NCBI GenBank assembly: GCA_964652185.1 | Contig: CAZZDD010000001.1 | Coordinates: 20,407-84,406 of the forward strand | DNA: 64,000 bases | Direction: 5' to 3' | Origin: an uncultured Candidatus Peribacteria bacterium | Lineage (GTDB): Bacteria > Patescibacteriota > Gracilibacteria > Peribacterales > Peribacteraceae | In this document: positions 1 through 64,000 of the stretch, piece after piece | How the letters are laid out: each line of letters starts with the position of its first letter | Numbering within the stretch: position 1 is the first letter of the stretch | Notes under the pieces: model-generated | Told to the model about the DNA's origin: nothing | The model's input: only the letters and a program-made list of their open reading frames with translations | The model's database searches: none | Program-made: the position numbers and the translations under genes

Positions 1-368
1 CCATGTCCACATGCCCGCGTGCGTCCGTGGGTTGCGTGTTAGTTCGTGATAAACATTTGGTGGTTGCCGGGCACAACGGAGCACCACGAGGGTTGCCCCA
101 TTGTACAGACGTTGGCTGTATGCTCGAAAGCAATCATTGCATACGTGCCAACCACGCAGAACAGAACGCCATCACTGAGGCTGCAAGGCGAGGTGTCAAC
201 GCTGCTGGCACAACACTATATGTCACCCATCACCCTTGTGCCCTATGCGCCAAGATGCTGATAAATCTTGGTGTTGTCCGAGTTGTCTATCTTAATGAAT
301 ACGTGCCGGCTGACAATGGCGAGTTTTTGCGTATGGCCGGTATACCAGTGGAAAGGATTGTGCTGTGA
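1..368 (+). CDS. dCMP deaminase (CMP/dCMP-type zinc deaminase), 5' end cut by window edge
   Basis: HAEQNA (H-A-E) and HPCALCAKM (P-C-x-x-C) zinc/catalytic motifs in canonical order. Frame is open to nt 1 and the usual N-terminal ~20-25 aa are missing. Confidence 0.85.
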   Translation, partial: MSTCPRASVGCVLVRDKHLVVAGHNGAPRGLPHCTDVGCMLESNHCIRANHAEQNAITEAARRGVNAAGTTLYVTHHPCALCAKMLINLGVVRVVYLNEYVPADNGEFLRMAGIPVERIVL

Positions 369-688
369 CTGAAAGTGTATTCATATTAGATCAAAACAAG
401 CCGTTTCCACTGAATCAATGGTTTGATGATGGATTCAACCAATGTCCGTCCCAAATCTATTGTCATGTGCAGGACAGCAACGGTATTGATTATATACTGT
501 ATCTTCGTTGGCGACATGGAGATCCTTGGACTGGTGATATCCTGGTTGGCGCTGGCAACCGCAAGGAAATGCAGAGTGATGGTGTTGAATGGATTGAAGG
601 TGTGCTGACTAAAGATTTCACGCATGACGATTATGAACAAGCATGTGAAGAATTGATGAAGCGATGGAAGGAATTGTATTGTGACTGA
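365..688 (+). CDS. hypothetical protein (107 aa)
   Basis: GTG start overlapping upstream stop (GTGA). Co-oriented coupled array. No recognisable motif. Confidence 0.55.
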   Translation: MTESVFILDQNKPFPLNQWFDDGFNQCPSQIYCHVQDSNGIDYILYLRWRHGDPWTGDILVGAGNRKEMQSDGVEWIEGVLTKDFTHDDYEQACEELMKRWKELYCD

Positions 689-1010
689 ATTTGTCAGAGA
701 GTTTGATTCGTTAATGGTGCAAATACACGAGAATGCCGTCAACCACGGATGGTGGGAAAGTGAACGCGGCGACGGTGAGATCATCGCATTAATTCACAGT
801 GAAGCGAGCGAGGTGTTGGAAGCATTGCGCCACGGCAATCCGATGGACGAGAAGTGTCCAGAATTCACGAATGCAACCGTGGAACTAGCTGACATCATCA
901 TTCGTTGCATGGACTTTGCCGGCGCTCGTGGCTGGGATCTAGGTGCTGCGATTGTGCAAAAGCATATCTACAATACGACGCGTCCTTACAAGCATGGAAA
1001 GGCGTTCTGA
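681..1010 (+). CDS. MazG-like nucleotide pyrophosphohydrolase (all-alpha NTP-PPase)
   Basis: LIHSEASEVLEA ... VELADIIIRCMDFA ... KHIYNTTRPYKHG pattern typical of phage MazG-like proteins. GGAAGGA precedes the GTG start. Confidence 0.75.
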   Translation: MTEFVREFDSLMVQIHENAVNHGWWESERGDGEIIALIHSEASEVLEALRHGNPMDEKCPEFTNATVELADIIIRCMDFAGARGWDLGAAIVQKHIYNTTRPYKHGKAF

Positions 1011-1327
1011 TGAAGACATTTCAAATGTCCGAAATCTTTGAAGCTTATGAACATGTAAACACAGGCGGGCAGGCGCTGCACCTGCACACAGTCAACCAAG
1101 GTCATCCTCTATTCAAGCGCTATCCTGTGATTGCTCACTTGCTTGATTTAGACAAGGATCGACTGGTGCGCACGGCGAAGAAGTTAGGTGTACGTGTAAT
1201 CAAGGTTGAGCGCGAAGGTACGGGCAAGCAGCATATTGATTTGTGCGGCAAGCCACTAGAACGAGCTAAGGAGTTAGCAGACCGCGCCGGCCGTGGCGTC
1301 ATTGGCGGGAATGGGGATAATCGATGA
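1010..1327 (+). CDS. DUF4031-like protein
   Basis: Internal ATG at 1010 overlaps the upstream TGA (TGATG). AHLLDLDKDRL..AKKLGV...HIDLCGKPLERA resembles the DUF4031 core. Weak call. Confidence 0.45.
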   Translation: MKTFQMSEIFEAYEHVNTGGQALHLHTVNQGHPLFKRYPVIAHLLDLDKDRLVRTAKKLGVRVIKVEREGTGKQHIDLCGKPLERAKELADRAGRGVIGGNGDNR

Positions 1328-1785
1328 AAGCACTCACGATCAAGCAACCGTGGCTATGGTGTATCACCGATGCCACGAAGCGTGTTGAAAATCGCACCTG
1401 GAAGCCGCCATTTAATATGATTGGTCAACGGATCGCCTTGCACGCTAGCAAAAGTCACACGAAGGACGATTGGTCACATGCGCAGGATATTTACCCGGTC
1501 GCAGCGATAGCAACAGTTCCACTTGGCGCAATCGTAGCAACGGCTGTGATTGTCGGTTATGTGGTGGTAGAGCATAAGCCGAATATGACGCCACGATTGA
1601 TTGAAGCGACAAAGAGCGCTATGGGCTACAACGAGCGCTCAGATCCTTGGTTCTTTGGTCCCGTTGGCTGGCTACTTGACGATGTGGTAAAGTTGTCGCA
1701 ACCGGTACCATGCAAGGGCGCGCTTGGCTTGTGGACTGTGCCTGATGATGTGATGGAGGCAATCGATAATGCTAACAATTCGTGA
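1324..1785 (+). CDS. ASCH domain protein
   Basis: N-terminus MKALTIKQPWLWCI...VENRTW....IALHAS matches the ASCH signature (L-[ST]-I-[KR]-Q-P-W ... E-x-R-x-W ... I-H-A). ATGA overlap with upstream gene. Confidence 0.7.
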   Translation: MKALTIKQPWLWCITDATKRVENRTWKPPFNMIGQRIALHASKSHTKDDWSHAQDIYPVAAIATVPLGAIVATAVIVGYVVVEHKPNMTPRLIEATKSAMGYNERSDPWFFGPVGWLLDDVVKLSQPVPCKGALGLWTVPDDVMEAIDNANNS

Positions 1786-2038
1786 TTCTCAAAAAGTGCA
1801 ATGGTGGCTAGCCGAGCTAGATCAGTACGATAATGTGTCAAAGCTGATCGACGGTGCTCACAGTGAGCAAAGCGGAGCCAATCAAGCGTATTACCTGATT
1901 CAACGCTTGGGGTTATCAAGTGGCGGAAAGAGGTTAGCCGTAGTGCGCTGCGAAGTTTTTGAGCCTGTACCCGATGCTTCAGAAGTGAATGAGGATGCGA
2001 TTGATGCGCTCAATATGATACGTGGTGGCAATCGATAA
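1769..2038 (+). CDS. hypothetical protein (89 aa)
   Basis: Co-oriented ORF overlapping upstream gene by 17 nt. No motif. Confidence 0.5.
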   Translation: MLTIRDSQKVQWWLAELDQYDNVSKLIDGAHSEQSGANQAYYLIQRLGLSSGGKRLAVVRCEVFEPVPDASEVNEDAIDALNMIRGGNR

Positions 2039-2358
2039 TGCCGACAATCAACGCTATCATCATCGTGTTTACAGTAGCTTTCATAGCGGTTGGCATGTGT
2101 CTTTGTGGATTAGCCATAATTAGATTTCTTGGCTACGGAGTCAATATGGAAGCGCCAACAGAAGCAGGCCGCGCCGTGTTCGTCAACGGTGCGATGGTGG
2201 CATGGTTTGCTGAGTTCAACGAAGCTGCCGAAGACTGGTGCATTGATAATTATTATGGCGAGTGGTTGACGTATCCGGCGGCAAGTGGTCCGGTGGTGGT
2301 ACTTGATGATTGTCAGGTTGTTGTGGGGGTGGATGAATTGAGAAAGGTGACATCATGA
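2038..2358 (+). CDS. hypothetical membrane protein (106 aa)
   Basis: TAATG stop-start overlap. Hydrophobic N-terminal helix (INAIIIVFTVAFIAVGMCLCGLAII). Confidence 0.55.
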   Translation: MPTINAIIIVFTVAFIAVGMCLCGLAIIRFLGYGVNMEAPTEAGRAVFVNGAMVAWFAEFNEAAEDWCIDNYYGEWLTYPAASGPVVVLDDCQVVVGVDELRKVTS

Positions 2359-2918
2359 TCATAGGCATCGCCGGCAGAGCCCAGCACGGCAAAGACACTA
2401 TCGGCAAGGTGCTTGTCGAGCACTACGACTATCGACGCGTTGCGTTCGCCGACAAAGTGCGTGAGCTGGCGATGTATATCGATCCCGCGATTACGCACGG
2501 TGTCACCATTAGCCCGCTGGGGAATATCGTGCGCGCTCGTGGCTGGGACTACGCCAAGACGATCCCGCAGGTGCGCAAATTCTTACAGAATCTTGGCGAG
2601 GGCGCACGCCAGGTGCTTAGTTCGGGCACTTGGATTTTTGCGCTATTCAGCCATATTGATGGATTGCCGGACAATTTTGTGATCACGGACGTACGTTACC
2701 AGAACGAAGTCGCTGCCATCCGCAACCGTGGCGGCAAGGTCTGGCGTGTGACACGTCCCGGCTTCGACAATGGCGTCGATCCTGAACATCCGAGCGAGGC
2801 GAACGTGGCACTGTTGGATGTGGACGTGGATATCTGCAATGATGGCACGGTTGAAGAGTTGGCGGCTAAGGTGATGCGGCTGATGGGCGGTGATCATGAC
2901 TGGAACTCAAATTGGTGA
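2355..2918 (+). CDS. deoxynucleoside monophosphate (dNMP) kinase, phage type
   Basis: P-loop GIAGRAQHGKDT, then FADKVRE, LQNLGEGAR, ITDVRYQNEVAAIRNRGGKVWRVTRP, HPSE, NDGTVEEL. This is the order seen in phage dNMP kinases. ATGA overlap. Confidence 0.75.
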   Translation: MIIGIAGRAQHGKDTIGKVLVEHYDYRRVAFADKVRELAMYIDPAITHGVTISPLGNIVRARGWDYAKTIPQVRKFLQNLGEGARQVLSSGTWIFALFSHIDGLPDNFVITDVRYQNEVAAIRNRGGKVWRVTRPGFDNGVDPEHPSEANVALLDVDVDICNDGTVEELAAKVMRLMGGDHDWNSNW

Positions 2919-2960
2919 GTGGAGCCGAGAAAATTTAAGGTAAATCCGCCAATCTCGCTA

Positions 2961-2989
2961 TTGACATTTTAGTCTACTTAAAGTATACT
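2961..2989 (+). promoter_or_regulatory. sigma70-type promoter TTGACA-17 nt-TATACT
   Basis: TTGACA at 2961-2966, 17-nt spacer, TATACT at 2984-2989. Lies in the only intergenic gap of the block, 38 nt upstream of an SD-preceded ATG at 3027. Confidence 0.7.
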
Positions 2990-3026
2990 AGATTCATCAA
3001 CGGACAATGACGAAAGGTGGACTAGA

Positions 3027-3320
3027 ATGTCAAAACGACTGATTGCAAAGGCTGTTACGGTTAATGAGGCGCGCGAGAAACTCAAAGCGATGCACATCTT
3101 GTTCGATGAGGATTTCACTGTCAAGATTGCCGGTCAGTGGATGGATGCGTCGGGCGTTGTTCAGTTCGGCGTACCGATTGACACAATGGATGTTGTGTCA
3201 ATCGGCGTGAAATATGTCACGCTAGATGACCGAACGGAGTGCGGCGAGTTGAAATTGCAACCAGATCCCGACGCGTCGAGTTGGCGGACGCCGGAAATTT
3301 ATTTCTATGCGGAGGTGTAA
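3027..3320 (+). CDS. hypothetical protein (97 aa)
   Basis: ATG preceded by GAAAGGTGG. First gene after the promoter. Confidence 0.6.
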   Translation: MSKRLIAKAVTVNEAREKLKAMHILFDEDFTVKIAGQWMDASGVVQFGVPIDTMDVVSIGVKYVTLDDRTECGELKLQPDPDASSWRTPEIYFYAEV

Positions 3321-3322
3321 TT

Positions 3323-3607
3323 GTGAAATTGACCGAAGTGCGCCAACTAATGCAGCTTCTTGAAGAGGAAGTTACCGTGTTCAAGCGCCGCGGGCAAATA
3401 GTCATTAGGCAAAAAGTGTCGTCCCGCCATCGGTGGACCGCAGATTCTCTATTTGATAGACTGCGGAGGAAGGGTTTTGTCGGTGACTCCGCAGTAGTCG
3501 ATGGACCCGGCGTTTACCACCAACTGTACGCTGAGTTTGTGGTAAAAAATGAAGTCCCCCCAAGATTGCGCAAAGTTGGGGAGTTTTGGTTGAAGGATGA
3601 ATCATGA
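3323..3607 (+). CDS. hypothetical protein (94 aa)
   Basis: GTG at 3323 lies 6 nt after GGAGG and 2 nt after the upstream stop. The longer track ORF from 3239 would overlap the upstream gene by 82 nt. Confidence 0.55.
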   Translation: MKLTEVRQLMQLLEEEVTVFKRRGQIVIRQKVSSRHRWTADSLFDRLRRKGFVGDSAVVDGPGVYHQLYAEFVVKNEVPPRLRKVGEFWLKDES

Positions 3608-3717
3608 CTCAAATATACAAAACCGGCGAAACTGTTGGCTATGCGTTGGCGAAGTTTTTGATCGGCCACATGATGCGATCAATGCGTTCATGGAGATTGC
3701 CCAATGACCAAGCCTAA
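3604..3717 (+). CDS. possible small protein (37 aa)
   Basis: ATGA overlap with upstream stop. Below the ORF-track size cutoff. No other support. Confidence 0.3.
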   Translation: MTQIYKTGETVGYALAKFLIGHMMRSMRSWRLPNDQA

Positions 3718-3943
3718 ACGCATCGGTAGACCGCCACGTAACACCGGTGGTCAACGCCGAACGTTAGTGCTAACATGCACAGATGAGGAATGGCAACGGC
3801 TGTTGGATGCGTTGCCGCAGGATACGAGAGAGCGGTTTGAGTTGATAGCGAAGTTTGCAGGAGACGAAAATGGAAAAAGAAAATCCTTATCAAAACGAGA
3901 TCAAGATAGATCAACCAACGACTATCGAAGTGATCACAGGTGA
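3704..3943 (+). CDS. hypothetical protein with basic GRPPR N-terminus (79 aa)
   Basis: ORF with KRIGRPPRNTGG (AT-hook-like). Its 3' 74 nt overlap the next gene and read as a Lys/Arg/Ser-rich tail. Confidence 0.4.
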   Translation: MTKPKRIGRPPRNTGGQRRTLVLTCTDEEWQRLLDALPQDTRERFELIAKFAGDENGKRKSLSKRDQDRSTNDYRSDHR

Positions 3944-4067
3944 CAATCGATACTTCATCTATGTGGCCAACGGTGCTATCACGATTAGTTCGCATATGGA
4001 AAGCATGATTCTCGCTCCGCGTGGCGGGAACCGTGTGACGGTAACGATTGGCGAGGTGCAATCATGA
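3870..4067 (+). CDS. hypothetical protein (65 aa)
   Basis: ATG at 3870 preceded by GGAGA. Confidence 0.5.
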   Translation: MEKENPYQNEIKIDQPTTIEVITGDNRYFIYVANGAITISSHMESMILAPRGGNRVTVTIGEVQS

Positions 4068-4282
4068 CGCTAGAGCAATGCTTAATGCAGTGCGCAGCCA
4101 CACCGGAATTCGTCAGAGAGTTCGACCGGCTGAATCATTCCGACTTGGCGCGACGTGGCATCCCGATCAACATCATGATCGATGATGCTACCGGCAAGAC
4201 GGATGCAGATATCAAAAAGTTTGTGGCGTTTGTGGCCGAATTCATATGGTTGCCATTGGTGGCGAAAGAGGTAGAAGCATGA
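4064..4282 (+). CDS. hypothetical protein (72 aa)
   Basis: ATGA overlap with upstream gene. Confidence 0.55.
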   Translation: MTLEQCLMQCAATPEFVREFDRLNHSDLARRGIPINIMIDDATGKTDADIKKFVAFVAEFIWLPLVAKEVEA

Positions 4283-4515
4283 ATAATCTAATCAAGTGTG
4301 AACCACAGCCGGTGCATAGCCACGATTATTGGTGGTGGTATGGCGATAAATTCATGACAGATGATTCGTTGCAGTCTTATTTATTCCATGACGTTTGGGG
4401 CGAGTATCTAGCGAACGTGCCCGATGATGTAGAAGATGTGAATGTTGAGTTGATTGATGGCGTGTGGTATTGGGTGCTTGATGTGGATGAGGCGGTGCCG
4501 GCATGTACCAAGTAG
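4279..4515 (+). CDS. hypothetical protein (78 aa)
   Basis: ATG at 4279 in ATGA overlap with upstream stop. AGAGG upstream. Confidence 0.55.
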   Translation: MNNLIKCEPQPVHSHDYWWWYGDKFMTDDSLQSYLFHDVWGEYLANVPDDVEDVNVELIDGVWYWVLDVDEAVPACTK

Positions 4516-4781
4516 GTGACGTAAGCAAGTGCGACAATGACGACCCCAAGTTCGATCATTTAGCAGATGCAATTGGATTTGCGTTCACGTGGGCGCTGCA
4601 CGGTAAATACAATGGCGACTACGGCGACTGGATTGGGATATGGGGTGTTAGCGCAGAGGAGCTTTACTTGCCTGATGATATTGCTGTCGTGAATGCGTGC
4701 GCTCCGAGCGGACCAAAGATATTTTGGAGTGAACACATTGACGGCAGTGAAGTATCGAATAGTGTGAGGCTATCGCTATGA
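4503..4781 (+). CDS. hypothetical protein (92 aa)
   Basis: Co-oriented ORF with 13-nt overlap. Confidence 0.5.
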   Translation: MYQVGDVSKCDNDDPKFDHLADAIGFAFTWALHGKYNGDYGDWIGIWGVSAEELYLPDDIAVVNACAPSGPKIFWSEHIDGSEVSNSVRLSL

Positions 4782-4836
4782 CCACCGACATGCAGGATCG
4801 GATTGATGAGGCGATTGATACACTGAAAGGTGGAAT

Positions 4837-5130
4837 ATGAATATTGAATTCCCGGAAAGATACCACATCCACGAAATTGTACCAACCATGTATGATATCA
4901 CAGTGCCAAACGAGTACGCTGCCGCGCTGCTAAATATCTTGAAGCAGCAACGATGGGTAGTTAATGCTTTCCCGTTCAGAACTCGTATTACAGTCATAAT
5001 ATCAGAAGCTTACGAGGTGAATTCCGATCAAGCGCACGAGGCGCTATGTCGGCTATGCGAGCATGTTATGCAACCCGCTGCTGACGTGGATATTGAGATT
5101 TGGGGCGAAGTATTGAAAGGTGGTGAATAG
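4837..5130 (+). CDS. hypothetical protein (97 aa)
   Basis: ATG preceded by AAAGGTGGA. Confidence 0.55.
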   Translation: MNIEFPERYHIHEIVPTMYDITVPNEYAAALLNILKQQRWVVNAFPFRTRITVIISEAYEVNSDQAHEALCRLCEHVMQPAADVDIEIWGEVLKGGE

Positions 5131-5474
5131 TGGGTTGGAACATGGGCTATACAATCTACGAAGAAACTGTGGTGAATGCATGCGACACCGGCGAATTGAC
5201 CCCCGCTGTGCTGCGGGCGATGCTGGCACCATATCACGGCACGGACATCGATCCTGGTGGATGTGGTGATTTGACATCCGCCGATGGTTTAAGCGCGGGC
5301 GAGATTGTCTTAAAACTCTTGCGTCTAGATTTATTCAATAAATATCAGGAGATCGGTGACGCAGATAGCGATGGCGCTTATGACTTGCTACACGCGGTTT
5401 ATTGCGCCGAAGTCGAAGGCAATAGGACATGGTTACAGCGGTTAGAAATGAAAGGTGGTGATGCCACTCAGTAA
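5130..5474 (+). CDS. hypothetical protein (114 aa)
   Basis: GTG start overlapping upstream TAG (TAGTG). GGTGGTG upstream. Confidence 0.55.
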   Translation: MGWNMGYTIYEETVVNACDTGELTPAVLRAMLAPYHGTDIDPGGCGDLTSADGLSAGEIVLKLLRLDLFNKYQEIGDADSDGAYDLLHAVYCAEVEGNRTWLQRLEMKGGDATQ

Positions 5475-5537
5475 ACGCTGAAACCCAAACCGAGACTAGC
5501 ACATGCCCCATGTGGGGCATCTATAGAAAGGAACAAT

Positions 5538-7106
5538 ATGCAAGTAGCAACAATGGTTAGCGCAAGTGATGACCGGCAATATGAACAGTTATTGCGACAA
5601 CTCACAGTGGCAGACGGTCCACTGTTTACGACAGATGTGATTGGCTTATTCGATACATTTTTAGACTATCTGCCAAGCGAATACCGACAACACTACACAT
5701 GCAATTCGTGCCGGCAATTTGTAGATCGCTTTGGCGGGCTCGTGACGATTGATGAGTTTGGCAATGCGGATCCTGCGATATGGGATGTGATGGATAAGAT
5801 TCCGCCATTGTTCGGCAATTCTATTATCGCCATGCGTGGCATGATTGCCTCGGCAAAGGTGACAGGCGTATTCTACTCCGACAAGAGCACTTGGGGCACA
5901 CCCGTCACCGGCAAATGGCGCCACATGCACATCGTGCCGCCGTCGTTAATGGTGTATCGGTCGCGCCTACAGACACCTTTTCAGGCGATGGCAGAAAAGG
6001 CGGAAGATTACGGCGTTCTAGGCCGTAGCCTTGGCGACTATTCAAGGTCAACCGTTGAAACAGCATTGACGATTTTGCAATCTGACTCGTTGTATCGAGT
6101 ACAGAAAGTTATTGGCGTAGCTGAGTGGCTACATGGATTAATGTCGAGCCTAGAGAAAACAAAGCACCAGCAACGCCGGCATAATTTAATGTGGCGCGCC
6201 GTGGCCACAGCGCCGGCGGGATTCTGCCATGCGCGCAACACCATGATCGGCACGCTACTTGACGACATTGCGTCGGGCATGGATTTCGATGCAGTCAAGC
6301 GCCGATTCGATGCCAAGATGCACCCATTGCAATACCAACGCCCACAGGCAGCGCCGTCGGCGGGAAACATTGAACAAGCCGAGAAGATTGTTGAGAAGCT
6401 AGGTATTGCCAATAGCCTACGCCGCCGTTTTGCACGGATTGAAGATGTGGTCGCTCTATGGGTGCCAAAGCGGATTGCCAAGCCTACCAATGGTGTGTTC
6501 GGCCACTTAACCACAAAGGACAAGCCTGCCACAAATACGATGGAGCTACCGTCGCAGACGGTGACGTGGGCAAAGTTTGAACGGGACGTATTGCCGAAAG
6601 CAGAATCGATTCAATTCTACATCAATGGGCAAGATCACTTCACGGCATTATTGACAGCAGCCGACATGGATGCGCCACCAATCTTGCAATGGGACAACAC
6701 AGAACAGCGCAATCCCGTATCATGGTATTTGTATAATAATGGTTCCTCACCGGATCGGTGGGGACTGCCTAGAGGATGGGTTGATGTTACTGCTGTCACG
6801 CTGCAACCGTGCATGTGGTATGGCAACTATAGCCACCAAAGCAAGGGCGTTGTGTTCCTGCTAAAAGGTGCCGTCGATAAACAATCTAGTGGCAATGGCT
6901 TGTTTCCTGAGATTCTAAAAAGCGAGTTGCGTGAGATTCGTTCCACTATTGAAGCATACTCACGCAATGCCACGGTTGAAGACCGAGCCGAAGCATCGGC
7001 ATGTGGTGTGATTTTGCAAGATACAAATCGGCAACGTTGGAATGGTCGTTTTCGTGTGATTGTTGGCAATACCGTTCAGCAGTACACGATTGATCGATGG
7101 GAGTAA
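5538..7106 (+). CDS. large conserved-looking orphan protein (522 aa) with N-terminal C-x2-C element
   Basis: ATG preceded by AAAGGA. Long uninterrupted ORF. HYTCNSCRQFVDRFGGLV near the N-terminus. I cannot assign a family. Confidence 0.7.
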   Translation: MQVATMVSASDDRQYEQLLRQLTVADGPLFTTDVIGLFDTFLDYLPSEYRQHYTCNSCRQFVDRFGGLVTIDEFGNADPAIWDVMDKIPPLFGNSIIAMRGMIASAKVTGVFYSDKSTWGTPVTGKWRHMHIVPPSLMVYRSRLQTPFQAMAEKAEDYGVLGRSLGDYSRSTVETALTILQSDSLYRVQKVIGVAEWLHGLMSSLEKTKHQQRRHNLMWRAVATAPAGFCHARNTMIGTLLDDIASGMDFDAVKRRFDAKMHPLQYQRPQAAPSAGNIEQAEKIVEKLGIANSLRRRFARIEDVVALWVPKRIAKPTNGVFGHLTTKDKPATNTMELPSQTVTWAKFERDVLPKAESIQFYINGQDHFTALLTAADMDAPPILQWDNTEQRNPVSWYLYNNGSSPDRWGLPRGWVDVTAVTLQPCMWYGNYSHQSKGVVFLLKGAVDKQSSGNGLFPEILKSELREIRSTIEAYSRNATVEDRAEASACGVILQDTNRQRWNGRFRVIVGNTVQQYTIDRWE

Positions 7107-7215
7107 GTTAGCCGTACGGAGACACAACTTTGCGCTTGCACCGGCGCATCAATTAAGTGGTGCAACGCCACCCTGAGAAAGTTTCGTTGCACCACTATCC
7201 ATAAAGGACTAGACA

Positions 7216-8064
7216 ATGATACCCCGATTTTTAGTAGTATTACAAATTGTTACAATGTTGGTTGGACTGCGAACCATGCCAACAAGCGCCGCCGATCTGT
7301 GCCGATTGCCCGATGTTGTGTTTCTGGGTGAGGGTGCCGGCACATACACCTTGCCCAACGGCTACGATACATTGATCGTGAAGCAGTTCAATCCGTTTCG
7401 CTTTGGCGCTGTTAGTGCCAACAGTGTCACCTTCACAGAAGCAAACAATGGCGGCTACGTCGCTCGTGCGTGGGCATCCACGGGTACAAGCGTGCCATCA
7501 GCGCACTTTGGCGAAAAGGTGTCACTAGGTACGATTGACGCAGGTATGCTAGTGCGAACAATGATGATCGATGATGACAACGATAATCGACTTACCACCA
7601 TCGTTAACGAGTCGGAGAGTGTCTACACGGTATTGCAGCCTGCGATGGTACAGTTGATCGAATTCACCACAACACATAAGGGCGAATACTTCATTGATAG
7701 CGCTGACAGTATTACGTTTTGGCCGGTATGTGCTCTACCATTCGTGCCTGACGATCCAACCGTGTTCCCGACCCACACGGCGACGGCCACACCATTGCCA
7801 ACCGGTACACCCACACCGCCATCAACAGTTACGCCTAGTGCAACGCCAACGGTTACACTGACGCCGACGCCGACATTTACGCCTAGCGCCACAGCCACGC
7901 AGACGGCAATGAATACGCCGACGGTGACCACTACAGCAACGGCTACACCTTCGCCAACATCCACGCCAACGTTAGGTGTGCCGACGGGACTGACGCCATT
8001 TCCGCAGGTGACGTTGCGCCCGGAGTGGCAGATGTATATATGGTTGCCGGATGTGCGGCGATAA
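7216..8064 (+). CDS. secreted/membrane-anchored protein with C-terminal Pro/Thr-rich low-complexity region
   Basis: Hydrophobic N-terminal signal-like segment (FLVVLQIVTMLVGL...SAA). About 80 aa of PT repeats (TPTPPSTVTPSATPTVTLTPTPTFTPSATAT...). AAAGGA upstream of the ATG. Confidence 0.7.
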   Translation: MIPRFLVVLQIVTMLVGLRTMPTSAADLCRLPDVVFLGEGAGTYTLPNGYDTLIVKQFNPFRFGAVSANSVTFTEANNGGYVARAWASTGTSVPSAHFGEKVSLGTIDAGMLVRTMMIDDDNDNRLTTIVNESESVYTVLQPAMVQLIEFTTTHKGEYFIDSADSITFWPVCALPFVPDDPTVFPTHTATATPLPTGTPTPPSTVTPSATPTVTLTPTPTFTPSATATQTAMNTPTVTTTATATPSPTSTPTLGVPTGLTPFPQVTLRPEWQMYIWLPDVRR

Positions 8065-8081
8065 TTGAATAGGTAAACAAG

Positions 8082-8110
8082 AAAAGGCGATCCGCATGGA
8101 TCGCCTTTTC
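8082..8110. terminator. bidirectional rho-independent terminator between convergent units
   Basis: GGCGATCC (8086-8093) / GCAT loop / GGATCGCC (8098-8105), flanked by AAAA on one side and TTTTCTATTT on the other. This gives a U-tract on either strand. Confidence 0.8.
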
Positions 8111-8262
8111 TATTTCCACCCCATCCTCGTATCCACCCTGCCCGCCACCACGCACGCACACAGCGCAACTATTCCCGCCAACAGTGCTCCACCAAATAGA
8201 AGAATGCACATGCCGCCCCCATCCCCACAATTATCCCCACAGCCACACCCGCCACGAATACA

Positions 8263-8904
8263 TCAGCCATTGTTGCTTGCTCCGCAGACGCCGATCTCGA
8301 TTGCCCAATAGTAGGTATACGGGCTCCCGTCTAGCTTGACATAGGCGATCCCGATGTCGGTCTGATTGCGGAAGTGATCGGTCTGTCCGAATATGTGTCG
8401 GGCGTGCTTTGGCGACCGTGCCAACGAATCGAATGCGTCTTTGACGTACTGAGCGCCGGCGCTCAACGACTCAACGTCGTTGCCATTCGGCGCATACCAT
8501 GTCGGCAATCTACACCCTGACGCAATCGCCACGGCGTTGGGGCATACGCCTTTGGGATCGCAGTGCGCAAAATAGCCAAGCTTGGCTAGCGAATCCGCAC
8601 GTACCTGCGCAGCTTGCACCAACGCAGGATTACAGCGTAACACCTTGCGCTGTTGGCGTGAGTCGGCAGATAGCAGGCGTGCGAACTCTGCCGCTTGTGG
8701 TGTGCGGTAGCATGATGGTTTCGGTGTGGATGTCGGTGTAGGGCGTGGGGATGGGGTAGCCCGTGGCTGACCTTGCAATTGCGGAAGGTAGACGCGATAC
8801 CGATACACGGTCACGCCTGGGAGTGGTGACACGGCGTAATTTTGGGATGGGCTGCATCCTGCGAGGATAGCGACAATGAGTAGGGGGATAAGTCGCTGAT
8901 ACAT
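8263..8904 (-). CDS. lipoprotein with CAP/SCP (YkwD-like) domain
   Basis: Lipobox LLIVAILAGC|S. PT-rich linker. CAP-like core (NPALVQAAQVRADSLAKLGYFAHCDP ... SLARSPKHARHIFG ... DIGIAYV). Confidence 0.75.
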   Translation of the reverse strand: MYQRLIPLLIVAILAGCSPSQNYAVSPLPGVTVYRYRVYLPQLQGQPRATPSPRPTPTSTPKPSCYRTPQAAEFARLLSADSRQQRKVLRCNPALVQAAQVRADSLAKLGYFAHCDPKGVCPNAVAIASGCRLPTWYAPNGNDVESLSAGAQYVKDAFDSLARSPKHARHIFGQTDHFRNQTDIGIAYVKLDGSPYTYYWAIEIGVCGASNNG

Positions 8905-8925
8905 GGTCGTCCTGTCACATCATTA

Positions 8926-9423
8926 CTATTCGTTCCTGATGTCGGGAATCAAAATCACTCTCGTTGGCCGTGGCGGAATTACCCACGGTATCGTCCCATT
9001 ACTACCAAGGTACTCACTCACGGGCTGAAACCGTTGATGCTCAAATCGATTATCGCCAATGGCCACGCTAACATACTGCCCATGCGGAACGTCACCGACG
9101 ACCACACCCGACAGACTTATTGTGCGTGTATCCGTGAGTACATCCTGATAGCACAGTACAGCATTCACACTGTGGGCCACGCACGGCATGGTTGATTCGA
9201 CGTTCGACAGATTGATGTTGTCCTCGATTAGCCACACCACGTACGCATCATGCACGGGTTCGGCGCTGTGGATCTCTAAAGTGTATGTCTGCACGTCGCC
9301 AAACAGCACCGGTGATCGCCACGTTAGATTGGCTGTGATGCGTCCTAGGTCGGACTGTTCAGCCTGCGCCGGTGTGGCTATCAGCATCAGCAGGGCGATG
9401 GTGAATAGTAAGCGTATTGCCAT
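8926..9423 (-). CDS. secreted protein (165 aa)
   Basis: Classical signal peptide MAIRLLFTIALLMLIATPAQA|EQ. GGAGA 7 nt upstream of the ATG. Confidence 0.7.
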   Translation of the reverse strand: MAIRLLFTIALLMLIATPAQAEQSDLGRITANLTWRSPVLFGDVQTYTLEIHSAEPVHDAYVVWLIEDNINLSNVESTMPCVAHSVNAVLCYQDVLTDTRTISLSGVVVGDVPHGQYVSVAIGDNRFEHQRFQPVSEYLGSNGTIPWVIPPRPTRVILIPDIRNE

Positions 9424-9574
9424 GTGATTTCTCCATTAACGATTCAAGCACGTCGGGCGGCGCATCAATGGTGCCATCTTCATTGACAGCAAACCAACCA
9501 TGTTCTGTTTGAATGGCTATGGTTTGCCACGATGCCTTTTCCGCATCGGCAATGAGTTGCTCAACGGTCATCAT
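9359..9574 (-). CDS. hypothetical protein (71 aa)
   Basis: ATG at 9574 in ATGA overlap with upstream stop. 3' end overlaps the next gene by 65 nt. Confidence 0.4.
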   Translation of the reverse strand: MMTVEQLIADAEKASWQTIAIQTEHGWFAVNEDGTIDAPPDVLESLMEKSHGNTLTIHHRPADADSHTGAG

Positions 9575-9999
9575 GCGATCATCCACGAAATGGCATACAA
9601 TATATTATATTTGAGCACCTTGTCACCATTGATGTCGTCCACCAAATCGGGAGACAGTGCGCTGTAGTCAATGCTCGCAAACAATGCGTCTTGGCTGATT
9701 GGCGTGAACAGTAGATCGATTTCTGCCGTGTCGAGTTTTACCACCTCTTTGGATGCCTCTTCGGCGCATTCTTCTTTCCATACATACCGATTGTTTTCGG
9801 TTTTGTGCTTGCCTTCATCATCCGTTTGAGCGTATTTGCCCACGATGGTAGCACGCACCTGCTGGTAAGTACTCAGTACCGGCTCTAGTGCCTTGTCAAT
9901 TAAGATGAGGCGCATTCGTACTACATTGTCCGTGATTGCCGGACTGATCATACTCATCGCTGTGTTGCCATTCACAATTTGACTGTTCGTGACCTTCAT
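9571..9999 (-). CDS. hypothetical protein (142 aa)
   Basis: ATG preceded by AAAGG. First gene after the candidate promoter at 10047-10074. Confidence 0.6.
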   Translation of the reverse strand: MKVTNSQIVNGNTAMSMISPAITDNVVRMRLILIDKALEPVLSTYQQVRATIVGKYAQTDDEGKHKTENNRYVWKEECAEEASKEVVKLDTAEIDLLFTPISQDALFASIDYSALSPDLVDDINGDKVLKYNILYAISWMIA

Positions 10000-10046
10000 A
10001 TTTGCCTTTCATTATTCATTGAATCGTATACGCTCACACGATCATC

Positions 10047-10074
10047 AGTATACCACGATTGACGCAAAATTCAA
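10047..10074 (-). promoter_or_regulatory. candidate sigma70 promoter (TTGAAT-16 nt-TGgTATACT, extended -10)
   Basis: Minus strand: TTGAAT (10074..10069), 16-nt spacer, TGG then TATACT (10052..10047). Lies in the 91-nt gap after the fibre-associated genes. Confidence 0.45.
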
Positions 10075-10090
10075 TCACTTGACGAATTGA

Positions 10091-10474
10091 TTACGCTACT
10101 TTTTCAGGTTGGCGCATGATTAGCTGGCGCGGCGTTTCGGCTAGTTCAACCGGCGAGCCAAGCACAGTCGCAGCGGTTGCAGTAGAAAGCCATTCTTTGA
10201 AACTGAGGAACAATACCTGGTACTTGTACACGCTCGCCTTTGTCACAGTGCCGCCGCTGTCTAGCGCTTCAGTCGGTTCTGCCGCCAGCATAAGCGTGAG
10301 TAAGTCAGTGTTGTCCCAAAAAATCTGTACATTCTCCGTTGCCGTCATAATGGCACGCATTGCAGTCAGGAATGCGTCCGTTTTGCGTTCTAACCGTGCA
10401 GCCGGCGACAGGTTTACGCTATCGCTCTCCGTCCATAGTGATTCGATTTGCTCCTGCTGTTTTCTGTTGATCAT
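10091..10474 (-). CDS. hypothetical protein downstream of the tail fibre (127 aa)
   Basis: ORF starting immediately after the fibre stop codon. The position suggests a fibre accessory or assembly role (inference only). Confidence 0.55.
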   Translation of the reverse strand: MINRKQQEQIESLWTESDSVNLSPAARLERKTDAFLTAMRAIMTATENVQIFWDNTDLLTLMLAAEPTEALDSGGTVTKASVYKYQVLFLSFKEWLSTATAATVLGSPVELAETPRQLIMRQPEKVA

Positions 10475-13400
10475 CTAGTTTAGTCTCGCTTTCATCATCT
10501 TGACTTCGCTCTCAAGTTCTACGATCCGTTGTCGCAGAACCTCTGTCTCTGTCCGTGCTTCCATTCGCACTTCACCGATAGCCACCGCCAACAGTGGCAC
10601 CATGCGTGCATAGTCCACGCTGTACGCGTCTTTCGTAACTACGCCGTCCCGCCCGTTGTGCTGCCATCGTGTGATTACCTCTGGAAATTGCTCCGCTACA
10701 TCCTGCGCCAAGAAACCTAGCTGCCGCACTGGATCCCCCGCTTTGTCGCAGAACTGATCGTACGCAGAGTAGTTCTTTGTCCATGTAAAGTTGTAGGCAG
10801 TCAATGCGGCGAACTTGTCGAGCGTTCCGGTGATAGGTCGTAGATTCTCCTTGAATCGTGCATCTGACGATGTGGGGAAGCTCGACGCGTGTGTGCTGCC
10901 ATTTACGTCCAGTGCGTACGATGGCGTGGCACCTTTGATACCCACCTGCTGCGATGCATCACAGTAAATAGACGCATTGGCTACCGAGTTGCTCAACGCA
11001 TTCGTGATGAATGAGAGCGTCCCGCTGCTGGACGACGCTTTAATGTAATTTGCACCGCCACGCGTGAAATTCAGCACAGCGCCTTGCGTTTCAACTTGCA
11101 CGTTGCCAAGCGATCCTGCCACTTCAAGTAGATGGCTTGTAGACGATGTACCGATGGCAAGTGAGGCAACGTCGTAAATGTCGTAGCCATTAACGTCTAC
11201 ATTTACATTCACCGTCATGGTGCTTCCTGCGATAGCTAGGTCAGCCGTTGCGTCACCACTGCGATATAAGTAAATGCCCTCATTGGCATACAGCTTGAGT
11301 GTGGATGATGCTCCGCTTGCCGTAACACTGGCGACAACTCGTGGGGCACCAGCCGCGCCACCGCCATAGATTGTGCCCGTTTGCTCTGCACCAAATGATG
11401 CTGTAGAGATCTCCTGATTTGGAGATCGTGCATACATATCGATGCCATATGTGGTGCCCGCGCTGATGTAGTAGCTAGTCAATCGACCGACAAGCGTACC
11501 ATTGCTTCGTGCAAAAGTAATTGCACTGGCATCATTCTGCGATCCATGCGTGGATGTAGTATCAGCAAGTAGCGTGATACCACTACTGTCTAGCTTAACG
11601 TTGGCACCACCCGCGTATAACTTACCATCGGTATCGGCGTACCACTGAGGTGACGCGCTACCGCTGTTGTAACCTGCAATGCGACCAATGCTACTGTCTC
11701 GCCAAATTCGCAGCCCGGTAAAGTTACTACCTATCGTACCGCTCCCTTGACGAATCTCACCACTTGTCCCGATGGTCATCACTCCAGCGAAATAGCTATT
11801 ACCACTATTGTCGAGTGTGATGAGATTGGTGGTGTCTTTACGCAAATGCAGACTGGAACCATCGAAGTAGAGGTTGGGCAAGTTTGTACCTTCTCGCCCA
11901 ATCAACATTGTTCCACCGCTGCCCAGCACTGCCACCTTCGTGGCGTTGACTTGCAGATTGAGATCGGTGCCGTCGAAATATAAGTTAGCTTTGCTTGCTA
12001 CCAGTGGTCCAATTCTGAGCTTGCCATCACTTGCCACGAAATCAAGGCTTGTCGTTGTGACCGAACTGACATTCGTGCCAGCTTTGATGTTGCCCGACGT
12101 ATCAACCGTAAATTTATCATTGGTCGCGGTAACGGTGATGCCACTAGCATCCAACTTGACAGCACCGGCACCGGCATACAAGCGCCCATCGCTACCCGCG
12201 TACCATTGCACCGTGCCTGTGTTGTAGGCGGCGATGCGACCGGTGCCAAGCCCTCCATCTTTCCAGATTTTTAGTCCAGTTGTTGGCGACGCAAACGTGC
12301 CCGATCCCTGATAAATTCCGCCATCATCACCCAAATTGATGACGCCCTCAAACGTCGCCGCACCCGTGCTGGCGAGCCTGATAAACGTAGCATTGTAGAT
12401 GTTGAAATCTAAATTAGTGCCATCCCATCGCAAATGGCCCTTGCCACTGGCGTACGGCCCAAGGCGAACTACGCCAGTACCGGTATTTACCTCGAACGTA
12501 GTTGTGTCTATTCCACTGACATTCGTGCCGAGTTTTAGGTTGCCGGTTGTGGATAAACTTGCGGTTTGCACCGTACTGTTGTAGGCAGACAGGTCAACGT
12601 TGAATAGGCGTATACCGTCCGTGGCATCCGCCGTCAATCCTTTGAATCCGCTCGTCGGCGTCAGCGTCAAATCATTACCAAGCGCAATACCGAACTTATC
12701 GCTTGCGTAATCCACAAACGAACGCAAGTTCCCAACCGCTACGGTTGGATCCATATCGTCCCAACTTGTGGTGGCTGTACGGCTGTAAATCGCCATCGTT
12801 GGTCCGATGTGATTGTGCACCGTGCTCACCGCAGCAAGGTCGATGTACCCTTCGCCAACCGCGCCGCCAAGACTGGCCACAGCATCACCGGTATACCAAT
12901 TATTAACGAAGCTGCCATCCACGCCACGAATCACGGTGTATCGATAGCCATTGCCGATGCCCAGATCGGTATAGGACGAATCGATCTTCATCACCTCAAA
13001 CTGCGCTACACCGCCGGGTGCAGTTTTAAGTACAACATAGTCACCAGATGCTAATTCGTTGTGCTCCACATCAATTGTGGTAGCCCCATCAACATGTTCG
13101 TAGTCATATACTTCGTCATGCGTGCGTCCGGTTGTGCTATTGCGCAGCCAGGTGCGTTCGGTCGAATTCGGTATATAATTCTTCCAGAATCCTAGCTCAT
13201 CAATGCGTCCTTGGTAGTAGCGAGTGACGGCACCACTCTCCGATGCCCCGACCATAAATAAGCCGTTGTCATCACGAACACCGCCGCTTGGAAACGCAGT
13301 AGATGCCGATGTGCCATTGAGCGCAATCGTGATCGTATTTGCCGTCGCATCATGCCACGCCTCAACAAAATACCATGTGTTGGTGGTAACGGTGCCTGTT

Positions 13401-16400
13401 GTGCCGATATACGTGAGTGCGCCCGCAGGCGTGTATGCGTCGAAGTAGACTTTACTGTCAGCCCAGCTGATATTGACAGACCACGCCTTCTGCGTGCTGC
13501 TGCCTTTACTGACAATGGTCATCACGCTACCATCGTTCAGTGTCGGATAAATCCAGCAGGACACATAGAAATCCACATCGCCGGCGCTCAGTGCTGCGTT
13601 GTCTGCTGTGCTCAGGTATTCACTGTTTGCTTTTGTGAATACCGCGGCGTTGCTCTGCTTTCCGGTAGTGCTCGTGACCGTATTATTGTCGGTCAGGTTA
13701 TTGGCAAGCACTGAATCGGCACGGGATCCGCTTGCCTCATCCAATGGCCAGTAGGAGATCAGATTCGTATACAGTGCTGATGTGCCATATCCGCCCGACT
13801 CGCCGGTCACATCAGCCATTAGTTTAGTGGTTGGTGCAACCAAAATTTGACCACCAATTGTGCTGATCACCTCTTGCGCCACGAGCGTTTGCACGTACAA
13901 CTCAGCAGCAAATAGTGTACGCACCATTCGATTGTAGTCGCCAACATCGATTACCATGCTGGACTGTGGATTCAGCCGTTCTTCGTTGACGGTCCAAATA
14001 GCGCTACCATCAATGGCTAAATCGATGTACTGACTTGCTGCTGCTTGCAATTGCGTTGCGCCACTGCTGAATTGAGCGAGTGCCGCTGATGCCGACGTGC
14101 TGTAGTCGTAATGCGCAAAGGTCGCACTGTCCGCAGCGGCGGCATAGTCGATTCGTGAGCGACCAATGATGTGCGTGCTGTCCGTATTCGCAGCCACAGA
14201 TAGCACACCGGTGATGGTTGCATTGTTACCGAAGGTCGCCGCGCCGGTGACATCGAATGTATCAGTGACATCAAGATCGCCATTGATGGTGATGTAGTCG
14301 CTGCTAAAATCGCCATAGATGAGTGGTGATGCAGTGTTGGTGTTGTCAATGTAAAGTTTGTTGGAGCCGGTTTCGCTGTAGCCAGCATTTGCGCCAATGA
14401 AAATGTTGGACGAGCCTGTTGTGCTCCAGCCCGCACGGTAGCCAATAGCGGTATTGTAATCACCAGATATTAGGCTGTGTAATGCCTGGAATCCAATACC
14501 ACTGTTGTAACTCCCCGTGGTATTTTGATCGACGGCGTTGCTTCCAAATGCATTGTTGTAGCTGCCTGTGGTATTTTCGGTTAATGCGTTATACCCCATC
14601 GCATTGTTGATCTGACCGGTCGTGTTGTTACGCATGGCGTTGGTGCCCATAGCGTTGTTCTTGTTGCCGGTCGTGTTGAACTTCAGTGCGCCAAGACCAA
14701 CAGCAGTGATGTACCGACCATCATTGCCACTGCCGTACGTGAGACTTGCACCACCATCGCCAAAATAATATGTACCAAGAAAGCTACCACCAGGTACATA
14801 GATTGCCTGTGTAGCAGCGACATAGTATGTAGTTGCAACATCCACCCCGTTGGTGAATACCTGCTTTTGGCTTGTCGCTCCTGTGGTTGTACCGTCCGTC
14901 TTGACGTAGCCTGATAGCATCGTTGCAGCATCGACTGAAACTAGCGCAGTCACGTGACCAAACCCATCGAGCGTGACATCTTGAATAAAATTGTACGCAG
15001 AATTGTTGACGCTTGCCTGTGAACTCGTGTCATCATGGCTAATTGTGATATTGGCGGACAATGCACCGCCGCCGGTAAGTCCCGTGCCAGCGGTGACAGT
15101 TCTCGCAACCGGCACGAATACACCAGACAATGCCGTCGATGCATCTGCGGATACCAACGCTGTGACGTGACCATACGTGTCCAACGTTACGTCTTGGATA
15201 AAAGTGGATCCACTATTGTTGACGCTAGCCTGCGAACTTGTATCGCTATGGCTAATGGTAATGTTACTACTGAGTGCACCGCCGCCAGTCAAGCCGCTGC
15301 CGGCTGTAACCGTGCGGCTAGTCTGCACAATTGATGCGCCTTGAATGCTGTCTACCGTGTCGGCATCCAGCCCACTACCACTGCCATCATTGCCCGCGTG
15401 CCAAACGGTATTGGCGTCAACCTTGACCGTGCCATCGTTGTAAACCTGCAAGCCGTTTGATTTACCGAAGAATGCGAAGTCGTCACTAACACCGGTAATG
15501 TAGCTAACACCGACATAGAACGTGCTGTCCACATTGGCGTTTGCCGTGCGATCCAACACAATCATTTGGAAATTATCAAATGACATGGTGAGTTGATCGC
15601 TCATCGTGTCGCCGGTCACGTTGACATAGGTGCTGTCGTGACTGTGAGCGTACGACGGCGTACCAACGATGGTGTCGGTGTGAATACTGCGGACATAGAT
15701 ATTGTCAAAATATACCGACGCTGTACCGATATCGTCCGTGCTATCTGCGTGTGCGGCAATGTCCCGCGTGGTGAGTGTATTGGTTAGCGTGCCACCGGAT
15801 AGCGGCAGGTAGACACCGCTGTGATTGTGGCTATCATAGGCTGTCTTGAATGCTGAAACATCTACGCCATCAACAGTTGCGCTTGTCGCCAGGACGATGT
15901 CGCCGGCGAACAGTTCGAGATCTCCCTCAACAGTTAGATCATGCGTGATGTTCACACGCTGCGATGCCGGGCTAGCAATTACTTCAAGTCCAACAGGTAT
16001 GGTATCAGGATCAAGTAGTAGATTGAGATACCTGCTACTTGTTACTGTGCGGGTCGAGAGTACCGCATCGACCGTGCTCCAAGTCGTGGCATTGCGAAAG
16101 GTGATAGCGTTGGCGGTCGCCCAAGTTGACGACGAATTCATTCGTAGCCATAACCCGGTTGAGTCCATCCCAATGCTACCAGCCGCAGCGTATAACTTGC
16201 CATCAGTGGCGTCAGCATACCACTGTTCAACGCCACCACCCACACCTTGCAACTTATTGGCGCTTGCGTCCCATTGCAGATAGTTGGTGCCATCCGATCC
16301 AGCCATCTTGAAATCGCCATTAGAGGCAATGTACGTTTTCCACACCGAGCTATCGTAATAGCCCATATAGTTCGAGCCTAAGTACAAGCCCGCCCCACTT

Positions 16401-18442
16401 GGCGTAATGGCGCTTGCCGGTATTACCGACGTGACGAGGTTGTTACTGCTATTGATGGCGGTGTAAGCGCGCCCTGCGCCGGTAACTTGGTTGGCTGTGG
16501 TACGAAAATAAGTGCTACCATTTGGCACATCATCAAGATCATCGGCTACAGCAAGCGCTCCGGCATCAGACAGACTGCCGATGCCGGAACCGCCTGTGAT
16601 CACAATATCGCCTTCAATGGCTAGCGTTGAACCATTCCAGGACAAGCGCTTATCAGTGTCGTCCACGCCGATCCAAACATTGGTGCCATTCGCATCTATG
16701 TTGACCTTCTGCGTACCGCTGCTGTACAGCTGCAATGGCACGTTGTTAAGCCGAACCGCATTATTACTGATGCGGAGATAGCTGTCATCATCGGTGACAC
16801 CATTGCCAGCATATAGCCCGTACTCATTAGCTACCGACCAAATGCCGTAAAGATTACCAAGGCGAGATCGCAACGTGACATTGCGCGGGTGCGTCTCCCA
16901 GGTGACGATCTGCGCGTATGGCGAGTTGGCACCATACAGGCCGTCGATAGCATTGACCTCATAGTAGCCATTACCGCTTGTGCCATAATCCAGCACAATG
17001 GCATCCTCCAACACCGTAGTGCCCGATGTCATCGCGCCGGCATTCGGACTAGCCGAACGTGTGAACGTGTAGCGCTGTGATTTAGTTGCGCTATCAAATC
17101 CGCTTGTGCCGTAAGAAGTATCGAGAACAACCGTTCCCCAGCAGTCGCTAATATCAAGCCCGCCGCCGGCACGAGAAAACTTACGAAGGCGAACATAGTC
17201 ACCATTGACAAATACAGCCATGCCGGTAGCACTTGGCAGATCGCGCACCGTCAACGTGGTTGTACCACCCGCAGCTGGCGCTGTGAATGTGCTATAGATC
17301 ATCGTCACCGATTTGGTGATGATCTGCCCGCCTGCCAACGCTTGCTCCAAATCAGCGATAAATGATTTGGCGTGCATCTCATCCACGAACAGGTAGCGGA
17401 AATCGCCTTGCCCGTCGTAGGTTGCACGCCAACCGGTCAACTGGCTAGTGTAGTTGTCTGACTGCAACGATACACCGCTTGTAACTTTGACAAGATTACT
17501 AGTCGGATCCAGCATGATATCGTCAGCCGGTGCCAACGTAAGATCGCCCGTCGCCGTGGTTACCAGTGGCGTGATCAGACTAGTATCAGCACGTACACTG
17601 ACCGTTGCTCGTACGTCGCCAACTGCGTCAATTCGATACGATGGCGTGATATCGCCAAAACCGACATTACCTGTCTCGGTAATCGTTATCCGTTCGTAAG
17701 TGGAACGAAAATCGGTGTCACTGAGATCTGTAAACGTGGTTGTCGAAACAATTGTGTAAAAGGCGAGTTGACCAGGGAACCGTTCAATGATGGCGACGGA
17801 ATCAGATGACGCGCTTGTCTTTGTCCAGTCGGTGCCATCAAAGGACAGATCTGCATTGCGGGACATGATGATCGACCCGCGCATATTCGTAGGCGAGTAG
17901 TTGCCGACGCTGTTGAGTTGAATCGAGCCTGCGGTTCCACTAGCGTTATTGATTTGTACACCAGCGCCCGCTGGCAAAATCGTGAGTGCACCGCTAGCCG
18001 TATCGATTAGTGGTGTGGTGATCTTCGTGGTAGCGACTAGTTTTGGCAGCGTCAGGAAGCCGCTCGTGTCGCTCTTGAGAATCTTTGATGTCGCACCAGG
18101 CGCGCTTGATGGCGTGAGAATGCCAAGCGTGTTGGTTGCGGACAGCCCAACAATGTCCAGTGCTGAACCGGTGACGCTGTGATCGGATACAGACGTAATA
18201 CTGTGCAGGCGCAGGTGGTGAGCATCAGGATCGGACGCGTGCGTAGTTATGGCGCTACTAATGTCAGTTGCGACCCACGGCGCTTGGGATCGGTCTAGCG
18301 TGCCTGTGTGATAATCACCATAGAGATCATGAGCGACCAATGCGCCAGACGCATTGACATTCGTTCGTGTTGAGTTCGCAATGAGATCGATAATGAATGG
18401 CTGTAATTTTTGATAAATCTCAAACGCTGAAACCTTGCTCAT
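10475..18442 (-). CDS. giant tail fibre / receptor-binding protein (2655 aa)
   Basis: ATG at 18442 in ATGA overlap with upstream stop. Contains an internal LamG/concanavalin-like module (about 13170-13765). Also has YadA-head-like NNAxG repeats (about 14330-14700) and two ~57-aa tandem repeats (about 14940-15340). WYA(G/D)xDGxLYAG modules are repeated. C-terminal S74 intramolecular chaperone domain. Confidence 0.9.
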   Translation of the reverse strand: MSKVSAFEIYQKLQPFIIDLIANSTRTNVNASGALVAHDLYGDYHTGTLDRSQAPWVATDISSAITTHASDPDAHHLRLHSITSVSDHSVTGSALDIVGLSATNTLGILTPSSAPGATSKILKSDTSGFLTLPKLVATTKITTPLIDTASGALTILPAGAGVQINNASGTAGSIQLNSVGNYSPTNMRGSIIMSRNADLSFDGTDWTKTSASSDSVAIIERFPGQLAFYTIVSTTTFTDLSDTDFRSTYERITITETGNVGFGDITPSYRIDAVGDVRATVSVRADTSLITPLVTTATGDLTLAPADDIMLDPTSNLVKVTSGVSLQSDNYTSQLTGWRATYDGQGDFRYLFVDEMHAKSFIADLEQALAGGQIITKSVTMIYSTFTAPAAGGTTTLTVRDLPSATGMAVFVNGDYVRLRKFSRAGGGLDISDCWGTVVLDTSYGTSGFDSATKSQRYTFTRSASPNAGAMTSGTTVLEDAIVLDYGTSGNGYYEVNAIDGLYGANSPYAQIVTWETHPRNVTLRSRLGNLYGIWSVANEYGLYAGNGVTDDDSYLRISNNAVRLNNVPLQLYSSGTQKVNIDANGTNVWIGVDDTDKRLSWNGSTLAIEGDIVITGGSGIGSLSDAGALAVADDLDDVPNGSTYFRTTANQVTGAGRAYTAINSSNNLVTSVIPASAITPSGAGLYLGSNYMGYYDSSVWKTYIASNGDFKMAGSDGTNYLQWDASANKLQGVGGGVEQWYADATDGKLYAAAGSIGMDSTGLWLRMNSSSTWATANAITFRNATTWSTVDAVLSTRTVTSSRYLNLLLDPDTIPVGLEVIASPASQRVNITHDLTVEGDLELFAGDIVLATSATVDGVDVSAFKTAYDSHNHSGVYLPLSGGTLTNTLTTRDIAAHADSTDDIGTASVYFDNIYVRSIHTDTIVGTPSYAHSHDSTYVNVTGDTMSDQLTMSFDNFQMIVLDRTANANVDSTFYVGVSYITGVSDDFAFFGKSNGLQVYNDGTVKVDANTVWHAGNDGSGSGLDADTVDSIQGASIVQTSRTVTAGSGLTGGGALSSNITISHSDTSSQASVNNSGSTFIQDVTLDTYGHVTALVSADASTALSGVFVPVARTVTAGTGLTGGGALSANITISHDDTSSQASVNNSAYNFIQDVTLDGFGHVTALVSVDAATMLSGYVKTDGTTTGATSQKQVFTNGVDVATTYYVAATQAIYVPGGSFLGTYYFGDGGASLTYGSGNDGRYITAVGLGALKFNTTGNKNNAMGTNAMRNNTTGQINNAMGYNALTENTTGSYNNAFGSNAVDQNTTGSYNSGIGFQALHSLISGDYNTAIGYRAGWSTTGSSNIFIGANAGYSETGSNKLYIDNTNTASPLIYGDFSSDYITINGDLDVTDTFDVTGAATFGNNATITGVLSVAANTDSTHIIGRSRIDYAAAADSATFAHYDYSTSASAALAQFSSGATQLQAAASQYIDLAIDGSAIWTVNEERLNPQSSMVIDVGDYNRMVRTLFAAELYVQTLVAQEVISTIGGQILVAPTTKLMADVTGESGGYGTSALYTNLISYWPLDEASGSRADSVLANNLTDNNTVTSTTGKQSNAAVFTKANSEYLSTADNAALSAGDVDFYVSCWIYPTLNDGSVMTIVSKGSSTQKAWSVNISWADSKVYFDAYTPAGALTYIGTTGTVTTNTWYFVEAWHDATANTITIALNGTSASTAFPSGGVRDDNGLFMVGASESGAVTRYYQGRIDELGFWKNYIPNSTERTWLRNSTTGRTHDEVYDYEHVDGATTIDVEHNELASGDYVVLKTAPGGVAQFEVMKIDSSYTDLGIGNGYRYTVIRGVDGSFVNNWYTGDAVASLGGAVGEGYIDLAAVSTVHNHIGPTMAIYSRTATTSWDDMDPTVAVGNLRSFVDYASDKFGIALGNDLTLTPTSGFKGLTADATDGIRLFNVDLSAYNSTVQTASLSTTGNLKLGTNVSGIDTTTFEVNTGTGVVRLGPYASGKGHLRWDGTNLDFNIYNATFIRLASTGAATFEGVINLGDDGGIYQGSGTFASPTTGLKIWKDGGLGTGRIAAYNTGTVQWYAGSDGRLYAGAGAVKLDASGITVTATNDKFTVDTSGNIKAGTNVSSVTTTSLDFVASDGKLRIGPLVASKANLYFDGTDLNLQVNATKVAVLGSGGTMLIGREGTNLPNLYFDGSSLHLRKDTTNLITLDNSGNSYFAGVMTIGTSGEIRQGSGTIGSNFTGLRIWRDSSIGRIAGYNSGSASPQWYADTDGKLYAGGANVKLDSSGITLLADTTSTHGSQNDASAITFARSNGTLVGRLTSYYISAGTTYGIDMYARSPNQEISTASFGAEQTGTIYGGGAAGAPRVVASVTASGASSTLKLYANEGIYLYRSGDATADLAIAGSTMTVNVNVDVNGYDIYDVASLAIGTSSTSHLLEVAGSLGNVQVETQGAVLNFTRGGANYIKASSSSGTLSFITNALSNSVANASIYCDASQQVGIKGATPSYALDVNGSTHASSFPTSSDARFKENLRPITGTLDKFAALTAYNFTWTKNYSAYDQFCDKAGDPVRQLGFLAQDVAEQFPEVITRWQHNGRDGVVTKDAYSVDYARMVPLLAVAIGEVRMEARTETEVLRQRIVELESEVKMMKARLN
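10478..10870 (-). other. peptidase S74 / intramolecular chaperone auto-processing domain of the fibre
   Basis: SSDARFKENL...GFLAQDVAEQFPE...VDYARMVPLLAVAIGE followed by a terminal coiled coil. The S-D-x-R-x-K hallmark is present. Confidence 0.8.
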
Positions 18443-20430
18443 TCGACACTCATTCCTAGATCCCACATGCTATCGGTGCCGGGTGGCTCTAATGACCATT
18501 CACCCGAATCGATATGGTATTCGGCGCGTTCGATGAAAAACTTTGACAACGGTGCCAGATGATCTACACCTTGCGGTATGCCGTGTATACGCAGCCATTT
18601 AGCCGTAGGCAGGACACCCGCTTCAACAGGCACACCGTTTGGTTGTGTCAGCGTGCCGTCAGACATCATCACTAAATCACTGCCAATATCCGATGTCGGC
18701 TGCTCGTAGATTGACAAAATATTGTTGCCGTCAATCTTCGCTAAGAGCCTAGCCGCATAATCGGTGCCGCTGTCTAGCAGCTTTTCAATCTCGAATAGCG
18801 CCGTGCCATCGCCTTCTCGGTATTGATTCGATTCAACGCCCGACGCTTGTTGTAAATCGTAGCCATCAATAAACTGTGCTGAATTGGATAGGATTTCACC
18901 GATCTGCGTTGTTGTTTCAGATGCTCCACGAATGATAAATGGCATATCAGCATCGGGATCGCGTGCCACCCACGCAGCGCCGGTCCAAAGCTTCAGATCG
19001 CCACCGGCATAGCCAAGGTCTTCCGCCACATCTACAACGTAATAATTGACCATGCCATTCGCACCAGATCGGCTAACAACGATCCAGTAATCGGTGCCAT
19101 AGGTAATACTGTTGGCATTAGTAAAGATAAATTTCTTCCATGCCATCGTAGATGCAATGTCCTCGGCTGCCATCGATACGGATTCGATCAATGTGTCAGG
19201 TGAGCCGCCGGAATCGGTGTACAGTGCTACCACCACATTATCGAGCGGCGTGCCAACCTTCTTCACACGAATGGCGATATCGTTGACCGTCCACGTTGTA
19301 TCGGCTGCGAGCGTGAATTTCTGCGCCACTTTCACGCCATGCACTGTTAGTGTGACGGTAGCTGACGGTAGTTCATTCGTGAAGGTCGTGTTTGTCTCAA
19401 TAAACCCCGCTTGCGTGATGGTGATTGATGGTCCAGCCGCTTCAGTGACAATTGTCGTACCACCAACGGTGATATGTTCAGAATTGATAGCATTGGTGAC
19501 GATGCGCACTTCGTCATTAGATGATGAACCCGATATGTCAATGATGTCGTAATCATTTAGAAACGATAGCCCTGTGCCAAGCACATCTAGGATATCGTCG
19601 GATGGATCGAATGCAATCGTGGTAGCGGTGTAGACTTCGCCGTCTACACCGTTGCGAATCGTGCGCACGGTCTGATCATTGCTGCTGCTTCCAGAGATAA
19701 TCACGGATACATCAGCAGGCAATGCGTCAAGGTAGTTGTCGAAATCCGTAATCTTCGTGTTGCTGAATCCGAATTCAGCAGATGTGCGACCAACACCGAG
19801 TATCTGATCTGCGCCGCCCGACGTGTTGTATTCAAGCAGGCCGGCATTCTCTGAATAAAGTTGCCGCTCTAGCAATCCCCATTGCCCCGTACATGTCATT
19901 GACGCTGTTGGTGCATTCGCCCCACGTAGCGCACGGATAATTGGTGTTGGATTCTTCAGCGTGGCAAGCATGGTGTCTCGGTACGCTTCAGCCTGTGCCG
20001 TTGATACATCCGCCTTTGTCATCAATTTTTCACTGTAGCCATATCGAGCGATGCTTTCAGCGTCTTCCGCCCAATCGGTGGTGAGGCGTTCCAGTGTGCC
20101 GTCAATTGTCGCTTCGGTGTAGGCGATTTTGACGCGATTGACAATGTTCTTGATTGACAGTCCTACCTGCATAGCACCATAAGTGACTAACACTTCTTCG
20201 ACTCTGCCGACCCAAACCAACGTGTAATTAGCGTTGCGGATGTGTATCGTATTCCCGATCATTCGCAGTACAGACATGATCGAATCCTGCGGACCATCAA
20301 CCCGTATCTCGGCTTTCTCGTACCCACCCACCGCCATGCTGCTATACCAGGATGGCGTAAATTCAAGCCGTTCAAGTGTAGATACAGGATCGCCGGCTGC
20401 CGTAAATACCTGCACAGAGAAGTTACTCAT
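18439..20430 (-). CDS. tail tip / baseplate-hub-like protein (663 aa)
   Basis: Second gene after the tape measure in a siphovirus-type order. ATGA coupling on both sides. No specific motif recognised. Confidence 0.6.
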   Translation of the reverse strand: MSNFSVQVFTAAGDPVSTLERLEFTPSWYSSMAVGGYEKAEIRVDGPQDSIMSVLRMIGNTIHIRNANYTLVWVGRVEEVLVTYGAMQVGLSIKNIVNRVKIAYTEATIDGTLERLTTDWAEDAESIARYGYSEKLMTKADVSTAQAEAYRDTMLATLKNPTPIIRALRGANAPTASMTCTGQWGLLERQLYSENAGLLEYNTSGGADQILGVGRTSAEFGFSNTKITDFDNYLDALPADVSVIISGSSSNDQTVRTIRNGVDGEVYTATTIAFDPSDDILDVLGTGLSFLNDYDIIDISGSSSNDEVRIVTNAINSEHITVGGTTIVTEAAGPSITITQAGFIETNTTFTNELPSATVTLTVHGVKVAQKFTLAADTTWTVNDIAIRVKKVGTPLDNVVVALYTDSGGSPDTLIESVSMAAEDIASTMAWKKFIFTNANSITYGTDYWIVVSRSGANGMVNYYVVDVAEDLGYAGGDLKLWTGAAWVARDPDADMPFIIRGASETTTQIGEILSNSAQFIDGYDLQQASGVESNQYREGDGTALFEIEKLLDSGTDYAARLLAKIDGNNILSIYEQPTSDIGSDLVMMSDGTLTQPNGVPVEAGVLPTAKWLRIHGIPQGVDHLAPLSKFFIERAEYHIDSGEWSLEPPGTDSMWDLGMSVE

Positions 20431-21779
20431 ATCGTCAATCGTCGCGCCCGTGCGTACACACGCACACTAAATGTATTTGCAACTGTCGGTGTACCGCTTG
20501 TTTCGTCATGCAAGAAAATCAAGCGCTGAAGTTTGTTCGGATACAGCCATATTGTGGATGCTGTAGACGTGTAAATCGGTACACCGTCGGCGTGCATACT
20601 GCCGTCAATGCCATCGAATGTAATTACGTCGCCGTTGTCAACCGTATCGCCCAGTTGCGTGATCGCTGCATAGCTATCCGTTGGCGTCAACTGCACGAAG
20701 TCAATATCAAAGGTACATGACGCCGATGAGCGCATGGCAAAATACAGCCGCATCCCTGCCCAGCTAGCGTTGGCTGTGGATGGCGGCAACGGGACAGCGC
20801 CAAGATCAGCGATTGCAATGTCGGAGTTAACCAGCACCTCATCGCCGGAATAGAGCACCGTTAGTCCGTTGGCATCCCTGATCTGCGGTGTGATATAGCC
20901 CGATCCAGTCACATCGGAGAATCGTACAAGCACCCGAAAGTAGCGTCCTTTTGACTTTTGCAGTTGCGATCCTGAGATCGCCCACTGCATCGACGTTGTA
21001 CCGGTAAATGTCACCCTGCGTACATTGCCGCCACTGCTGCTGCCACTCGATACTGTAGAACCACCACTTGCCGCACTTTCGCCTTCGTAAAAGTGAGTAA
21101 AATTCGCCGGATCGCTATAGGCGTTCGTACCTATGTGAAAGTGCCAGTAGCCAATATTGCTACCAGTGTTATTAGTAAGCGTAACCTTTGCCGGTGTCGG
21201 CAAATCGCCACCAACTTGTGTTGCGGCTATCTCTACCCAATTGTCCTGCCCAGCGTTACCATCGTTATTGTAGATAGTCCTACCACCTGTCGCCTGTCCA
21301 AGTGCCGACGTACTGATTGACAGTTCTACTTCCGGTCCCTCCCAGAAGTAGGCTCGTTCAACCGTGATCGACGCCAACACTTTGATGTTGGCGTAATGAC
21401 GCAAGGCATCCTGATCAAGCTCAAGGCGACCGGTGTAAATCTCGCTACGGTAAGCGCTTGCCTCGCCGTCCACCTGCAATTGCAAATAGACGCGGCTGCC
21501 TGCTCTTGTCCATTGTCGCTGTTTAGCATCGGTGAATAGTCGGTTGATGCCGTTTACCTGTGCTTGCAGCGCCGTCTTGCTTGAGTTATCAAACAAGATC
21601 TCAATCGTTTCGGTCACGTTCTCATAAACTGGCTGATCAACCGGCGTCCCGTCGCCAACCGAAGATCGGCGCGTACTGTTAATGCTTGGCGTTGCCGGCA
21701 CGTACTGCGTCAGCAACACATTGGTGGTCACCAAGCTGATCGTCGTGGTGCCATCGGTGATAGATAAGCTATGCGTCAT
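20427..21779 (-). CDS. distal-tail-like protein (450 aa)
   Basis: Immediately downstream of the tape measure (TAATG overlap). Call is by position only. Confidence 0.55.
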   Translation of the reverse strand: MTHSLSITDGTTTISLVTTNVLLTQYVPATPSINSTRRSSVGDGTPVDQPVYENVTETIEILFDNSSKTALQAQVNGINRLFTDAKQRQWTRAGSRVYLQLQVDGEASAYRSEIYTGRLELDQDALRHYANIKVLASITVERAYFWEGPEVELSISTSALGQATGGRTIYNNDGNAGQDNWVEIAATQVGGDLPTPAKVTLTNNTGSNIGYWHFHIGTNAYSDPANFTHFYEGESAASGGSTVSSGSSSGGNVRRVTFTGTTSMQWAISGSQLQKSKGRYFRVLVRFSDVTGSGYITPQIRDANGLTVLYSGDEVLVNSDIAIADLGAVPLPPSTANASWAGMRLYFAMRSSASCTFDIDFVQLTPTDSYAAITQLGDTVDNGDVITFDGIDGSMHADGVPIYTSTASTIWLYPNKLQRLIFLHDETSGTPTVANTFSVRVYARARRLTI

Positions 21780-24700
21780 TAGCGCCGCCTTTGAATTGCT
21801 TGAACGACTTTGTACGCCATCGCTTCGATGTCGATATTGCTGGCCACGCTAGCCACATTGACGGTTACATTGACGTTACCGCCGCCCGCCATTGCCATCG
21901 AATCGTTATTGCTGTAGATTCGACTCCCCCGTGGTAAAGCAACAAGTTCCGGCCCTGTCTCGCCAACCCACGTCGTGCCGCCGCGCCAATTGCTTGTGCC
22001 AATGGCATTGCCATCAAAACCACCAGAACCGCCACCGCCGCCACCAGACCCGGTAGCGGGTTCATTGACCTTGACACCAGTGTTGAAAATGTTGACGAGC
22101 GAGTCCAGCCACCAGGGGTAAGGCACCGGCGGCCATCCCCATGTTGGAGGATCGATCATGGGCCATCCACCAAACAGCGATGTTGGGATACTGGGCCAAC
22201 CCTCAAATAGCCCCGTCTTGATTGTGGGCCACTCCCAAGGCGAGTATGCCGGCCAAAAATTCGTAGTCAGCACAGGTGCATTCATCGTCAACAATGGTGC
22301 CATTTCTGTGGCGGCTGGCGGTTTGATGACGAGATCGGAAACGATGTCTAGTGTAGTTGCGCCAATGTCAATTGTTAATTCAGTCAACCAATCGGGCGGT
22401 GCTGGTTTCCAGTTCATCAGGTCAGCTGCCCAATCTGGCGGTGTTGGTTCTACCGTAGTTCCAGACACAGCTTCCTGAATAGCGATCCTCTCATTGCGTA
22501 GACCCGTTTCCTTTGTCCCACCTGTCACCAGTACCCCCGCAGTATTGCCCAGCGCTTTAAGCATTGCCTGCGCAACGGGTGAAAAGTCCTGACCGGCCAT
22601 TGATGCAGCTAGACCAGTAATGAAGTTATTCAGGAACCCCGACACCTGATCGTTGAACTTATTCCAGTCAATAGAATTGAACTCGTTTAGCAAACCCGTG
22701 GCAAGGTTAGAAGCACCAACGGCAATCCCCGTCAAGGCGTCACCCATGCCTTGCCCCAGGTCCTCGCCAAAGTTCGGATCGCCTAATGTGTTGCCGATCT
22801 GCGCAACAATGGTTGATACAAAGCTCCCCACTGATGTCCCAAGATCAACGATCGCCGGATCGGATAACGTTTTTTCCAGTTCTGACCCAAAACTCTTGAC
22901 GATCCCCGCAGCACCATCTGCTATCACGGTTGTGTCTACGCTGGCGGCAAAGTTGTTCAGAAAATCAATCACAGACGTCGAGAGCGTCGTCAGCGCCAAT
23001 ATCTGTTCGCTCTTGCCCTCAAACGATGTGGACGCAACGTTGGTAACAACGCCAAGGATCCCACTGACTGCCAGGTTGAACCCTTCCGATATCGCCGCGG
23101 CGTCAACGCTTTCTAGCTTTGTGCCAATGTCTACCAATGTGCCATTGACCAGATTATTGACTTCGGTTAGCACGCCAGTTTCGCCAAATAACAGATTGAC
23201 ACCCGTTTTGATTCCGGTGCCTATTTGCGTTGCAACAGTGGTGAAATCAATACCTGCACCATCAGCGCCCAGTTTGGAGAAAATAGCAGTAGGAAGCGTT
23301 TTCACAGTGCCGGCAATGCGTTCTGCCAATGCAGTTAGATCAATACCCCCTATGCCACCAATGGCTGTGTAGATAGCCGTGGGCAGGCTCTTAATGCTAG
23401 TACTCACTGTCTCCGCAATGGCTGTGAAGTCGAACGATTGCATTGTGCCAACCGCCGCATAAATCCCCGTTGGTATCGCCTTGATGTACCCTGCGATCCT
23501 CTGCTCAAGTGCGCCGAAGTCGATGTCTAGCGTTGTGTCATTGAAAGTGAATGCAATCTTGCCACCGGTGCCAACTTCGACACCGGCAAAGAAGTCACCA
23601 ATCTGTACCTTGGCAATCTTGTCCTTTAGGCTTAACTCACCGGTGAAAAAGTCACCAATTGCCATACTCAACCCAAGATCCTTGGGTGAAATGGTGCCCG
23701 TGAAAAAGTCGCCAATTTGCGACGTGGTTGTGTAGTCGGCAAGGTTAAATGTGCCGGCTACGATGTCTCCAAGGGTAATACTTAGATCCTTCGTGGCATT
23801 ATCAAATGATGCTTGGATACCGCCCCAATCGACACTGACAACCTGTGCCCCAATCGGCACATCCACGATTGCGCCGGTTGCCGTACCGAGTCCCGCCAAG
23901 ATCCCGCCAACGATATTGCCGCCGCTTGCCAGGAAATCGAACTGTGTTTTTACATTTACAATCCGGCTCACGGTTCGATCTAGCGCGTCCGCCACATTCC
24001 CCGCAAACGCAATGATAGCTGGCGTGAAATCGCTTAGCATTGAGGTTGCAGACTGAAAAACCGTACGTAGTGCCGGTTGAAATTCGTCGCCAATTTGAAT
24101 TTTGACAGACTCGACTACTCCACGGAATATCTCCATATCCCCGGCGAGATTGTCCATGCGCTTTGCAGCGCTATCAATGGCACTAGTGTTCCCCATCGTC
24201 TCTTGAAGATCTTCGTATCCATCTTTGCCGAGCTTCATCATGCCGTACGCTGCACGGTAGGCATCCGTGCCAAATAAAGTGACCAACGCATTGGTGCGCT
24301 GTTGTTCTGTCATGCCTGTAAATGTTTGATCCATGACGCCGGCAATTTCGTTAAGATCACGCAGCGCACCGGTTGAATCGTAAAATGCGTTCTGTCCATC
24401 CGCTGTGATTAGCCCTAATTCTTCCATCAGGACAGCGGCTTCTTTGGTCGTCGGATTCAAGCGCGTCATCATTGTCTTGAATGCCGTGCCAGAGTCCGAG
24501 CCGCTTTTAAAGTATTGCGCCGTTCCAGCGAGATAGGTGTTGTAATCCTTAAAACTGACACCGGAGGACGCGGCTACACCGCCGCCTTGAGCGAGCGCCA
24601 ATCCGTAATCGTCAATGCTAAACTTGCTATTGTTGACAACCGACGTAATGCCATCCACAGCGCCGGCCATGTCTTTTGCTTGGATGCCAAAGATCGCCAT

Positions 24701-25198
24701 TGCATCAGTACCGATGTCAGCAGCGGTTGAAAAATCTGCGCCGGTAGCGTTCGCCAAAAGCACAGTTGCCTTGGCTGCGCCCTCCATGATCTGAGGGACT
24801 TTCAACCCGTTACGCGCCAACATCTCAATCGCCTGGGCCGCTTCTACGGCTGAAACCTTGAGATTAGGATCGACGCCCAAGTCGAGCGCCAGCTTCTTCA
24901 GATCACCAAGTTCACTAGTCGTCGCACCTACCACGGCACCAATGCTGCTGATCTGCGCGTTGAAATCCGCTGCCGCCATCGATGCGTCAGCGAGCCCGCC
25001 GACAACGCCACGCACAGCATTGTTCAGCGCACGCACACTGCCAATCGCCGCTGCCGAAATAAAATTGCCGGCAGCGATCTTCATTACGCCACCAAGCGAC
25101 GACTGAATGCCTTTGATGTCACCTTGCAGGCCCTTCAGTACACCCTTAGCCTGATTGCGTGCAACTATGTTGATGCCTAGTTCAGCAGTCGCCATCAC
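21779..25198 (-). CDS. tail tape measure protein (1139 aa)
   Basis: TP901-type TMP core (AADFNAQISSIGAV...LGVDPNLKVSAVEAAQAIEMLARNG...NSKFSIDDYGLALAQGG). IGDFF[TA]G repeats. Gly-rich C-terminus with VGETGPELV. GTG 25198 or ATG 25195 start. Confidence 0.9.
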   Translation of the reverse strand: MMATAELGINIVARNQAKGVLKGLQGDIKGIQSSLGGVMKIAAGNFISAAAIGSVRALNNAVRGVVGGLADASMAAADFNAQISSIGAVVGATTSELGDLKKLALDLGVDPNLKVSAVEAAQAIEMLARNGLKVPQIMEGAAKATVLLANATGADFSTAADIGTDAMAIFGIQAKDMAGAVDGITSVVNNSKFSIDDYGLALAQGGGVAASSGVSFKDYNTYLAGTAQYFKSGSDSGTAFKTMMTRLNPTTKEAAVLMEELGLITADGQNAFYDSTGALRDLNEIAGVMDQTFTGMTEQQRTNALVTLFGTDAYRAAYGMMKLGKDGYEDLQETMGNTSAIDSAAKRMDNLAGDMEIFRGVVESVKIQIGDEFQPALRTVFQSATSMLSDFTPAIIAFAGNVADALDRTVSRIVNVKTQFDFLASGGNIVGGILAGLGTATGAIVDVPIGAQVVSVDWGGIQASFDNATKDLSITLGDIVAGTFNLADYTTTSQIGDFFTGTISPKDLGLSMAIGDFFTGELSLKDKIAKVQIGDFFAGVEVGTGGKIAFTFNDTTLDIDFGALEQRIAGYIKAIPTGIYAAVGTMQSFDFTAIAETVSTSIKSLPTAIYTAIGGIGGIDLTALAERIAGTVKTLPTAIFSKLGADGAGIDFTTVATQIGTGIKTGVNLLFGETGVLTEVNNLVNGTLVDIGTKLESVDAAAISEGFNLAVSGILGVVTNVASTSFEGKSEQILALTTLSTSVIDFLNNFAASVDTTVIADGAAGIVKSFGSELEKTLSDPAIVDLGTSVGSFVSTIVAQIGNTLGDPNFGEDLGQGMGDALTGIAVGASNLATGLLNEFNSIDWNKFNDQVSGFLNNFITGLAASMAGQDFSPVAQAMLKALGNTAGVLVTGGTKETGLRNERIAIQEAVSGTTVEPTPPDWAADLMNWKPAPPDWLTELTIDIGATTLDIVSDLVIKPPAATEMAPLLTMNAPVLTTNFWPAYSPWEWPTIKTGLFEGWPSIPTSLFGGWPMIDPPTWGWPPVPYPWWLDSLVNIFNTGVKVNEPATGSGGGGGGSGGFDGNAIGTSNWRGGTTWVGETGPELVALPRGSRIYSNNDSMAMAGGGNVNVTVNVASVASNIDIEAMAYKVVQAIQRRR

Positions 25199-25772
25199 TT
25201 CTTCGCTTTCGCTCTTGCCGCGTTTGCCGCTTTTGCCTGGTCGCGCTTGTTGCGCTCATGCTCCCATTTGCGCCGTGCGTATATTCGTGTGGCTAGCTCG
25301 TCAATGTAGTCGGCAGGTTGAGCGTGAACTTGTTCGTGCGTCCATCCGTGCTCTTCTGCCAACGTGACCTCCACGGGATACCGACTCGGCATAGGCATCG
25401 AGACGCCATGCATGATAGCGCGCTCGAATGCCTGCTCTATTCTTTTTTTTCGTCGGCGTCCAACTCCTCATTGGATTCGCCCATGAGCGCAAGCATTGCC
25501 TGTGCAGCGTCCTGATCTAGCGCTTCAATGTTTTCAGGCGTGCAGGCAAAGCCCTCAAACTCTGGACCCTCCCAGCTCACCATGCGCGCCTTGAAGATCT
25601 CCAATGACAATTCGGCAAAGTCAATCGATGCTTCCTGCGTGAACGGATCGACCTTGCTGCACTTACTGATCAGCTTTTGGCGCTTGCCGTAACTTAGCTT
25701 GCGGAACGTGATCTTGTGTTCGTCATCAAGCGCCTTGGTGACGTGATCGGATGTGGTGAAAAACTTAGACAT
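25195..25772 (-). CDS. tail assembly chaperone G-T-like fusion made by -1 programmed frameshift
   Basis: The -1 frame entered at A AAA AAA (25449..25443) is open. It is the same frame as the 72-aa ORF 25195..25413 (codon phase checked by hand). The product ends 1 nt into the TMP start region. Confidence 0.75.
25437..25772 (-). CDS. tail assembly chaperone (G-like, 111 aa)
   Basis: Position between the major tail and TMP genes. Ends ...DEKKE* across an A8 run. Confidence 0.8.
   Translation of the reverse strand: MSKFFTTSDHVTKALDDEHKITFRKLSYGKRQKLISKCSKVDPFTQEASIDFAELSLEIFKARMVSWEGPEFEGFACTPENIEALDQDAAQAMLALMGESNEELDADEKKE
25443..25449 (-). other. -1 ribosomal frameshift slippery heptamer A AAA AAA
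   Basis: Zero frame reads GAC GAA AAA AAA GAA TAG. X XXY YYZ phasing is satisfied. Confidence 0.75.
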
Positions 25773-26770
25773 TAATGACCCCCGCTGCCATAGGTGGCAA
25801 CGCCATTCGTGAGTGCTGCCGTAAACGATAAACTATCCGTGGAACTCGCAACCGCGTGACCGTCGAGCGTAACCGTGGTGTTGCCGTCACTGTTGGTGTA
25901 GTCGCCAACCGTGTCGTACTTGCCGGCCCAATCGAGATTGAGAATGCGTGTGGAATCTGTGATGGCTAGGCGGAAGAGTAATGTACTGTTGGCACGATAG
26001 TTGTCACGCTGATCAGCAACGACCGAACTGTCTTCAAGTTCTAGCGTGACGGAGTAAGTGATCTCTGGCTGCGTCCACTTGTAGTCAACATAGTAGAGCT
26101 GCCCATCGCCAACGGGTACAACCTTTAGGCCAGTTGTTACGTTGATTTTTGCCGACATCAATACACCGGTCATCTGTGTCGTACCGATAGTGCCGCCCGA
26201 CGCATCGATATAAAGCTTGGTGTGAGGGAATAGTGCCTCGTTTACACTCGGTGCCGACAACGAGGTTGTCTTGGCAGTTTGTTGCATCTGCCGACATATC
26301 CAATTACTAGAAACCATCCATGATTCGCCGAAAGAACCCGACAATTCAAACGATTCGACAAATCCGAATTCGCCCTCATATTGATCTTCAGCCACGACGG
26401 ATGAGCCAGTCTCAATGGTGTAAGTCTTAATCGTGTTGACCGTTGTGCCACCGTATGGGTAGTTGTAAGTGCGCACGTACGGACCCGTTCCCGATGGCGT
26501 AGCAGTCTTAATGCCAGCCTCGAAAATATGTGCCACTTGCTCGTAGGTGAGTGGCGTTGATGGTTGCGCCCATGCAGCTTGAATCTTGCCGTCATAGCTT
26601 CTCTCTGGCTGCATGAAAGTTCCAATATTTTCCGAAACTATGGCACGTTCGCGCGTGTCTTCGAGCATGGAGAATTCTCCACGCCATAAAGTGGTGGCTG
26701 GAACCGCCGTTCCCTTGGTCGATTCACGTCCTAACTGCGTATAGGTCATACTAAATGGTGAGTATGCCAA
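25772..26770 (-). CDS. major tail (tube) protein
   Basis: Position directly upstream of the G/G-T chaperones. Likely TTG start at 26770, 7 nt after AGAGGT. The track ATG at 26806 lies inside the upstream terminator stem. Confidence 0.7.
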   Translation of the reverse strand: MAYSPFSMTYTQLGRESTKGTAVPATTLWRGEFSMLEDTRERAIVSENIGTFMQPERSYDGKIQAAWAQPSTPLTYEQVAHIFEAGIKTATPSGTGPYVRTYNYPYGGTTVNTIKTYTIETGSSVVAEDQYEGEFGFVESFELSGSFGESWMVSSNWICRQMQQTAKTTSLSAPSVNEALFPHTKLYIDASGGTIGTTQMTGVLMSAKINVTTGLKVVPVGDGQLYYVDYKWTQPEITYSVTLELEDSSVVADQRDNYRANSTLLFRLAITDSTRILNLDWAGKYDTVGDYTNSDGNTTVTLDGHAVASSTDSLSFTAALTNGVATYGSGGH

Positions 26771-26793
26771 TTCGGTTACCTCTTTCTGTGAAC

Positions 26794-26839
26794 AAAAAAA
26801 GGGCATCCAACCAACACTTTCTAGTGTCAGTGGATGCCC
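26794..26839 (-). terminator. strong hairpin + U7 immediately upstream of the major tail gene
   Basis: Minus strand: GGGCATCCA..ACACT AGAA AGTGT..TGGATGCCC followed by TTTTTTT (26800..26794). Confidence 0.7.
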
Positions 26840-26873
26840 TCGCGTAATCGCAACAGCCGATATTTACTTGTGT
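26836..26873 (-). promoter_or_regulatory. conserved box, copy B (minus strand CACAAGTAAATATCGGCTGTTGCGATTACGCGAGGGC)
   Basis: 34 of 37 nt identical to 32561-32597. Both copies abut the 5' side of a hairpin-U7. Confidence 0.6.
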
Positions 26874-26903
26874 GTTGCGCCTGTACTGCTTATTACTACA
26901 TCG

Positions 26904-27107
26904 CTAATCGCTGATTTGATTCTCTCGGTACATTGCCTGATAACAACAACCATCAGAACGAAAACTTATTCCACCAACCGCACACCAACCGGTTTCCGCC
27001 ATATTGTTTACAGCCGCAACAAGCTCAACGACTTCAAATCCTCTGACAACGGCATACTCGTATGGTTCTCTAATTGGCTTGGATTTTGGCTTATAGACAT
27101 CGGTCAT
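26904..27107 (-). CDS. DUF1737-like protein (67 aa)
   Basis: YEYAVVRGFEVVELVAAVNNMAETGWCAVGG......YQAMYRE resembles the DUF1737 pattern. Confidence 0.55.
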   Translation of the reverse strand: MTDVYKPKSKPIREPYEYAVVRGFEVVELVAAVNNMAETGWCAVGGISFRSDGCCYQAMYRENQISD

Positions 27108-27352
27108 GTATCGCTGCTCGCCTCCACAACCGGCACATCCTCAGACTTCGCCTTGCTCGTCTTGCTCACCTTCGCCGGCTCAACCTTGGCGTAGATAGCC
27201 CCTGGTGTTTCCATGTTAGCTAAAATCAACGCTTCCATATCGGGATCGGCTTTGACCTCCCACTCGGCAATGTCACGAGCCGGCAAGCCCGACACGAATG
27301 GCGAATTGTAGCTTCGTTCAGGCAGGTATTTGTAAGCAATATCAGTGTTCAT
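27104..27352 (-). CDS. hypothetical protein (82 aa)
   Basis: ATGA-coupled, co-oriented ORF. Confidence 0.5.
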   Translation of the reverse strand: MNTDIAYKYLPERSYNSPFVSGLPARDIAEWEVKADPDMEALILANMETPGAIYAKVEPAKVSKTSKAKSEDVPVVEASSDT

Positions 27353-27978
27353 AGTCGCTCAGTTCTATACAAGTTAGGCTGTGTAATGTCAGGATAGTGC
27401 GCTTTGTCGCCGTCAATATGTCCACAGATGCAGCCTAGATCGTGCCTTTGGATAAATCCGTAATTGGCGCAATCCACAGCAAAGCACCAATCACTAGCCA
27501 CGGTTCCATCGGTGCGAAATGCGATTTCTTCCAACACGTGGCGACGAATCAACGTACAGCCCATGCCGGCACCAAAGCTGCCAATGTGAATATCGGTAAA
27601 TTCACGATTCAGTGTTGGCACTGCGCTCAGTGGCATTGACATTGCTCTATCAATAAAGCACAGCCACCTGCTTGGATCTCGCCTCGATACATACAACCCG
27701 TATGCCACATCTGCTTCAATTGCCATCAACCGATCAACCGTGTCAGCCGGCACAATCATGTCTGCATCGATATGCAGTAGCGCATCATAGCCACCGTTTA
27801 GCACTAGTCGCCTTGCCCGATTGTGCTTGTTGCAAAGATCGGCAAGTCTTGAAAGCGTGCCCCCTGGCTCTGTCTCAATGCCGATAGATGCGCAGCCAAG
27901 TGCGTCGATAGATTGTTGCGTCAGTGGATGAATGCGATGTGGTAATGGTCCATGCGGCGTGCAGATTAGGACATTCAG
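27349..27978 (-). CDS. GT-A fold (family 2-like) glycosyltransferase lacking a canonical start codon
   Basis: The track ORF starts at GTG 27804 (LLHIDADMIVP, GAGMGCTLIRRHV). The same frame is open upstream to 28023 and encodes a GT-like N-terminus (NVLICTPHG...SIDAL...NKHNRARRL) with no ATG/GTG/TTG. CTG at 27978 lies 7 nt after AAGAGG. Confidence 0.55.
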   Translation of the reverse strand: MNVLICTPHGPLPHRIHPLTQQSIDALGCASIGIETEPGGTLSRLADLCNKHNRARRLVLNGGYDALLHIDADMIVPADTVDRLMAIEADVAYGLYVSRRDPSRWLCFIDRAMSMPLSAVPTLNREFTDIHIGSFGAGMGCTLIRRHVLEEIAFRTDGTVASDWCFAVDCANYGFIQRHDLGCICGHIDGDKAHYPDITQPNLYRTERL

Positions 27979-28385
27979 TTCGCGACCTCTTTCATGCGCA
28001 CCGTGAAACGCATACCAAAGTGCTCAATAGCGTTGTACTTCATCGGCCCCGTAATATAGCTAATCTCAGCGCGCCCATTCTCGCTTACCACGTCAATCGT
28101 GCCGGACTGCATTGCTGCATTGATTGCCGTATACATTAGATCGGGCCACACCTTTGCGCTATCAATCGCCTGTGGCAGCAGCTGCCGTGCGTGATAGATA
28201 TCCACAGCCAGCGTATGATAATTGCGTGTTAGTCCACTGCTGCCAAACTGCATAACGCCGTTGCGTGAGTAGACAATGGCACTCGGAAATTGATTAACTG
28301 ATTCAGGCGGATCGGCATACACGTACAGACCTGGAATCGTATCCACAATCGTGCGCAACGTGTCAATGGTAGCGTCTAGGCTCAT
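27975..28385 (-). CDS. head-tail joining / tail-terminator-like protein (136 aa)
   Basis: Position after the connector gene. ATGA coupling. Weak resemblance to DUF3168-type tail completion proteins. Confidence 0.5.
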   Translation of the reverse strand: MSLDATIDTLRTIVDTIPGLYVYADPPESVNQFPSAIVYSRNGVMQFGSSGLTRNYHTLAVDIYHARQLLPQAIDSAKVWPDLMYTAINAAMQSGTIDVVSENGRAEISYITGPMKYNAIEHFGMRFTVRMKEVAN

Positions 28386-28963
28386 AGCATCGGCCCCGCC
28401 GGTTGCAGCAACGCAATCACCTGTGATGGTATCGGTGCGCTGTAAATCAACTGCCCTAATTCAATATTGACCGTGGCGTCTTGCAGTGCGGCCTGATAGC
28501 GCTTTAGGATCGACGCCGACCACATGGCCGTTGCTTCAACCACGTTCGGCGGTGGCGTCAGGCTGTAGCCAAACTTGCCGACAACCACGATCTCGCCATC
28601 TGTGACAAACCCCCACCCGTAGCCACTCAGCAATTCAATAAAGAACTTGCGGCCCTGATTGCGTGGATGTAGTCGGTAGCCTGCCGGTGGTATGGCTGAT
28701 TCGTCACCATTCGTCAGGCTGGTGACGGACAGGCACGACATATCCAAAAGAAGTCGGCCATGATGGATGTCGCTATATTGATAGTAGCGAGTAGAGTCGG
28801 CGCTTACTGCGTAGCCACCCTCCGGTAGATTGTGCATCTGATCAATGCGCAGTGAAACGGCGTCAATGACGTTGGTAAGTACATCATCATCATCACCGCT
28901 CGTAATATTCAATCGACCATAGGAACGCACGTCGGATGGCGTGCAGTAAGCGACAACCGTCAT
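28382..28963 (-). CDS. head-tail connector (gp6-like adaptor) protein
   Basis: N-terminus AYCTPSDVRSYGRL...DDDDVLTNVIDAVSLRID matches the usual gp6-like opening (Y-x-T-x-x-D-V-x-x-Y ... D-D-x-L ... I-x-A-A). Confidence 0.65.
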   Translation of the reverse strand: MTVVAYCTPSDVRSYGRLNITSGDDDDVLTNVIDAVSLRIDQMHNLPEGGYAVSADSTRYYQYSDIHHGRLLLDMSCLSVTSLTNGDESAIPPAGYRLHPRNQGRKFFIELLSGYGWGFVTDGEIVVVGKFGYSLTPPPNVVEATAMWSASILKRYQAALQDATVNIELGQLIYSAPIPSQVIALLQPAGPML

Positions 28964-29148
28964 CAGTTAGCCTTCTTGCTCTTCTTGGGTTCCGGCTTCG
29001 GTTCCTCTGTAACTACCAACTCGGCTGCATCTTCAGCAACAATCTGCGTGGCGGCACTGTCATCTAGGGAAACAACAGTGCCGGCCACATAGTATTGCTC
29101 CTGAGTCAGTTTGCCGCGGTAGTCTCTGGTAAATCTGATCTCAGTCAT
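28963..29148 (-). CDS. hypothetical protein with Lys/Pro/Glu-rich tail (61 aa)
   Basis: Coupled ORF between capsid-associated genes. Confidence 0.5.
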   Translation of the reverse strand: MTEIRFTRDYRGKLTQEQYYVAGTVVSLDDSAATQIVAEDAAELVVTEEPKPEPKKSKKAN

Positions 29149-29157
29149 TAGAAAACC

Positions 29158-29556
29158 TTACGCTAGTGTCACGTTGATGTTGTTCGTGACGTACCATTCG
29201 CCTTGGTAGGCAACTACGGCAAGCCCATCGCCGATTGCACCACCGAACGTGCCAATGTCGCTAGACGCGTCGCCGGCGTTGAATCCGATGGTAGTTGCCG
29301 TCACGGTATGCGCTGCCGCAGTGGTAGATACGAACACAATCTCCACGCCATCGTGTGTGGTTGCTGTCGGTGCCGCCAACGTCAGCGCTGCCGCAGTGCC
29401 TTTAGTGATGAACACCTTGACTCGCCCGCTTGCCGGAATTGAGATGGCACCATTGGCGCTAGCCACTGCGATCTGATTAGAAACATCAGTCGCAGCAATT
29501 GACGCCAGTTCATCACCCGTCGCTACGTCGCGCTTTAGGTTATAAAGTCCTGCCAT
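29158..29556 (-). CDS. capsid-associated protein, possible decoration protein (132 aa)
   Basis: Immediately downstream of the capsid gene. Ala/Thr/Gly-rich, beta-type composition. Function by position only. Confidence 0.45.
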   Translation of the reverse strand: MAGLYNLKRDVATGDELASIAATDVSNQIAVASANGAISIPASGRVKVFITKGTAAALTLAAPTATTHDGVEIVFVSTTAAAHTVTATTIGFNAGDASSDIGTFGGAIGDGLAVVAYQGEWYVTNNINVTLA

Positions 29557-29567
29557 TTGCGCACCTC

Positions 29568-32498
29568 CTAGAGAGTAATGTTGTACGAAACCGCACTGGC
29601 TTCCGTATCCCGGTAGACCATACCGACACGCATGGTGCCAACAATCACAGTGCTATCACTGATAGCATCGCGTTGCACTTCAAACATCCAGCGCCGCTTG
29701 TAGCCAAGACGCCATTGATCGAAACGCACACCAAGAATAGAGCCCGTGGTGTTATTGCTGGCGGTATCAAGATCGACCTTGCCGGCAGTGTTCGCCTTCA
29801 GACCATATGTGGCATCTTGATTTGCACGGTGCATGTTTGCCGAGGCGAACACGCGTGCGCCGTAGATGCTGGTCAGCATACCCTCTTCAATGGTCGGTCG
29901 AATGAACACGTCACGAGTTTTAATCTCGGCAAGTTCAAGCGACTTCCAGTGAGTGTGCATATCGGTAATGAATGCAACTTTGGATTTATCAGCAGCATTG
30001 CGCCCACCCAAGCCCATGAGCTTAAGAGTTTCCAGATAATCCTCAAGCGTCAACGTGCCGGCGCTACGAGCATTGGCTGTATTCGTCACCAACGCCAACT
30101 TGCGAAACCCATCAAACAGCATGAACGCTTCAGTGCCGGCAGGTGTGCCGCCGATGTCGTTGATGTTCGTGGTGGCACCCGCTGCGGTGTCGCCGTCAAG
30201 GATGACGTGCTCCATCACTTCGGCAGCTTCCGCCACAATGTCACGGCGCAACTCGGACACCCACGGGATGAACGAATCTTCCTCAAGTTCGCCACTGTAG
30301 TTGATGGCTGCACCAAGCTTAGACACCGACAGGGTTTGCTTGGCAGTGTTCAGGCGGCTTGTGGTTTGCGTCGGGGTGACGCGGCCAGGATTGCTATCCT
30401 GCGCACTCGCCTGAGCAACCTTGTAGAAGGTTGGGCTTGTGCCAATGACGGGGATGATAATCGATTCGCTGCCTTGGGGAATTTCCACGGTTGGAATCTG
30501 CGCAGCAATAGGAGCGGCCAAACGAACCTTATCCCACAGCTGGGTGCTGTAGGTAACGCCAACCCACTCGTCACCATAGCTGGCAAGCGTGGACTGGTTT
30601 AACTCGTTCGCCTTCATCGACATGCCTGCGCCCTTCATTGCAGCCTTAGATGCAATGTATTCGCGCTCTTCGTCGCCTGTGGTTTCGGCAATGCGCACAG
30701 CCATCGCTTTGATCAGATCTTCGCTTGGCCCGGTGCTCATGCGACCACCGACACTAACGCCCTTTGCGCTGTTCAATACACCGGCGGCAAAAGCAAGGTC
30801 GTCAATACCAAGCGTGTCATACTTCCACAGGTTGCCGAACTTGGCTTGGTACGGCGCTTCTCCACCACCCGGCAAGCGTCGCGCTTCGGCAGCTTCGGCT
30901 TTTGCGGCTTCGATTGCAGCCTTGGCGGCGGTACGCTCTTCCTCGAATTGCTTTTCGAGTTCGACACGCACGGCTTCAGCGGAACTCTTGGCAGCGTTTT
31001 TTACTTCATTCTGTCGATCCTGTTCAGCCTTGACAGCGGCATCGCGTTGCGCGAAAACTTCCGCCACAGACTGAGCAACAAGATCCTTGACGTTCACTTC
31101 GTCCATTGTCTTATTCTCCATTACTTCAGATCGTTGTTGGTTGTCCGTCTCGCTTGCTTTTGCCGATGCCCGCCCTCGCAATGGTGTACTGCCATCACCT
31201 ATAGCTGCATCCTCTGGCGCTTGCTCAGAGTCCGGTTCTATGTCATCAGGCAGAGTAAGCCCCGCCTGTGTCCATACTGCTTTCATCACCGGCAATGCCA
31301 CGGCGTATTGATTCGCCGGTTGCCGGTTGCCTACTGCATCAAAGATACTCAGTTCCGCGACGGGCCAATGCGTGATGTGCCCGTCTTTGCCCTTGCGAAC
31401 TAGGTGCGTAATTGAGCCACTTGACGCACGTGCCACACCCTGCTTGGCAGCTTCCCACACGCGCTTGGCGTAGGCGCTTGCCTTATCCAGTACCACACGA
31501 TACCAATGTCCTTTGTTATCAACGTGGCTATAACTTGCTGTGCCAATGTATGCCGGCTCACTGGACGGACGGTTATTTTCGTCGTAGCCGTGGAAGTAAA
31601 TTGCCGGCACAGCCTTGAATTGTTCGGTGTACGTTTTCGTCTGCTCGCTGAAATACTCACCGTCAGAATCACGTCCGGCATTGTGCCCACCGAATGGGAC
31701 GCCCAGCACATCAAGTGCCCACACATCGCCATCTGATTTGATAGCACGCACAAGCCCGTAAATCACCGGCTGCGCTTCGGCTGTGGATTTCTCTGCGCTC
31801 TTGACGTTGATCTCGATCTCAACCTTGCCGTTATCCTCTTCGCAATCTTCTTCCTCACCCATGCCCATCAGCGGGAAGTCAAGCCGTTCACCGGCCCAAA
31901 TCAAGCTGACTTTTTCAACTCGCATCGGCGTTGCCGGAATCATCAGATCGGGCATCGGCATTGCCGCCGGTAGGTAAGCCACAGTGATATGTGGCGTAAA
32001 CCCGTGGTCGGATTCTTCGATATATTCGTCAACTTCTTCGCATAACTCCGCACGAAGGTCCGCCAACTGTGGGCTGTCGTAGTTCAGGAACAGCGGGTAT
32101 TGCCCTTCGCTTTCACTGAATCGTCCGTAGCCGTTGATCGTGCCTTGCAGTGGGCTGTAGCACTTGGCGCACTCGGTAATGGCGGCAACGATGTCGTTCT
32201 TGCTACCTGCAATAGTCGCCACGTCATCAGCCAAGTAAAGCAACGTCACGTGGTCACATTCGCCGGTTGCCATTTCGCCGACAAGACCACGCACGGTGCC
32301 AATCTGTTCGGGCGTCAGCATGAGCGCAATCATTGCGCCTTGGTTCGCCATCGGATCGATCTGCACTGCCTTAGTTTGAATCGTGGTCGTCATTGCTTCC
32401 GGCTCCATATCATTCACCGTGGCCACAATGCTCGTTGCAGCACTACGGATGTCGTTCAGTCGTTGCCGGTCATTTCGATTATTGCGTGCACCTGGCAT
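29568..32498 (-). CDS. polyprotein: 2H phosphoesterase - prohead protease - scaffold (delta-like coiled coil) - HK97-fold major capsid protein (976 aa)
   Basis: Single uninterrupted ORF. HxT motifs at H83 and H170. Protease-like GVPFGGHNAGRDSDGEYFS...AIYFHGYD...SSGSITH. AEK-rich coiled coil. C-terminal HK97-type MCP (LNQSTLASYGDEWVG...KQTLSVSKLGAAINYSGELEEDS...ILDGDT...FEVQRD). Confidence 0.85.
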   Translation of the reverse strand: MPGARNNRNDRQRLNDIRSAATSIVATVNDMEPEAMTTTIQTKAVQIDPMANQGAMIALMLTPEQIGTVRGLVGEMATGECDHVTLLYLADDVATIAGSKNDIVAAITECAKCYSPLQGTINGYGRFSESEGQYPLFLNYDSPQLADLRAELCEEVDEYIEESDHGFTPHITVAYLPAAMPMPDLMIPATPMRVEKVSLIWAGERLDFPLMGMGEEEDCEEDNGKVEIEINVKSAEKSTAEAQPVIYGLVRAIKSDGDVWALDVLGVPFGGHNAGRDSDGEYFSEQTKTYTEQFKAVPAIYFHGYDENNRPSSEPAYIGTASYSHVDNKGHWYRVVLDKASAYAKRVWEAAKQGVARASSGSITHLVRKGKDGHITHWPVAELSIFDAVGNRQPANQYAVALPVMKAVWTQAGLTLPDDIEPDSEQAPEDAAIGDGSTPLRGRASAKASETDNQQRSEVMENKTMDEVNVKDLVAQSVAEVFAQRDAAVKAEQDRQNEVKNAAKSSAEAVRVELEKQFEEERTAAKAAIEAAKAEAAEARRLPGGGEAPYQAKFGNLWKYDTLGIDDLAFAAGVLNSAKGVSVGGRMSTGPSEDLIKAMAVRIAETTGDEEREYIASKAAMKGAGMSMKANELNQSTLASYGDEWVGVTYSTQLWDKVRLAAPIAAQIPTVEIPQGSESIIIPVIGTSPTFYKVAQASAQDSNPGRVTPTQTTSRLNTAKQTLSVSKLGAAINYSGELEEDSFIPWVSELRRDIVAEAAEVMEHVILDGDTAAGATTNINDIGGTPAGTEAFMLFDGFRKLALVTNTANARSAGTLTLEDYLETLKLMGLGGRNAADKSKVAFITDMHTHWKSLELAEIKTRDVFIRPTIEEGMLTSIYGARVFASANMHRANQDATYGLKANTAGKVDLDTASNNTTGSILGVRFDQWRLGYKRRWMFEVQRDAISDSTVIVGTMRVGMVYRDTEASAVSYNITL
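31860..32340 (-). other. 2H phosphoesterase (LigT/CPDase-like) domain within the capsid polyprotein
   Basis: GAMIALML...ECDHVTLLYL (motif 1) and FTPHITVAYL (motif 2), 87 aa apart, each H-x-T followed by hydrophobics. C-terminal VSLIWAGERLDFPL strand. Confidence 0.7.
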
Positions 32499-32520
32499 GT
32501 CAGCCCCGAAAAATTGGAAT

Positions 32521-32564
32521 AAAAAAAGGGCGAGACAGACAACCTTTCGGTCATCGTCTCGCCC
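32521..32564 (-). terminator. strong hairpin + U7, 22 nt upstream of the capsid polyprotein ATG
   Basis: Minus strand: GGGCGAGAC..GACC GAAA GGTT..GTCTCGCCC then TTTTTTT (32527..32521). Confidence 0.7.
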
Positions 32565-32597
32565 TCGCGTAATCGCAACAGCAAATATTTAGTTGTG
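32561..32597 (-). promoter_or_regulatory. conserved box, copy A (minus strand CACAACTAAATATTTGCTGTTGCGATTACGCGAGGGC)
   Basis: 34 of 37 nt identical to 26836-26873. Same position relative to a hairpin-U7. Confidence 0.6.
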
Positions 32598-32759
32598 CGT
32601 CAATCCCAAGTAAAGCCTTGAGTCAGTCGCAAAAGTTCGTTTGCGTTTCTCTATGTAGCGCCCCACATAAACCGAGCACTTAACATGCCTTGACGCATTC
32701 ACATTCCTAGTGGCATTGGGTGCAACGTTCTTTCACCATCACCATTTAGAACGATTCTA

Positions 32760-32788
32760 ATTATATCACTAGCTTACCGAATCGTCAA
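32760..32788 (-). promoter_or_regulatory. sigma70-type promoter TTGACG-17 nt-TATAAT with TG extension
   Basis: Minus strand: TTGACG (32788..32783), 17-nt spacer ending TGA, TATAAT (32765..32760). Lies in the 413-nt non-coding gap upstream of the capsid gene. Confidence 0.65.
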
Positions 32789-32911
32789 GCACTTTAGTGA
32801 GTCTTTTCGTTTTCGCAGTTGTCCACGTCAACACCCTAGAAAACGTCACCACGCAGCGTGTGGCTAGACGGATTGCAGGACGGTAAAGATAGCGTACGTG
32901 CAATGGTTCAG

Positions 32912-33235
32912 TCACACTGTCTCCAAGAAATAACTTGTTTCCACATGCATCACCGGTCGCTTTGGGTAATTATTCTGCTCATCCATGCGGCAAACGATAA
33001 TGGCACCTGGAATCATATCGTCCTTGGGCAAAAATCTTAATCCTAAAATCCTAATGTAGGTTTCTTCTTCGTTATATTCACATGGTGTGTACGGCAAATA
33101 TCTCGATGACTGCGATTCGTACTTTATGCTCAGTGTTATCATCTTTGCCATCGAGTAGTTACAGACAATGCAGTCAGGATCGCGTCTGTTCCCCCGTGTA
33201 TACGATTCGATTAGTAGTGCAATAAAATCAATCAC
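32912..33235 (-). CDS. hypothetical Cys-containing protein (107 aa), AT-rich island
   Basis: GTG start in GTGA overlap with the upstream small ORF. No motif. Confidence 0.5.
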   Translation of the reverse strand: MIDFIALLIESYTRGNRRDPDCIVCNYSMAKMITLSIKYESQSSRYLPYTPCEYNEEETYIRILGLRFLPKDDMIPGAIIVCRMDEQNNYPKRPVMHVETSYFLETV

Positions 33236-33393
33236 GCCGTCAACCTCGCCAAATGGTACGATGCCAATGACAACCCGATCATGGCAAGAATCACAGTCTG
33301 TGCCTGATCTCTTGGCGCGGCACCACTCGCTAGGATGATCAGAAATGCGGCAATGTTAATGATGATGGCTAGCCATTTAAATAGTCGGTTCAT
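33232..33393 (-). CDS. small two-helix membrane protein (53 aa), AT-rich island
   Basis: Below track cutoff. ATG 33393 in ATGA overlap with upstream stop. WLAIIINIAAFLIILASGA and VILAMIGLSLASYHLA hydrophobic segments. Confidence 0.5.
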   Translation of the reverse strand: MNRLFKWLAIIINIAAFLIILASGAAPRDQAQTVILAMIGLSLASYHLARLTA

Positions 33394-33689
33394 GGCTTTG
33401 TCTCCGAATTATTCAGGCGTCGAATTGGGGCGTCAATGATCACTGTCTCGGCAATCAAGTTGGCAATCTTTTCATCGATCCATTTTGGGCTGTTCCATCT
33501 CGCCGGCTTTGTTCTGTACGTCACAGTATCAGGCGGCATGACATATCCACGCTGTTCACCATGAGAGCGGTCGGATTCTCGCAGAAATCCTCTTGGTGGC
33601 GTTGATTCTGTGGATTCACCTTTGATCAACCGTTCTGCGAATTCGTCGGCAATTTTTTTTGCTGCTGTTTCCATAGAATAAGCAACCAT
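33390..33689 (-). CDS. hypothetical protein (99 aa); probably the body of a longer gene interrupted by an in-frame TAA
   Basis: ATG 33689 has no SD. An SD-preceded ATG at 33764 is in the same frame, separated by TAA at 33719..33717. Confidence 0.5.
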   Translation of the reverse strand: MVAYSMETAAKKIADEFAERLIKGESTESTPPRGFLRESDRSHGEQRGYVMPPDTVTYRTKPARWNSPKWIDEKIANLIAETVIIDAPIRRLNNSETKP

Positions 33690-33760
33690 GCGCTGGAGCG
33701 TTTCGTTGTCAACTTCTTACAACCGTTGGCACAATTCTTCACTGATTGGAATACTGATCT

Positions 33761-34126
33761 TCATCTTACTCGCTTCTCCTTCGTCCGTGGCAACTCGATA
33801 AACAATAGGTCGCCATTTGTAAATTTTATCTTGTATACAATTGTATCAGCGTCAGGATTGGCGTGGATACTACTTTGCGTGCTTTTTATCACAGCACCAC
33901 TTTCAAGCTTTTCCAGAAACTCACGCAAATTATCTATATTGATTGTTCGTTTCTGTGGACCTTGGATCGATTGCTCTCCCCTCAGTGCCCTTCTTGCATC
34001 ATAGCCACGTCTAGTCATTTCGCCTTCAATCTCGATCAGCGTCATTCGATCAATGGGAATGCGCCATGCGACTTTGTAAGAAGCCATTAAATCGTCAAGG
34101 CTCTGTTCGGACAATGGAATTTTCAT
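33761..34126 (-). CDS. hypothetical protein (121 aa), AT-rich island
   Basis: ATGA coupling. Starts MKIPLSEQSL and ends LPRTKEKRVR. Confidence 0.5.
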   Translation of the reverse strand: MKIPLSEQSLDDLMASYKVAWRIPIDRMTLIEIEGEMTRRGYDARRALRGEQSIQGPQKRTINIDNLREFLEKLESGAVIKSTQSSIHANPDADTIVYKIKFTNGDLLFIELPRTKEKRVR

Positions 34127-34320
34127 CGCACCCGCTTCTCTTTCGTTGTTGGCAATCCGAACGCATTTTCAAGTGCAGTCAATCCACGGATGCGTTCTTC
34201 GCGCTCACGAATAGTGATATAGTTTTCCAGGCGCAGAACGCGCATAATGAGATCGTTGTATTGCTGCGATGATAGTTGGATTATAGCATTGTCCGGCAAT
34301 GGTTTCAAACTATCGCTCAT
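34123..34320 (-). CDS. hypothetical helical protein (65 aa), AT-rich island
   Basis: ATGA coupling. Ends LPTTKEKRVR, the same tail as the next gene. Confidence 0.5.
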   Translation of the reverse strand: MSDSLKPLPDNAIIQLSSQQYNDLIMRVLRLENYITIREREERIRGLTALENAFGLPTTKEKRVR

Positions 34321-34613
34321 TGTTCGATCTTCTTTGCCTCCACAAGCCAGGTGTCGTCGGGTTCTTGTGTAATCGTCAGGGCATATTCAGGCGGAACACT
34401 GCCATAGTCGCAAGGCTCAAATAGCGCTGAGAAAGCCTCATACTCAATATGATTCAATACAAACATGTGCTCAGCACGTACAATAATGAAATTGCCAAAG
34501 AGACTACATAATTGTGTGCCAGTTGAATACCCAAGGGCGTCTCGGCTTATATTGAATCGCCCAACACGATGCTGCCTGATTAGTTCGTTGTATACCGGCT
34601 GTTCCTCGCTCAA
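34317..34613 (-). CDS. hypothetical protein (98 aa), AT-rich island
   Basis: Starts directly after the upstream stop. No motif. Confidence 0.5.
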   Translation of the reverse strand: MSEEQPVYNELIRQHRVGRFNISRDALGYSTGTQLCSLFGNFIIVRAEHMFVLNHIEYEAFSALFEPCDYGSVPPEYALTITQEPDDTWLVEAKKIEQ

Positions 34614-35015
34614 CTAAATCGCTCCCTCAATCGCTTGCGCAAAATCACTTTCAATTGCATCCATGTTGCTTAAAATAGCTTCCTCATCATTTGTCCAACG
34701 TCCCACGTGGGTCGCGCTCTGTTGCTCTTTGCTGCCAACATACGGTCCATAGCTGCGTCCACGCTTATCCCGAACAGCGTTGCCGAGCACGCCCGTAATA
34801 CCGTCGCCGTTCTCATTGATTTCCGAGGTCCATTCACGGCCGTAGTTGCCTGTGCGTTGATAGGTGCTGCCTGATGGTGGTGCCGGATAGATCGCCATCG
34901 CACTTTGCAACCGTCCCATACTGCGCGTCATCGGCGGGCGCAAAACCCGATTTTGTTGCAGTGCGTTTAGCTTGGCGAATAGGGCAGTGTCGCCGTCTAG
35001 TGTGATGCTGATCAT
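34614..35015 (-). CDS. virion-module protein (133 aa), gp10/neck-like
   Basis: Follows the MuF gene. The YQRTGNYGREW motif resembles Y-x-R-T-G-x-L-x-x-W of head-tail joining families. Weak call. Confidence 0.5.
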   Translation of the reverse strand: MISITLDGDTALFAKLNALQQNRVLRPPMTRSMGRLQSAMAIYPAPPSGSTYQRTGNYGREWTSEINENGDGITGVLGNAVRDKRGRSYGPYVGSKEQQSATHVGRWTNDEEAILSNMDAIESDFAQAIEGAI

Positions 35016-35021
35016 AGTTTA

Positions 35022-35774
35022 TTAGTCCACATAGGGTTGAATAAAGCAACGACATGAGACGTGTGCCGGCGGGAATAACCCACCCGCAAAATTGCCACGA
35101 ACATCAGTAGTCGTCCCATTTAATGGCTGGCAAATTTGACATACTTTTTCATCAGATGCCGTGTACCAACGCATTTGAGTGATTACCCCGCCAGAAATCA
35201 GACTGATTCGCATTCCTTCAGCGAATGAGCGGGTGGTTTCAGTCACGCTCACGATCTCAGCACGCCGCCTACTAAACAATGTCCGTTCGAGATCAGCAAT
35301 CAAATCATTGTACGTTCGGTCGTTTTGCACCCACTCAGCAAGCAAGGTCCGTAGTTGTCGCTCACTAGTGGTTGCCATCGATTGAAGAACAGTGTTGGCA
35401 TAACCATCGCCAAACCCTGTTCCGAACTCTGTGCCATTACCTAGGATCCACGCCAGAACATCGCTATTAATCAGATCCCAATCAACACCATTAATGAATG
35501 CAGCTTTGCCGACACCCATCGCCCATTCGGTTTGTTGTCGCCCGATGTCAGCACCTAGCAGTGCACCATCGGTAAGCATAGCCACAAGCGCATCACGCAA
35601 GATTGACTGATTGTCCCGATAGCGCTGTACAGCAATGTCTGGCGTGATGTTGTCGGGTGTTGTACCCGCCGGTGCCACTTTGCGCATGATTTGCCGTAGC
35701 GCCTTGTGGATTAGCTCAGTATGCTTGTTCTCTAGCTCGCTGCGTTCACTGTCTGCGCCATCCGCACCCGGCAT
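35022..35774 (-). CDS. head morphogenesis protein, SPP1 gp7 / Mu F family
   Basis: C-terminal signature SDEKVCQICQPLNG....FPPAHVSCRCF. Start uncertain: ATG 35774 just after the portal stop, or upstream ATGs to 35855. Confidence 0.8.
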   Translation of the reverse strand: MPGADGADSERSELENKHTELIHKALRQIMRKVAPAGTTPDNITPDIAVQRYRDNQSILRDALVAMLTDGALLGADIGRQQTEWAMGVGKAAFINGVDWDLINSDVLAWILGNGTEFGTGFGDGYANTVLQSMATTSERQLRTLLAEWVQNDRTYNDLIADLERTLFSRRRAEIVSVTETTRSFAEGMRISLISGGVITQMRWYTASDEKVCQICQPLNGTTTDVRGNFAGGLFPPAHVSCRCFIQPYVD

Positions 35775-35778
35775 CGGT

Positions 35779-37530
35779 CTACGGGTAGCTTTGCCACTCA
35801 GATTGAAAAAAGGCATCAGTGCCGGCGGCATCCTCCGATTCGCGCACGTCGGCAACGATGGAAGCCTTTTGTGTTGGTGTCATGTGCTCAACAATGAAAT
35901 CATCAGGATCGCCGCCCGGTCGCTTTTTCAACCACTTGCGAAACGCCTTCATCTCTGCCACTTGCTGCTCGGTTTCATCTCCATCGTCGCTAACGTTTTC
36001 GCCAACGTCACCCCGTGTCGCTTCTTCTGTAGCTGTGGGCGCCATCAATTGCCGCGGTTGCGCCACAACCACAGAAGAATCAATGGACGGCAGCAACGAT
36101 GTGTCAAGACCGACGATGGCAAATAGTCGCTCCACCGGCACACCCACGGCCACACCCGCTGCAATTGCCTCAAACTTTGCCTTGAGTTCCGCCGGTGGTT
36201 CTTTATCGAATGGTGGCAAACCTAGTGATGTACGCGCCTCGGCGCGGGTAACAATGCCGCTGTTGACCTGGTATGCAAATACCTGTGTCAATTGCGCAGC
36301 CGGGTCTGTAGGCTCTGCCGCCGTAGGCTCTTGCTTGACCGGCTCATTTAGCAATCGAATACCACGAGCATCGGCCAACGGCTCTAATGCATAGTACTCT
36401 TGGCGCAACTCATCAATCGTCATCACCTGCGCAGCTGCGTTCTGTTCGGCAATCTCCATGCCACGGTCGACGATGCGAATATCATCGAATTCGCCAATCA
36501 GGTTGTCGCCATACGCCGGCAGCAAATCATTCGTGATCTTCTCTGCCATCGCAACTAAGTGCGGCCACACACCTAGCTCAATGAATGTCGCCTTACCCGC
36601 TTTGCTATTTGCTTCGGTTGCATTGACTGCCGTCATGGACGCTAGCCCAGGCGCATAGATACCGTAAATCTCCTCTTTGTTAAAGGTACGTCCGGCTAAA
36701 AACTCCATGTCCTTCTGCGACATCGCCATATTAATCCACGAAACACCGCCCTGCCCAACGTTGCGCAGCATCATCAATTGACGATTCGTGCCCCCATGTT
36801 GCGACGTAATGTCAGCTTTAATTTTCGACCACCGCACATCGTCAATCATGTCGCTAAAAGCCAGTGCGCCAGGTGCCTTGGCGTTGTTCTTGTCAAAGTA
36901 GTTTGTGTTCCATCGCTGCATGGCAAGATCGCCGGTTGCGATAGTGGCTAGCGATTCGATGGGAGACAAGCCAACAAACTGTGACAATGGATGGTAGCGT
37001 TTAAAGTGAACAATCTCATAACGTGGAATAAATAGATCCTCACCCGCATCCGTTTCATAGTTGTAGCCACGAATGAACATCCGTCCATCAGGTACAGGCG
37101 CAAGTTTGTTGGACGGAATCACCCAAATTTCATCGGGTTCCGATTTTTCATCCTTGCGGTTTAACCACCAATACGCATTGCCGGTTAGTGCCCGATAGCT
37201 CAGTGTCGCCTCAATTAGTTCAAAACGAGACATCAGTGGATTCGGACGGCGTAAGCGCAACTCAAATGGATGATTGTCGATGGCGTTGGTTTTTTCACCC
37301 TTGAGCTCTGAAACACCGAACGGCACAGTCGCCGCCATGCTCGCCACAGACGACACGGCAATCTGTACCCATGATAGCCGCTGATACAACTCAAGTTGCG
37401 CTGTGGGCATCGTGTGATCAGGCGTGCGATACATCTGATCTTCTGCTGTCATTCGCAGCCAATCTGCCTGTACCTGATCAGCTTTGCGGTATCCAAGCCA
37501 AGATGCTACGCTATCTAAAATTGTCGCCAT
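35779..37530 (-). CDS. portal protein (HK97-family type)
   Basis: 583-aa ORF directly after TerL. Portal-like blocks (LSYRALTGNAYWWL, FKRYHPLSQFVGLSPIESL, GGTNRQLMMLRN). Long acidic C-terminal extension. Confidence 0.85.
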   Translation of the reverse strand: MATILDSVASWLGYRKADQVQADWLRMTAEDQMYRTPDHTMPTAQLELYQRLSWVQIAVSSVASMAATVPFGVSELKGEKTNAIDNHPFELRLRRPNPLMSRFELIEATLSYRALTGNAYWWLNRKDEKSEPDEIWVIPSNKLAPVPDGRMFIRGYNYETDAGEDLFIPRYEIVHFKRYHPLSQFVGLSPIESLATIATGDLAMQRWNTNYFDKNNAKAPGALAFSDMIDDVRWSKIKADITSQHGGTNRQLMMLRNVGQGGVSWINMAMSQKDMEFLAGRTFNKEEIYGIYAPGLASMTAVNATEANSKAGKATFIELGVWPHLVAMAEKITNDLLPAYGDNLIGEFDDIRIVDRGMEIAEQNAAAQVMTIDELRQEYYALEPLADARGIRLLNEPVKQEPTAAEPTDPAAQLTQVFAYQVNSGIVTRAEARTSLGLPPFDKEPPAELKAKFEAIAAGVAVGVPVERLFAIVGLDTSLLPSIDSSVVVAQPRQLMAPTATEEATRGDVGENVSDDGDETEQQVAEMKAFRKWLKKRPGGDPDDFIVEHMTPTQKASIVADVRESEDAAGTDAFFQSEWQSYP

Positions 37531-37543
37531 GTATGTTAGTTCC

Positions 37544-39049
37544 TTATGCGAAATCTACCAATTGATCGGCTGTCGCCAAGCCTCTTGACCATCGAATCAT
37601 TGCCTGCGTAAAAGCGTCCACATCATCATCGTGTGCGGCGTTCGGGAAAGCCGCACAATTATCAATAAAACCATTCACCCATGAATATAGCGCTGGGTGT
37701 GGCAGATAGACGTTGTGCGATTCAACCGATGGTGATGCTGCATGTGCTCTTGCAATTTTGCCACCCTCTGGATTAACAGCAATCATGCCATCAATCTTGC
37801 CTTGCAATAGTTGAATCACTGCCGGCCCGTTTGCCTTGTCCTCAATAAGCTTGGCATAGGCTTGCGGCCACCTGTCTGTAAAAGTTGCTATTGCCCGAAT
37901 AGATTTGTTGATATCGGCACGCTCTTTGTAATAATCAATCATGTACTTACTTGCGCCGACACATCCCCAAACTTGGCCGGCCACAAAATCACTACTTTTG
38001 GTATCCTTGAATGCGAGATCCCAACTTTGCAACATCTGGTCGAATTCATCCGGCAAGTCAACGGCATCGATTTCGATGTACTCATTATCGTCAAGCCTGA
38101 TTGTAATCGGTGGCATCGTGACATCCTTGGGCTTCCAGTATCGCCAATCAGACTTAGAGAAAATGCCACCGGAATCAGGCGACGGTCGTTGTTGCAACTG
38201 CCCTGCCACAGCGTATCGATCCATGCTACTTTCGAGTCCGGCCAATGCCGTTGGTGTAAATCGCTCTGGCCAAAGTAATTGCCCCACTTCTACACGCGGA
38301 TCGCTCCACCCTATCGATGTAATGCGGCTTGTTTCTTCATAGCGTGCAGGTAAGCATAAGTGCTCATATTGCTGACCGTCGGACTTCATCTTCTCCAACA
38401 AGTGTCCTGTTAAATCCTGCTCATGCAATCGCTGCATGATAACAACCTTAACAACTTTATCAGGGTTGTTACCACGAGTTGACATGGTGTTATCCCACCA
38501 GTCCGTCACGGCTTCCCGTGCTGCCACGCTATGCGCATCTGCTTGTTTTAGCGGATCGTCAACAACAATAAAATCACCACCCTCGCCTGTGCCCATTCCG
38601 CCAATACTTGTCGCAATTCGATAACCGGTCTTATCATTATCAAATCTTGTCTTCTGATTTTGATCGCCTGTTAAGCTAAATGCATTACCAAAATTACGCT
38701 GATACCATGTAGATTGAATAATGCGACGACACTTGAGCGAATCACGAATTGCTAAATTTTCGCCATAACTACTGTACAGCCATCGTGACTCTGGTTTCGT
38801 TGTCCATACCCACGTTTGCCAAAAAACGCAACACAATAATGATTTGGCGTGACGTGGCGGGATATTAATGATTAAATTGCGAATCTCACCCCGTGTCGCA
38901 GCTTCTAAATGCTCAGCAATTGCATCAATGTGCCAGCCATGAATATATTTATTTGCCGGCTCTACAATGTGCCATGCTTGCCGGATGAACTCAGCTAGAC
39001 TTTTGCGTGCCAGCGCTATATTGATTTCGTCAAGCGTGGGTATTTGCAT
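37544..39049 (-). CDS. terL: terminase large subunit
   Basis: LIINIPPRHAKS (Walker A-like), FIVVDDPL (Walker B), RLHEQD, C-terminal nuclease motif AAHDDDVDAFTQA. Confidence 0.9.
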   Translation of the reverse strand: MQIPTLDEINIALARKSLAEFIRQAWHIVEPANKYIHGWHIDAIAEHLEAATRGEIRNLIINIPPRHAKSLLCCVFWQTWVWTTKPESRWLYSSYGENLAIRDSLKCRRIIQSTWYQRNFGNAFSLTGDQNQKTRFDNDKTGYRIATSIGGMGTGEGGDFIVVDDPLKQADAHSVAAREAVTDWWDNTMSTRGNNPDKVVKVVIMQRLHEQDLTGHLLEKMKSDGQQYEHLCLPARYEETSRITSIGWSDPRVEVGQLLWPERFTPTALAGLESSMDRYAVAGQLQQRPSPDSGGIFSKSDWRYWKPKDVTMPPITIRLDDNEYIEIDAVDLPDEFDQMLQSWDLAFKDTKSSDFVAGQVWGCVGASKYMIDYYKERADINKSIRAIATFTDRWPQAYAKLIEDKANGPAVIQLLQGKIDGMIAVNPEGGKIARAHAASPSVESHNVYLPHPALYSWVNGFIDNCAAFPNAAHDDDVDAFTQAMIRWSRGLATADQLVDFA

Positions 39050-39764
39050 TTTCCATCTTTGCCACCATATCGCGCATGGCTTTTAATTCATCCACAGACA
39101 ATTTACTGAGATCGTGTTTGATTTCGATAGGCCCACCATTCTTACCTGTATGTTCTATTTCCTGCTTTTGTCTCCGGCCACCCGTCTCCGATGCCAAATC
39201 CGCAAGTGTGGATCTGTACTCGCTAATCAATGCGGCATTAAATTTCACAATGTCAACACGTGTTGCATTCTCACCACTGCCAATCTGTTTGACGTCAGGC
39301 AACCACACCTTGTGCTGCTCAAAGCCTGCTTGTGTGACACGTGGTGCATTGCCGGATAAGGTTGCAGCAATTAGATCCTCAGTGGACAGCGATTCTGGTT
39401 CCGACGCCTCGTCGTAGATCTGCTTTTCCAAGAATCGGGCAAGCTGCTTAAGCTTAGTCACCCGCTCATAGTCAAGCGCTAAACCCTGTTCAATAACCTG
39501 TTTGCGCTTTTCATTTTTTGTAGTTTCAAGTTCGGCATCGTAGGCAGAGGCACGTAGTTGCCAGTCAAAGTCAGTAGACCAACCTTTTAAGGTGTCTAGG
39601 GATTCCGTAGGCTGTGTTTTTTTGTGGCTTTTAGTGTACTTGCCATGCAGTTTCGGCAGTGACCGCGACGGACCCATACGCAAATAATCGTTACACGCTT
39701 GCACGGCCCGATCTGTCTCATTATCCTTACGCTCACCTGCCAATGGCTCAAGTCGCTTTGTCAT
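39030..39764 (-). CDS. putative terminase small subunit
   Basis: Directly upstream of and overlapping terL by 20 nt. N-terminal AVQACNDYLRMGPSRSLPKL...WSTDFDWQLRASAYD resembles HTH-type small terminases. Confidence 0.6.
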   Translation of the reverse strand: MTKRLEPLAGERKDNETDRAVQACNDYLRMGPSRSLPKLHGKYTKSHKKTQPTESLDTLKGWSTDFDWQLRASAYDAELETTKNEKRKQVIEQGLALDYERVTKLKQLARFLEKQIYDEASEPESLSTEDLIAATLSGNAPRVTQAGFEQHKVWLPDVKQIGSGENATRVDIVKFNAALISEYRSTLADLASETGGRRQKQEIEHTGKNGGPIEIKHDLSKLSVDELKAMRDMVAKMENANTHA

Positions 39765-40046
39765 CTACTCCCCACCTACCGGAAAACGCAAGACATGAGT
39801 AAAGCTGCCATCGCCATTATTTTGCGTCGTCACCTTGCACTGTGCTGCAACCGCTTCCAACTCCCGCAACCGATTCGCCGCCTCATGCAACACTAAATCA
39901 GCGTCTCGATCTCGCTCTGCCGGTATGCGCATGTAAAATTCATGCAAACCCGCTTCGCCTTTTGTGACGGCATCGGATAGTTCGTTAAGGCGTGCCGCTA
40001 GTACTTCGGTCGGTATGTGGTCGCCGGTTTTGTATTGGTGGCTCAT
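39765..40046 (-). CDS. hypothetical protein (93 aa)
   Basis: Stop abuts the TerS start. Co-oriented. Confidence 0.5.
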   Translation of the reverse strand: MSHQYKTGDHIPTEVLAARLNELSDAVTKGEAGLHEFYMRIPAERDRDADLVLHEAANRLRELEAVAAQCKVTTQNNGDGSFTHVLRFPVGGE

Positions 40047-40558
40047 GTTTCACTGCCCGCATCCACGCTATCGCCGTGGCACTCGTCCCACAGATCATCG
40101 AGTTCGCTATTCACGCTTGACAAGAGTTCGATGCCTGCATTGTGGTAATCAATCCCGTTGCCGAATGTGGTTGCGTCCAAATCAATCGCGCCTTGACGCA
40201 TCAACTCCAAGCCTTTTGATAGCGATTCACCACCATCGAGTCCATTGAGCCAAATGGCTTCAACGTCACTGTTGCTACCGAGCGCTTCCCACTCAACAAT
40301 GAATGATTCGGCGTAGCCATTGTAGGCGGTGATGATGTCAACATATTCAGCGTTCAGGATAGGATCTGCGATGTCGCCGCTATCGTACGACTTGTGCCAA
40401 TCATACAGTCCTGAATCATAGTAGCCACGATTCAGATCGCTGTATACAAACCTTGCGGCGTCACTCCATACGCATGTGTCAGTCACAGCCGCCGCTGGCG
40501 CTTGTGGCGCTTCCGCTGTGGATAATGCGATCAGGATACCAATCAGTAGTTCAACCAT
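40043..40558 (-). CDS. secreted acidic protein (171 aa)
   Basis: N-terminal signal-like MVELLIGILIALSTAEA|PQA. Confidence 0.55.
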   Translation of the reverse strand: MVELLIGILIALSTAEAPQAPAAAVTDTCVWSDAARFVYSDLNRGYYDSGLYDWHKSYDSGDIADPILNAEYVDIITAYNGYAESFIVEWEALGSNSDVEAIWLNGLDGGESLSKGLELMRQGAIDLDATTFGNGIDYHNAGIELLSSVNSELDDLWDECHGDSVDAGSET

Positions 40559-40777
40559 TTATTCATCCACCTTCAATACAGTCCACTTAGCTCCTCTAAG
40601 TTTCGCCAACTCGACCAGCACTTCAACGTTCATCAATTCTTCTAAATCAGCAAGCGTCAATGGTTGATCATACTCACACGCGTCGCCACTGTGCAGCCCG
40701 TTGCGATACAGGATAGTATCGCCGCTTTGCTCAAAGTTGCGCCGGTGCCAACGTCTGGCAATGTCTTGTGATGTCAT
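40559..40777 (-). CDS. hypothetical protein (72 aa)
   Basis: ATG 40777 in TAATG overlap with upstream stop. Confidence 0.5.
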   Translation of the reverse strand: MTSQDIARRWHRRNFEQSGDTILYRNGLHSGDACEYDQPLTLADLEELMNVEVLVELAKLRGAKWTVLKVDE

Positions 40778-41106
40778 TAGATAACCCACTCGTCATGCAC
40801 TTCGATAACCGAATCCAACTCGACTGCATCCCAATCGATTGTGTATTTGGGATCGACAAGTCTCGCAAGTGCTGGCACATCGGTAGATAGCAACGCATTG
40901 GACAGTTGCAGCGGCTGATCGTATGTTAGCTCAATGTAGCCACTGCCAAGATTGTATAGCCCCCCGCTAGGCGGTAGCATGTTGCTGATCTCAACGGTGA
41001 ACCATTCGTCACTCACCGCCGGCACAGCCGCCTTACTCGCCACGGTGCCAACGACAGCGGCGCTTGCAATGCCTGCAATTTTCTTAAAGAAGTCTCTGCG
41101 ATTCAT
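40777..41106 (-). CDS. Tat-signal-bearing exported protein (109 aa)
   Basis: ATG 41106 preceded by AAAGGA. MNRRDFFKKIAGIASAAVVGTVASKAA is a twin-arginine signal (R-R-x-F-F-K plus hydrophobic region). Confidence 0.6.
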   Translation of the reverse strand: MNRRDFFKKIAGIASAAVVGTVASKAAVPAVSDEWFTVEISNMLPPSGGLYNLGSGYIELTYDQPLQLSNALLSTDVPALARLVDPKYTIDWDAVELDSVIEVHDEWVI

Positions 41107-41119
41107 GATTAATCCTTTG

Positions 41120-41560
41120 CTATTCATCACTCGGCACATCGCCGACACGCTTGCAAATAAAGTGGTAGCCATCCACACTGGTCCCGCCTAGCCCAGCCTG
41201 CGCAAACGCTTTAATATGCGCCTTGGCTTCGCTGTCGGTAACGACTAGCTCGGACAGCGTGTCGTGCGTGGATAGATTGATGATGTAGACTTCGTAAAGC
41301 GTTAGTGACATGGTTGGTTGCTCCTGTTTGGACTGTGAATATGATGCTGTAAATGTTTGGTAGCCATTTGATTCGTAAATAGAATTATCGCTACTGCCAT
41401 CATTCGCTTTGAAACGAACCTTATACGTATACGTGCCGTCATTGTGAACAGTCATAAAAAAACGAGCCCCTTGCCCTGCCCATTTAAGTAGCTGAGTAGT
41501 AGTGACATCGGGTTCAAAGTTATAGAATTCATCTACATGAATGATTAGTTCACTTACCAT
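41120..41560 (-). CDS. hypothetical protein (146 aa)
   Basis: Co-oriented ORF. Confidence 0.5.
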   Translation of the reverse strand: MVSELIIHVDEFYNFEPDVTTTQLLKWAGQGARFFMTVHNDGTYTYKVRFKANDGSSDNSIYESNGYQTFTASYSQSKQEQPTMSLTLYEVYIINLSTHDTLSELVVTDSEAKAHIKAFAQAGLGGTSVDGYHFICKRVGDVPSDE

Positions 41561-41933
41561 TCAGTCCACCCTCCACCCCTCTTGACTTATACCCTTTACC
41601 CGTCAGTATCAGCACGGCATTGTCGATATCGGTATCATCGAAAAATTCGGCAAGCAACACCTTGATTTCGCTGAAGCGCTTTTCTTGCGTTTTGGCGCAA
41701 TGCCAAGTAGTGAAGTTGAGCATCTCAACGCACATGCGCAACGGAATAGGTAGCTCCGATAATGTAAGGGGTGCGCCCGTGGCTGAATCGTAAGTGTATG
41801 CTGTCTTCGGCGCGCCTTTGCTAACCAAGTCTAGATAGCATCTAGCCAGATTCGATTCGCTGTACTTCATAGTGGCGAGTTGCATTGCCTCATCGTGGTT
41901 GATGACTAGTTCGTCATTTGTTGCCATCGCCAT
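41550..41933 (-). CDS. hypothetical protein (127 aa)
   Basis: ATG 41933 lies 6 nt after GAGGGA. Confidence 0.5.
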   Translation of the reverse strand: MAMATNDELVINHDEAMQLATMKYSESNLARCYLDLVSKGAPKTAYTYDSATGAPLTLSELPIPLRMCVEMLNFTTWHCAKTQEKRFSEIKVLLAEFFDDTDIDNAVLILTGKGYKSRGVEGGLNGK

Positions 41934-42078
41934 CTTCCATCCCTCTAATCGTCGCCGTCCGAATATCCGCCGACAACTTACCAACCTTGACGTAATCCCG
42001 TTGCGCCTTAGCCTGCGCTAGCTCGTCCCACATGGCTTGCGTGTGCGGCTGTGGCTGAATGTAGCCTGTGGTTTTCAT
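41914..42078 (-). CDS. possible small protein (54 aa)
   Basis: ATG 42078 follows the upstream stop with GGGTGAGG upstream. The longer track ORF would overlap the upstream gene by 119 nt. Confidence 0.35.
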   Translation of the reverse strand: MKTTGYIQPQPHTQAMWDELAQAKAQRDYVKVGKLSADIRTATIRGMEDGDGNK

Positions 42079-42085
42079 CGCTGCC

Positions 42086-42334
42086 TCACCCATTCGGTCG
42101 AATCTTCTGCTGTGCGATTGCATCCGCGATTGCGTCACGTAGCGACTCAAACGATAGTCCAAGAAGCGCTGTGCGAAAGTATCGAATCTCATCCGTGTAG
42201 CCATGAACCACGTTCACAAAACGAGCATCGCCAATCTGTTGAATCACGACACGTAGATCAATGCTGTCGCTCTTGCGTATCCATGTGGTCTTGTCTACTC
42301 GCTCAAAGTTGAGACTGCGCAGAAACTTATCCAT
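42086..42334 (-). CDS. hypothetical protein (82 aa)
   Basis: Starts 2 nt after the upstream stop. Confidence 0.5.
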   Translation of the reverse strand: MDKFLRSLNFERVDKTTWIRKSDSIDLRVVIQQIGDARFVNVVHGYTDEIRYFRTALLGLSFESLRDAIADAIAQQKIRPNG

Positions 42335-42335
42335 A

Positions 42336-43373
42336 CTATGCTCTCGGTATAATTGTTTGTGTCGGTGTGGCGGATACTGTCAACGTACCAGTGTATGGCG
42401 GCCCGCTCTCACTAGTACCATAGTAAAATTTAACATCGTACGAGTATGTACCGGTCGTCAATTGCGCCGTGGTGTCATCATCCAGCGCAATGTCCACCTC
42501 ATCATCATCGGTATTGATGGATATGCTTCCACCAACCAAGTCGCCCGCAGCACCACTCAGAACAATTAATCCGTCCGCCTCTGCGTCGCCTGGATTAGTG
42601 ACAAGAATCTGAATCACCGACGCTGTGTCCACCTGCGTGATCGTGCCCGACTCTTTTACGGTAAATCTAGCAGCAACCCAGTCCGCCGGCGCGACGATGC
42701 CTGTCAGTGTCGCACTGAACGTGGACGCACGAATGATCTGCAAAACACCACTAACGTTACCGCTAGACGACGCTGCTGCCGGAATGACATTCAGTGCTTC
42801 AATGTCAGCTTGAATGGCGACTTGCGTAGCAGTAAGTTCGGCGCTGGTTGCCGCGTCGTATGTAGCCAGCGCGGCAGCAATGTCGCCCGTACTAGCAGGT
42901 GCTACTGGCAAATTGTCTGTCTTCGCCTTGATTGCAGCAACCTCTGTATCGATGTAACTTGCGACTGTTGCCAGACTCGCGGCTGTTGCCAGGGCGGCAT
43001 CGGTAATCGCCGTGTCAACCTCGGCATTAACCTGCGCCGCCGTCAGCGTGGAGGTTGCCGCTGCAACCACGTTTAACCTGTCCGCGCCGCCGATCCATTC
43101 AGTGCCGGTAGCGTCAGCCCAACGCAGTTTAATGTAGCCGCCTGCGCCCGCCGCTGTCGTTTCGGCTGCCGACAACGTGATGTCAATGAACTCGCTACCC
43201 GATGGTGACACGACCGGATCGTTGTCGAGCGTGTCCCATCCACCGCCATTGATACTGATCAGAAAATCGTTGGCAGCGTCAATAGTTGGATCCGTTTTAG
43301 CAACGCCTGCGCTGGCGGCATCTTCAACTGTGAGTGAGACACTGTAGGTTTGCCCTGCGATTGGATTTGTCAT
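42336..43373 (-). CDS. fibre/spike-like Ala/Thr-rich protein (345 aa)
   Basis: ATG 43373 after the upstream stop. Shares architecture and AQVNAEVDTAI / DAALATA-type segments with ORF 45937..47538. Confidence 0.55.
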   Translation of the reverse strand: MTNPIAGQTYSVSLTVEDAASAGVAKTDPTIDAANDFLISINGGGWDTLDNDPVVSPSGSEFIDITLSAAETTAAGAGGYIKLRWADATGTEWIGGADRLNVVAAATSTLTAAQVNAEVDTAITDAALATAASLATVASYIDTEVAAIKAKTDNLPVAPASTGDIAAALATYDAATSAELTATQVAIQADIEALNVIPAAASSSGNVSGVLQIIRASTFSATLTGIVAPADWVAARFTVKESGTITQVDTASVIQILVTNPGDAEADGLIVLSGAAGDLVGGSISINTDDDEVDIALDDDTTAQLTTGTYSYDVKFYYGTSESGPPYTGTLTVSATPTQTIIPRA

Positions 43374-43404
43374 ATCTAAAGTGAAGACCCCTAGTCCTAT
43401 GGAG

Positions 43405-45411
43405 TTATATCGCCAAAAATCGATTAATACGCACGGTGCCGCTAACGACTCGCACAACAACGGTATGCTCATCGTAATCCATATTCCATACACTCAGGTA
43501 CGCGGTCCCTTGTTCGCTTAGGTCAACTTGTTGCTCTTCGCTGCCATCCACGGTCCAGGCATAAACGCCCGCGCCCACGCTGTTGTTGCTGTCAAACCCA
43601 AACGAGCAGAACGTACCCGTCCAACTGATTGTGCTGTTGACCGTGGACGATGTGCGTGCGGTAGTGCTCACCGTTGACCATGTGCCCGTCTCACCATCGT
43701 TGTCAACACCCGTACGGATTTGGCTTTCTCTCTCATAATCTGCCGATTCAGCGTAATAGCGGGACGGTAAGACGCTTGGTTTGTTCGGTGCAATTGTCGC
43801 AAGCCGTGGGTACATAGCACCTGCAATTAGAGCGTGCCCCGCATCGGATGGGTGAACGTTGCCAGGAGATGCTATATATGGCTCTATATCACTGTCATCG
43901 TAAGGCTCCCCCACCACTGCAACAATCGCGTCATCGAATCGAGCGGGCGTCAGACCGTAGAGCGAACAAAGAGCAAGCCATTTATCACGTACATCCTTCA
44001 TTGTTTGCGTGACATAGCTGTAATCCTCTGGTCTGGTAAAAATACCAACGACCAACATGGCGGAGGGGAGTTCTGTCCACAATCTCCGTATCAATGCTTC
44101 GGCAGTTGGCGCAAAGCCGTCGCTGCGATCTCCAATTTCGTCGTAGCCATCGTTGACCGCAAAGTCAACGAACACAACAGCGGGCGAATAGTCCAACACA
44201 TCGGTTTGAAGGCGCACCAGTCCGTACCATGATGGCGTGCCACCTTCTGCCGATTCAATCGATGTAATGGTGTAGTTCAGCTTGTTTTCGTTGAGCCACT
44301 TACGTGTTAGAGCCCGCCAGCTTGTTCCCTCATTTTCCGTACTGCTTGCGCCGCCGGTGATACTGCCGCCCAACCAAACCACATCAATGTCTGGACCAGG
44401 CTTGGTCATGAAAAACCCCTGCGCTTCACAACCGCCACCGGTACACCATAGTCCGTGATAGCCATTGTCAACGATCTCTGCGTCACTGATCGTTTGGTCG
44501 CTACCAACCTGAACATCGCCATACCAAAGCTGGAAAGTGGTTGACGCTGTACGCCTTACCTCAACGTGCGCCCCGGCGAAGTATGTGGCACTGCTGCTAA
44601 TGAGTTCTGTTATTGTGCCACTGACAACTTTGGACATTTTCACAGTCTCGGTAATGCGGTCGAAGCGTGCCCGCACGTAAGATGTGGGATCGCTGGTGCT
44701 ATTGGCACAGACTACAACACCAGCGTGCTGTCCATCAGGTATATTCCAGCCTGCCCGTACAATAACCGGTCCCGTCACAACTTGGTCACGGAAGGTCATC
44801 AGCGACGCGGGAACCATAATCTTTGCTGATACGTTGTCAAAGTAGAGACTAGCGTTTGGCGCAATGCCACGCGATAAAAAAAGCTGCTGGTTAGTGACAG
44901 ATGGCGCAAGTGTCACTAGTGCGTCCGTCCAACTTGTACCGGGGGTAATCGTCCCACCCACCGTTGTTGACGCACCGCTCTGAATACGTATGATCGCTGT
45001 GTCGTCTGACGCACGTACACGCACCGCAACACGCTCGAAATCACCAACGGCTACAGCCACCGTTTGCCGTATGCTGCAACCACTGCTTGAACCGTCAATG
45101 TCAAAACGGGCACTGTAAGTGCCGGAATCAACAATCGTACTCTCTTGGTTGACCGTGGACGATCCGGCGATAGTTTCTGTCCAACTCGTCAGATTGGTTG
45201 CGCTAGACCAATTCTCAAACGCACCATCAGTAAGCAACTCACTGCCAACCGATGGCGTGTTAGTCGCTGCGCCGTTGACGATTTGCCATGTACTAGCATT
45301 GAGCCAGCCATTACCGAGGCTACCATCATCGCGATCAAAAAGATCGATAAATCGCGGTGTGCCACTTACTCCCAACCTGCTACCCAGCAATCCACTACCC
45401 AATAATGTCAT
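43405..45411 (-). CDS. carbohydrate-binding + SGNH/GDSL-type esterase protein (668 aa), probable virion-associated depolymerase/deacetylase
   Basis: CBM4/9-like opening (LLTDGAFENWSS...LTSWTE). SGNH blocks: VVWLGGSITGG (I), SAEGGTPS (II), VFVDFAVNDG (III), VHPSDAGHALIA (V). Confidence 0.7.
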   Translation of the reverse strand: MTLLGSGLLGSRLGVSGTPRFIDLFDRDDGSLGNGWLNASTWQIVNGAATNTPSVGSELLTDGAFENWSSATNLTSWTETIAGSSTVNQESTIVDSGTYSARFDIDGSSSGCSIRQTVAVAVGDFERVAVRVRASDDTAIIRIQSGASTTVGGTITPGTSWTDALVTLAPSVTNQQLFLSRGIAPNASLYFDNVSAKIMVPASLMTFRDQVVTGPVIVRAGWNIPDGQHAGVVVCANSTSDPTSYVRARFDRITETVKMSKVVSGTITELISSSATYFAGAHVEVRRTASTTFQLWYGDVQVGSDQTISDAEIVDNGYHGLWCTGGGCEAQGFFMTKPGPDIDVVWLGGSITGGASSTENEGTSWRALTRKWLNENKLNYTITSIESAEGGTPSWYGLVRLQTDVLDYSPAVVFVDFAVNDGYDEIGDRSDGFAPTAEALIRRLWTELPSAMLVVGIFTRPEDYSYVTQTMKDVRDKWLALCSLYGLTPARFDDAIVAVVGEPYDDSDIEPYIASPGNVHPSDAGHALIAGAMYPRLATIAPNKPSVLPSRYYAESADYERESQIRTGVDNDGETGTWSTVSTTARTSSTVNSTISWTGTFCSFGFDSNNSVGAGVYAWTVDGSEEQQVDLSEQGTAYLSVWNMDYDEHTVVVRVVSGTVRINRFLAI

Positions 45412-45713
45412 CGCTGCCTCACCATCAGTCGGATTGTGCGATCATCCTCGCGCCCTTGGTTCGTAACGATATGGCAAGTCACGTTATAGTTCGTGCCGGC
45501 AGTGCCACCGCTAATCCATGCGACGACAGCCGTGGACGTGCTAGCCAATGCGCTGCTGTCTACTGTAATGCCATCGTCAGCCGTGATTGTGTGGCTAGTG
45601 ATTATCTCCTCGGAGCCTAGCCAATCAGAATAGCCATAGCCATTTGTCAACGACTTCCAGTCCCACCGGTAATCAAGCGTTGCGTCGGGATCGTGTGTAA
45701 ATCTATCGCTCAT
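45408..45713 (-). CDS. conserved small phage protein (101 aa) with DxxLDYxWDW motif
   Basis: DPDATLDYRWDWKS...GTNYNVTCHIVTNQGREDDRTIRLMV. I recall this pattern from fibre-adjacent phage proteins. ATGA coupling. Confidence 0.5.
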   Translation of the reverse strand: MSDRFTHDPDATLDYRWDWKSLTNGYGYSDWLGSEEIITSHTITADDGITVDSSALASTSTAVVAWISGGTAGTNYNVTCHIVTNQGREDDRTIRLMVRQR

Positions 45714-45937
45714 GAGTAGTACACTCTCAATTCTCGCAGTGCCGCAAACACTCGTGACTCACGCAACACAGCGAAGATTCTGATCAATGGTGTGATGACA
45801 TCGGACACAGCGAATGGAATGTACGCACGTAGCAAGATCGCCCGATCTGTGCCATCCACCGTGCCATCTGCGCTTGGCAACATCCACACGGAAACGCCTA
45901 GCGCAGCGCGTCGCTTGGTTGCGGTATCAATCGCCAT
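45710..45937 (-). CDS. hypothetical protein (75 aa)
   Basis: ATG 45937 in TAATG overlap with upstream stop. Confidence 0.45.
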   Translation of the reverse strand: MAIDTATKRRAALGVSVWMLPSADGTVDGTDRAILLRAYIPFAVSDVITPLIRIFAVLRESRVFAALRELRVYYS

Positions 45938-47538
45938 TACGACCACTCGCCTTTGGTAAAGGTGTCACCGTCGTCAGTCACGGTTGCCGTGTTCTGTGCC
46001 GTCACGCCGTCGTCGGCGTACAGCGTTTGCGTGGTGGATGATTGCGTCAGCTTGTTACGTGCGAGCTTCATCAGCCATCCAATTTTTGCCGCCAATGAAG
46101 CGGTCGCGCTTGGCGTGCTTGTCGGTTCGGCGTAGGTGTCTACATTGAGCGTGTCCACTACCTGAGCGTTGACATCCGCTTTTGCCTGTGTGCCTAGGGC
46201 ATTGACCGTGCCGACCGTGACGCCACTTTGATCAGCCGCTAGACTGTAGCCCGCCTTGCTGCCACTTGCCACTACCACACCATCGGTGCCGGTATCAGCA
46301 AGCACATCGGCAATTGCCTTGCCAAGCGTGCCTGCTGTCGCATGTCCGCTCATCGCTTCGTCCAGAACAGCATCAGCAATCGCTGCCGCTGTCGGATCGT
46401 TGAGATTCGTGTTAGCCGTCAATGTACGTGTGCCATTTGCCCACACGTCAGCGGCGCTATGTGTGCTGAAACCACTTGCCGTCACCCACGCTGCATCACC
46501 ACGATCCCTCAACGCCTCCACGCTGTCCGTCGTGTTGGCGTAAGCACCTGTGCCCGATCCGCCATTAGCATTGATGGCCGTCAACTCAGTAGCGTTGTCG
46601 GTAGCAATAGCTGAATCCTTGCGGAACAACAATTGGAAGTATTTTAGAACCTTGCTGCTGAGTGTGGATATCGATGATGCCGTGGCAAGCGCTGCATCAC
46701 TGATTGCCGCGTCAACCGTGGCGTTAATTTCCGCTACAGCATCGGCAGCCAGCGCATCAGCGTCAATGGCATCGGTAGCAATGGTTGCAGCCGTAATCGC
46801 GCCGGTGGCAATAGTCACACCGTTTGTGACACTCGCCACACTGCCAACGACATTGCCGCCAACGTTGCCCGTCACCGACGCTGCTATTGGCGTCGCTGCT
46901 GTCGCTGCCGTGGTGACAGAGGCTTTCATGGTTGCAGTAAGATCACCGTTCGTCGGCGCATTGGTTAGATTTGTGACGGTGGTGATTGTGCCCGCCGTGA
47001 TATTGGTTGGCGTAGCTAATCCGCTCTGAATTTCGGCTATGGCATCCGATGCCACCTTGGCGGCAGTGATGGCGTCGCTGGCGATCTTTGCCGCAGTGAT
47101 AGCACCATCGACAAGACCCGCAGCAGTCACAGATGGGATCACGTTATTGGTGCCAGCGTAACCCGTGCCATCGAAGAAAGCTTCAGCGTTATCGGCTGCG
47201 GTTGCATCGCCGCTGATCTGCCCAACATCCACACGGACATCACCAAGCTCTTCGGGATAGATGGTAATCACGGCAGTTTTTGCATCCGACTTGACGATTA
47301 CCGCAATCGTGTCGCCGTTCATTTCGCCGCTGCTCAGGTCTAAGTAGTAGACGCCGCTGGCCGTGGCAATCTCGGTCGCTTCGTTCGTGCAGTCTGAGAA
47401 AGTGCCGCCATCAATCGATACTTCGCTGTCAAGCCCCGCCGCGCCGGTCTTCAGATTGCCGTCCGCGTCGAAGATGGGGAACGTTACTCGAAACGCTGTG
47501 TTTTTTCTTGGAATCGGACGGGAATCACTCGCTGCCAT
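45937..47538 (-). CDS. fibre/spike-like protein (533 aa)
   Basis: N-terminal beta-rich module, then VDVGQISGDATAADNAEAFFDGTGY and long Ala/Thr-rich repeats (DAITAAKIASDAITAAKVASDAIA). Confidence 0.6.
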   Translation of the reverse strand: MAASDSRPIPRKNTAFRVTFPIFDADGNLKTGAAGLDSEVSIDGGTFSDCTNEATEIATASGVYYLDLSSGEMNGDTIAVIVKSDAKTAVITIYPEELGDVRVDVGQISGDATAADNAEAFFDGTGYAGTNNVIPSVTAAGLVDGAITAAKIASDAITAAKVASDAIAEIQSGLATPTNITAGTITTVTNLTNAPTNGDLTATMKASVTTAATAATPIAASVTGNVGGNVVGSVASVTNGVTIATGAITAATIATDAIDADALAADAVAEINATVDAAISDAALATASSISTLSSKVLKYFQLLFRKDSAIATDNATELTAINANGGSGTGAYANTTDSVEALRDRGDAAWVTASGFSTHSAADVWANGTRTLTANTNLNDPTAAAIADAVLDEAMSGHATAGTLGKAIADVLADTGTDGVVVASGSKAGYSLAADQSGVTVGTVNALGTQAKADVNAQVVDTLNVDTYAEPTSTPSATASLAAKIGWLMKLARNKLTQSSTTQTLYADDGVTAQNTATVTDDGDTFTKGEWS

Positions 47539-47541
47539 TGA

Positions 47542-47865
47542 TTAGCTCCCTACAACCTCTTTAAGTTGCGCTTGCAGTGCAGCTTTCGCCGTGTTCAGCG
47601 CTGCCACGGTGTTTGTGTGTTCGGTGCGGTGCACATCAAACGCGTCCTGCGCCGACTCAATCTGCGCATTGACCGCGCTGATCTTGGTCGTGATGCCGCC
47701 AACGCTGACGATTGCGCCAACGTCAGACGCATCTAGCTCTGCCTGAACCGCAGCGCCAACCAACGCACCAAGGTACGCCGCAAATTCAGTTACACTTGCG
47801 CCAGATGCGATTTGAGCATCGGCAAGTGCGTCGATTAAGTCTGTTTGCTGCTGTGTTGTTGCCAT
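47542..47865 (-). CDS. Ala-rich coiled-coil protein (107 aa)
   Basis: Co-oriented ORF, helical composition. Confidence 0.5.
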   Translation of the reverse strand: MATTQQQTDLIDALADAQIASGASVTEFAAYLGALVGAAVQAELDASDVGAIVSVGGITTKISAVNAQIESAQDAFDVHRTEHTNTVAALNTAKAALQAQLKEVVGS

Positions 47866-47883
47866 GATTGTCTCCTATGAAAT

Positions 47884-48582
47884 CTAGAGTAGGTTCATCG
47901 CTGTTGTGAGTGCCGCTACGTCCGCGCCGCTTAGTGTGGTTGAGTAGATGGCGAGAGCTTGGACTTTGCAATTAGTGTATTGGGCTGGTGCGCCAAACAA
48001 ATTCAGCGCACCAATAAATATCGATAGCGCTGAGGCGGAACCGCCGGCCGCAATGGCATTGCTCTCTGCTGTGCCATTGCGATATGGATTTTTACCAGCA
48101 ATCGCATATATGCCACCGAATAATTGCGGCGTGTTTGTACATGCCACTCCAGCGCCGTTGAATGTGATAACGTTGCTGGTGTTGAGCTGGATCAAAAATG
48201 TTTTACCGGTATCGTATGTGCCAACAATTGTAGATGACGCGCCGACAGTTGCATTGGAGTATCGAGCGATCAGTGACCAATTGGGGATGTTGGCATTGTT
48301 TATCCCAGTAGTCAGATACTGGCTCGTGCCGTTGAACGTCCACCCGTCCACGCTGCCGTGTGTCGGCGCAACCCCCGGCGCGGCGTTGTATGTGCCAGGA
48401 TTGGCAAGATTGATATAACTGCTTGCAAGGTCAGCAGACCCCTTCGGCTGATAAGCTGCCACGCACGTCTGCCCCGCCACGTCCCACCAGTTTGACGCTG
48501 CTGCGCTACCCCGTCCGCTGCCGATCTGCACTCCCATCCCAGGCAGCACGACAGGTCGCCCCGGTCGAATAATCATCATCAA
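47884..48582 (-). CDS. LamG/concanavalin-A-like lectin domain protein (232 aa)
   Basis: GWTFNGTSQYLTT...WSLIARYSN...TFLIQL...YAIAGKNPYRNG...IGALN...KVQALAIYSTTLSGADV is laminin-G_3-like. TTG 48582 or ATG 48579 start. Confidence 0.6.
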   Translation of the reverse strand: MMMIIRPGRPVVLPGMGVQIGSGRGSAAASNWWDVAGQTCVAAYQPKGSADLASSYINLANPGTYNAAPGVAPTHGSVDGWTFNGTSQYLTTGINNANIPNWSLIARYSNATVGASSTIVGTYDTGKTFLIQLNTSNVITFNGAGVACTNTPQLFGGIYAIAGKNPYRNGTAESNAIAAGGSASALSIFIGALNLFGAPAQYTNCKVQALAIYSTTLSGADVAALTTAMNLL

Positions 48583-48701
48583 TTAAACCCAGCCCCATTC
48601 ATGAACTCATCGATCAGTGCGTACAGCGCTTTTCTTGCCATGATAGCCACCACAACCAATGTCACTACCACGCCAACGCCAATCCACAATAATGCCGTCA
48701 T
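48579..48701 (-). CDS. mini membrane protein (40 aa)
   Basis: Below track cutoff. ATGA overlap with the upstream mini-ORF. One TM helix (LLWIGVGVVVTLVVVAIM). Confidence 0.4.
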   Translation of the reverse strand: MTALLWIGVGVVVTLVVVAIMARKALYALIDEFMNGAGFN

Positions 48702-48781
48702 TCATTCTCGCCTTTCACCCACAGCCACGCCACGAACAGGATCGCAGCGATGATGGCGGCCACGAGCCTGATGGCTAGCAT
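48698..48781 (-). CDS. mini membrane protein (27 aa)
   Basis: Below track cutoff. ATG 1 nt after the upstream TAA. One TM helix (LAIRLVAAIIAAILFVAWLWV). Confidence 0.35.
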   Translation of the reverse strand: MLAIRLVAAIIAAILFVAWLWVKGENE

Positions 48782-48782
48782 G

Positions 48783-49034
48783 TTAGCCTAGCAATAGTTT
48801 GCTGATCTTGCTGCGTTGCGTAGGCGCATCACCCATACCGCGAGATTGGGCGGATGGCTCATCGGTGCTTGCAGCGACAACGATGAACTTTAGCAATGTT
48901 GGAATTGTCGCCAACAGAATCGGTGCCCACACGTATTCACCGCCGGGGTTACCTGTGGCAAAATATGTAGTTGCCCAAGTCGCGATGGCTAATACCAAGC
49001 TGTACACGATCCCTGGAACTTTGATTTCACTCAT
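48783..49034 (-). CDS. holin-like membrane protein (83 aa)
   Basis: Two or three hydrophobic helices and a charged C-terminal tail. Function is inferred. Confidence 0.45.
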   Translation of the reverse strand: MSEIKVPGIVYSLVLAIATWATTYFATGNPGGEYVWAPILLATIPTLLKFIVVAASTDEPSAQSRGMGDAPTQRSKISKLLLG

Positions 49035-49055
49035 CTTATTCTCCTTGTATCAAAA

Positions 49056-49823
49056 CTATCTCAATACTAACTTTTCCGCTTGCTTGTAGTCTAGTGCCAA
49101 CTTTGCCTCGTCCACCGCCTGCTGTACCGGCAGCCCCGCGGCGAACAACTTATAAAACTCTTGTGCAAATTCGATAGCTGCATCGTCTTCGATTTCGCCG
49201 CTCACCGCCACCACGTGCTGAACGCCTGCACGCTTCATTGCATCTGCTACACTCTCGTCACTGAAACACGCTAGTATGACAGCTACGCGGATGCCTCGAT
49301 TCTTTAATGCTCTTTGCCACCACCCCGCCGTCAGCTCATGCTGATCGATAAATATGGCATCAGCATCACCATGTGCACCGATCTCTATTACAGTGATATT
49401 GCCCTGACGCAACTCTCGCAAAATATTAGCTTTCGTAGCTGCATCACCGATTAGCGTTCTATACTCGAATCCGGCATCATAGATGGCGTCTCGCTCTGCC
49501 ATCGTGTCAAGATTATCGCCACTCCAAATGCCAAGTATCGTTACCTCCGACACATGATTCACCTGTTTGCGCAGCGTGTTGATCTCTTGCTCTAATCTCG
49601 CTCTATCCTGTCGCAGTTCCTCTATTTCCCGCTTTGCTTGATTCACTTCAATCAGCAACGTATTCCGCTCATCTCGCAGCCATGCAACTTGCTTTTTCAA
49701 TTCCTGGATTTCCATTGCTGTACTGGCTGTGTTTGGAATCCAACCACGCCGTATACTAATTACAAAAACGACAAATAGCAGCAATGAAAACATCAACGAC
49801 AATACAAAAAACCACCCACTCAT
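49056..49823 (-). CDS. membrane-anchored coiled-coil protein with C-terminal CHAT (caspase-like) domain (255 aa)
   Basis: N-terminal TM (FFVLSLMFSLLLFVVFVISI RR). Heptad coiled coil (aa ~37-90). CHAT-like core VIEIGAHGDAD (H151) ... IRVAVILACFSDE (C186) ... AGVQHVVAVSGEIEDDAAIEFAQEFYKLFAAG. Confidence 0.65.
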   Translation of the reverse strand: MSGWFFVLSLMFSLLLFVVFVISIRRGWIPNTASTAMEIQELKKQVAWLRDERNTLLIEVNQAKREIEELRQDRARLEQEINTLRKQVNHVSEVTILGIWSGDNLDTMAERDAIYDAGFEYRTLIGDAATKANILRELRQGNITVIEIGAHGDADAIFIDQHELTAGWWQRALKNRGIRVAVILACFSDESVADAMKRAGVQHVVAVSGEIEDDAAIEFAQEFYKLFAAGLPVQQAVDEAKLALDYKQAEKLVLR

Positions 49824-50125
49824 CTTCGGTTCCAGACCTGTCTAATCACATAGACGATAGCTATAATCGCTAGAATGGTTAGCAGCGGTGTGGTTACGTA
49901 GAGTAAAATCCATTCCTGTCGAAAAATAACACTTTGAAAAAACGATAACATGATTAATGCAACGCAGAGATGCAGCATAGACACAAGTACCGAAGATCTT
50001 GTCCAATTGTGCGCTGCTCGAAAAATCGACACTAGCATAATAACGAGATAATCCAGAAGTCGGATAAGCCTAGCAAGATCTTCAATATCCATCAGCATCC
50101 CTGCAATGTGTGCGTCAAATCTCAA
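49820..50125 (-). CDS. three-helix membrane protein (about 90-101 aa)
   Basis: Three hydrophobic segments. ATGA-coupled to the CHAT gene. Start uncertain: TTG 50125 or ATG 50098/50092. Confidence 0.5.
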   Translation of the reverse strand: MRFDAHIAGMLMDIEDLARLIRLLDYLVIMLVSIFRAAHNWTRSSVLVSMLHLCVALIMLSFFQSVIFRQEWILLYVTTPLLTILAIIAIVYVIRQVWNRR

Positions 50126-50136
50126 AAAATCTTTGC

Positions 50137-51294
50137 CTACTTTGCTCTATAATCAGCGTTGTATTGTTCTAGCTTTTCCACGGCCAACTCTAGGCTGTCA
50201 TATCCGGTCATGCCATGCTCAGGATGAAAAATCACAGTAACGGCAGTGCTTTTGTTTGCCTCTGCAAAGCCAATCTTAGTGGCGAATTGATCGTAAACCT
50301 TGTACGCTCCACAAATCACGGCTAGCCCCGTTTCACCGCCTGCGTTGAACTGTCTCGATAGTCCGCTTACGTGCGTATGGGCTCCAACGCCCAACCGAAA
50401 CGGCTTCGCCTGATCTCGCTCAAATGCTCGCTCAATACCATGTGTCGGATTCAGCACACTGTGGTATTGCCATTTGTGTCGAATGCGTGCCGGCACAACA
50501 AGTGATCCAACTTCGATATTTACTAGCAGCTCATCAGTGTGGTAGAGCACATCCGGTCGAACGCTAGACAACGCATTGCGCAACTGATCGACTCCGCTCA
50601 TTGCCGCTGTCCATTGATCGTGATTTCCACTGACAACCGCCAGCAACTTCGGTCCAATGATCTCTAGGTACATCTTGGCAAGCGCCCATTCCTCTGGGAT
50701 CGTTGTGCTCGTGAACAGCCGTAGCGATAATAATTTGCTAACGATAAAATTATCAACCAAGTCACCGACGTTGATAGCGTAAAGATTGTCGGTGTCAGCA
50801 ATCAGTGAAGCCTCAGCAAACATTCGTTCGTAATCCACGCCTTCGCCCCCGATGTGATTGTCCGCTGCGAATGCAATGCCAATCGGACGATTCGGAAAGC
50901 GTATGAACTGATTGCGCCGTCGGTCCATTGAGTTACGCAATGCGTTAAACCGTGCAATGGATCGCTCTAGTACCGCCCTTGCGTCTGGCAATTGTTCGCC
51001 GGCTGTCACGCCTTGAATCTCAACTATGCCATCGTTCGGAATTGAACCAAGTCGGGCTCTTACCGCCTCCCTAACTTCAGGATTGCGAACCATCAATCCA
51101 CGCCATGCACCCGGTGTATAGTCGAGTCCTAATGCTTGATTCGTGCCCATGCCAGCAGCCGCAACGGAAGTGTATAGCGGTGCCAGTTCAACAATCTTTC
51201 GTAATGCTTCATCTCGCAGTGCCGTGTTAGTGTTGGCGTCAATGTTGTCGGTTGGCTCTGCGGCGTCGGTCGGGATTTGCGCCGCTTCTGTCAA
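50137..51294 (-). CDS. metallophosphoesterase (calcineurin-like)
   Basis: Motifs in order: AADNHIGG, NVGDLVDN, VVSGNHDQW, GVGAHTHV. TTG 51294 lies 8 nt after GGAGG. About 140-aa N-terminal extension without motif. Confidence 0.8.
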   Translation of the reverse strand: MTEAAQIPTDAAEPTDNIDANTNTALRDEALRKIVELAPLYTSVAAAGMGTNQALGLDYTPGAWRGLMVRNPEVREAVRARLGSIPNDGIVEIQGVTAGEQLPDARAVLERSIARFNALRNSMDRRRNQFIRFPNRPIGIAFAADNHIGGEGVDYERMFAEASLIADTDNLYAINVGDLVDNFIVSKLLSLRLFTSTTIPEEWALAKMYLEIIGPKLLAVVSGNHDQWTAAMSGVDQLRNALSSVRPDVLYHTDELLVNIEVGSLVVPARIRHKWQYHSVLNPTHGIERAFERDQAKPFRLGVGAHTHVSGLSRQFNAGGETGLAVICGAYKVYDQFATKIGFAEANKSTAVTVIFHPEHGMTGYDSLELAVEKLEQYNADYRAK

Positions 51295-51363
51295 AAAATT
51301 TACCTCCAAAATGGTGGGGCGACAACGGAGTTGCACCGCTCACCGGCTGACCGGTTCTCAAAG

Positions 51364-51606
51364 TTACTGCTCGTTCCCGCCGTCGGGAAGATTGCGTATC
51401 AGGTTGCTAGCCGCTTCGATCTCTTCTTGCGTAAAGAGTTCCGCTAATAATCCACAGACCTTCGATTGCATGTCTGCCACGGACATATGGTTGTACATTT
51501 CGCTGTATTGCGTGGCGTACGTCCACAGTTCAGCGCACAAGATGACCGCACGGGATGACCTGCTAAACAATCTCATCCACATCGGGCCATTCGTCCATAC
51601 CTTCAA
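51364..51606 (-). CDS. hypothetical protein (up to 80 aa), start uncertain
   Basis: The ORF overlaps the upstream gene by 44 nt if started at 51606. No clear SD. Confidence 0.35.
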   Translation of the reverse strand: MKVWTNGPMWMRLFSRSSRAVILCAELWTYATQYSEMYNHMSVADMQSKVCGLLAELFTQEEIEAASNLIRNLPDGGNEQ

Positions 51607-52108
51607 GGATAAGGCGCACTTGCCGTGCTATTACAGCGTTATTCCTTACCACACGGTTCGCCATTATCAGTGCATCTTCACTGTATCGCACTATCGGGGT
51701 CTCTATATCAATTAGCATGTTGAACAATAAGTCAATTTTCTCGACGGAGATTGAGCGCCACGCCGGTTTATTGCAGCGTTCGGGTATATCGTCTACCGAA
51801 TTGTAGACAGTCATACCCATGCGATTGGCTTCGCGCTCTTCCTCGCTTGCGCCTGTGCTGTCGCCGTCTAGCCTCAACATCGCATCGCACATATTGAGCC
51901 ACTCCATGCAGTACTCCATCCAAAATGCATGATCGTGTTGGTGAAGCTCTTGCCAGTAATGCGACAGTAGCGGCAAGAATGGCGTGTGCCCGCGGCGTGA
52001 TAGTTCCTCCGCTGCATCAATGCTGCGATTCACATTGGCGATCAGCACAGCGGGATCGGCGATGGTGTCGCCGTTGCTATATGGTGACGAAATGAAGATT
52101 CTCACCAA
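51563..52108 (-). CDS. DUF4406 / nucleoside 2-deoxyribosyltransferase-like protein with C-terminal extension (181 aa)
   Basis: RIFISSPYSNG...AAEELSRRGHTPFLP...WMEYCMEWLNMCDAMLRLDGDSTGASEEEREANRMG follows the DUF4406 pattern (I-x-G-P ... CD-x-x-x-x-L-x-G-W-x-x-S-x-G-A-x-x-E). Confidence 0.55.
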   Translation of the reverse strand: MVRIFISSPYSNGDTIADPAVLIANVNRSIDAAEELSRRGHTPFLPLLSHYWQELHQHDHAFWMEYCMEWLNMCDAMLRLDGDSTGASEEEREANRMGMTVYNSVDDIPERCNKPAWRSISVEKIDLLFNMLIDIETPIVRYSEDALIMANRVVRNNAVIARQVRLILEGMDEWPDVDEIV

Positions 52109-52191
52109 CCCCCCAGTGCCTTAGTCATCAGTGCGAAGAAGCCAGCCAAGACCAGCACGACAACGCACGAGATGATTTGTATTGTGGTCAT
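52102..52191 (-). CDS. mini membrane protein (29 aa)
   Basis: Below track cutoff. ATGA overlap upstream and GTGA overlap downstream. One TM helix. Confidence 0.35.
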   Translation of the reverse strand: MTTIQIISCVVVLVLAGFFALMTKALGGW

Positions 52192-52466
52192 AGTTCGCCG
52201 CCAAGATGTGCCCGAATCATAGAAAAGCTCCTATCACGCACCAATACCATTGTGTAGATCCCAACTCGTGTACCCCAAAATCGACACTCAAGCTTGATAA
52301 GCCAGTGAGGGAACATGCACAATGCTACCACTCTTGGCGACTTCATTAGCCGCCACCCATCATAGTTGTCGAAATGCCATGATTGCCACAATAGCCAGCT
52401 CTGCATGAGCATGAGTAACGGACATGTGTATGGGTGATTCAGCAAGTAAGGTTTTCGTTGCTTCAT
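52188..52466 (-). CDS. hypothetical Trp-rich protein (92 aa)
   Basis: ATGA coupling. Unusual composition. An alternative-frame ORF exists at 52360..52602. Confidence 0.4.
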   Translation of the reverse strand: MKQRKPYLLNHPYTCPLLMLMQSWLLWQSWHFDNYDGWRLMKSPRVVALCMFPHWLIKLECRFWGTRVGIYTMVLVRDRSFSMIRAHLGGEL

Positions 52467-52657
52467 AATTCAGCATCAACCCATTTCCAGCCAAGCAACA
52501 ATCGGTGCATCCAGCGGTGAAACCAGTTCGGACGCACCGTTGCGCCAATCCATACGTATGGCAAAATCTGCCAACCTCCAACGGTCGTGTGGCTATTAAC
52601 AAAACTTACGCCCCGTGTAGATTCCGTGCCCACCGTGTATTGATCGTATGAACTCAT
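52463..52657 (-). CDS. hypothetical protein (64 aa)
   Basis: ATGA coupling on both sides. Confidence 0.4.
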   Translation of the reverse strand: MSSYDQYTVGTESTRGVSFVNSHTTVGGWQILPYVWIGATVRPNWFHRWMHRLLLGWKWVDAEL

Positions 52658-53226
52658 AGCTCACCTTCAAACGCCATCGCCCACCGCTCAAGCTTTTGCA
52701 CTCGATTGCGAAGATCCGCAACCTCTTGCGTTAGTTCGTTGGTTGGCGGAAGGACTGGATCGGGATCCGTCGGTGGCGGTGTGACTGGCGACATATGCCG
52801 CTTGAACCTAATGTAGAAAGAATGGTGACCGAAACTGTTCCAGTTCTCACGATTTGGTCCATGCTCATCAGCGTGCCGCGTGTGAATGCCTGTAACGACA
52901 TCGCTATCCAACCCAGATCCAACCATGTAGATCGACACAGTATCATTGGCATATAAATCTACAACGCCGTCGCCCTTTTCCATCGGGCCATCGTTTTTAT
53001 CCAACTTCCGCAATTCTTCGGCACTCTGCGGGCTGCGCCGAAATGCCATGCGCAAATCATCGTCGCGTACACGGTTGCCATGATCGTCAACTGCATCAAC
53101 GTAAATAGCATGACCACCACGATTTTCGCTTGGCGACAAGTGACGTATTTCTTCCACATGCCAGGCAAAAGGCGTCTTAACCGTAGCTAGTCTTACGTCG
53201 TACGCTTCAGCTTGATTCACTGTCAT
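52654..53226 (-). CDS. hypothetical protein (190 aa) with Pro-rich linker and C-terminal coiled coil
   Basis: ATG 53226 in ATGA overlap with upstream stop. Confidence 0.55.
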   Translation of the reverse strand: MTVNQAEAYDVRLATVKTPFAWHVEEIRHLSPSENRGGHAIYVDAVDDHGNRVRDDDLRMAFRRSPQSAEELRKLDKNDGPMEKGDGVVDLYANDTVSIYMVGSGLDSDVVTGIHTRHADEHGPNRENWNSFGHHSFYIRFKRHMSPVTPPPTDPDPVLPPTNELTQEVADLRNRVQKLERWAMAFEGEL

Positions 53227-53549
53227 CCGCTCACCCACCCCAACCATTTCCATAACGCATCATTCGTAATATCGTCAGTCCCGCAATCGTCCGACTCGTC
53301 AATCTCATAGTAGATATACGCCGCATATTCATCGCTGCTTGGCACCACCAACCGGATCGCCCGCTGCCCGTGCCGCCATTCAATCCGCACCTCGCCACCG
53401 CCGCTCGTGTGCGCTTTACCGATCATCTTCGTTTCGCCAGCTTCGTTGATCAGCCGCTTGGCTGTGGCTACGGCGTAAGCGGATGGCGGTACGTCGGCTG
53501 ACTGTAATTCGTCAATGGCAGCGAAGGTCCATTGTGTGCCGGTCTTCAA
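53223..53549 (-). CDS. hypothetical protein (108 aa)
   Basis: TTG start in TTGA overlap. Confidence 0.5.
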   Translation of the reverse strand: MKTGTQWTFAAIDELQSADVPPSAYAVATAKRLINEAGETKMIGKAHTSGGGEVRIEWRHGQRAIRLVVPSSDEYAAYIYYEIDESDDCGTDDITNDALWKWLGWVSG

Positions 53550-53965
53550 CGGTACTCCTCAATCAGTTGCCGCATTGACGCATAGTGCGCACCTTCGAGC
53601 TTGTGTGTCATCATGATTTTTTCTTCCGCCATTGCACAGACACGATTGTAAAAGTCAACCACATCTGCATTATTAGGCACACGTTTGTTCCATATAGCCG
53701 CCGCTAGTCGCATGGCTTCAATCGGATCTTCATGGTGCACACTATCGGTCATTAATTCACATGTAGTGCATTCAATCCATGTCGCATTAGGATCTAGTGT
53801 GTCTAGCCATTGACCAAACAGGGCTATACCACCGCAGCAGGGACACGGCAACAAGTCAGGTTCCCTTGGCGGCGGATCCTGTTTAGCCCATCCCCACTTT
53901 CGAGAGAGATCATCTTTGACCGCTCCCATCAAGGCATCCATCATTTCCCATCCATCATTCGGCAT
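53546..53965 (-). CDS. Lar-family (restriction alleviation-like) zinc-ribbon protein
   Basis: LLPCPCCGG...WIECTTCEL...EAMRLAAAIWNKR matches the C-P-x-C-G ... C-x-x-C ... A-x-x-x-W-N-x-R layout. ATG 53965 in TAATG overlap. Confidence 0.55.
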   Translation of the reverse strand: MPNDGWEMMDALMGAVKDDLSRKWGWAKQDPPPREPDLLPCPCCGGIALFGQWLDTLDPNATWIECTTCELMTDSVHHEDPIEAMRLAAAIWNKRVPNNADVVDFYNRVCAMAEEKIMMTHKLEGAHYASMRQLIEEYR

Positions 53966-54168
53966 TACAGTTCCACCCAATCACACGCTGCCTTAGTCAC
54001 GCCATCAACCACAATCAGATCATCATTGCTCAGTAGTTCGGGATCGTCTTCCTCGTCCCATCCCCACGTTGGATTAAAATCTTGATTGGCATATCGAAAC
54101 CGCACGTAGACAACACTGCCATGTTCTTCGCCACCAAATCTAACCGTGTAGAATCCGTCGCTTGGCAT
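53965..54168 (-). CDS. hypothetical protein (67 aa)
   Basis: ATG 54168 overlaps the endolysin stop (TGATG). Confidence 0.45.
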   Translation of the reverse strand: MPSDGFYTVRFGGEEHGSVVYVRFRYANQDFNPTWGWDEEDDPELLSNDDLIVVDGVTKAACDWVEL

Positions 54169-54992
54169 CACGCCCCCACCAATTGCCGAATCAACTGAGC
54201 ATAATGACTAGCATTTGCGCTGCCATTGTAGGTCTTCGCAAAGCCTAGATAATCGCCAATCTTCAATGCTGCCAATGCCCCACTGCTATCCATCCACCGG
54301 AACATAGCTTCAATCTGCACGTCTTCGCCCTCACTGAACGCCAACGCCATTGCCGGCGCTGACACGTAGCCAAGCATTTTATGATGGAATCCCATTAGTT
54401 GAGGCGCACCCATACTGCAACTCTGCCAAGCAGATTCGGCATCGATCATTGTGGCTAGACTAAGCGCTTGCCACTCACCATTTTGCTTGCCGTGATAGCC
54501 TACCCAATCGGCTCGCGGTGAAGTACGCAGTCTGTGTTGGTTGCCGTCCCACACTGGTGAGCCAACAGCGAACAATCTGTCGAAGCCGTCGCTTGTGGCA
54601 CGAACTCGAAACACGTGTGGCTCAAAGCGAATCACAAGCCGTCCATCCTCAAAGCCACGCCCGCCCGATTCAACCTGAATCACAGCCTTGACTTTCGCCA
54701 CATCTACGCCGTAAGCCGCCGACAGTCGATCAATCAATGGCGGTGTCTCACCAAGGACAATCAGTAATGGACGCCCGCTTACGGCCTCAGCGCACCAGCC
54801 AACTTTGTCGCCACTCTGCACACCCCACCATCGCAAGCCGTCCGCGTCAACAGGACCATCAACCACACGCAGCGGATCGCCGGTGTAGGACAGTTCGCCA
54901 ATCTTGCCGTAGCTGCGACCTGGACCACTGCGAATATTTACGATTAATGGCGTGCTGACATTTACGCCGATGGTGATTGGTTCTAGTCCCAT
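54168..54992 (-). CDS. endolysin: SH3b domain + N-acetylmuramidase (DUF3380/PF11860-type)
   Basis: VNIRSGPGRSYGKIGEL...GLRWWGVQSGDKVGWCAE (SH3b). AVIQVESGGRGF...IRFEPHVF...SCSMGAPQLMGFHHKMLGY...FAKTYNG (muramidase). ATG 54992. Confidence 0.85.
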   Translation of the reverse strand: MGLEPITIGVNVSTPLIVNIRSGPGRSYGKIGELSYTGDPLRVVDGPVDADGLRWWGVQSGDKVGWCAEAVSGRPLLIVLGETPPLIDRLSAAYGVDVAKVKAVIQVESGGRGFEDGRLVIRFEPHVFRVRATSDGFDRLFAVGSPVWDGNQHRLRTSPRADWVGYHGKQNGEWQALSLATMIDAESAWQSCSMGAPQLMGFHHKMLGYVSAPAMALAFSEGEDVQIEAMFRWMDSSGALAALKIGDYLGFAKTYNGSANASHYAQLIRQLVGA

Positions 54993-55183
54993 ATGATCGC
55001 CCCGCCACGTTGCAACGAAAGAAAGCGATCCCAGTCCCAAGAATAAACCGCATCTTGTGGATTTAGTCCCGGCACAAGCGGACATATCTGCCCGATCATC
55101 CACTCAGATAGCGCAGCCTGAAGAGACTCGTCTGTCTCGCTGATTCGGATATAGTTGATGCCATCGTGATTGTGAATTTGCAT
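54983..55183 (-). CDS. hypothetical protein (66 aa), first ORF after the structured leader
   Basis: ORF with a weak SD. No TM segment, so not an obvious holin. Confidence 0.4.
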   Translation of the reverse strand: MQIHNHDGINYIRISETDESLQAALSEWMIGQICPLVPGLNPQDAVYSWDWDRFLSLQRGGAIIWD

Positions 55184-55341
55184 GAATTTCTAATTCCGTG
55201 ATATGAGCCGGTCCCGCCCCGGCTATAGATCGGCCCTGCCCTCACGGGTTCGGACTCTGCTGCGCAGATGGCGTCTCACCGATTACTCTACTAGAGGGAC
55301 TATCACAGCGTGTCATCTCGCCACGCCGCCACATCACCAAT

Positions 55342-55391
55342 AAAAAAAACGGGCGCAGAAACTAACACGAATGTGCTAATCTCTGCGCCCG
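55342..55391 (-). terminator. strong rho-independent terminator (hairpin + U8)
   Basis: Minus strand: CGGGCGCAGA..UAGCAC AUUC GUGUUA..UCUGCGCCCG followed by TTTTTTTT (55349..55342). Confidence 0.8.
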
Positions 55392-55434
55392 TTGACAGTA
55401 CAGTTACGCTGTTGCTATTTTACTGAACGATGAA

Positions 55435-55626
55435 TCAGTTCAGTTTTATTTTTCGTTTCGGTGGCTGGAAGTCTACAATTGCGGTGTCTTGATTCGGTAG
55501 AATGCTGATCACCACAGTGCATCCCTCTCGTTTGGCGATCATGAGTAACGCAGCTAAGTTGTCATTAAGCTGATCAGTAATCCGCTCAATAATTATTCTT
55601 GCTTTTGCCTCTGTCGCCTCTGTCAT
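55435..55626 (-). CDS. small early protein (63 aa)
   Basis: GGTGGTG upstream of the ATG. Bracketed by two promoters upstream and a terminator downstream. No motif. Confidence 0.6.
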   Translation of the reverse strand: MTEATEAKARIIIERITDQLNDNLAALLMIAKREGCTVVISILPNQDTAIVDFQPPKRKIKLN

Positions 55627-55662
55627 TCACCACCATCAAACAAAATAAGCCACGCCGACAAA

Positions 55663-55671
55663 ATTATATCA
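55663..55671 (-). promoter_or_regulatory. extended -10 promoter element TGATATAAT
   Basis: Minus strand: TG-A-TATAAT (55671..55663), 37 nt upstream of the ATG at 55626. No good -35. Confidence 0.5.
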
Positions 55672-55707
55672 GGCGCGGCGTAATGTGGTCGTTGATTGCC
55701 TTAATGA

Positions 55708-55736
55708 ATTATACGTCATGTCGTCAGGTTTGTCAA
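55708..55736 (-). promoter_or_regulatory. perfect-consensus sigma70 promoter TTGACA-17 nt-TATAAT
   Basis: Minus strand: GTAG TTGACA AACCTGACGACATGACG TATAAT TCATT. Hexamers at 55736..55731 and 55713..55708. Confidence 0.75.
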
Positions 55737-55770
55737 CTACTTTGGACTGATTCTAAGTGTTGGCGGCAAA

Positions 55771-55806
55771 CTACTAACTTGCTACTAATTATTCGGAAAT
55801 TAGTAG
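55771..55806. promoter_or_regulatory. operator-like repeats: CTACTAA direct repeat plus CTACTAATT-N7-AATTAGTAG inverted repeat
   Basis: CTACTAA at 55771-55777. CTACTAATT at 55782-55790 and its exact reverse complement at 55798-55806. Located between the divergent promoters. Confidence 0.55.
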
Positions 55807-55835
55807 TTGCGTGGCGGCTAGAATAAAATATCCTA

Positions 55836-55864
55836 TTGACACGTTTGCAAGCATGGCGTACAAT
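55836..55864 (+). promoter_or_regulatory. sigma70 promoter TTGACA-17 nt-TACAAT (P1)
   Basis: Hexamers at 55836-55841 and 55859-55864. 40 nt upstream of the SD-preceded ATG at 55905. Confidence 0.75.
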
Positions 55865-55904
55865 AGGATATTGAGCACTTAATCATTAGCCGAGGAGAAA
55901 CAGC

Positions 55905-56096
55905 ATGACAAATACCGACAGCAAGTCGCAACGACGCCACAACAAGGAATGGAAAGACAGTACACGCAATGATCGTACCCGTGCCCGCGAGCAGGCACTG
56001 AAGGATATCTTGCAAGCCGCCGGATGGAGCAACAAGAGCGAACTATTGACGGCGATTATCAATGGCGATATTGCCGTGCCGCAAAAGCCAAGATGA
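55905..56096 (+). CDS. small basic protein (63 aa), candidate DNA-binding regulator
   Basis: GAGGAG upstream of the ATG. Arg/Lys-rich N-terminal half (KSQRRHNKEWKDSTRNDRTRAREQ). Function inferred from position in the switch-like region. Confidence 0.6.
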   Translation: MTNTDSKSQRRHNKEWKDSTRNDRTRAREQALKDILQAAGWSNKSELLTAIINGDIAVPQKPR

Positions 56097-56154
56097 TCGT
56101 AAGGTCAGAAGCGAAATAGAACAAAATTGCTACAAAATTCGTCAATATTGGGTA

Positions 56155-56183
56155 TTGACACGTTTGCAAACGTGTAGTATAAT
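56155..56183 (+). promoter_or_regulatory. perfect-consensus sigma70 promoter TTGACA-17 nt-TATAAT (P2) with embedded 18-bp perfect palindrome
   Basis: Hexamers at 56155-56160 and 56178-56183. ACACGTTTG|CAAACGTGT at 56158-56175. The first 17 nt (TATTGACACGTTTGCAA) are identical to P1. Confidence 0.8.
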
Positions 56184-56233
56184 AGGTGTACAGGCAGAAA
56201 CAACCATTAACAATCAAATAATAGGAGCGCAAT

Positions 56234-56383
56234 ATGAAATTCGATGTCTTTATGCTCGACGGGTACTTCGTCGGTAGCTTCAACGGTCATCAAGACCAAG
56301 CCGAAGCTAGCTTCCGCACTTGGTGCTGGCAGACGAACCGCAACCATGAGAACTACTACTTCCACGCACACATTGAAATCTAA
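56234..56383 (+). CDS. small protein (49 aa)
   Basis: Below track cutoff. ATG lies 6 nt after AGGAG and about 45 nt downstream of P2. Sequence MKFDVFMLDGYFVGSFNGHQDQAEASFRTWCWQTNRNHENYYFHAHIEI. Confidence 0.6.
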   Translation: MKFDVFMLDGYFVGSFNGHQDQAEASFRTWCWQTNRNHENYYFHAHIEI

Positions 56384-56438
56384 GCCAAACAAAGAGAGCC
56401 GACGCTGAGTCATCGAAGGGAGTAGCCCTCCCGCCCTA

Positions 56439-56705
56439 ATGCAGGTGATAGCGGTCACAACCCCGCAGGCAGAATGCAGAGTGAGGCAATCATACATTTA
56501 TTCACAAGGAGCACGAAATGCAAATCGTATCACTTACAGCGAATCGTATCAGCGAAGAATACACCTCAATGGCAAGCCGGTGTCCGAGAGAGAGTACACC
56601 GCCAAGCAGCGTCAAATGAAAAAGATGGTGACACGAATCGAAGCAGTGCCGGTGACAAAATTCATCGGCGTAGCGCTGACCATCAATGAGTATGAAGTAC
56701 ACTGA
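56439..56705 (+). CDS. hypothetical protein (up to 88 aa), start unresolved
   Basis: Protein-like ORF but no SD at its ATG. The only strong SD-ATG (AAGGAG-6 nt-ATG at 56518) is in the +1 neighbouring frame and is open for only 33 codons. Confidence 0.35.
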   Translation: MQVIAVTTPQAECRVRQSYIYSQGARNANRITYSESYQRRIHLNGKPVSEREYTAKQRQMKKMVTRIEAVPVTKFIGVALTINEYEVH

Positions 56706-56755
56706 AACAATCATCGCAGCCGGCAGCCCTGGCGCTCTAACCCAACTAATACCGG

Positions 56756-57124
56756 ATGTCCCAAGTACCGGATGAGAAATGGGGGAGGGGAGCGACGATT
56801 AAAACATTTCACGAAAGGTATAAAACGATCATGCTAACAAAAAACGATTTCAGAGACAAGGAATTACCATCAAAAATCTTGGAGTCCCTAACTCCTGAGA
56901 CGCAAGCGAAAGGAATGGCGCTGTACCACCAGTGCCCGGAAAATAAGATACGTCGCCAGAAGACGGCACGCGATCTAGGCCCAACACCAACAGCGCCGTT
57001 AATCAATGCTGTTCTGGACAGAGAGAACAGCATTGTAGTATCACAAGAAGAGATAGACCAATTCGTGGGTATCCACGAATTGATGATCGACAACAACGGG
57101 AATCAATTCTGGTTCCCGTTTTAA
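56756..57124 (+). CDS. hypothetical protein (97-122 aa)
   Basis: Last + strand ORF before the shared terminator. Start is either ATG 56756 or ATG 56831. Confidence 0.5.
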   Translation: MSQVPDEKWGRGATIKTFHERYKTIMLTKNDFRDKELPSKILESLTPETQAKGMALYHQCPENKIRRQKTARDLGPTPTAPLINAVLDRENSIVVSQEEIDQFVGIHELMIDNNGNQFWFPF

Positions 57125-57150
57125 AACCCATGTCACATACGCAAAAAGAA

Positions 57151-57180
57151 AGAAGCCGACACGTGATTGTGTCGGCTTCT
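57151..57180. terminator. terminator hairpin shared by convergent units
   Basis: AGAAGCCGACAC (57151-57162) / GTGATT / GTGTCGGCTTCT (57169-57180). The minus-strand reading is followed by TTTCTTTTT. The plus-strand reading is followed only by TTGAT. Confidence 0.75.
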
Positions 57181-57190
57181 TTGATCAACG

Positions 57191-57427
57191 CTAATTCAAC
57201 GTTCGTGTGCTATCATCGCTCCTCCCCCGCGCTTTCTCCATCTTCGCCAACACTTGATCTCTTCGTCGCACCCACGCGGGACGAATACCGAGCGCTATGC
57301 TCGATGCCATGCCAAGCGCTATGCCCGACGCTATCACCTTGCCGGCATGATGCATCGACAGCCGAAGATTCCCGAATGCCTCCACCACTTTATACGCCTC
57401 TTCAATTCGCTGTTGGTTGGTATCCAT
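57191..57427 (-). CDS. hypothetical protein with a hydrophobic central segment (78 aa)
   Basis: Last ORF of the minus-strand early array. Confidence 0.45.
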   Translation of the reverse strand: MDTNQQRIEEAYKVVEAFGNLRLSMHHAGKVIASGIALGMASSIALGIRPAWVRRRDQVLAKMEKARGRSDDSTRTLN

Positions 57428-57719
57428 TGCCGTCCCTTTTGATATACTTTTCGAGACAAATCTTTATCACAACGGATTCCAGTTGGTGTTGGATAAGGGC
57501 CGGCATATCACTCACTGCTCGTAGATAATCCCACGGCACGCCAAAACCCCCAGATCCTAGCCCGTTTAGCTCTAAGCGCACAACGAGTTCACATTTGCGG
57601 GCATCAACAGTGAACGTACCGTTGGCAAGCAACGCCGACATGATAGCATTGACCCGCTCTAATAATTTCTGTGCTTCATCGGTAGATATGCCGAATGGCA
57701 TCACTATTGATTCAGTCAT
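57402..57719 (-). CDS. hypothetical protein (105 aa)
   Basis: ATG 57719 overlaps the upstream small ORF by 8 nt. Confidence 0.5.
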   Translation of the reverse strand: MTESIVMPFGISTDEAQKLLERVNAIMSALLANGTFTVDARKCELVVRLELNGLGSGGFGVPWDYLRAVSDMPALIQHQLESVVIKICLEKYIKRDGNGYQPTAN

Positions 57720-57882
57720 TGTTCGCCACATCCAAATTTCGCACGTCCACCCAGTGCCGAACGCCGCCCACGTCTACCAACGCAGACTGGCCCGACACGA
57801 GTACAACCACGCCGCTGCACCATGCGTTGTCGGCAGGTTGCCATCCGATGTAATTGACGGTGGATCCGGTTGTGATTGTCAT
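57712..57882 (-). CDS. small protein (56 aa)
   Basis: Below track cutoff. ATGA overlap with upstream stop. Balanced, beta-type composition (MTITTGSTVNYIGWQPADNAWCSGVVVLVSGQSALVDVGGVRHWVDVRNLDVANND). Confidence 0.5.
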   Translation of the reverse strand: MTITTGSTVNYIGWQPADNAWCSGVVVLVSGQSALVDVGGVRHWVDVRNLDVANND

Positions 57883-58139
57883 TGGTTATCCTCGCTTAAA
57901 CTCAACACCGCCTCACGCACAAACTCAGCCGTGATACCCTCGCCGCTTGCCTCGTATCGACGATGCGAATTGTCGGCGGAATCATAGTATGCTAGATTGG
58001 CAATTGACATGTAATCAACATTGCCCACATTGACTGTAAAGGCGATCAGATCGCCTCGACTCCATGTTGAACTAAGATCCCTCTTGAAGCCCATACTCTC
58101 CAAGCAGGTTTTAGCTTCTGGATAGTCTGACATTGCCAT
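57879..58139 (-). CDS. hypothetical protein (86 aa)
   Basis: GAGG 9 nt upstream of the ATG. Confidence 0.5.
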   Translation of the reverse strand: MAMSDYPEAKTCLESMGFKRDLSSTWSRGDLIAFTVNVGNVDYMSIANLAYYDSADNSHRRYEASGEGITAEFVREAVLSLSEDNQ

Positions 58140-58386
58140 TGTTTAACCTCGCTTCGTGCACCTCAACTCCAATCCCATAATCACTCCCATGCGCCAATGC
58201 CCACGCGCCTACCGCCTCTTGTACAGTCTTGCCACAGTCCCACACTGCACTGTTGCCGGCTAATGCGCAATGGTAGTCGTGTGGGCGCTTGGTAACGACC
58301 AGGGCAAGTCGTGGTAGCGTTATGCGCCATTCATCGCCGTTGCCAATTGAGATGTCGGAGAATAGGGTACTATATTCAAATGACAT
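58111..58386 (-). CDS. hypothetical protein (91 aa), N-terminal paralogue of 58953..59192
   Basis: ATG 58386 overlaps the upstream TGA. Starts MSFEYSTLFSDISIGNGDEW. Confidence 0.5.
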   Translation of the reverse strand: MSFEYSTLFSDISIGNGDEWRITLPRLALVVTKRPHDYHCALAGNSAVWDCGKTVQEAVGAWALAHGSDYGIGVEVHEARLNNGNVRLSRS

Positions 58387-58619
58387 CAATCCACCTCATA
58401 TTTCGTTGTAACTTTCACCGGCTTGGGTACCACGATCTCGCCCTTGATTAGCATCACCATGTTGGCACCCCAATAGACGGGCTTGACATATCCGTCAAGC
58501 CCGTCCACAAATTCGACTGGCGCGCTTCTCTCAGCTAATTCAGCCAAATAGCGCTGAATGTCTACTTGCCGAATCGCAATATCGCCGTCATCGCTGCATG
58601 ATAATTCAAAGTATGCCAT
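58386..58619 (-). CDS. hypothetical protein (77 aa)
   Basis: ATG 58619 lies 7 nt after GGAGG. The longer track ORF is an Arg/Cys-rich off-frame read of the upstream gene. Confidence 0.55.
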   Translation of the reverse strand: MAYFELSCSDDGDIAIRQVDIQRYLAELAERSAPVEFVDGLDGYVKPVYWGANMVMLIKGEIVVPKPVKVTTKYEVD

Positions 58620-58956
58620 CAGCAATCCTCCAAGGTAAATTAAACATACGCACTGACCAATCAGGCAGAGTAATCGGCTTGCCTTTGTCCGCCATTGCAC
58701 ACCGCTCACATTCACGCACGCACCATTTATTCGGAAACTCTGCCACACTGCCGGGCTTGCCGTCGCTACCTTCGTAGGTGCCCGGATCTGTCGGTGCAAT
58801 ACCAAGTTCGCCATCAGCCAAGTGCACAACATCGTCGTCATCGCCCGACAGCTTGATCTCAGGACGTTGACTGACACCCCACGCCTTTGCGCAGTTGCCG
58901 TCGCAGGCAACGATGACAGCATTGCCGAAGTAGGTTATATTTGCTTGCGGCATCAT
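58606..58956 (-). CDS. Cys-rich hypothetical protein (116 aa)
   Basis: ACDGNCAKAWG ... NKWCVRECERC suggests metal binding. Co-oriented. Confidence 0.5.
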   Translation of the reverse strand: MMPQANITYFGNAVIVACDGNCAKAWGVSQRPEIKLSGDDDDVVHLADGELGIAPTDPGTYEGSDGKPGSVAEFPNKWCVRECERCAMADKGKPITLPDWSVRMFNLPWRIADGIL

Positions 58957-59192
58957 CGCATCTCCTCAAAATGTCGCCGTGCCTCAGCCGGCAATTCTTC
59001 GATAGCCGCCGATACAATACACGTTTGTATTGAAAATATCGGCAAGCACAACGCCAACTCGTACGTTGTAATGTCCACCTGTGGCTTCCACATGTACTGA
59101 CGTAATGGCTTTGGCGTGTAAGTGGTCAACGACCACTGATCGCCGCCGACAATGCAAATATCGGAAAACAGATCACTATATTCAAATGCCAT
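58953..59192 (-). CDS. hypothetical protein (79 aa), N-terminal paralogue of 58111..58386
   Basis: ATG 59192 just after the upstream stop. Starts MAFEYSDLFSDICIVGGDQW. Confidence 0.5.
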   Translation of the reverse strand: MAFEYSDLFSDICIVGGDQWSLTTYTPKPLRQYMWKPQVDITTYELALCLPIFSIQTCIVSAAIEELPAEARRHFEEMR

Positions 59193-59196
59193 TAGT

Positions 59197-59661
59197 TCAC
59201 CCCCACCACGAGGAAAGCCACCATTGCAAATTTCCATCGTGCTCAATCCCATGCGTTGTGCAAAAATCAAGCAGGATTTGCCGCTGTTCATCCGTCACAA
59301 CCATTTGCGCCGGATCGAGTGCTTCGGGATAACCCCGGCGGGCACTATTTGCTGTACCGGAAACGGCGAGAATATACATTGTGTATTCATCGCTACAGTG
59401 ACCAACAAGATCGACCGGCAATGGGTGAGCCCGGAGGAAGTCAAATTCTTCTTGAAAGTACCGTGACACATCGCCGTCGCTGATACCTGGTAGCCGTTCC
59501 CCATCTGCGTCATAAGCATCGAATGAGTGCTTGAAACCTAGCACATCGTATGCCCACCACCTTTCAATTTCGCCGCTACCATTCTCGTCAAGCCAAGGGA
59601 ATTCGTACCCTTCCTCAAACGAAAGACCATAGCAGATTTGCGCGTCAGTTGAAACACCCAT
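59197..59661 (-). CDS. hypothetical acidic protein (154 aa)
   Basis: Coupled ORF. Confidence 0.55.
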   Translation of the reverse strand: MGVSTDAQICYGLSFEEGYEFPWLDENGSGEIERWWAYDVLGFKHSFDAYDADGERLPGISDGDVSRYFQEEFDFLRAHPLPVDLVGHCSDEYTMYILAVSGTANSARRGYPEALDPAQMVVTDEQRQILLDFCTTHGIEHDGNLQWWLSSWWG

Positions 59662-59861
59662 TATCTCACCTTCAATTCCACGTCCACCCGCGCCGGCTCA
59701 TGCAGATTAACATAGTATCCAACGCGAGAAACATCCACGCTATCCACAACGAGCTCCGGGTTCTCTGCCTCAAACACTTCAATCAACGCTGCTATTTGTT
59801 TGCCTAGCGCCCGTCGTTTCGCCGTGAGCGATTCGGGTTGAGTGGTTGCGAGTTCAGTCAT
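59661..59861 (-). CDS. hypothetical protein (66 aa)
   Basis: Coupled ORF. Confidence 0.5.
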   Translation of the reverse strand: MTELATTQPESLTAKRRALGKQIAALIEVFEAENPELVVDSVDVSRVGYYVNLHEPARVDVELKVR

Positions 59862-60042
59862 TAGCCACCGCCACGGTTGTTTTCGTCAGCGCAACTTCTG
59901 TAGCTTTGCGCAACCCGCCTAGATCCTCGCTGGTGACAACAATGCACATGTTGTCATTGTCGGGATCTCGCGCTATCACCGTTAGATTGGTGATGCCTGT
60001 CAATCCGCTATCATGAATCTCGTCCTCGATCCCCTCCAGCAA
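59854..60042 (-). CDS. hypothetical protein (62 aa); probably the body of a longer gene interrupted by an in-frame TGA
   Basis: TTG 60042 has no SD. A GGAGG-preceded ATG at 60099 is in the same frame, separated by TGA at 60066..60064. Confidence 0.45.
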   Translation of the reverse strand: MLEGIEDEIHDSGLTGITNLTVIARDPDNDNMCIVVTSEDLGGLRKATEVALTKTTVAVAND

Positions 60043-60115
60043 AATTGCAATGCGACCGTGAAGTCACAGTAGTGCTTTTTGTTTTTCTGCTTCAGTCATT
60101 TGCTTGTGTCCTCCA

Positions 60116-60469
60116 TCACCAATAATTCGCCGTCAACTTAATTACCACCGAACAATTGTGCGCTTGCGCCAATGGTTCAGCCCATGCGCGCAACTCGCCA
60201 ACCCTGCGCTCCACTTCGCCCCACTCTATGGTTTCACCGTAGCCATACGTCAGATAATCGTGGAAAACAATATCACCTTCGTTTGCCGAGATCTGACGGC
60301 TTTCGTCGTAGTCGGATTCCATAATCGTTGTTGAGAAGCTATGGTTGCCGATCTTGAACTCGCCGTCCTTATCAGCGCCACAATCCGTCCATATCTCACG
60401 GGCTGTCTTCCGCGTGGTGCCATCGGGCGTGAAGACCGCCATCAGTATTACGTTGGGGTGCGTGCTCAT
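60116..60469 (-). CDS. hypothetical protein (117 aa)
   Basis: Co-oriented ORF. Confidence 0.55.
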   Translation of the reverse strand: MSTHPNVILMAVFTPDGTTRKTAREIWTDCGADKDGEFKIGNHSFSTTIMESDYDESRQISANEGDIVFHDYLTYGYGETIEWGEVERRVGELRAWAEPLAQAHNCSVVIKLTANYW

Positions 60470-60472
60470 TCG

Positions 60473-60847
60473 CTAGATCCTTTCGCTATCTATTGCCATC
60501 AACACAACCGGCTTGCACTTCTCTTTGGCATACTGAACCGTCCTGTATGTTCCGCCGACTTTACGTCCGTCCCATAAAGCGTACAGGATATCGCCACGGT
60601 CAACTATCTTGAAGTTACGCATGATCGGTGCCACCTTCGCTGAATACTTTTCGTAATCGGGTTTAATCACAATCAGCGTGCCGGCAGCTTCGCTCTTGCC
60701 AAGGAAGATAGCCTTGCCATGCACCTGCGTATCGAATCCGATAGCGCCGCCATGCACCCATGTTGCGCCGGGATACTCTGCTTCGATGGTAAGTAACGCT
60801 GCGTGATTGGCTAGCCGGTCACGGTGACCGGTGAAGGAGATGATCAC
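60473..60847 (-). CDS. SLOG-fold / DUF2493-like (YpsA/DprA-related) protein
   Basis: ISFTGHRD...WVHGGAIGFDTQVHGKA...RNFKIVDRGDILYALWDGRKVGGTYRTVQYAKEKCKPV follows the G-x-R ... H-G-G-A-x-G-x-D ... R-N ... G-G-T layout. Confidence 0.55.
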   Translation of the reverse strand: MIISFTGHRDRLANHAALLTIEAEYPGATWVHGGAIGFDTQVHGKAIFLGKSEAAGTLIVIKPDYEKYSAKVAPIMRNFKIVDRGDILYALWDGRKVGGTYRTVQYAKEKCKPVVLMAIDSERI

Positions 60848-61599
60848 TTGGTGGTTCCTTTCGCTACTGCTGATATATCCCTCGCCAAATCCATTGCCGT
60901 GTACCCGTCTTCAAAAAAGTATTCGTTCCAGCTGTCAGGCTTCAACTCAAGATTAGGGTGATTTATCTCTAGCGCCATCATTGCTAGGCTCCACTGTTCT
61001 TTGTCGGGAAGATCATACCACGCATCATAATCGGGCTCACCATCCTCATCAAGCGGTGCTTCATAAAAGAATCCGGCTATATCCTGATTCGGGAATTGCT
61101 GGCAGACGCTATAGCTCAGCACTACCGGCGATTTATCGTCCTTCAATAGTAACGCAATCACGTCATCCCACCCCATGCCAGCACGATACAATCCACACGC
61201 TAGCCCCTGCTGCACAATGCCGGCCAGCCATCTGCGGTTCTCACCCTTTGCCCAACAGTGAATCTCGCATTGCCCGTGAATGCGTGCAGCGAGCCTGACG
61301 GCATCGTTACCTATTGCGTACGCCGTGTTGAGCGATAGGGCGAATGGGTTGATGGGTTTGCCGTTCAGGTAAAGTTCGTCTCTCGCCTGCTGGAATGCTA
61401 CCCGAATAGAATTCTTTGATGTCTTGTCACCATGAATGTAATGGTGCGGTGGAAACAGACTCAGTATCGGCTTGCTGTAATCGCCGTAGTAATCAAGAAA
61501 TGTCCACGCTAGGCTTTCGCAAAATACACCAAAGCTTGCCCGTTCAGAACCGCTGACTTCCGCGTCACCCGTTGGGGTGTGAAAGTAGATTCTCGACAT
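60844..61599 (-). CDS. hypothetical protein (251 aa)
   Basis: Largest early ORF. ATGA-coupled to the SLOG-like gene. No motif. Confidence 0.6.
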   Translation of the reverse strand: MSRIYFHTPTGDAEVSGSERASFGVFCESLAWTFLDYYGDYSKPILSLFPPHHYIHGDKTSKNSIRVAFQQARDELYLNGKPINPFALSLNTAYAIGNDAVRLAARIHGQCEIHCWAKGENRRWLAGIVQQGLACGLYRAGMGWDDVIALLLKDDKSPVVLSYSVCQQFPNQDIAGFFYEAPLDEDGEPDYDAWYDLPDKEQWSLAMMALEINHPNLELKPDSWNEYFFEDGYTAMDLARDISAVAKGTTK

Positions 61600-61602
61600 T
61601 GA

Positions 61603-61875
61603 TTACCACCCCACCGGTGACACACGATCATCAATCATGTCGTCAACCCCCAACCCATGCTCGTCCATAAAATTCGATTTCCTCTTATCATCGCAATAAC
61701 GTTGAATGAGCAATTGGATCTGACTTACTATCGACTCGAAATCATCATCGCTCATGCGCGGTACACCAATATGACTCCAGTTATCGGCGCTTACTTCATC
61801 AGTAAAATGTTCCAACTTCGGATGAGTCACTAACCCGTCATCGCAATTTGACACAACCAACAAGGCATTATTCAT
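61603..61875 (-). CDS. hypothetical protein (90 aa)
   Basis: Coupled ORF. Confidence 0.5.
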   Translation of the reverse strand: MNNALLVVSNCDDGLVTHPKLEHFTDEVSADNWSHIGVPRMSDDDFESIVSQIQLLIQRYCDDKRKSNFMDEHGLGVDDMIDDRVSPVGW

Positions 61876-62150
61876 TTGTTATCCTTATCACTTGGGGTCA
61901 ATGTTCCGTTTAATGCACCTTCGTATGGTATGTGGGTCGTTTGTCCGCTTTCCATCTGAATCACTACAATTCCAGGTTTTATCCTGAATCCAGTAGAGTC
62001 AATAAATGCTTTTGATTCGATACGCTCAACAACCACTGGGACTTTGTACGGCAAAATTCGCCCAAGTTTAGGTGTAAGCCATTCAACCTTCTTACCTGGC
62101 AGAAGCCAATCTGCCACATCCATTTCAACATTGTATTTCATTGCATCCAC
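61872..62150 (-). CDS. hypothetical protein (92 aa)
   Basis: Coupled ORF. Confidence 0.5.
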   Translation of the reverse strand: MDAMKYNVEMDVADWLLPGKKVEWLTPKLGRILPYKVPVVVERIESKAFIDSTGFRIKPGIVVIQMESGQTTHIPYEGALNGTLTPSDKDNK

Positions 62151-62332
62151 TTATTCCCGTCCAGCATTTTAATAACGGCAATTGCAGCCGCTTCCCACCC
62201 GTCACGGATATCATCACGCAATTCTTCCCACGGTGGGATCTTCGATTCATCATAAGCTATCGCATGACGTTCATTTCGGTAAGCATTGAACATCACTCTT
62301 GCCACTGTTACCCGCTTCACGCTATCAATCAT
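62138..62332 (-). CDS. hypothetical protein (64 aa)
   Basis: Co-oriented ORF. Confidence 0.5.
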   Translation of the reverse strand: MIDSVKRVTVARVMFNAYRNERHAIAYDESKIPPWEELRDDIRDGWEAAAIAVIKMLDGNKWMQ

Positions 62333-62350
62333 TGTTAATCACTCCTCAGT

Positions 62351-62608
62351 TCAGTTGACCGGTGCCAGCACCAAGCACAGCACGCCACCTTTTACATCCT
62401 CATCATCGAAGCCACGCCTACGCAATTCATCAGTCAACCGCTCAATACCAACGTCGCCATGCCATGTTGATTTAGCGGCGTAGGTGCAATTGTCATCCAT
62501 GTCAGCAAGTGGACTGAAGCCGTTGCCCTCGGCATCCTTCTGCAAGATGACGATGCGAGTTTTATCTTCGATGCCGTTGAGTCGGTCGATTAGTTGTTGG
62601 ACTGTCAT
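62351..62608 (-). CDS. hypothetical protein (85 aa; alternative start 62626)
   Basis: ATG 62608 lies 4 nt after the upstream stop. Confidence 0.45.
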   Translation of the reverse strand: MTVQQLIDRLNGIEDKTRIVILQKDAEGNGFSPLADMDDNCTYAAKSTWHGDVGIERLTDELRRRGFDDEDVKGGVLCLVLAPVN

Positions 62609-62612
62609 TGGT

Positions 62613-62927
62613 TTACGCTTCCCCATGATTCGCCAATGCCAACAGTACGTCTGCATGGCACGCTTGATCGATTGAACACCAGCAGGCCAGATCCTTGCCC
62701 TTCAACTCGCCAGCATGTTTTAGTATCCAATCAGCCCAAGGATGTTCCTGCGGATTCTGTAAACCCACAATGAAGTCCTCAAGACACAAATCACGCCCAT
62801 TGTCGAATCCGTCATAATCCGACAGCGGGAACGGATTACCGAACTTTGTCGGACGCCCGACATACACCGCGTTATCAGGCATCTTCCATCCACGAGTGCG
62901 TTTGCGCTGAATTCGTTTTGGTGCCAC
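62613..62927 (-). CDS. DUF4326 domain protein
   Basis: RGWKMPDNAVYVGRPTKFGNPF ... LKGKDLACWCS..QACHADVLLALAN matches the DUF4326 layout. Confidence 0.7.
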   Translation of the reverse strand: MAPKRIQRKRTRGWKMPDNAVYVGRPTKFGNPFPLSDYDGFDNGRDLCLEDFIVGLQNPQEHPWADWILKHAGELKGKDLACWCSIDQACHADVLLALANHGEA

Positions 62928-62966
62928 GGTATTATCCCTTCTAGTTAGTTGACTCGATTTCGGTCA

Positions 62967-63176
62967 TCAATCACACTCCATCCAATCAAGAACCTTCAAT
63001 AAATCATCAACCGCGTCGTGACGTTCAGCCGCCCAAATCAGCGATAGCGCTTGTGATTTTAGATCAATGTCCGTAGCGTAGCATGAACGCACGCCGGCTG
63101 ATGCTGCAATTATTGAGATGATTGTAGCGTCGGGCGGGATCCGCTTCGCTAATTCTATGCGCTCATCAACTGTCAT
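62967..63176 (-). CDS. hypothetical protein (69 aa)
   Basis: ATG 63176 preceded by AAAGGA. The longer track start would overlap the upstream gene by 68 nt. Confidence 0.45.
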   Translation of the reverse strand: MTVDERIELAKRIPPDATIISIIAASAGVRSCYATDIDLKSQALSLIWAAERHDAVDDLLKVLDWMECD

Positions 63177-63420
63177 TATCTCGTCCTTTCTGCTCAAACG
63201 GGCAATCGACCGGCCCGATCCATTCGCCGTCAAACGATTCAGCGTCTAGCCACTCGCCCCAAAATGAAATGATCGGATGCTCGCGCATATTGTCCTCAGG
63301 ACGTGGAACACACAGCGCTTCTACACCTTCGATGGTGATATCTTCGTCAATCGCGATGCGTCCGTCGAACCACCACCATCCGCCGGTGGCTAAGACTGTG
63401 TCAATGGTTTCGTTTTTCAT
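63166..63420 (-). CDS. hypothetical protein (84 aa)
   Basis: Co-oriented ORF. Confidence 0.5.
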   Translation of the reverse strand: MKNETIDTVLATGGWWWFDGRIAIDEDITIEGVEALCVPRPEDNMREHPIISFWGEWLDAESFDGEWIGPVDCPFEQKGRDNDS

Positions 63421-63457
63421 GAGAGATCCTTTCTAGTTGCGCTCACGGTATGCGCCG

Positions 63458-63757
63458 TTACCATGCCGTCGTACATATCATGTCCCCACTCTTCGCTAAT
63501 GCCAACCATTCAGCTACGGTCGCAGCACAATACCGTCCGCCTTCTTCGTCCATAAAAATATCGGCAGGCACGCTACCCCTTGATGGTTCATCTTCGTAGA
63601 AATAAACAACCAACCGCTCATCCATCGGCACTTCAGTTATTACAGTATCATCGATTTCGACGTAATGTTCGGCGCAAGCAAGCTTCTCCGCTTCCTCTGC
63701 TGACTCTGCCGCTATCCAATGGCGTTCGCTATCCTCAAGTAAAAATAGTTTTAGCAT
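63458..63757 (-). CDS. hypothetical acidic protein (99 aa)
   Basis: Co-oriented ORF. Confidence 0.5.
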   Translation of the reverse strand: MLKLFLLEDSERHWIAAESAEEAEKLACAEHYVEIDDTVITEVPMDERLVVYFYEDEPSRGSVPADIFMDEEGGRYCAATVAEWLALAKSGDMICTTAW

Positions 63758-63779
63758 CTATCGCACCTCAACCGTTACG

Positions 63780-63989
63780 TTAGTCCAATTCGCCATTCAT
63801 AAATGCCGACAATTTCCCGTTGACCGTTACCATTTTACCACGACCCTGCTTTTCCACATGCACAACTTCTTTGGAAACTAAATTGGAAAGTAGATCGGAA
63901 ACCGTTGTATGAGATACGCCAATTTCATCGGCAACAGAACGATTGGATGCAGATGGATTACTCTGGTAAATAGCGATCATTCGCCTCAT
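63780..63989 (-). CDS. winged helix-turn-helix DNA-binding protein (69 aa)
   Basis: NPSASNRSVADEIGVSHTTVSDLLSNLVSKEVV is an HTH of the MarR/AsnC-N-terminal type. First gene of the visible early array. Confidence 0.6.
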   Translation of the reverse strand: MRRMIAIYQSNPSASNRSVADEIGVSHTTVSDLLSNLVSKEVVHVEKQGRGKMVTVNGKLSAFMNGELD

Positions 63990-64000
63990 TAGATCATGTT

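What the first reader, a model, noticed from the sequence alone, without database searches (positions are those of the whole stretch)
26794..26873. Second copy of the box + hairpin-U7, inside the operon immediately before the major tail gene
**Seen.**
- Minus strand CACAAGTAAATATCGGCTGTTGCGATTACGCGAGGGC (26873..26836) runs into hairpin GGGCATCCA...TGGATGCCC (26839..26801).
- U7 follows (26800..26794), then AGAGGT-7 nt-TTG at 26770.
- The annotated ATG at 26806 sits inside the stem. The real major tail start is therefore probably TTG 26770.
- Unlike copy A, no sigma70-like -35/-10 lies upstream. The DUF1737-like gene ends only 30 nt before the box.
- Conservation starts abruptly at CACAA. The hairpin sequences themselves differ.

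The box is therefore the selected element, and the hairpin is conserved only in architecture (9-bp GC base, internal loop, short apical stem, tetraloop).
Basis: seen in the sequence. Interest (0 to 1): 0.6.

Follow-up and report, generated by a model that had tools for sequence, protein, structure and literature searches.

The report
Tagged terminator before phage tail-tube gene
In an uncultivated tailed phage, the tail-tube gene, like the capsid gene, sits just behind a strong transcription stop signal joined to a conserved two-part RNA tag that can fold to undo the stop. It is most likely a switch that an unidentified factor flips to release late-gene expression.

Summary
A 37-nt box (26872..26836, minus strand) runs into a -26 kcal/mol hairpin followed by U7, 23 nt before TTG 26770. 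A 34/37-identical box precedes the capsid gene at 32597..32561.

Homologues show that the tube protein starts at TTG 26770 (MAYSPF...). The ATG at 26806 lies in the terminator stem and is not conserved.

The box has two parts:
- an A/U-rich motif (AAGUAAAUAUC);
- a small hairpin (GCU-G-UUGCG-AUUA-CGCGA-G-GGC).

The last 4-6 nt of the small hairpin are also the first nt of the terminator stem, so the two folds exclude each other.

Twelve distinct copies from related phages keep the small hairpin through compensatory and wobble changes, while the terminator stems differ freely. A sister clade has a different tag with the same overlap logic. One more distant contig has a further tag type.

The most likely function is a terminator/antiterminator switch that needs a trans-acting factor and acts locally at each terminator. 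No N, Q, NusG-paralogue, CAT or ANTAR protein was found, so the factor is unknown, and no transcript data could be obtained. I class it as a new variant of a known kind, of moderate interest.

The parts
26904..27107 (-). Upstream 67-aa gene, the last gene before the element. It is an insertion relative to distant relatives, where the 82-aa gene abuts the tube gene.
   Evidence: ORF list. No Pfam or PHROG hit. Distant tube homologues have the 'GVPARDLT' gene directly upstream.
26892..26900 (-). Possible weak extended -10-like TGTAGTAAT. This is uncertain. A related GTAGTA(A/C) sequence is conserved upstream of the B copies in relatives.
   Evidence: Read. The promoter scan did not call it.
26859..26869 (-). 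A/U-rich motif AAGUAAAUAUC, the 5' half of the box. The consensus AACUAAAUAUC is shared by tag types 1, 2 (capsid copies) and 4.
   Evidence: Alignments. Type 2 copies. Type 4 copies.
26836..26857 (-). Small hairpin GCU-G-UUGCG-AUUA-CGCGA-G-GGC, the 3' half of the box and the candidate antiterminator. Its 3' GGGC is also the first 4 nt of the terminator stem.
   Evidence: Folds at -10.2 kcal/mol. 99-100% of cells paired over 9-12 copies, with 2 pairs changed on both sides.
26801..26840 (-). Terminator hairpin: GC-rich base, one bulge and a GNRA-like loop.
   Evidence: Folds at -27.7 kcal/mol, z = -7.75. Compensatory changes in 10 of 17 pairs across relatives.
26794..26800 (-). U7 tract of the intrinsic terminator.
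26778..26783 (-). Shine-Dalgarno AGAGGT, 7 nt before the start codon.
   Evidence: Equivalent SDs in L172, L175, L007, L010 and L188.
25772..26770 (-). Tail-tube gene (332 aa) starting at TTG 26770. It has a tandem-domain tube fold.
   Evidence: Homologue N-termini. AlphaFold model pTM 0.77; Foldseek top hits are 8xan, the P74-26 tube 8ed0 and T5 pb6.
32561..32597 (-). Copy A box: A/U motif at 32594..32584 and small hairpin at 32582..32561, the latter identical to copy B.
32521..32564 (-). Copy A terminator hairpin (32564..32528) plus U7 (32527..32521), 22 nt before the capsid polyprotein ATG at 32498.
32760..32788 (-). Sigma70 promoter TTGACG-17-TATAAT with a TG extension. It drives the copy A leader.
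   Evidence: The same promoter sits in L194 with a shorter leader.

Best explanation
Copy B is an intrinsic terminator fused to a bipartite RNA tag. Together they form a terminator/antiterminator switch inside the late operon.

**Default state.** RNA polymerase coming from the head and connector genes transcribes the A/U motif and then the small hairpin. It then transcribes the much stronger terminator hairpin, which takes over the shared GGGC (up to GAGGGC). The polymerase is released at U7, so little tube, tape-measure or tail mRNA is made.

**Switched state (inferred).** A trans-acting factor binds the tag, most likely a phage-encoded RNA-binding protein made earlier in infection. It holds the small hairpin together with its basal GCU/GGC helix. 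The remaining downstream hairpin then ends 4 nt short of the U tract, and the polymerase reads through into the tube gene.

**Local action.** The same tag gates the capsid gene (copy A), so the two most abundant virion proteins respond to one signal. Because a second tag is kept at the second terminator, the action is probably local at each terminator rather than processive.

**Shown:**
- the element, its two-part conservation and the RNA-level pairing;
- the overlap with the terminator stem;
- the gene start.

**Inferred:**
- that termination is efficient;
- that a factor exists;
- that the factor acts by stabilising the small hairpin.
For: **1. The two copies are beyond chance, and only two occur in the window**.

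**2. The terminator is canonical.** It is a 17-19-bp GC-rich hairpin followed by U7, with z about -7. In relatives, 10 of 17 of its pairs change on both sides.

**3. The small hairpin is kept at the RNA level.**
- 99-100% of cells are paired across 9-12 distinct copies.
- U-A to C-G and C-G to U-A double changes occur, alongside several G-U wobbles.
- 0-3 of 500 shuffles reach the observed score.
- Wobble pairs argue against a DNA palindrome.

**4. The folds are mutually exclusive.**
- All type 1 terminators begin GGGC, which is also the 3' strand of the small hairpin's base.
- The terminator conformer is -32.6 and -33.5 kcal/mol (copies B and A). The conformer with the small hairpin enforced is -25.8 and -27.9 kcal/mol and leaves GCCC unpaired next to the U tract.

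**5. A sister clade has a different tag with the same logic.** In type 2, ACGUC pairs with GRCGU, the first nt of every terminator there. This helix is 100% paired, and an inner helix alternates GUC/GAC with GCCC/GGGC.

**6. A further type (type 4, L015) also overlaps its terminator by GAG**.

**7. The tags sit before the capsid and tube genes.**
- There are two per complete 85-kb genome G002.
- Capsid copies often sit directly behind an extended -10 promoter, so a strong promoter fires straight into a terminator.

**8. The hairpin evolves as a unit.**
- Between the window and L194, the promoter and terminator are nearly identical (1 difference in 36 nt of terminator), but the hairpin differs at 8 of 22 nt.
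- In the window the copy A hairpin equals the copy B hairpin. This fits matching to one factor.
Against: - There is no transcript evidence.
- No candidate factor was identified. There is no N, Q, CAT, ANTAR or NusG-paralogue family among the ORFs of contig C1.
- The basal helix shared with the terminator is only 3-5 bp.
- Several fairly close relatives lack the element before their tube gene: L190 (73% tube identity), L189 (77%) and L191 (69%). It is therefore dispensable.
- The covariation rests on few independent events.
- The A/U motif looks like a -10 element and could act at the DNA level.
Confidence: 0.5

Rival explanations
1. The element is a passive attenuator or insulator combined with an RNA stability module. 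The terminator is leaky and sets a fixed head-to-tail transcript ratio. In read-through transcripts the hairpin protects the 5' end of the tube and capsid mRNA after cleavage in the A/U-rich motif (RNase E-like), and it protects the 3' end of the upstream mRNA. No specific factor is needed.
For: - An A/U-rich single strand lies next to stable hairpins.
- The hairpin lies 20-35 nt before the SD in every copy.
- The element is absent from some close relatives, as expected for a tuning device.
- No factor was found.
Against: - It does not explain the lineage-specific, covarying small hairpin, or why its 3' strand must be shared with the terminator base in types 1, 2 and 4.
- A leaky stop in front of the two most abundant virion proteins would lower their expression, not raise it.
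- Capsid copies sit directly behind strong promoters.
Confidence: 0.2
2. The element acts at the DNA level, as a promoter or a sigma-dependent pause and loading site in the manner of lambda Q. The A/T-rich TAAATAT is a -10-like element. It is either a late promoter whose transcript starts at the small hairpin, or a promoter-proximal pause site where a Q-like protein loads and makes RNAP resistant to terminators.
For: - TAAATAT resembles a -10 element.
- In several capsid copies it lies about 10-20 nt downstream of an extended -10 promoter.
- In C10, CTGACA-17-TATAAG overlaps the motif.
- A short promoter-to-terminator distance is the lambda pR'-tR' layout.
Against: - Copy B has no upstream promoter in the scan.
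- In the capsid copies the motif lies inside the transcript made from a well-placed promoter, so it is not that promoter's -10.
- The hairpin conservation includes G-U wobbles, which indicates RNA.
- A processive Q-like factor would not need a second site.
- No Q family protein was found.
Confidence: 0.12
3. Antitermination is processive and nut- or LoaP-like. The tag recruits a factor that rides with RNAP through many terminators. Copy B only reloads polymerases that started downstream of copy A or that lost the modification.
For: - The layout is bipartite, with a widely shared A/U box and a lineage-specific hairpin, as in boxA plus boxB.
- The LoaP leader likewise has a small hairpin, an important upstream sequence and an intrinsic terminator (PMC12691694).
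- A 63-aa Arg-rich early protein exists at 55905..56096.
Against: - The tag abuts and overlaps each terminator, which processive systems do not need.
- No NusG paralogue lies on C1 or C10.
- The boxA and boxB consensus sequences are not met.
- The Arg-rich protein has no homologue in C10, which carries the same tag, at E <= 10. It is also absent from the type 2 phages and from the C10-like G001, although only G002 is a complete record and the tool notes that an empty answer shows nothing.
Confidence: 0.13

Closest known systems
BglG/SacY/LicT-type antitermination (RAT RNA overlapping an intrinsic terminator, stabilised by a CAT-domain protein)
   Same: A weak hairpin lies just 5' of a much stronger terminator and shares its 3' nucleotides with the terminator's 5' strand. 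Termination is the default, and a bound factor would freeze the antiterminator. Action is local at each terminator, and several terminators carry the same tag.
   Different: There is no RAT consensus. No CAT/PRD protein was found in the phage. The context is phage late structural genes rather than sugar operons. An additional conserved A/U-rich motif is present.
Lambda N with nut sites (boxA + boxB)
   Same: The RNA tag is bipartite. One part is conserved broadly (A/U motif, like boxA) and one is a lineage-specific small hairpin (like boxB). It is a phage system that overcomes intrinsic terminators.
   Different: The sequences do not match boxA or boxB, and the loop is an ANNA tetraloop rather than a GNRA-like pentaloop. 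The tag abuts and overlaps the terminator. It sits in late rather than early operons and is repeated at each terminator. No N homologue was found.
LoaP (NusG paralogue) with the dfn leader hairpin and NusA-dependent terminator (PMC12691694)
   Same: A small leader hairpin essential for antitermination lies just upstream of an intrinsic terminator, and sequence upstream of the hairpin also matters.
   Different: The only NusG-family gene in the assembly is on another contig, C31. LoaP also reads through additional downstream terminators. The host and operon type differ.
Lambda Q with pR'-qut-tR'
   Same: In the capsid copies, a constitutive-looking strong promoter fires into a nearby terminator just upstream of late structural genes.
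   Different: Q loads via DNA at the promoter and acts processively. Here a second, promoter-less copy exists, the conserved part behaves as RNA, and no Q family protein was found.
HK022 put RNA
   Same: It is a cis-acting phage RNA that suppresses termination.
   Different: put is a two-stem RNA of about 70 nt that acts without a protein and processively. A constitutive antiterminator placed directly in front of its own terminator would make the terminator pointless.

Membership tests
Intrinsic (Rho-independent) terminator | GC-rich hairpin immediately followed by a U tract | tested here: met
   A 17-19-bp stem at -27.7 kcal/mol followed by U7. The stem is kept by compensatory changes in relatives. 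Termination activity itself was not measured.
Lambda N / nut | boxA consensus (CGCUCUUA-like) followed by a boxB hairpin with a GNRA-like pentaloop | tested here: not met
   The motif is AACUAAAUAUC and the loop is ANNA. No Rfam hit, even at E <= 10.
Lambda N / nut | Small Arg-rich N protein encoded early in the same phage | tested here: inconclusive
   A 63-aa Arg-rich early protein lies at 55905..56096. It has no family hit and no homologue in C10, which carries the same tag.
LoaP-type antitermination | NusG paralogue encoded with the target operon | tested here: not met
   PF02357 matches only once in the assembly, on contig C31. It does not match C1 or C10.
LoaP-type antitermination | Small leader hairpin upstream of an intrinsic terminator | tested here: met
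   Compared with PMC12691694.
BglG/SacY RAT-CAT | Antiterminator hairpin whose 3' part overlaps the terminator's 5' strand | tested here: met
   Shared GGGC/GAGGGC in type 1, GRCGU in type 2 and GAG in type 4.
BglG/SacY RAT-CAT | CAT RNA-binding domain protein present; RAT consensus sequence | tested here: not met
   No CAT_RBD among the Pfam hits of 128 C1 ORFs. The sequence is unlike RAT (from my own knowledge of the consensus).
Lambda Q / qut | Q family protein and a promoter with a promoter-proximal pause at every site | tested here: not met
   No Q family hit. Copy B lacks a promoter in the scan.
Any Rfam family | Covariance-model match at the gathering score | tested here: not met
   0 hits in the window. 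Only noise at E <= 10 around both copies.

The most novel reading that the evidence does not exclude
A new class of phage late-gene control. A nut-like bipartite RNA tag (an A/U box shared across lineages plus a lineage-specific hairpin) is fused to each terminator. It is read by a so-far unrecognisable small phage protein, or a phage RNA, that acts locally. Tag and factor co-diversify into at least three specificity types across an uncultivated phage group.
Probability: 0.3. Interest if true: 0.75.

Novelty: new variant of a known kind. Interest (0 to 1): 0.58.

Why it matters
- Late-gene timing in tailed phages is understood for only a few models (N, Q, gp55 and others).
- Here a whole uncultivated clade appears to gate its capsid and tube genes with tagged terminators for which no known antiterminator is encoded. 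It therefore points to an unknown factor.
- It also offers compact, orthogonal terminator/antiterminator parts: three or more tag types of 35-45 nt each.
- It corrects the tube gene start.
- It shows that automatic gene calls can place start codons inside terminator stems (ATG 26806) or truncate the gene (298-aa calls).

Tried and rejected
**Searches that found no useful relative**
- DNA similarity to known phages: no match.
- Rfam at the gathering score and at E <= 10: nothing real.
- Exact and degenerate pattern scans:
  - viral contigs gave only a C10-like provirus;
  - GTDB genomes gave only two chance hits inside coding sequence.
- The covariance model found nothing in 150 'relative' genomes. 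These genomes are about 1 Mb each, so the 3-Mb bin is chimeric and the host is unknown.

**The search for the factor**
- Proteins shared between C1 and the otherwise unrelated C10 phage, which carries the same tag, are:
  - the large terminase;
  - a Pyr_excise glycosylase;
  - an 81/83-aa membrane protein;
  - a 65/69-aa protein ending TKEKR(V/T)R.
- The 65/69-aa family has only four members in 5.8 billion clusters. All four lie 0-1.5 kb upstream of a type 1 tag.
- No homologue of it turned up for L010's phage, which also has type 1 tags, so it remains a weak candidate.
- The 63-aa Arg-rich early protein has no homologue in C10.

**Other readings tested**
- tRNA idea: a tRNA-Leu precedes one L015 copy, and a tRNA-like Rfam hit lies in L010. 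The window has no tRNA, so the tags are not tRNA trailers in general.
- Leader-peptide attenuation was rejected. The upstream stop codon is about 30 nt from the hairpin, and copy A's leader ORF is not conserved.
- Pseudoknot between the loop and the A/U motif: no complementarity.
- The third terminator at 55342..55391 scores only 23.9 bits and lacks the overlap. I do not count it as a member.

Full report
**Observation**

All positions are on the minus strand.
- The 133-nt gap between the 67-aa gene (stop at 26904) and the next gene contains the following elements:
  - the 37-nt box at 26872..26836;
  - a hairpin at 26839..26801;
  - U7 at 26800..26794;
  - AGAGGT at 26783..26778;
  - TTG at 26770.
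- The box matches 32597..32561 with 3 mismatches. None of 100 shuffles gave a match (also repeat family D14).
- Both hairpins are strong, at -27.7 and -28.8 kcal/mol with z = -7.8 and -6.7.
- A covariance model built from 12 copies gives only these two strong hits in the window, at 81.9 and 84.3 bits. The terminator at 55340..55463 scores 23.9 bits.

**Setting**

- The genes on this strand run without gaps in this order:
  - the capsid polyprotein (29568..32498);
  - the adaptor and connector genes;
  - the 332-aa gene;
  - two small genes;
  - a 1139-aa tape-measure-like protein;
  - the tail genes.
- Copy B therefore lies inside the late operon.
- No sigma70 promoter is called upstream of it. 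The phage's clear promoters are of the extended -10 type, TGnTATAMT, including the one 165 nt before copy A.
- The 332-aa protein is a tail-tube protein. An AlphaFold model (pTM 0.77) matches a phage major tail protein (8xan), the P74-26 tail tube (8ed0) and T5 pb6 at Foldseek E values down to 1e-12. These are tubes built from a fused tandem tube domain.

**Start codon**

- 444 homologues were found.
- Full-length homologues begin MAYSP(F/Y)S or close variants, which corresponds exactly to TTG 26770.
- At that position L172 and L188 use ATG, L007 and L010 use GTG, and L175 uses TTG. Each has an SD 7-9 nt upstream.
- ATG 26806 lies in the terminator stem and is not conserved.
- The 298-aa calls in public data start too late.

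**Anatomy of the tag**

- The 3' 22 nt of the box fold as GCU-G-UUGCG-AUUA-CGCGA-G-GGC, at -10.2 kcal/mol.
- Twelve distinct type 1 copies were collected:
  - window A and B;
  - L007_B;
  - L010_A and L010_B;
  - L172_B;
  - L175_B;
  - L188_B;
  - L194_A;
  - C10 (L003), L004 and L195, three copies from an otherwise unrelated phage.
- Over these copies the helix is 99-100% paired.
- The changes seen are:
  - U-A to C-G and C-G to U-A double changes;
  - several one-sided changes that keep G-U or C-G pairs;
  - loops AUUA, AUAA, AGUA and AUCA.
- 0-3 of 500 column shuffles reach the observed score, and slid registers give 35-62% pairing.
- The wobble pairs point to RNA rather than a DNA palindrome.
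- 5' of the hairpin lies an A/U-rich motif with consensus AACUAAAUAUC.

**Overlap with the terminator**

- Every type 1 terminator starts GGGC, and often GAGGGC. That is also the 3' strand of the small hairpin. The rest of each terminator stem differs between copies, with 10 of 17 pairs changed on both sides.
- For the window copies the terminator conformer is -32.6 (B) and -33.5 (A) kcal/mol.
- With the small hairpin enforced, the energy is -25.8 and -27.9 kcal/mol. The remaining hairpin then ends 4 nt before the U tract.
- The default is therefore termination. About 6-7 kcal/mol of binding energy could flip it.

**Other tag types**

- *Type 2.* Phages whose tube protein is 64-70% identical carry a different tag, type 2, before both the capsid and tube genes.
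  - The carriers are L008/G002, L049, L094, L095, L096, L132 and L192.
  - It reads ACGUCUAACC, then a small hairpin, then CA, then GCGGCGU..., which begins the terminator.
  - ACGUC pairs with GRCGU, the constant first bases of every terminator there. This helix is 100% paired with two wobble-compatible changes.
  - The inner helix is GUC/GAC in the capsid copies and GCCC/GGGC in the tube copies.
- *Type 4.* L015 carries a further tag, type 4 (AAUACUCAGGCUUAUUGAG joined to a GAGCC... terminator), in four copies.
- *Possible further type.* L086, a distant relative, has another small hairpin abutting a terminator before its tube gene.
- *Shared motif.* The A/U motif recurs in types 1, 2 (capsid copies) and 4, whereas the hairpins are lineage-specific.

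**Distribution**

- A terminator before the tube gene is confined to the clade with at least 64% tube identity. It was found in 0 of 31 upstream regions in the 50-59% identity band.
- Some fairly close relatives lack it: L190 (73% tube identity), L189 (77%) and L191 (69%).
- The complete 85-kb genome G002 has two exact copies. L095 has a third copy behind a TGGTATAAT promoter.
- In L010, L094 and L132 the capsid copy sits directly behind an extended -10 promoter. The A/U motif is therefore near the 5' end of the transcript and is not that promoter's -10.

**Concerted change**

- Window copy A and L194_A share the promoter and the terminator, with 1 difference in 36 nt of terminator.
- Their hairpins differ at 8 of 22 nt. 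The window's A hairpin is identical to its B hairpin.
- The hairpin therefore behaves as an exchangeable specificity unit.

**Mechanism**

- The simplest reading is a factor-dependent terminator/antiterminator switch acting locally at each tagged terminator.
- In architecture it is closest to the RAT/CAT systems. In its bipartite tag it is closest to nut sites. It also resembles the LoaP leader (PMC12691694).
- Membership in those families fails:
  - no NusG paralogue on the phage contigs;
  - no N, Q, CAT or ANTAR family among the ORFs scanned;
  - no Rfam match.
- Weak factor candidates are listed under Tried and rejected. None is supported.

**Limits**

- The host is unknown, because the bin is chimeric.
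- The covariation rests on few independent events.
- Earlier notes of this scan on copy A reached a similar reading. They are AI notes and are not independent evidence.

Noticed in passing
window 55104..55345 (-) and L010 540..800: A GC-rich non-coding element of about 170 nt follows the third terminator and precedes the endolysin-like gene. It is homologous to a stretch just upstream of the capsid promoter and tag in L010. Shared cores are ATGTGnCGGCGTGGCGAnATGACACGCT and AGCCGGGGnnGGACCGGC. In L010 it lies next to a 145-nt Rfam tRNA hit. It has no Rfam family and may be a structured RNA.
   Followed up: partly
L010 ~7690..7980; also L011, L012, L015, L049, L055, L096, L115: The tube genes of several relatives are interrupted after about codon 14 by an intron-like insert of about 270 nt or more, often with an HNH gene nearby. 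Rfam gives no group I intron hit at the gathering score.
   Followed up: partly
window 34123..34320 (-), 33761..34126 (-); L003 1267..1476: Two adjacent small proteins (65 and 121 aa) and the C10 69-aa protein all end in TKEKR(V/T)R. The 65/69-aa family has only 4 members in the large protein database. All four lie 0-1.5 kb upstream of a type 1 tag.
   Followed up: partly
window 55905..56096 (+): This is the first gene of the rightward early promoter. It encodes a 63-aa protein with an Arg-rich N-terminus (QRRHNKEWKDSTRNDRTRAREQ) reminiscent of ARM peptides. No homologue was found elsewhere.
   Followed up: partly
contig C1 18097..18800 (outside the window, about 2 kb before its start): A 76-aa GerE/LuxR HTH protein is followed by a 167-aa protein with three repeats of CxxC...Y.KR.G.ERPxRLW. 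They may be late regulators.
   Followed up: no
whole assembly G000: The bin is chimeric. Contig GC ranges from 42 to 67% and the total is 3.0 Mb, against about 1-1.5 Mb in its 150 nearest relatives. The 95-kb contig C1 is probably a phage genome binned by mistake.
   Followed up: partly
L192 1290..1410: The capsid copy of a type 2 phage carries two tandem terminators. The second is preceded by a partial repeat of the tag's 3' end (UUGACCAGCGGCG).
   Followed up: no
L015 764..1001: A tRNA-Leu(UAA) is followed directly by two tandem type 4 tag-terminator units. Another type 4 unit lies inside the intron-like insert of the tube gene.
   Followed up: partly
L008, L189, L191 upstream of the tube gene: A conserved element of about 150 nt with a long inverted repeat (GCTTAGGACG...CGTCCTAAGC) and the motif AACTATAGCA accompanies divergent HNH genes. 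It is probably part of a mobile endonuclease cassette.
   Followed up: no

Follow-up and report, generated by a model that had tools for sequence, protein, structure and literature searches.

2H domains fused to the phage proteins MuF or portal have been predicted by the Aravind group to be packaged and injected, and to act against nucleotide signalling or as an RNase (PMC5512222; PMC9503650). Nudix domains fused to MuF, portal or the capsid-processing peptidase are likewise predicted to be head-packaged and injected (PMC5512222; PMC9503650). Single-gene fusions of protease, scaffold and capsid protein are known from Microbacterium phages of clusters EE/EL and from Arthrobacter phages of clusters AM/AU (PMC7302621, PMC5513430). 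The locus described here has a 2H fusion in a single-gene layout of this kind. It lies in a 64-kb stretch of DNA (the window) from an uncultured phage and codes for a capsid polyprotein with a 2H phosphoesterase domain near its N-terminus.

Architecture of the capsid polyprotein gene

A preliminary description, made from the DNA sequence alone, had reported one uninterrupted ORF of 976 aa, which was read as leader, 2H domain, acidic linker, protease, helical scaffold and HK97-fold capsid domain (in this order from the N- to the C-terminus). Both the ORF and this anatomy hold (Table 1). The polyprotein is the sole capsid gene of the phage and is translated as one chain of six modules. The 2H domain is the only effector domain that can be recognised in it. 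An identical protein (P0001) is encoded on a 94,993-bp contig. The full-length fusion is also found in about 22 relatives from independent samples (47-72% identity). Their in-frame fusions come from independent assemblies (NCBI, ENA, JGI and Logan), and more distant lineages (P0130, P0132, P0140, P0207 and others) also have the fusion.

Table 1. Features of the capsid polyprotein gene and its upstream region (positions in the window).
Feature	Position	Strand	Basis
Capsid polyprotein gene, single 976-aa ORF	29568..32498	-	ORF list, relatives, conserved synteny
Arg-rich leader, aa 1-40, core motif aa 3-33 (GARNNRNDRQRLNDIRSAA...MEP)	32379..32498	-	family conservation
2H phosphoesterase domain, LigT/CPDase-like, aa ~52-212	31863..32345	-	PF13563, AF2 model, Foldseek
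First catalytic H-x-T motif, H83-V-T85	32244..32252	-	invariance in relatives
Second catalytic H-x-T motif, H170-I-T172, inside HGFTPH-x-T block	31983..31991	-	invariance in relatives
Acidic linker, aa 213-246, semi-conserved VEIEI-VK motif, candidate maturation cleavage region	31761..31862	-	sequence, family alignments
HK97/S78-type prohead serine protease module (putative), aa 247-424	31227..31760	-	AF2 model, BFVD Foldseek, invariant residues
Linker and Ala/Glu/Lys-rich helical scaffold (delta-domain-like), aa 425-624, boundaries approximate	30627..31226	-	composition, position
HK97-fold major capsid domain, aa ~625-976, N-terminal boundary approximate	29568..30626	-	PF05065, PHROGs, family, gene position
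Strong hairpin and U7, intrinsic-terminator-like	32519..32566	-	folding, recurrence in L004
Sigma-70-like promoter, extended -10, TTGACG-17-TATAAT, 11/12	32760..32788	-	consensus match only

The gene order in the window is portal, MuF, small ORFs, polyprotein, a 132-aa ORF and adaptor. Relatives share this conserved synteny, whether they have the 2H domain or not. The polyprotein gene occupies the canonical capsid position, with portal and MuF on one side and the head-tail adaptor on the other, and terminase and tail genes are also present at the locus. No separate gene for a protease or a scaffold is found beside it. The fusion of 2H domain, protease, scaffold and capsid protein sits within the head module, in a late-gene context. 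No tRNA genes were found, and a megablast search with 20 kb of the window gave no match to GenBank phages.

The protease module is assigned by structure search. Foldseek matches its AF2 model (pLDDT 81.5) to 81 predicted structures in BFVD at E <= 1e-3, the best with 1.4e-10, and the annotation of nearly all of them is prohead protease or head-maturation protease. In a fold search against the PDB, the top matches are all herpesvirus assemblins or T4 gp21, and they are weak (E 0.04-0.3). For aa 240-470, there is no match to Peptidase_S78 (PF04586) or any other Pfam, PHROG or PDB sequence; a distant member of the core family (P0159) passes PF04586 (23.6 bits, threshold 21). H303, ASSGS (aa 358-362) and QPAN (aa 393-396) are invariant in the family. 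Among the invariant serines (S359, S360 and S362), S360 aligns with the Ser of "GMS" in HK97 gp4, in an insignificant hhalign alignment of the protease profile with the single gp4 sequence. The module is probably an HK97-type prohead protease, as had been proposed, the agreement being one of structure and not of sequence.

The following segment has the Ala/Glu/Lys-rich composition that had been read as a coiled-coil scaffold (21% Ala, 15% Glu and 10% Lys over aa 456-560). It has no family match in Pfam, PHROG and PDB sequence searches, and we infer the scaffold role from its position between the protease and capsid modules. The capsid domain, also proposed previously, matches the PHROG major-head families phrog_10, phrog_1623 and phrog_267 (1e-4 to 1e-5). 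It has a weak match to a major capsid protein in the PDB (5tjt), and its score against PF05065 (E 0.003, 17.5 bits) is below the gathering score of 24.2. This assignment, weak from the sequence of the polyprotein itself, is supported by the PF05065 matches recorded for many family members and by the gene position.

A leader of about 50 aa had been described. The leader is present but is rather a conserved Arg-rich motif. It is shared by family members that have a 2H domain, a Cys-rich module or no insert. The hairpin (dG -34.2 kcal/mol, z -5.6) ends about 20 nt before the start codon, and one relative (L004) has the same element with compensatory changes in the stem. An Rfam search with the upstream leader region gave no credible match. 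In a tblastn search for the alternative N-terminal modules of the relatives, no remnant was detected in the window, including the 413-bp upstream gap.

The 2H domain and its distribution

By profile match and predicted fold, the N-terminal module is a LigT/CPDase-type 2H domain with both catalytic motifs strictly conserved. PF13563 matches with 56 bits (gathering score 27, E 6e-15), while PF02834 matches only marginally. The AlphaFold model of aa 36-225 has a pLDDT of 84. In Foldseek, it matches the Deinococcus CPDase 5h7e (E 3e-8, TM 0.68/0.71), Thermus TT0787 and E. coli LigT, each over the full length. The TM values for 5h7e, 1iuh and 5ldm are in the range of 0.55-0.71. There are 36 PDB matches at E <= 1e-3, nearly all of them 2H-fold proteins. 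When aa 1-234 were compared with PDB sequences, no match rose above chance level. The fold that had been proposed is thus found (TM of about 0.7 to CPDase/LigT), and the 2H assignment is far beyond chance. The label "Acb1-type" in the preliminary description is unsupported. The 976-aa protein has no match to PF23474 (Acb1) at E <= 1, and a few relatives give matches that are marginal or sub-threshold only. The nearest structures are LigT and CPDase, and membership in the Acb1 family was rejected.

DHVTL begins at aa 82 and PHITV at aa 169, which confirms the catalytic positions H83 and H170 given previously and their spacing of 87 aa. PHITV is followed by VSLIWAGERLDFPL and then by the acidic linker. 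Both H-x-T motifs are invariant in 21 family members, in a 16-sequence profile and in 64 distant multidomain relatives. The HGFTPH block is likewise invariant in the 21 family members and the 64 distant relatives. The rest of the module drifts to about 28% identity while the catalytic motifs stay invariant. Judged from this conservation, the domain is apparently active.

Most members of the polyprotein family have about 710 aa, start at query aa ~250 and lack the 2H domain. In other members, the N-terminal slot holds just the leader, a Cys-rich module or a different small domain. On the core tree, the Cys-rich variants nest inside a 2H clade. A survey of homologous polyproteins, which the preliminary description had suggested, thus finds the module in the approximately 22 full-length relatives and not in most members. 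The 2H domain is an optional, exchangeable cargo in the N-terminal slot of a protease-scaffold-capsid family.

The spread of the domain was analysed by exhaustive profile search; a word-indexed search with the 2H domain alone, limited by its index, returned three proteins. The profile search places 6,923 representative clusters in the same 2H subfamily. Among the best 147 of these, 107 exceed 500 aa. Fusion partners were scanned in 64 of the matches. They include portal (9 to 11), Phage_capsid (10), S78, S78_2 and Mu-like proteases (7) and MuF (1), and no tail or terminase domain was found among the 64. The portal- and MuF-fused versions are retrieved by the profile at E ~1e-40. Of 10 proteins with a portal domain, 9 have the 2H domain on its C-terminal side, whereas the 2H domain precedes the capsid domain in all 12 cases that Pfam confirms. 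The subfamily thus occurs mostly within long proteins, and the recognisable partners in the 64 scanned proteins are all internal head proteins. The preliminary description knew of no capsid polyprotein with a 2H domain. In the literature searched, a capsid anchor for this domain is indeed unmentioned. The 2H-protease-capsid arrangement is, however, not a one-off, as it occurs in at least 14 representative clusters, and the idea of a packaged 2H domain has already been published.

Proposed packaging of the 2H domain and alternative explanations

Regions N-terminal of the shell domain would face the procapsid interior and, therefore, each subunit would bring one 2H domain inside. This loading had been proposed in the preliminary description, and as a prediction from topology it holds: the phage has no capsid gene besides the polyprotein gene, a ribosome-binding site is not seen at any internal start, and portal-fused 2H domains are on the interior (C-terminal) side. 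The in-cis protease would then cut linker regions, and the acidic linker is a candidate for the cleavage region. The compact 2H domain (about 20 kDa) would be too large for the capsid pores and would stay in the head like the T4 internal proteins, to be ejected together with the DNA. At the very start of infection, it would attack host defence molecules with a phosphodiesterase activity that needs no metal. Its substrates may be immune signals (cyclic or 2'-5'-linked (oligo)nucleotides or molecules of the cyclic ADP-ribose type), RNA, or 2',3'-cyclic phosphate ends. Activity in the cytoplasm, prior to assembly, would be expected as well, so that packaged and cytoplasmic roles would not be mutually exclusive. 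The mechanism is plausible, and we hold the explanation as a whole, a counter-defence 2H phosphodiesterase that is packaged, cleaved and ejected, with moderate confidence. Some points argue against parts of it. Structurally, the domain is closest to CPDase and LigT of the housekeeping type, which are not proven to act against defence. With respect to cleavage, distant fusions share no flanking motif between the 2H domain and the protease; only a variable acidic linker is common to them. In HK97 maturation, digestion removes the delta domain and the protease, and the 2H domain could share this fate. Full retention of one fragment of about 27 kDa per subunit (by our estimate, some 500-700 copies for a genome of about 95 kb) would take up about 10% of the head volume, which would be a real cost.

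It is possible, if rather unlikely, that the 2H domain is instead a late antidote. In the cytoplasm of the infected cell, while still part of unassembled or assembling polyprotein, it would destroy the immune second messengers made by the host on sensing of the capsid, protease or scaffold. Maturation would then degrade it or shed it together with the scaffold, and it would never reach the next host. This would agree with the usual digestion and loss of N-terminal domains in HK97, and the fusion would ensure an equal amount and co-timing with the most abundant late protein. Escape mutations from Type I CBASS map to the prohead protease-scaffold protein and the capsid protein, and the scaffold domain triggers CBASS toxicity when expressed alone (bioRxiv 10.1101/2023.05.21.541620). 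However, a constraint of co-expression alone would also allow fusions to tail proteins, to terminase and to the outward-facing capsid terminus, and these should then occur, whereas the partners among the 64 scanned proteins are all internal head components. The attachment is interior-facing in the portal (9 of 10) and capsid (12 of 12) fusions surveyed, and a portal fusion, with only 12 copies per virion, is a poor fit for a stoichiometric antidote. A role in RNA end-healing seems improbable to us. In such a role, the 2H domain would begin the repair by opening the 2',3'-cyclic phosphate ends that host anticodon nucleases or toxin RNases leave on cleaved tRNAs or mRNAs. The nearest structures, CPDase and LigT, do act on 2',3'-cyclic phosphates, and for 2H enzymes of phages, a partnership with RNA ligases in repair is known or has been proposed (PMC7824862; PMC9503650). 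But no RNA ligase, polynucleotide kinase or RtcB is found among the 32 large ORFs of the 64-kb window (of the 95-kb contig), head-fused 2H domains are never associated with RNA ligases according to Iyer et al. (PMC5512222), and a capsid fusion has no obvious logic for repair.

The 2H domain might also be a non-enzymatic filler, which only adds scaffold mass (e.g., for tuning procapsid size or assembly) and for which its enzyme ancestry is irrelevant. The slot does tolerate unrelated small domains or none, and in most relatives the capsid assembles without the 2H domain. We consider this very improbable, because the H-x-T motifs and HGFTPH are invariant among the 21 family members and the 64 distant relatives while their surroundings drift, which is typical of a maintained active site. 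An artefact, either two genes joined by an assembly or sequencing error or a translation start downstream of the 2H domain, would fit with the start of most family members near query aa 250. Assembly error is refuted by the independent assemblies of some 22 relatives with the same in-frame fusion, to which the more distant lineages can be added, and was rejected. As for a downstream start, in-frame internal starts near the 2H boundary have no Shine-Dalgarno-like sequence, and the sigma-70-like promoter and the conserved terminator-like element lie upstream of the annotated ATG. The artefact is already effectively refuted.

Returning to the packaged counter-defence enzyme, hundreds of copies would be delivered together with the DNA if the 2H domain is retained and ejected. 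The phage would in this way forestall second-messenger immunity (CBASS, Pycsar, Thoeris, type III CRISPR) or RNA-targeting defences. To our knowledge, experiments have so far not demonstrated head delivery for any 2H enzyme. It is tempting to speculate, though only tentatively, that capsid polyproteins generally have an exchangeable cargo slot at their N-terminal end, as a phage counterpart to cargo-fused encapsulins, that in this lineage several hundred injected 2H domains per virion erase immune signals or host RNA before phage expression, and that these fusions form a high-copy, capsid-encoded class distinct from the low-copy MuF and portal fusions.

Comparison with known systems

The 2H-capsid fusion is an undescribed but widespread variant of a known phage habit, which is to place counter-defence enzymes on internal head proteins. 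It also provides a template for bringing enzymes into HK97-type capsids at defined stoichiometry. In encapsulins of the Pyrococcus furiosus type, the HK97-fold shell protein has cargo fused to its N-terminus. The N-terminal enzyme ends up inside the shell with one copy per subunit, as proposed here. In contrast to encapsulins, the locus is that of a tailed phage with head and tail genes and an in-cis maturation protease. Reading the polyprotein as an encapsulin was rejected, the locus having terminase, portal, MuF, adaptor and tail genes.

Cultured phages have similar genes. Arthrobacter phages of the Laroye-like group (e.g., Edmundo gp18) code for a 2H domain fused to Peptidase_S78_2, and gp18 from Gordonia phage Lennon (852 aa) has an internal 2H domain. 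As in the polyprotein, the 2H domain is directly N-terminal to the prohead protease, and the gene is located between MuF and the capsid gene. Unlike in the polyprotein, the protease is of the XkdF type (PF14550), and the capsid protein is encoded by a separate gene. We found no paper that discusses the gp18 fusion of 2H domain and protease. The gp18 genes provide a direct experimental handle. They have been annotated in conflicting ways, as "RNA ligase", "capsid maturation protease" or "aldolase". In the 2H subfamily, thousands of database proteins, including these Arthrobacter and Gordonia phage genes, are annotated inconsistently and would be better labelled as head-associated 2H phosphoesterase fusions.

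The EE/EL and AM/AU fusions have the same layout as the core of about 710 aa in the polyprotein family but, unlike the polyprotein, no N-terminal enzyme cargo has been reported for them. In a search of a phage collection, the polyprotein had no similarity to these fusions, and only its 2H part was matched. The proposed model resembles T4 IPI-III and Alt, of which hundreds are inside the prohead, trimmed by the protease and ejected with the DNA, with roles in counter-defence or host takeover (see also PMC5512222). These T4 proteins, however, reach the capsid non-covalently, through a short capsid-targeting sequence and without fusion to the capsid protein, and their folds are unrelated to 2H. 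Acb1, the anti-CBASS 2H nuclease of phage T4 (PMC9117128), shares the 2H superfamily, the two H-x-T/S motifs and phage origin with the polyprotein domain and is a possible functional analogue, but it is a small stand-alone cytoplasmic protein. The literature searched had nothing on a structure of the phage BCSR5 phosphodiesterase, on LigT in connection with anti-defence or on packaged anti-CBASS phosphodiesterases.

Head-packaged polyvalent proteins have 2 to 15 effector domains, whereas one can be recognised in the polyprotein, with relatives adding other small N-terminal modules. The MuF and portal fusions (Iyer et al. 2017, 2022) share with the polyprotein the 2H subfamily, the late head context and the interior-facing attachment. 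They differ in the anchor, which is here the major capsid polyprotein, reached via protease and scaffold, so that there would be one copy for each capsid subunit, as against 12 or a few copies in those fusions.

Domain composition of the capsid polyprotein

The capsid polyprotein is encoded by a single unbroken ORF, as the preliminary description had claimed. Both H-x-T motifs of its 2H module are found where they had been placed (DHVTL from aa 82, with H83, and PHITV from aa 169, with H170; spacing 87 aa), and the second is followed downstream by VSLIWAGERLDFPL and then by an acidic stretch. Pfam assigns aa 83-200 to the 2'-5' RNA ligase/2H family (PF13563, 56 bits, E 6e-15, gathering score 27). 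An AlphaFold2 model of aa 36-225, which rests on a 16-sequence alignment, has a pLDDT of 84 and a pTM of 0.79. Its top PDB match in Foldseek is a 2',3'-cyclic phosphodiesterase from Deinococcus (5h7e, E 3e-8, TM 0.68/0.71), followed by Thermus TT0787 and E. coli LigT; lower ranks are taken by Usb1, rotavirus VP3, coronavirus ns2 and poxvirus cGAMP phosphodiesterases. The HGFTPH-x-T block, like each H-x-T motif, is invariant in an alignment of 21 polyprotein-family members, the most distant of which have ~28% identity in the module, and also in 64 distant multidomain relatives of the module. Profile match, predicted fold and conservation indicate that the 2H domain is LigT/CPDase-like and has kept its active site. 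The proposed 2H fold was thus corroborated. The label "Acb1-type" was not: the Pfam search of the polyprotein gave no match to the Acb1 family (PF23474), and the nearest structures are CPDase and LigT.

The leader carries an Arg-rich motif (GARNNRNDRQRLNDIRSAA...MEP, aa 3-33), which many family members keep at their N-terminus or close to it, with or without the 2H module. The motif looks like an arginine-rich peptide that binds nucleic acids; alternatively, it may be a signal for assembly or targeting.

The protease region (aa 240-470) has no match in Pfam, PHROGs or PDB sequences, and the alignment of its profile with HK97 gp4 alone is insignificant. A protease-like module had been proposed from motifs only, and the fold search supports it. 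The model of aa 247-446 (pLDDT 81.5) has 81 matches at E <= 1e-3 among predicted viral structures (best 1.4e-10), and nearly all named ones are annotated as prohead or head-maturation protease. Herpesvirus assemblins and T4 gp21 are the top matches in the PDB, yet these are weak. H303 and ASSGS (aa 358-362) are invariant in the polyprotein family, and P0159, a distant relative within this core family, is above the Pfam threshold for Peptidase_S78. On this fold evidence, we accept the region as an HK97-type prohead protease. The next segment is Ala/Glu/Lys-rich and gave no family match; its position suggests a scaffold role.

The C-terminal domain is below the threshold for PF05065 and matches PHROG major-head families. 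PF05065 matches are recorded for many family members. The polyprotein gene is the only capsid-like gene in the window, as it is on the contigs of two relatives; it is located between portal/MuF and the head-tail adaptor, and no separate protease or scaffold gene was found in any of the three. This agrees with the HK97-fold capsid domain of the preliminary description.

Family members and fusion partners of the 2H module

A database search returned 283 relatives of the polyprotein; an identical protein is encoded on a 94,993-bp contig. Among the 120 relatives listed, most are ~705-720 aa long with a start at query aa ~248-250, and by sequence represent the bare protease-scaffold-capsid core. 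About 22 of these 120, with 47-72% identity to the query, have the 2H module, which is thus optional. As the 2H-bearing relatives were drawn from NCBI, ENA, JGI and Logan assemblies, a fusion created by assembly error is effectively excluded; its probability is negligible, and the observation is real and robust.

Some relatives have the Arg-rich leader alone (query aa 3-33), and others have the leader plus a Cys-rich mini-domain (CGMCKAY...MVCDDY) in place of 2H. Additional modules in some relatives are a 117-aa domain (MADSF...GRGGLSNAEAS) without a Pfam match, a DUF5754-like domain and a "GGFAGP" domain, which may correspond to DUF6582. Relatives with other N-terminal modules (60-250 aa) are P0005, P0006, P0020-P0023, P0099 and P0104; none of the alternative modules is encoded in the window. 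In a neighbour-joining tree of the core, which is indicative only as it lacks bootstrap values, 2H-bearing proteins are spread over at least three clades, with 2H-less ones interspersed, and the Cys variants are nested inside a 2H clade. Because of this distribution and the varied modules, the N-terminus behaves like a slot for exchangeable accessory domains. Around the 2H/protease boundary, none of the internal in-frame starts is preceded by a Shine-Dalgarno-like sequence, and therefore the gene offers no visible route to a 2H-less capsid protein.

A profile of the 2H module, searched against 1.84 billion representative proteins, matched 6,923 clusters at E <= 1e-3 (593 at E <= 1e-30). Among the best 147 of these, 107 are longer than 500 aa, only 19 are of stand-alone size, and 22 contain the protease module of the polyprotein. 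Pfam and PHROG scans of 64 multidomain matches revealed portal (9 to 11), Phage_capsid (10), prohead proteases of three families (7), MuF (1) and a few singletons as partners. Tail or terminase domains were absent from these 64, many of which have no recognisable partner domain. The recognisable structural partners among the 64 are internal head proteins only. 2H is N-terminal and the capsid domain C-terminal in P0130, P0132, P0140, P0141, P0157, P0177, P0179, P0207 and P0246; in P0136, 2H is internal, upstream of the capsid domain. The capsid domains of these ten fusions span two Pfam families. When P0003, P0095, P0159 and P0231 are also counted, the 2H-protease-capsid layout occurs in at least 14 representative clusters. 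In nine of ten portal fusions, one of them portal-2H-MuF, 2H follows the portal domain. Capsid proteins of the HK97 type point their N-terminal side, and portals their C-terminus, towards the capsid interior, so the consistent orientation of 2H in both fusion types would be internal.

In tblastn searches of GenBank phages, only the 2H part of the polyprotein found matches. The matching genes belong to the structural modules of Gordonia, Arthrobacter and Microbacterium phages and are labelled "RNA ligase", "head/capsid maturation protease" or "aldolase". Arthrobacter phage Edmundo gp18 combines 2H with Peptidase_S78_2 and immediately follows MuF; in Gordonia phage Lennon gp18, 2H is internal. 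Labels of this head-module gene conflict (MF140434 Wheelbite gp18, MN585972 Edmundo gp18, NC_042045/MF919514 Lennon gp18), ranging over "RNA ligase", "aldolase class I", "capsid maturation protease", "head maturation protease" and "hypothetical protein"; RefSeq and GenBank copies of one phage disagree.

Genomic neighbourhood

Megablast with 20 kb of the window found no close phage in GenBank. Named genomes with the core family are mainly Chloroflexota, namely Anaerolineae MAGs and a prophage of Herpetosiphon geysericola DSM 7119. The latter locus, a probable prophage (L016, NZ_LGKP01000010.1 83755-91854), comes from a cultured strain that could be an experimental entry point to the core family.

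Coordinates of features in the window
Feature	Position	Strand	Remark
Capsid polyprotein ORF, 976 aa	29568..32498	minus	ORF list
Leader and 2H module, aa 1-213	31860..32498	minus	
Arg-rich leader motif	32400-32492	minus	
Hairpin, very stable, with U7	32519-32566	minus	dG -34 kcal/mol, z -5.6
Sigma-70-like promoter (predicted), near-consensus, extended -10	32760-32788	minus	consensus match
Seven small ORFs, 53-133 aa	32912-35015	minus	between MuF and polyprotein
133-aa ORF	34614-35015	minus	weak PHROG match, "tail completion or Neck1 protein"
MuF-like ORF, 277 aa	35022-35855		overlaps portal ORF end by 77 nt
668-aa ORF, GDSL lipase/acylhydrolase domain (aa 347-528)	43405-45411	minus	domain scan
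255-aa ORF, CHAT (caspase-like protease) domain	49056-49823	minus	E 3e-10
ORF with SH3 and N-acetylmuramidase domains, endolysin-looking	54168-55103	minus	domain scan

The predicted promoter is ~230 nt upstream of the hairpin, which ends ~20 nt before the polyprotein start codon. In L004, the locus of a 2H-bearing relative with a 69% identical polyprotein, the same hairpin precedes the orthologous gene (7934-7975), with compensatory stem changes and a T8 run. It matches no Rfam family. Promoter and hairpin could form a late antitermination cassette like lambda PR'/tR', or the hairpin could be a 5' stabiliser of the capsid mRNA.

GC is lower around the small ORFs (0.476 over 32-34 kb). Four of five compared with PHROGs had no match. 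Relatives have a run of small genes at the same position, one with an HNH gene. The MuF of L004 (3419-4939) has 506 aa and a weak match to DUF3626, which could reflect a fused effector; the MuF-like ORF of the window is much shorter. Lar restriction-alleviation and dNMP kinase domains are among the 32 large ORFs scanned. A CHAT domain is unusual in a phage, and the ORF might be related to defence or counter-defence.

Possible function and comparison with known systems

In the reading that we find best supported, and to which we give an even chance, 2H is packaged in the head via the polyprotein, released by the protease and ejected with the DNA. Procapsid assembly would place the N-terminal ~620 residues inside, and the protease would cleave the linkers in cis. 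The folded 2H domain would be trapped in the head and, as modelled on T4 internal proteins, be ejected with the DNA; as infection begins, it would degrade RNA or nucleotides involved in defence. The data show the identities of the domains, the conserved active site, the optional slot, the limitation of recognisable partners to internal head proteins and their consistent orientation, whereas the interior location, the cleavage, the retention and ejection of 2H and its substrate are what we infer here. By a rough estimate (~95-kb genome, 500-700 subunits, 1.2 cubic angstroms per dalton), roughly 30-45% of the procapsid would be filled by internal mass (~68 kDa per subunit), and a fully retained leader plus 2H fragment about 10% of the mature head. 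A head could hold all of it, though at a considerable cost, and some of it may therefore be lost.

As the main alternative, the 2H domain might act late in the cytoplasm, as an antidote joined to the very protein that triggers immunity. There is evidence that prohead protease/scaffold and capsid proteins are sensed by Type I CBASS (bioRxiv 10.1101/2023.05.21.541620), but the recognisable partners of 2H are interior head proteins only, and we regard this as possible, if rather doubtful; it is compatible with a packaged role. RNA repair is improbable: no ligase, kinase or RtcB genes for it were found among the 32 large ORFs of the window, and, according to Iyer et al. 2017 (PMC5512222), the 2H versions of MuF and portal fusions are never found in association with RNA ligases. 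A purely structural role is very improbable, as it clashes with the invariant catalytic motifs.

Packaging and injection of 2H is a reasonable reading, but we are not the first to propose it, as it has been put forward for sister architectures. Iyer et al. 2017 described polyvalent proteins, packaged in the head, in which 2H is joined to MuF or portal and assemblin-like peptidases are located at the C-termini, and proposed RNase or signal-nucleotide-degrading roles (PMC5512222). According to Iyer et al. 2022, such 2H domains are probably packaged and injected against oligonucleotide immune signalling; Nudix domains, too, are reported there in fusions with MuF, with portal and with the serine peptidase that processes the capsid (PMC9503650). 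Our literature search found no paper describing 2H on a capsid polyprotein, an architecture that is widespread but undescribed. Since cultured phages offer experimental handles, the case is clean and can be tested. Single-gene protease-scaffold-capsid fusions without enzyme cargo have been described in Microbacterium and Arthrobacter phages (PMC7302621, PMC5513430). They share the core layout with the polyprotein of the window. Effector enzymes fused to internal head proteins are thus already known; the capsid-polyprotein anchor and its subunit-level stoichiometry are new.

Follow-up and report, generated by a model that had tools for sequence, protein, structure and literature searches.

Two predicted terminators in front of structural genes

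Two structural genes on the minus strand of the window (the whole stretch of 64,000 nucleotides that was analyzed) are each preceded by a short conserved sequence running into a predicted intrinsic terminator (Table 1). The protein encoded behind the first of these modules has an N-terminal Arg/Asn-rich segment, a 2H-phosphoesterase domain (PF13563) and a C-terminal HK97-type capsid domain. It had been called a capsid polyprotein; the capsid part of this label stands, and we correct the rest to a 2H-phosphoesterase/HK97-type capsid fusion. The gene behind the second module had been labeled a major tail gene. Its product has no family match of its own, and we name the gene a tail tube gene by synteny only: it is followed at its 3′ side by ORFs of 111 and 72 aa and then by the tape measure protein (PF10145).

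Table 1. Features of the two modules and their surroundings, in coordinates of the window
Feature	Positions	Strand	Remarks
Sigma-70 promoter TTGACG-17-TGaTATAAT (predicted)	32760..32788	−	11/12 consensus positions and extended −10 TG; 17-bp spacing
Leader, ~160 nt, promoter to module	32598..32759	−	Window-specific
AT-rich −10-like motif AACTAAATAT	32585..32594	−	5′ part of the originally described box
Type A box core GCTGTTGCGATTACGCGAGGGC, 22 nt	32561..32582	−	GCUGUU single strand, P1, linker A, first 4 nt of P2 5′ arm
Mini-hairpin P1, UGCG-AUUA-CGCG	32577..32566	−	
Intrinsic terminator P2 + U7 (predicted)	32521..32564	−	Bipartite GC-rich hairpin 32564..32528, GAAA loop; T7 32527..32521
Capsid fusion gene, 976 aa	29568..32498	−	Behind first module
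−10-like motif AAGTAAATAT, second module	26860..26869	−	
Second type A box core	26836..26857	−	22/22 nt identical to first; P1 26852..26841
Second intrinsic terminator (predicted)	26794..26839	−	Hairpin 26839..26801 and U7 26800..26794
Tail tube gene	25772..26770	−	TTG start after AAGAGG; assigned by synteny
p65, 65 aa	34123..34320	−	From ORF clustering; one long helix and basic C-terminal tail (predicted)

The promoter originally placed ahead of the capsid gene was confirmed as a sequence match. Two sites with at least 11 of the 12 consensus positions plus the TG of an extended −10 element occur in the window; the mean in 200 dinucleotide shuffles was 0.055, and no shuffle had two. The leader that follows this promoter has no similarity to those of relatives, and a tRNA search of it returned nothing. 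We rejected it as a structured RNA or riboswitch, as it is not notably structured (z = −1.8) and not conserved.

The full box (32597..32561) is identical in 34 of 37 nt to the stretch 26873..26836, which occupies the same place relative to the second hairpin and its U7 tract. Here the original prediction was right on position and identity; it had missed the mini-hairpin P1, and the similarity extends over about 40 nt. The core sequence occurs exactly twice in the window and in none of 100 shuffles, even with three mismatches allowed; a covariance model run over the 64 kb returned only the two copies, at 82 and 76 bits.

The GAAA-loop hairpin opened by the last four nucleotides of the box, the U7 tract and the ATG behind it were found as described. 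The capsid-side hairpin, with the stem GGGC...GCCC, has a predicted energy of about −27 to −30 kcal/mol when folded alone; for the 86-nt module the value is −35.7 kcal/mol (z = −6.0). The tail-side hairpin (about −26 kcal/mol; z = −6.5 for the 88-nt module) has a stem of unlike sequence. From the end of the T7 tract to the start codon we counted 22 nt on the capsid side and 23 nt on the tail side. Only three hairpins of this strength with a U tract of at least seven are present on the minus strand of the window; the third (55392..55335) is without a box.

A third predicted promoter–terminator pair lies 5′ of the endolysin gene. An element X located 3′ of the third terminator is common to the window and to one relative (L007); its stability is not unusual.

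A module conserved among relatives

A search for the box in related phages recovered the module in metagenomic relatives; together with those of the window there are 28 distinct copies, with two types of box. From 5′ to 3′ each copy is made up of an AT-rich −10-like motif, the box, and an intrinsic terminator consisting of a hairpin, P2, and a tract of 5–9 U residues. The box itself takes up 22–30 nt: a conserved single-stranded stretch, a mini-hairpin P1 of 3–4 bp and the base of the P2 5′ arm. Nearly all 28 copies have a −10-like hexamer 2–11 nt 5′ of the box. At capsid-side copies the AT-rich motif is kept across both box types, and the tail-side motifs of type B are degenerate.

In each copy the 3′ end of the module is at most 25 nt from the start codon of a capsid (head-block) or tail-tube gene; this spacing holds in the window and in L003, L007, L008, L010–L013, L016–L023, L026, L031, L047 and L048. 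One additional copy is situated 5′ of a different tail gene. In the mosaic phage L053 the module precedes a non-homologous head block. Within the structural modules of relatives from the A and B clades each strong terminator bears a box, and in L012 a tandem second hairpin retains a partial one. What was seen in the window is a conserved module and not a one-off; it is real at the coordinates of Table 1 and goes far beyond chance.

Two box types and their constraints

The type A box has the form GCUGUUGCGAUUACGCGAGGGC and the type B box the form ACGUCUAACCG-P1-CCAGCGGCG; the two sequences are unrelated. All copies in one genome are always of the same type. Type also tracks clade, tail genes being closer to each other within type A.

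P1 was predicted independently in both types and is 100% paired, with compensatory and G–U changes. In the seven type A sequences three of the four pairs vary (CG/UA, GU/GC and CG/UG), and the loop is AUUA, AUCA or AUAA. In type B the stem is GUC/GAC in capsid copies and GCCC/GGGC in tail copies, with AU-rich loops whose length varies from 4 to 6 nt. Such changes, together with the variable loops, favor an RNA hairpin over a duplex DNA operator; the covariation comprises few independent events in a stem of only 3–4 bp.

P2 shows compensatory pairs across relatives as well. In all 28 copies P2 and the following U5–9 tract have the predicted geometry of a strong canonical intrinsic terminator: the hairpin energies are −22.6 to −32 kcal/mol, the loops are of the GNRA or UUCG kind, and a GC base adjoins the U tract. 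The part of the box that lies in the P2 5′ arm is GAGGGC in type A and CCAGCGGCGU in type B. One-sided changes at the base of the type B hairpin are all in the 3′ arm and the 5′ arm, GCGGCGU, is invariant; thus, the sequence-specific constraint extends into the 5′ arm of the terminator. The paralogous copies of the window have unrelated stems next to boxes that share 34 of 37 nt, and the orthologous tail copies of the window and L007 differ in their stems while sharing 21 of 22 nt of the box. In these alignments constraint on the box by far exceeds that on the adjoining hairpin. We found no alternative (antiterminator) RNA pairing that would compete with P2.

Promoters, leaders and insertion slots

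On the capsid side, 11 of the 16 unique copies, including all 10 of type B, have an upstream near-consensus extended −10 site (TGnTATAAT or TATACT), with its TG 30–290 nt upstream as counted from a point just 5′ of the box. Copies on the tail-tube side never have a strong upstream sigma-70 promoter. The distance from promoter to box varies between about 20 and about 290 nt. That from promoter to motif has a roughly 20-fold spread (about 10 to 290 nt): it is about 160 nt in the window and about 10–30 nt in L003, L022 and L011, where the motif is located at ~+4 to +17 from the predicted start. The predicted sigma-70 promoter is a variable accessory, outside the conserved core of the module. Usually the capsid-side order of putative promoter, leader, terminator and gene is the layout of an attenuator.

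Leaders of the relatives consist of other sequence or, in some, of tRNAs. In L031 the AU-rich motif comes right after tRNA 3′ ends; in L013, L016 and L020 it comes after tRNA-like T-arms. The intervals 5′ of both modules are insertion slots in which accessory or mobile genes (small ORFs, tRNAs, HNH genes) bring strong promoters of their own. Capsid genes mostly lack a Shine–Dalgarno sequence and have a conserved U-rich leader, UUUUU(C)GACUAUG; good Shine–Dalgarno sequences are present at the tail copies.

Search for a partner protein

It had been claimed that no antiterminator gene was recognizable, and our profile searches agree: no known antiterminator, sigma factor or RNA polymerase family was found among about 85 ORFs, with ~31 kb of the genome outside the window. 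There was no PHROG or Pfam match to an N-family or Q-family protein (Q-lambda, Q21, Q82), no NusG/KOW domain in Pfam scans, no CAT/PRD domain in the window ORFs and no small upstream ORF of the arginine-rich-motif (ARM) type. We considered a 2663-aa protein as a virion RNA polymerase, such as would use N4-like hairpin promoters; it turned out to be a tail fibre with an endosialidase-chaperone domain. The box is also a poor candidate for a promoter of a single-subunit RNA polymerase: P1 stems and loop lengths vary, and the searches returned no gene for such a polymerase.

By tblastn we detected no locally encoded protein co-varying with the type of box. ORF clustering yielded one family, p65, that is present at all six type A loci and at none of the type B loci; no other family has such a distribution. 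We regard p65 as a candidate for a box partner specific to type A. This link is weak, since box type goes with clade as well, and the co-occurrence of p65 and p79 may be explained by clade-specific gene content and physical linkage.

Resemblance to known antitermination systems

The RAT element of the BglG/SacY/LicT systems is an imperfect hairpin of ~29 nt whose formation excludes the terminator. Here, as there, a sequence-specific RNA element is situated just 5′ of a terminator and overlaps its 5′ arm; each terminator has one element, action would be local and non-processive, and the order is promoter, short leader, terminator, gene. The differences are that in the predicted folds P1 forms alongside P2, with no overlap between them, and that the context is a phage structural operon.

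In lambda, N works processively from a single nut site in each operon, and boxB has a stem of 5 bp and a GNRA-like pentaloop. Like nut, the module has in nascent RNA a short single-stranded motif and, after it, a small hairpin, both 5′ of terminators. It also shares with nut variants specific to phage lineages (as in lambda, P22 and 21), and the protein to be expected would be small and poorly recognizable by homology. The GCUGUU of type A and the CGUCUAAC of type B bear only a loose resemblance to boxA, the NusB–NusE consensus being GCUCUUUA-like. P1 differs in having 3–4 bp and AU-rich loops of 4–6 nt, and the box, unlike nut, abuts each terminator, promoter-less tail copies included.

LoaP, a NusG paralogue, works with a small leader hairpin and intrinsic terminators in the dfn and mln operons (PMC12691694). 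Likeness to that system includes a small hairpin 5′ of a leader terminator, the same hairpin in two gene clusters of one genome, and a dedicated protein that binds the hairpin and relieves termination, as our model would have it. However, the hairpin of LoaP carries a UNCG loop, stands apart from the terminator and supports processive action; the loops of P1 are not UNCG, and the conserved element here also takes in the terminator 5′ arm and a stretch of single strand.

With the Q/qut arrangement at PR′-tR′, and with BrrG, a Q21-like protein that controls the capsid operon of the Bartonella gene transfer agent (10.1101/2024.11.20.624540), the window shares a predicted strong constitutive sigma-70 promoter and a leader terminator before capsid or late genes, a −10-like element 3′ of the promoter, and structural genes that would be gated by antitermination. 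Q, however, is a processive factor that binds promoter DNA, whereas the element described here adjoins the terminator, has covariation of RNA type, is at a variable distance from the promoter and is present without one on the tail side.

In the jumbo phage 201phi2-1, terminators were mapped by ONT-cappable-seq immediately 3′ of promoters of the major capsid gene, and the authors considered them timing devices that imply antitermination (PMC11512511). This phage is unrelated, has its own RNA polymerases and no sequence similarity to the window, and no conserved box was described in it. The put element of HK022 and canT of Tn916, processive antiterminators made of RNA only, are likewise cis-acting structured RNAs 5′ of terminators in mobile elements, and those terminators serve as insulators; these RNAs are larger, have several hairpins and exert a constitutive long-range effect in cis (PMC11658703). 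A put-type element has two adjacent stem-loops, is ~70 nt long, protein-free and separate from the terminators, whereas the module has one small hairpin and the terminator itself. A terminator to which such an RNA-only element is fused would be pointless.

Proposed mechanism and alternatives

The original prediction had offered three readings, and the one that fits best is a terminator opened by antitermination with the box as a signal: it would account for the constraint on the box, the covarying P1 and the matched box types. Not all of it is upheld, as neither the promoter nor the ~160-nt leader is conserved; further, the fact that every terminator is boxed, with the box reaching the 5′ arm, points to local site-specific action rather than to processivity of the lambda Q or N kind. 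We tentatively read the module as a conditional terminator that depends on a factor (antitermination or attenuation) and acts locally, and we give this reading a little less than an even chance. Its logic has experimental precedents in the capsid promoters and terminators of 201phi2-1, in the control of a capsid operon by BrrG and in the LoaP hairpin with its leader terminators.

On the capsid side, host RNA polymerase would enter from the strong constitutive sigma-70 promoter; on the tail side it would arrive from the upstream structural genes. It would transcribe the AT-rich motif, the box with P1 and then P2 with U7, and, with the factor absent, would stop 22–23 nt short of the start codon. 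This would insulate the capsid and tail-tube genes from early transcription of the upstream accessory ORFs. Later, a lineage-specific factor could recognize the box in nascent RNA (the single strand, P1 and the first nucleotides of the 5′ arm) at a moment when the box is just outside the polymerase, and would block the formation or the action of P2, with read-through into the capsid or tail-tube gene as the outcome. The action would probably be local, resembling attenuation of the RAT/BglG or LoaP-hairpin kind, and not processive from a single loading site. Most likely, the capsid and tail-tube genes would be kept off until a phage factor permits read-through. What we observe is the anatomy, its conservation, the covariation of P1 and P2, the genome-matched box types and the position relative to genes; termination, its relief, recognition at the level of RNA and the identity of the factor (candidate p65, for type A) are what we infer.

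One could speculate further that the module is the RNA half of a phage antitermination system not described before. A small helical protein, p65 in type A and a different one in type B, would bind the box and open the terminators so tagged, tag and protein forming interchangeable specificity pairs like the immunity types of N and nut, with local instead of processive action. We consider this more specific version possible, if rather doubtful.

Processive antitermination of Q or N type, with the motif as a sigma-70-dependent pause and the box as a qut- or nut-like loading site for a modified polymerase resistant to this and later terminators, seems to us unlikely. The box loosely resembles boxA followed by a boxB-like hairpin; in L003, L022 and L011 the motif is placed as at lambdoid PR′, and the endolysin promoter–terminator pair is similar to lambda PR′-tR′. 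Moreover, 82Q is able to engage promoter-distal sigma-dependent pauses (PMC4914094). However, a single loading site would suffice for such a mechanism, yet every terminator is boxed, including the tail-tube copy 5.7 kb downstream, and the terminator at the presumed start of the late operon is without a box. The roughly 20-fold variation in promoter–motif distance, the absence of a promoter on the tail side, the lack of a Q or N family match and a P1 stem and loop unlike boxB speak against it too. A late promoter, proposed originally as one of the −10-only kind, would have the motif respond to an activator or to a phage sigma factor, with transcription starting at the first nucleotide of the box and P1–P2 protecting the 5′ end. 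The −10-like hexamer before nearly all copies is equally predicted by such a model; no promoter besides it is present at the tail-side copies, and yet the tube protein must be abundant; lineage-specific sequence 3′ of a promoter recalls phage-specific promoters. But the motif is not reused: in the 64 kb its exact form occurs only at the two modules, and sites with one mismatch are not enriched (9 versus 4.8 expected), so that we rejected a genome-wide late-promoter role for AASTAAATAT. A conserved −35 element is missing, the tail-side motifs of type B are degenerate, variable P1 stems and loop lengths fit a promoter in duplex DNA poorly, and no sigma or RNA polymerase gene was found among the ORFs searched. 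Transcripts started there would still meet the hairpin with its U7–9, so that control of read-through would be required all the same. For these late promoters, too, the probability appears low.

Processing or stabilization of RNA, the last of the original readings, would mean that a host enzyme of RNase E type cuts in the AU-rich motif, that P1–P2 protects the new 5′ end of the capsid or tail mRNA and that the U-rich tract aids ribosome loading. In some relatives the motif follows tRNA 3′ ends or tRNA-like T-arms, where 3′ processing cuts are expected, and capsid genes are mostly without Shine–Dalgarno sequences behind a conserved U-rich leader. Such a role could be an added one; as the sole explanation we find it distinctly unlikely. 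It would leave unexplained the U tract and the perfect terminator geometry (a GC base abutting U7–9) at tail copies that do have Shine–Dalgarno sequences, the invariance of the 5′ arm and, if host enzymes alone act, the two lineage-specific boxes. Decidedly improbable, in our view, is simple insulation by terminators whose partial read-through is constitutive; the box would then be a termination-efficiency or 3′-end element, or be conserved for reasons that have nothing to do with read-through. We know of no terminators that need a sequence-specific upstream element of 25 nt. Insulation of structural genes would be useful in itself, as the modules are 3′ of slots for accessory and mobile genes with strong promoters; T1 of Tn916 is an insulator terminator of this sort (PMC11658703). 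Against it, strong stops would stand right before the two most abundant virion proteins, with 15–25 nt to the start codon leaving no room for a promoter, and the genome-matched box types would be unaccounted for. We assign a very small probability to genes for small trans-acting RNAs of 60–70 nt (box as seed, P1, and terminator with U-tail), comparable to StxS, the terminated PR′ leader RNA that acts in trans (PMC7547250). The layout does resemble small RNAs of the Hfq type, with a conserved 5′ end, a hairpin and a terminator with U-tail. However, nothing in the window is complementary to the box except its own opposite strand, the strict limit of 25 nt to two specific start codons would be unexplained, and the promoter required is unproven.

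If the conditional terminator that we favor is switchable, a phage could first delay and then boost the synthesis of the two virion proteins that it makes in greatest amount; a structural operon could then harbor mobile accessory genes and strong promoters of host type without harm. The two unrelated box types would be orthogonal pairs of terminator and anti-terminator, ~65–70 nt in size, for use in synthetic biology.

Occurrence in sequence collections

No Rfam family reached its gathering score with the module; the best was the DUF2800 RNA with 18.9 bits versus a gathering score of 60.2. The 28 sequences, absent from Rfam, make a new candidate class of cis-regulatory RNA for annotating genomes of uncultivated phages. 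Isolated phages gave no match at the DNA or protein level, and the phage lineage is uncultivated; scans of metagenome and genome collections with the capsid protein gave no match either. The exact 18-nt box was found among viral contigs in L001 and L002 only, both chance matches in GC-rich coding sequence. All three matches of the type B pattern in bacterial genomes were due to chance, and thus gave no prophage and no clue to the host. The strict type A pattern had no match in metagenomes; the degenerate one produced 18 chance matches in coding sequence and a single true match, in L031.

Two modules in the structural operon

The window comes from a siphovirus-type genome of 95 kb, for which no cultivated relative was found at the DNA or protein level. 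Structural genes, all on the minus strand, run from the small and large terminase through portal, MuF-like protein and a cluster of small unknown ORFs to the first module; then come a capsid protein of 976 aa (a fusion of a 2H-phosphoesterase with an HK97-type capsid domain), head-tail genes and the second module, followed by a gene assigned by synteny as tail tube gene, two small ORFs, a PF10145 tape measure protein and tail fibres.

Ahead of the capsid gene, the predicted array of promoter, leader, box, hairpin, U7 and ATG was present in full (32788..32498, minus strand); the second box, predicted before another hairpin-U7, was 34/37 nt identical to the first and was followed by T7 and a TTG start.

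Features of the two modules and the capsid promoter in the window
Feature	Position	Strand	Remark
Promoter TTGACG-17-TGaTATAAT	32788..32760	-	Window sequence, capsid side
Leader, ~160 nt	Between promoter and box	-	Window sequence, capsid side
Box CACAACTAAATATTTGCTGTTGCGATTACGCGAGGGC	32597..32561	-	Window sequence, capsid side
Bipartite hairpin, GAAA loop	32564..32528	-	Window sequence, capsid side
T7	32527..32521	-	Capsid ATG 22 nt further on, at 32498
Second box	26873..26836	-	Differs from first box at 3/37 positions
Second hairpin, unlike first	26839..26801	-	Then T7, 23 nt and TTG start at 26770

The observation of box and hairpin-U7 modules is real. The 22-nt box core occurs exactly twice in the window and never in 100 shuffles, even with 3 mismatches; a covariance model scan of the window returned only the two copies (82 and 76 bits). 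Terminator hairpin energies are ~-27 to -30 kcal/mol on the capsid side and -26 kcal/mol on the tail side, with module folding z-scores of -6.0 and -6.5, respectively; the minus strand of the 64-kb window has only three hairpins of comparable strength with at least seven U's. Promoters matching at least 11/12 positions plus TG number two in the window, whereas dinucleotide shuffles averaged 0.055.

The module in related phages

Syntenic loci of many capsid homologues (there are hundreds in metagenomes), enlarged by pattern scans, served as relatives. The module, whose box had been proposed as a query for related phages, is conserved: the window and relatives hold 28 distinct copies, each ending 15-25 nt 5′ of a start codon. 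The capsid gene is preceded by 16 of these and the tail tube gene by 10; where an intron-like insert splits the latter (L007, L008, L010), the copy lies 5′ of the true exon 1. In a mosaic phage (L053), one copy stands before a head block without similarity to the window's capsid gene.

From 5′ to 3′ the module consists of an AT-rich -10-like motif, the box 2-11 nt further on, a long GC-based hairpin (P2; loops GNRA or UUCG) and U5-9. Most capsid-side copies, whichever the box type, have AACTAAATAT as their -10-like motif; on the tail side it is more degenerate. Type A boxes (window, L007, L008, L031, L047, L053) read GCUGUU-[UGCG-AUUA-CGCG]-A-GGGC...; type B boxes (L003, L010-L013, L016-L023, L025-L027, L048, L049) read ACGUCUAACC-[G(U/C)C..loop..G(A/G)C]-CA-GCGGCGU.... 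The bracketed mini-hairpin, P1, was predicted by RNAalifold in each type separately and is 100% paired. In type A, 3/4 pairs vary with pairing kept (CG/UA, GU/GC, CG/UG); in type B the stem is GUC/GAC in capsid-side versus GCCC/GGGC in tail-side copies, with loops of 4-6 nt whose sequence is not fixed. Because of the G-U pairs and the variable stems and loops, these predictions point to an RNA hairpin on the module's own strand rather than a duplex operator or rigid promoter. At the type B P2 base all one-sided changes fall in the 3′ arm, and the 5′ arm GCGGCGU is invariant (19/19 sequences); thus the sequence-specific constraint spans a single-stranded stretch, P1 and the 5′ arm of the terminator.

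Paralogous copies in one genome have the box in common and different hairpin stems; across genomes, orthologous boxes are nearly unchanged and stems drift. Box type is uniform across all copies of any one genome. Such constraint and type matching are what a cis element should show if a lineage-specific trans factor recognises it; box type also follows overall tail-gene relatedness, so that part of the type pattern is clade history.

The remaining copy, a third type B module in L013 (20199-20268, +), lies after the tape measure gene and before the next tail gene, 26 nt 3′ of an extended -10 site TGGTATGAT; the module is therefore not strictly confined to capsid and tube genes. L012 carries a tandem pair of terminator hairpins before its capsid gene (7712-7812, +), the second with a type B box reduced to the 3′ half of P1, linker and P2 base (ATTGACCAGCGGCGT...). 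More distant relatives L014 (9934-9978, +) and L015 (9941-9985, +), with capsid identity of 61-63%, have a -30 kcal/mol hairpin and U5 just 5′ of the capsid start, whereas their tail tube gene has no such terminator in front of it. The hairpins have different upstream sequences and a common stem base, CGGCGCAA...UUGCGCCG; these may be additional types of box.

Promoters and leaders

The window has three TGnTATAAT sites (55671, 34288, 32768), all on the minus strand like the structural genes. Downstream of the 55671 and 32768 sites, a strong terminator comes within ~330 nt in each case; transcripts from 34288 would traverse ~1.8 kb of small ORFs and then reach the 32521 terminator. Among relatives and window, a TGnTATAAT/TGnTATACT promoter was found 30-290 nt 5′ of 11/16 unique capsid-side copies (including 10/10 of type B) and upstream of none of the tail-tube-side copies. 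The capsid side is thus laid out as a classic attenuator (promoter, leader, terminator, gene); the tail-side module is operon-internal. Leaders between promoter and module in relatives are unrelated to the window's or missing, the window-specific parts of the observation are not conserved there, and folding of the window leader gave no notable structure.

Capsid leaders of some relatives contain tRNAs: tRNA-Tyr and tRNA-Ala in L031 (1144-1311, -), a match in L007 (8152-8296, +) that at 145 nt may hold an insertion, and tRNA-like T-arms in L013, L016 and L020. The last tRNA 3′ end is ~10 nt 5′ of the AACTAAATAT motif.

Most capsid genes of the family lack a Shine-Dalgarno sequence; a U-rich leader, UUUUU(C)GACUAUG, is conserved right after the terminator U-tract (window 32499-32520 (-), L003, L008, L010-L013, L022, L047, L048), whereas GGAGG is present at tail tube genes. 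The pattern suggests Shine-Dalgarno-independent initiation for capsid, the most abundant protein.

Search for a partner factor

Searches of ~85 window ORFs with Pfam and PHROG profiles revealed no protein of the Q, N, NusG-like, sigma or RNA polymerase kinds, as the original prediction had it for antiterminators; a further ~31 kb of the phage genome lies beyond the window. In ORF clustering over all loci exactly one family, the 65-aa p65 (34320..34123 in the window), was present in 6/6 type A loci and no type B locus. Its gene lies 0.03-2.9 kb 5′ of the capsid-side module, and the protein is predicted to form a single long helix whose C-terminal tail is basic; the conserved tail coincides with a DNA-level junction cassette (Shine-Dalgarno plus ATGA stop/start overlap). 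In all type B loci, an ORF of 79 aa lies between the terminase and portal genes. As clade-specific gene content and physical linkage could give the same pattern, the two are only candidates for partners of the box.

Two adjacent small ORFs have a common C-terminal tail (34123-34160 and 33761-33798, -), ...LP(T/R)TKEKRVR, encoded by a repeated ~35-nt DNA cassette (TTGCCA..ACGAARGAGAAGCGRGTR.GATGA) that also supplies the next gene's Shine-Dalgarno and overlapping ATGA stop/start; the repeat resembles a cassette placed at junctions of accessory ORFs.

Possible mechanism

A P2 hairpin of this strength, abutting U7-9, should halt bacterial RNA polymerase before it reaches the start codon. Both genes behind the modules code for the virion proteins of highest abundance; given so strong a stop and no room for a promoter before the start codon, read-through must be provided for. 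We consider antitermination of some kind somewhat more likely than not. The box would be the signal for relief, lineage-specific, RNA-type and fused to each terminator, and a factor acting there would relieve termination locally, allowing transcription of the capsid or tail tube gene; for this local, factor-dependent form we would give slightly less than an even chance. Of the predicted antiterminator acting through the box, a local form is favoured, and the processive Q/N-type is disfavoured, each terminator having its own box. In its logic such a module would be closer to RAT/BglG and to the LoaP hairpin (PMC12691694) than to lambda N or Q, both processive from a single site.

A -10-only late promoter within the module, also predicted, is kept alive by the -10-like motif preceding nearly every box; however, the motif is not reused elsewhere in the window, and transcripts begun at it would still meet the terminator. 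RNA processing or stabilisation, the remaining alternative of the original prediction, is plausible as an additional role, the AU-rich motif following tRNA 3′ ends and capsid leaders being U-rich without Shine-Dalgarno, but would leave the terminator geometry and the two box types unexplained. Were the module an sRNA gene, a target might be expected, yet the window has none complementary to the box.

The arrangement has experimental precedents, on which control by the module would be a variation: phage 201phi2-1 has terminators immediately 3′ of capsid promoters (PMC11512511), and in another case a capsid operon that follows a constitutive sigma-70 promoter is gated by a Q21-like antiterminator (bioRxiv 10.1101/2024.11.20.624540). 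An insulating role would suit the terminators as well: the intervals upstream take up accessory ORFs, tRNAs and HNH genes with strong promoters of their own. Beyond the window, the finding extends to a candidate cis-regulatory element, new and well defined, of an uncultivated phage family.

Other features of the locus

A third promoter-terminator pair (-) consists of TGATATAAT at 55671..55663, a 63-aa ORF (55626..55435) and a terminator at 55392..55335 (hairpin of -33 kcal/mol plus T8), ~230 nt 5′ of an SH3-muramidase endolysin gene (54168-55103), the first in a long operon on the minus strand. The layout resembles lambda PR′-tR′, yet no box is present at this terminator. The noncoding stretch that follows (55190-55336, -) has two blocks, ATGTGGCGGCGTGGCGAGATGACACGCT and a hairpin AGCCGGGGYRGGACCGGC, in common with part of the L007 capsid leader (8330-8520); it had no Rfam match and its stability is not unusual (z = -0.4).

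The tail tube gene, uninterrupted in the window (25772-26770), is split in L007 (15444-15774), L008 (~17560-17906) and L010 (~17370-17688): exon 1 ends in ...TYTQLG and a stop, and the frame is back ~250 nt on at RESTAGTAV.... The insert resembles a small intron that lacks an ORF, with no Rfam call of a group I intron at gathering score; an HNH endonuclease gene lies just 5′ of it on the opposite strand.

The major capsid protein (29568-32498, -) is a tripartite fusion, with an Arg/Asn-rich N-terminus (MPGARNNRNDRQR...), a PF13563 2H-phosphoesterase (‘2′-5′ RNA ligase’) domain (residues ~83-199) and the C-terminal HK97-type capsid domain. An RNA-repair-type enzyme joined to a capsid/scaffold region is unusual; homologues come in versions of ~700 aa (without the 2H domain), ~976 aa and ~1100 aa (with an additional N-terminal domain).
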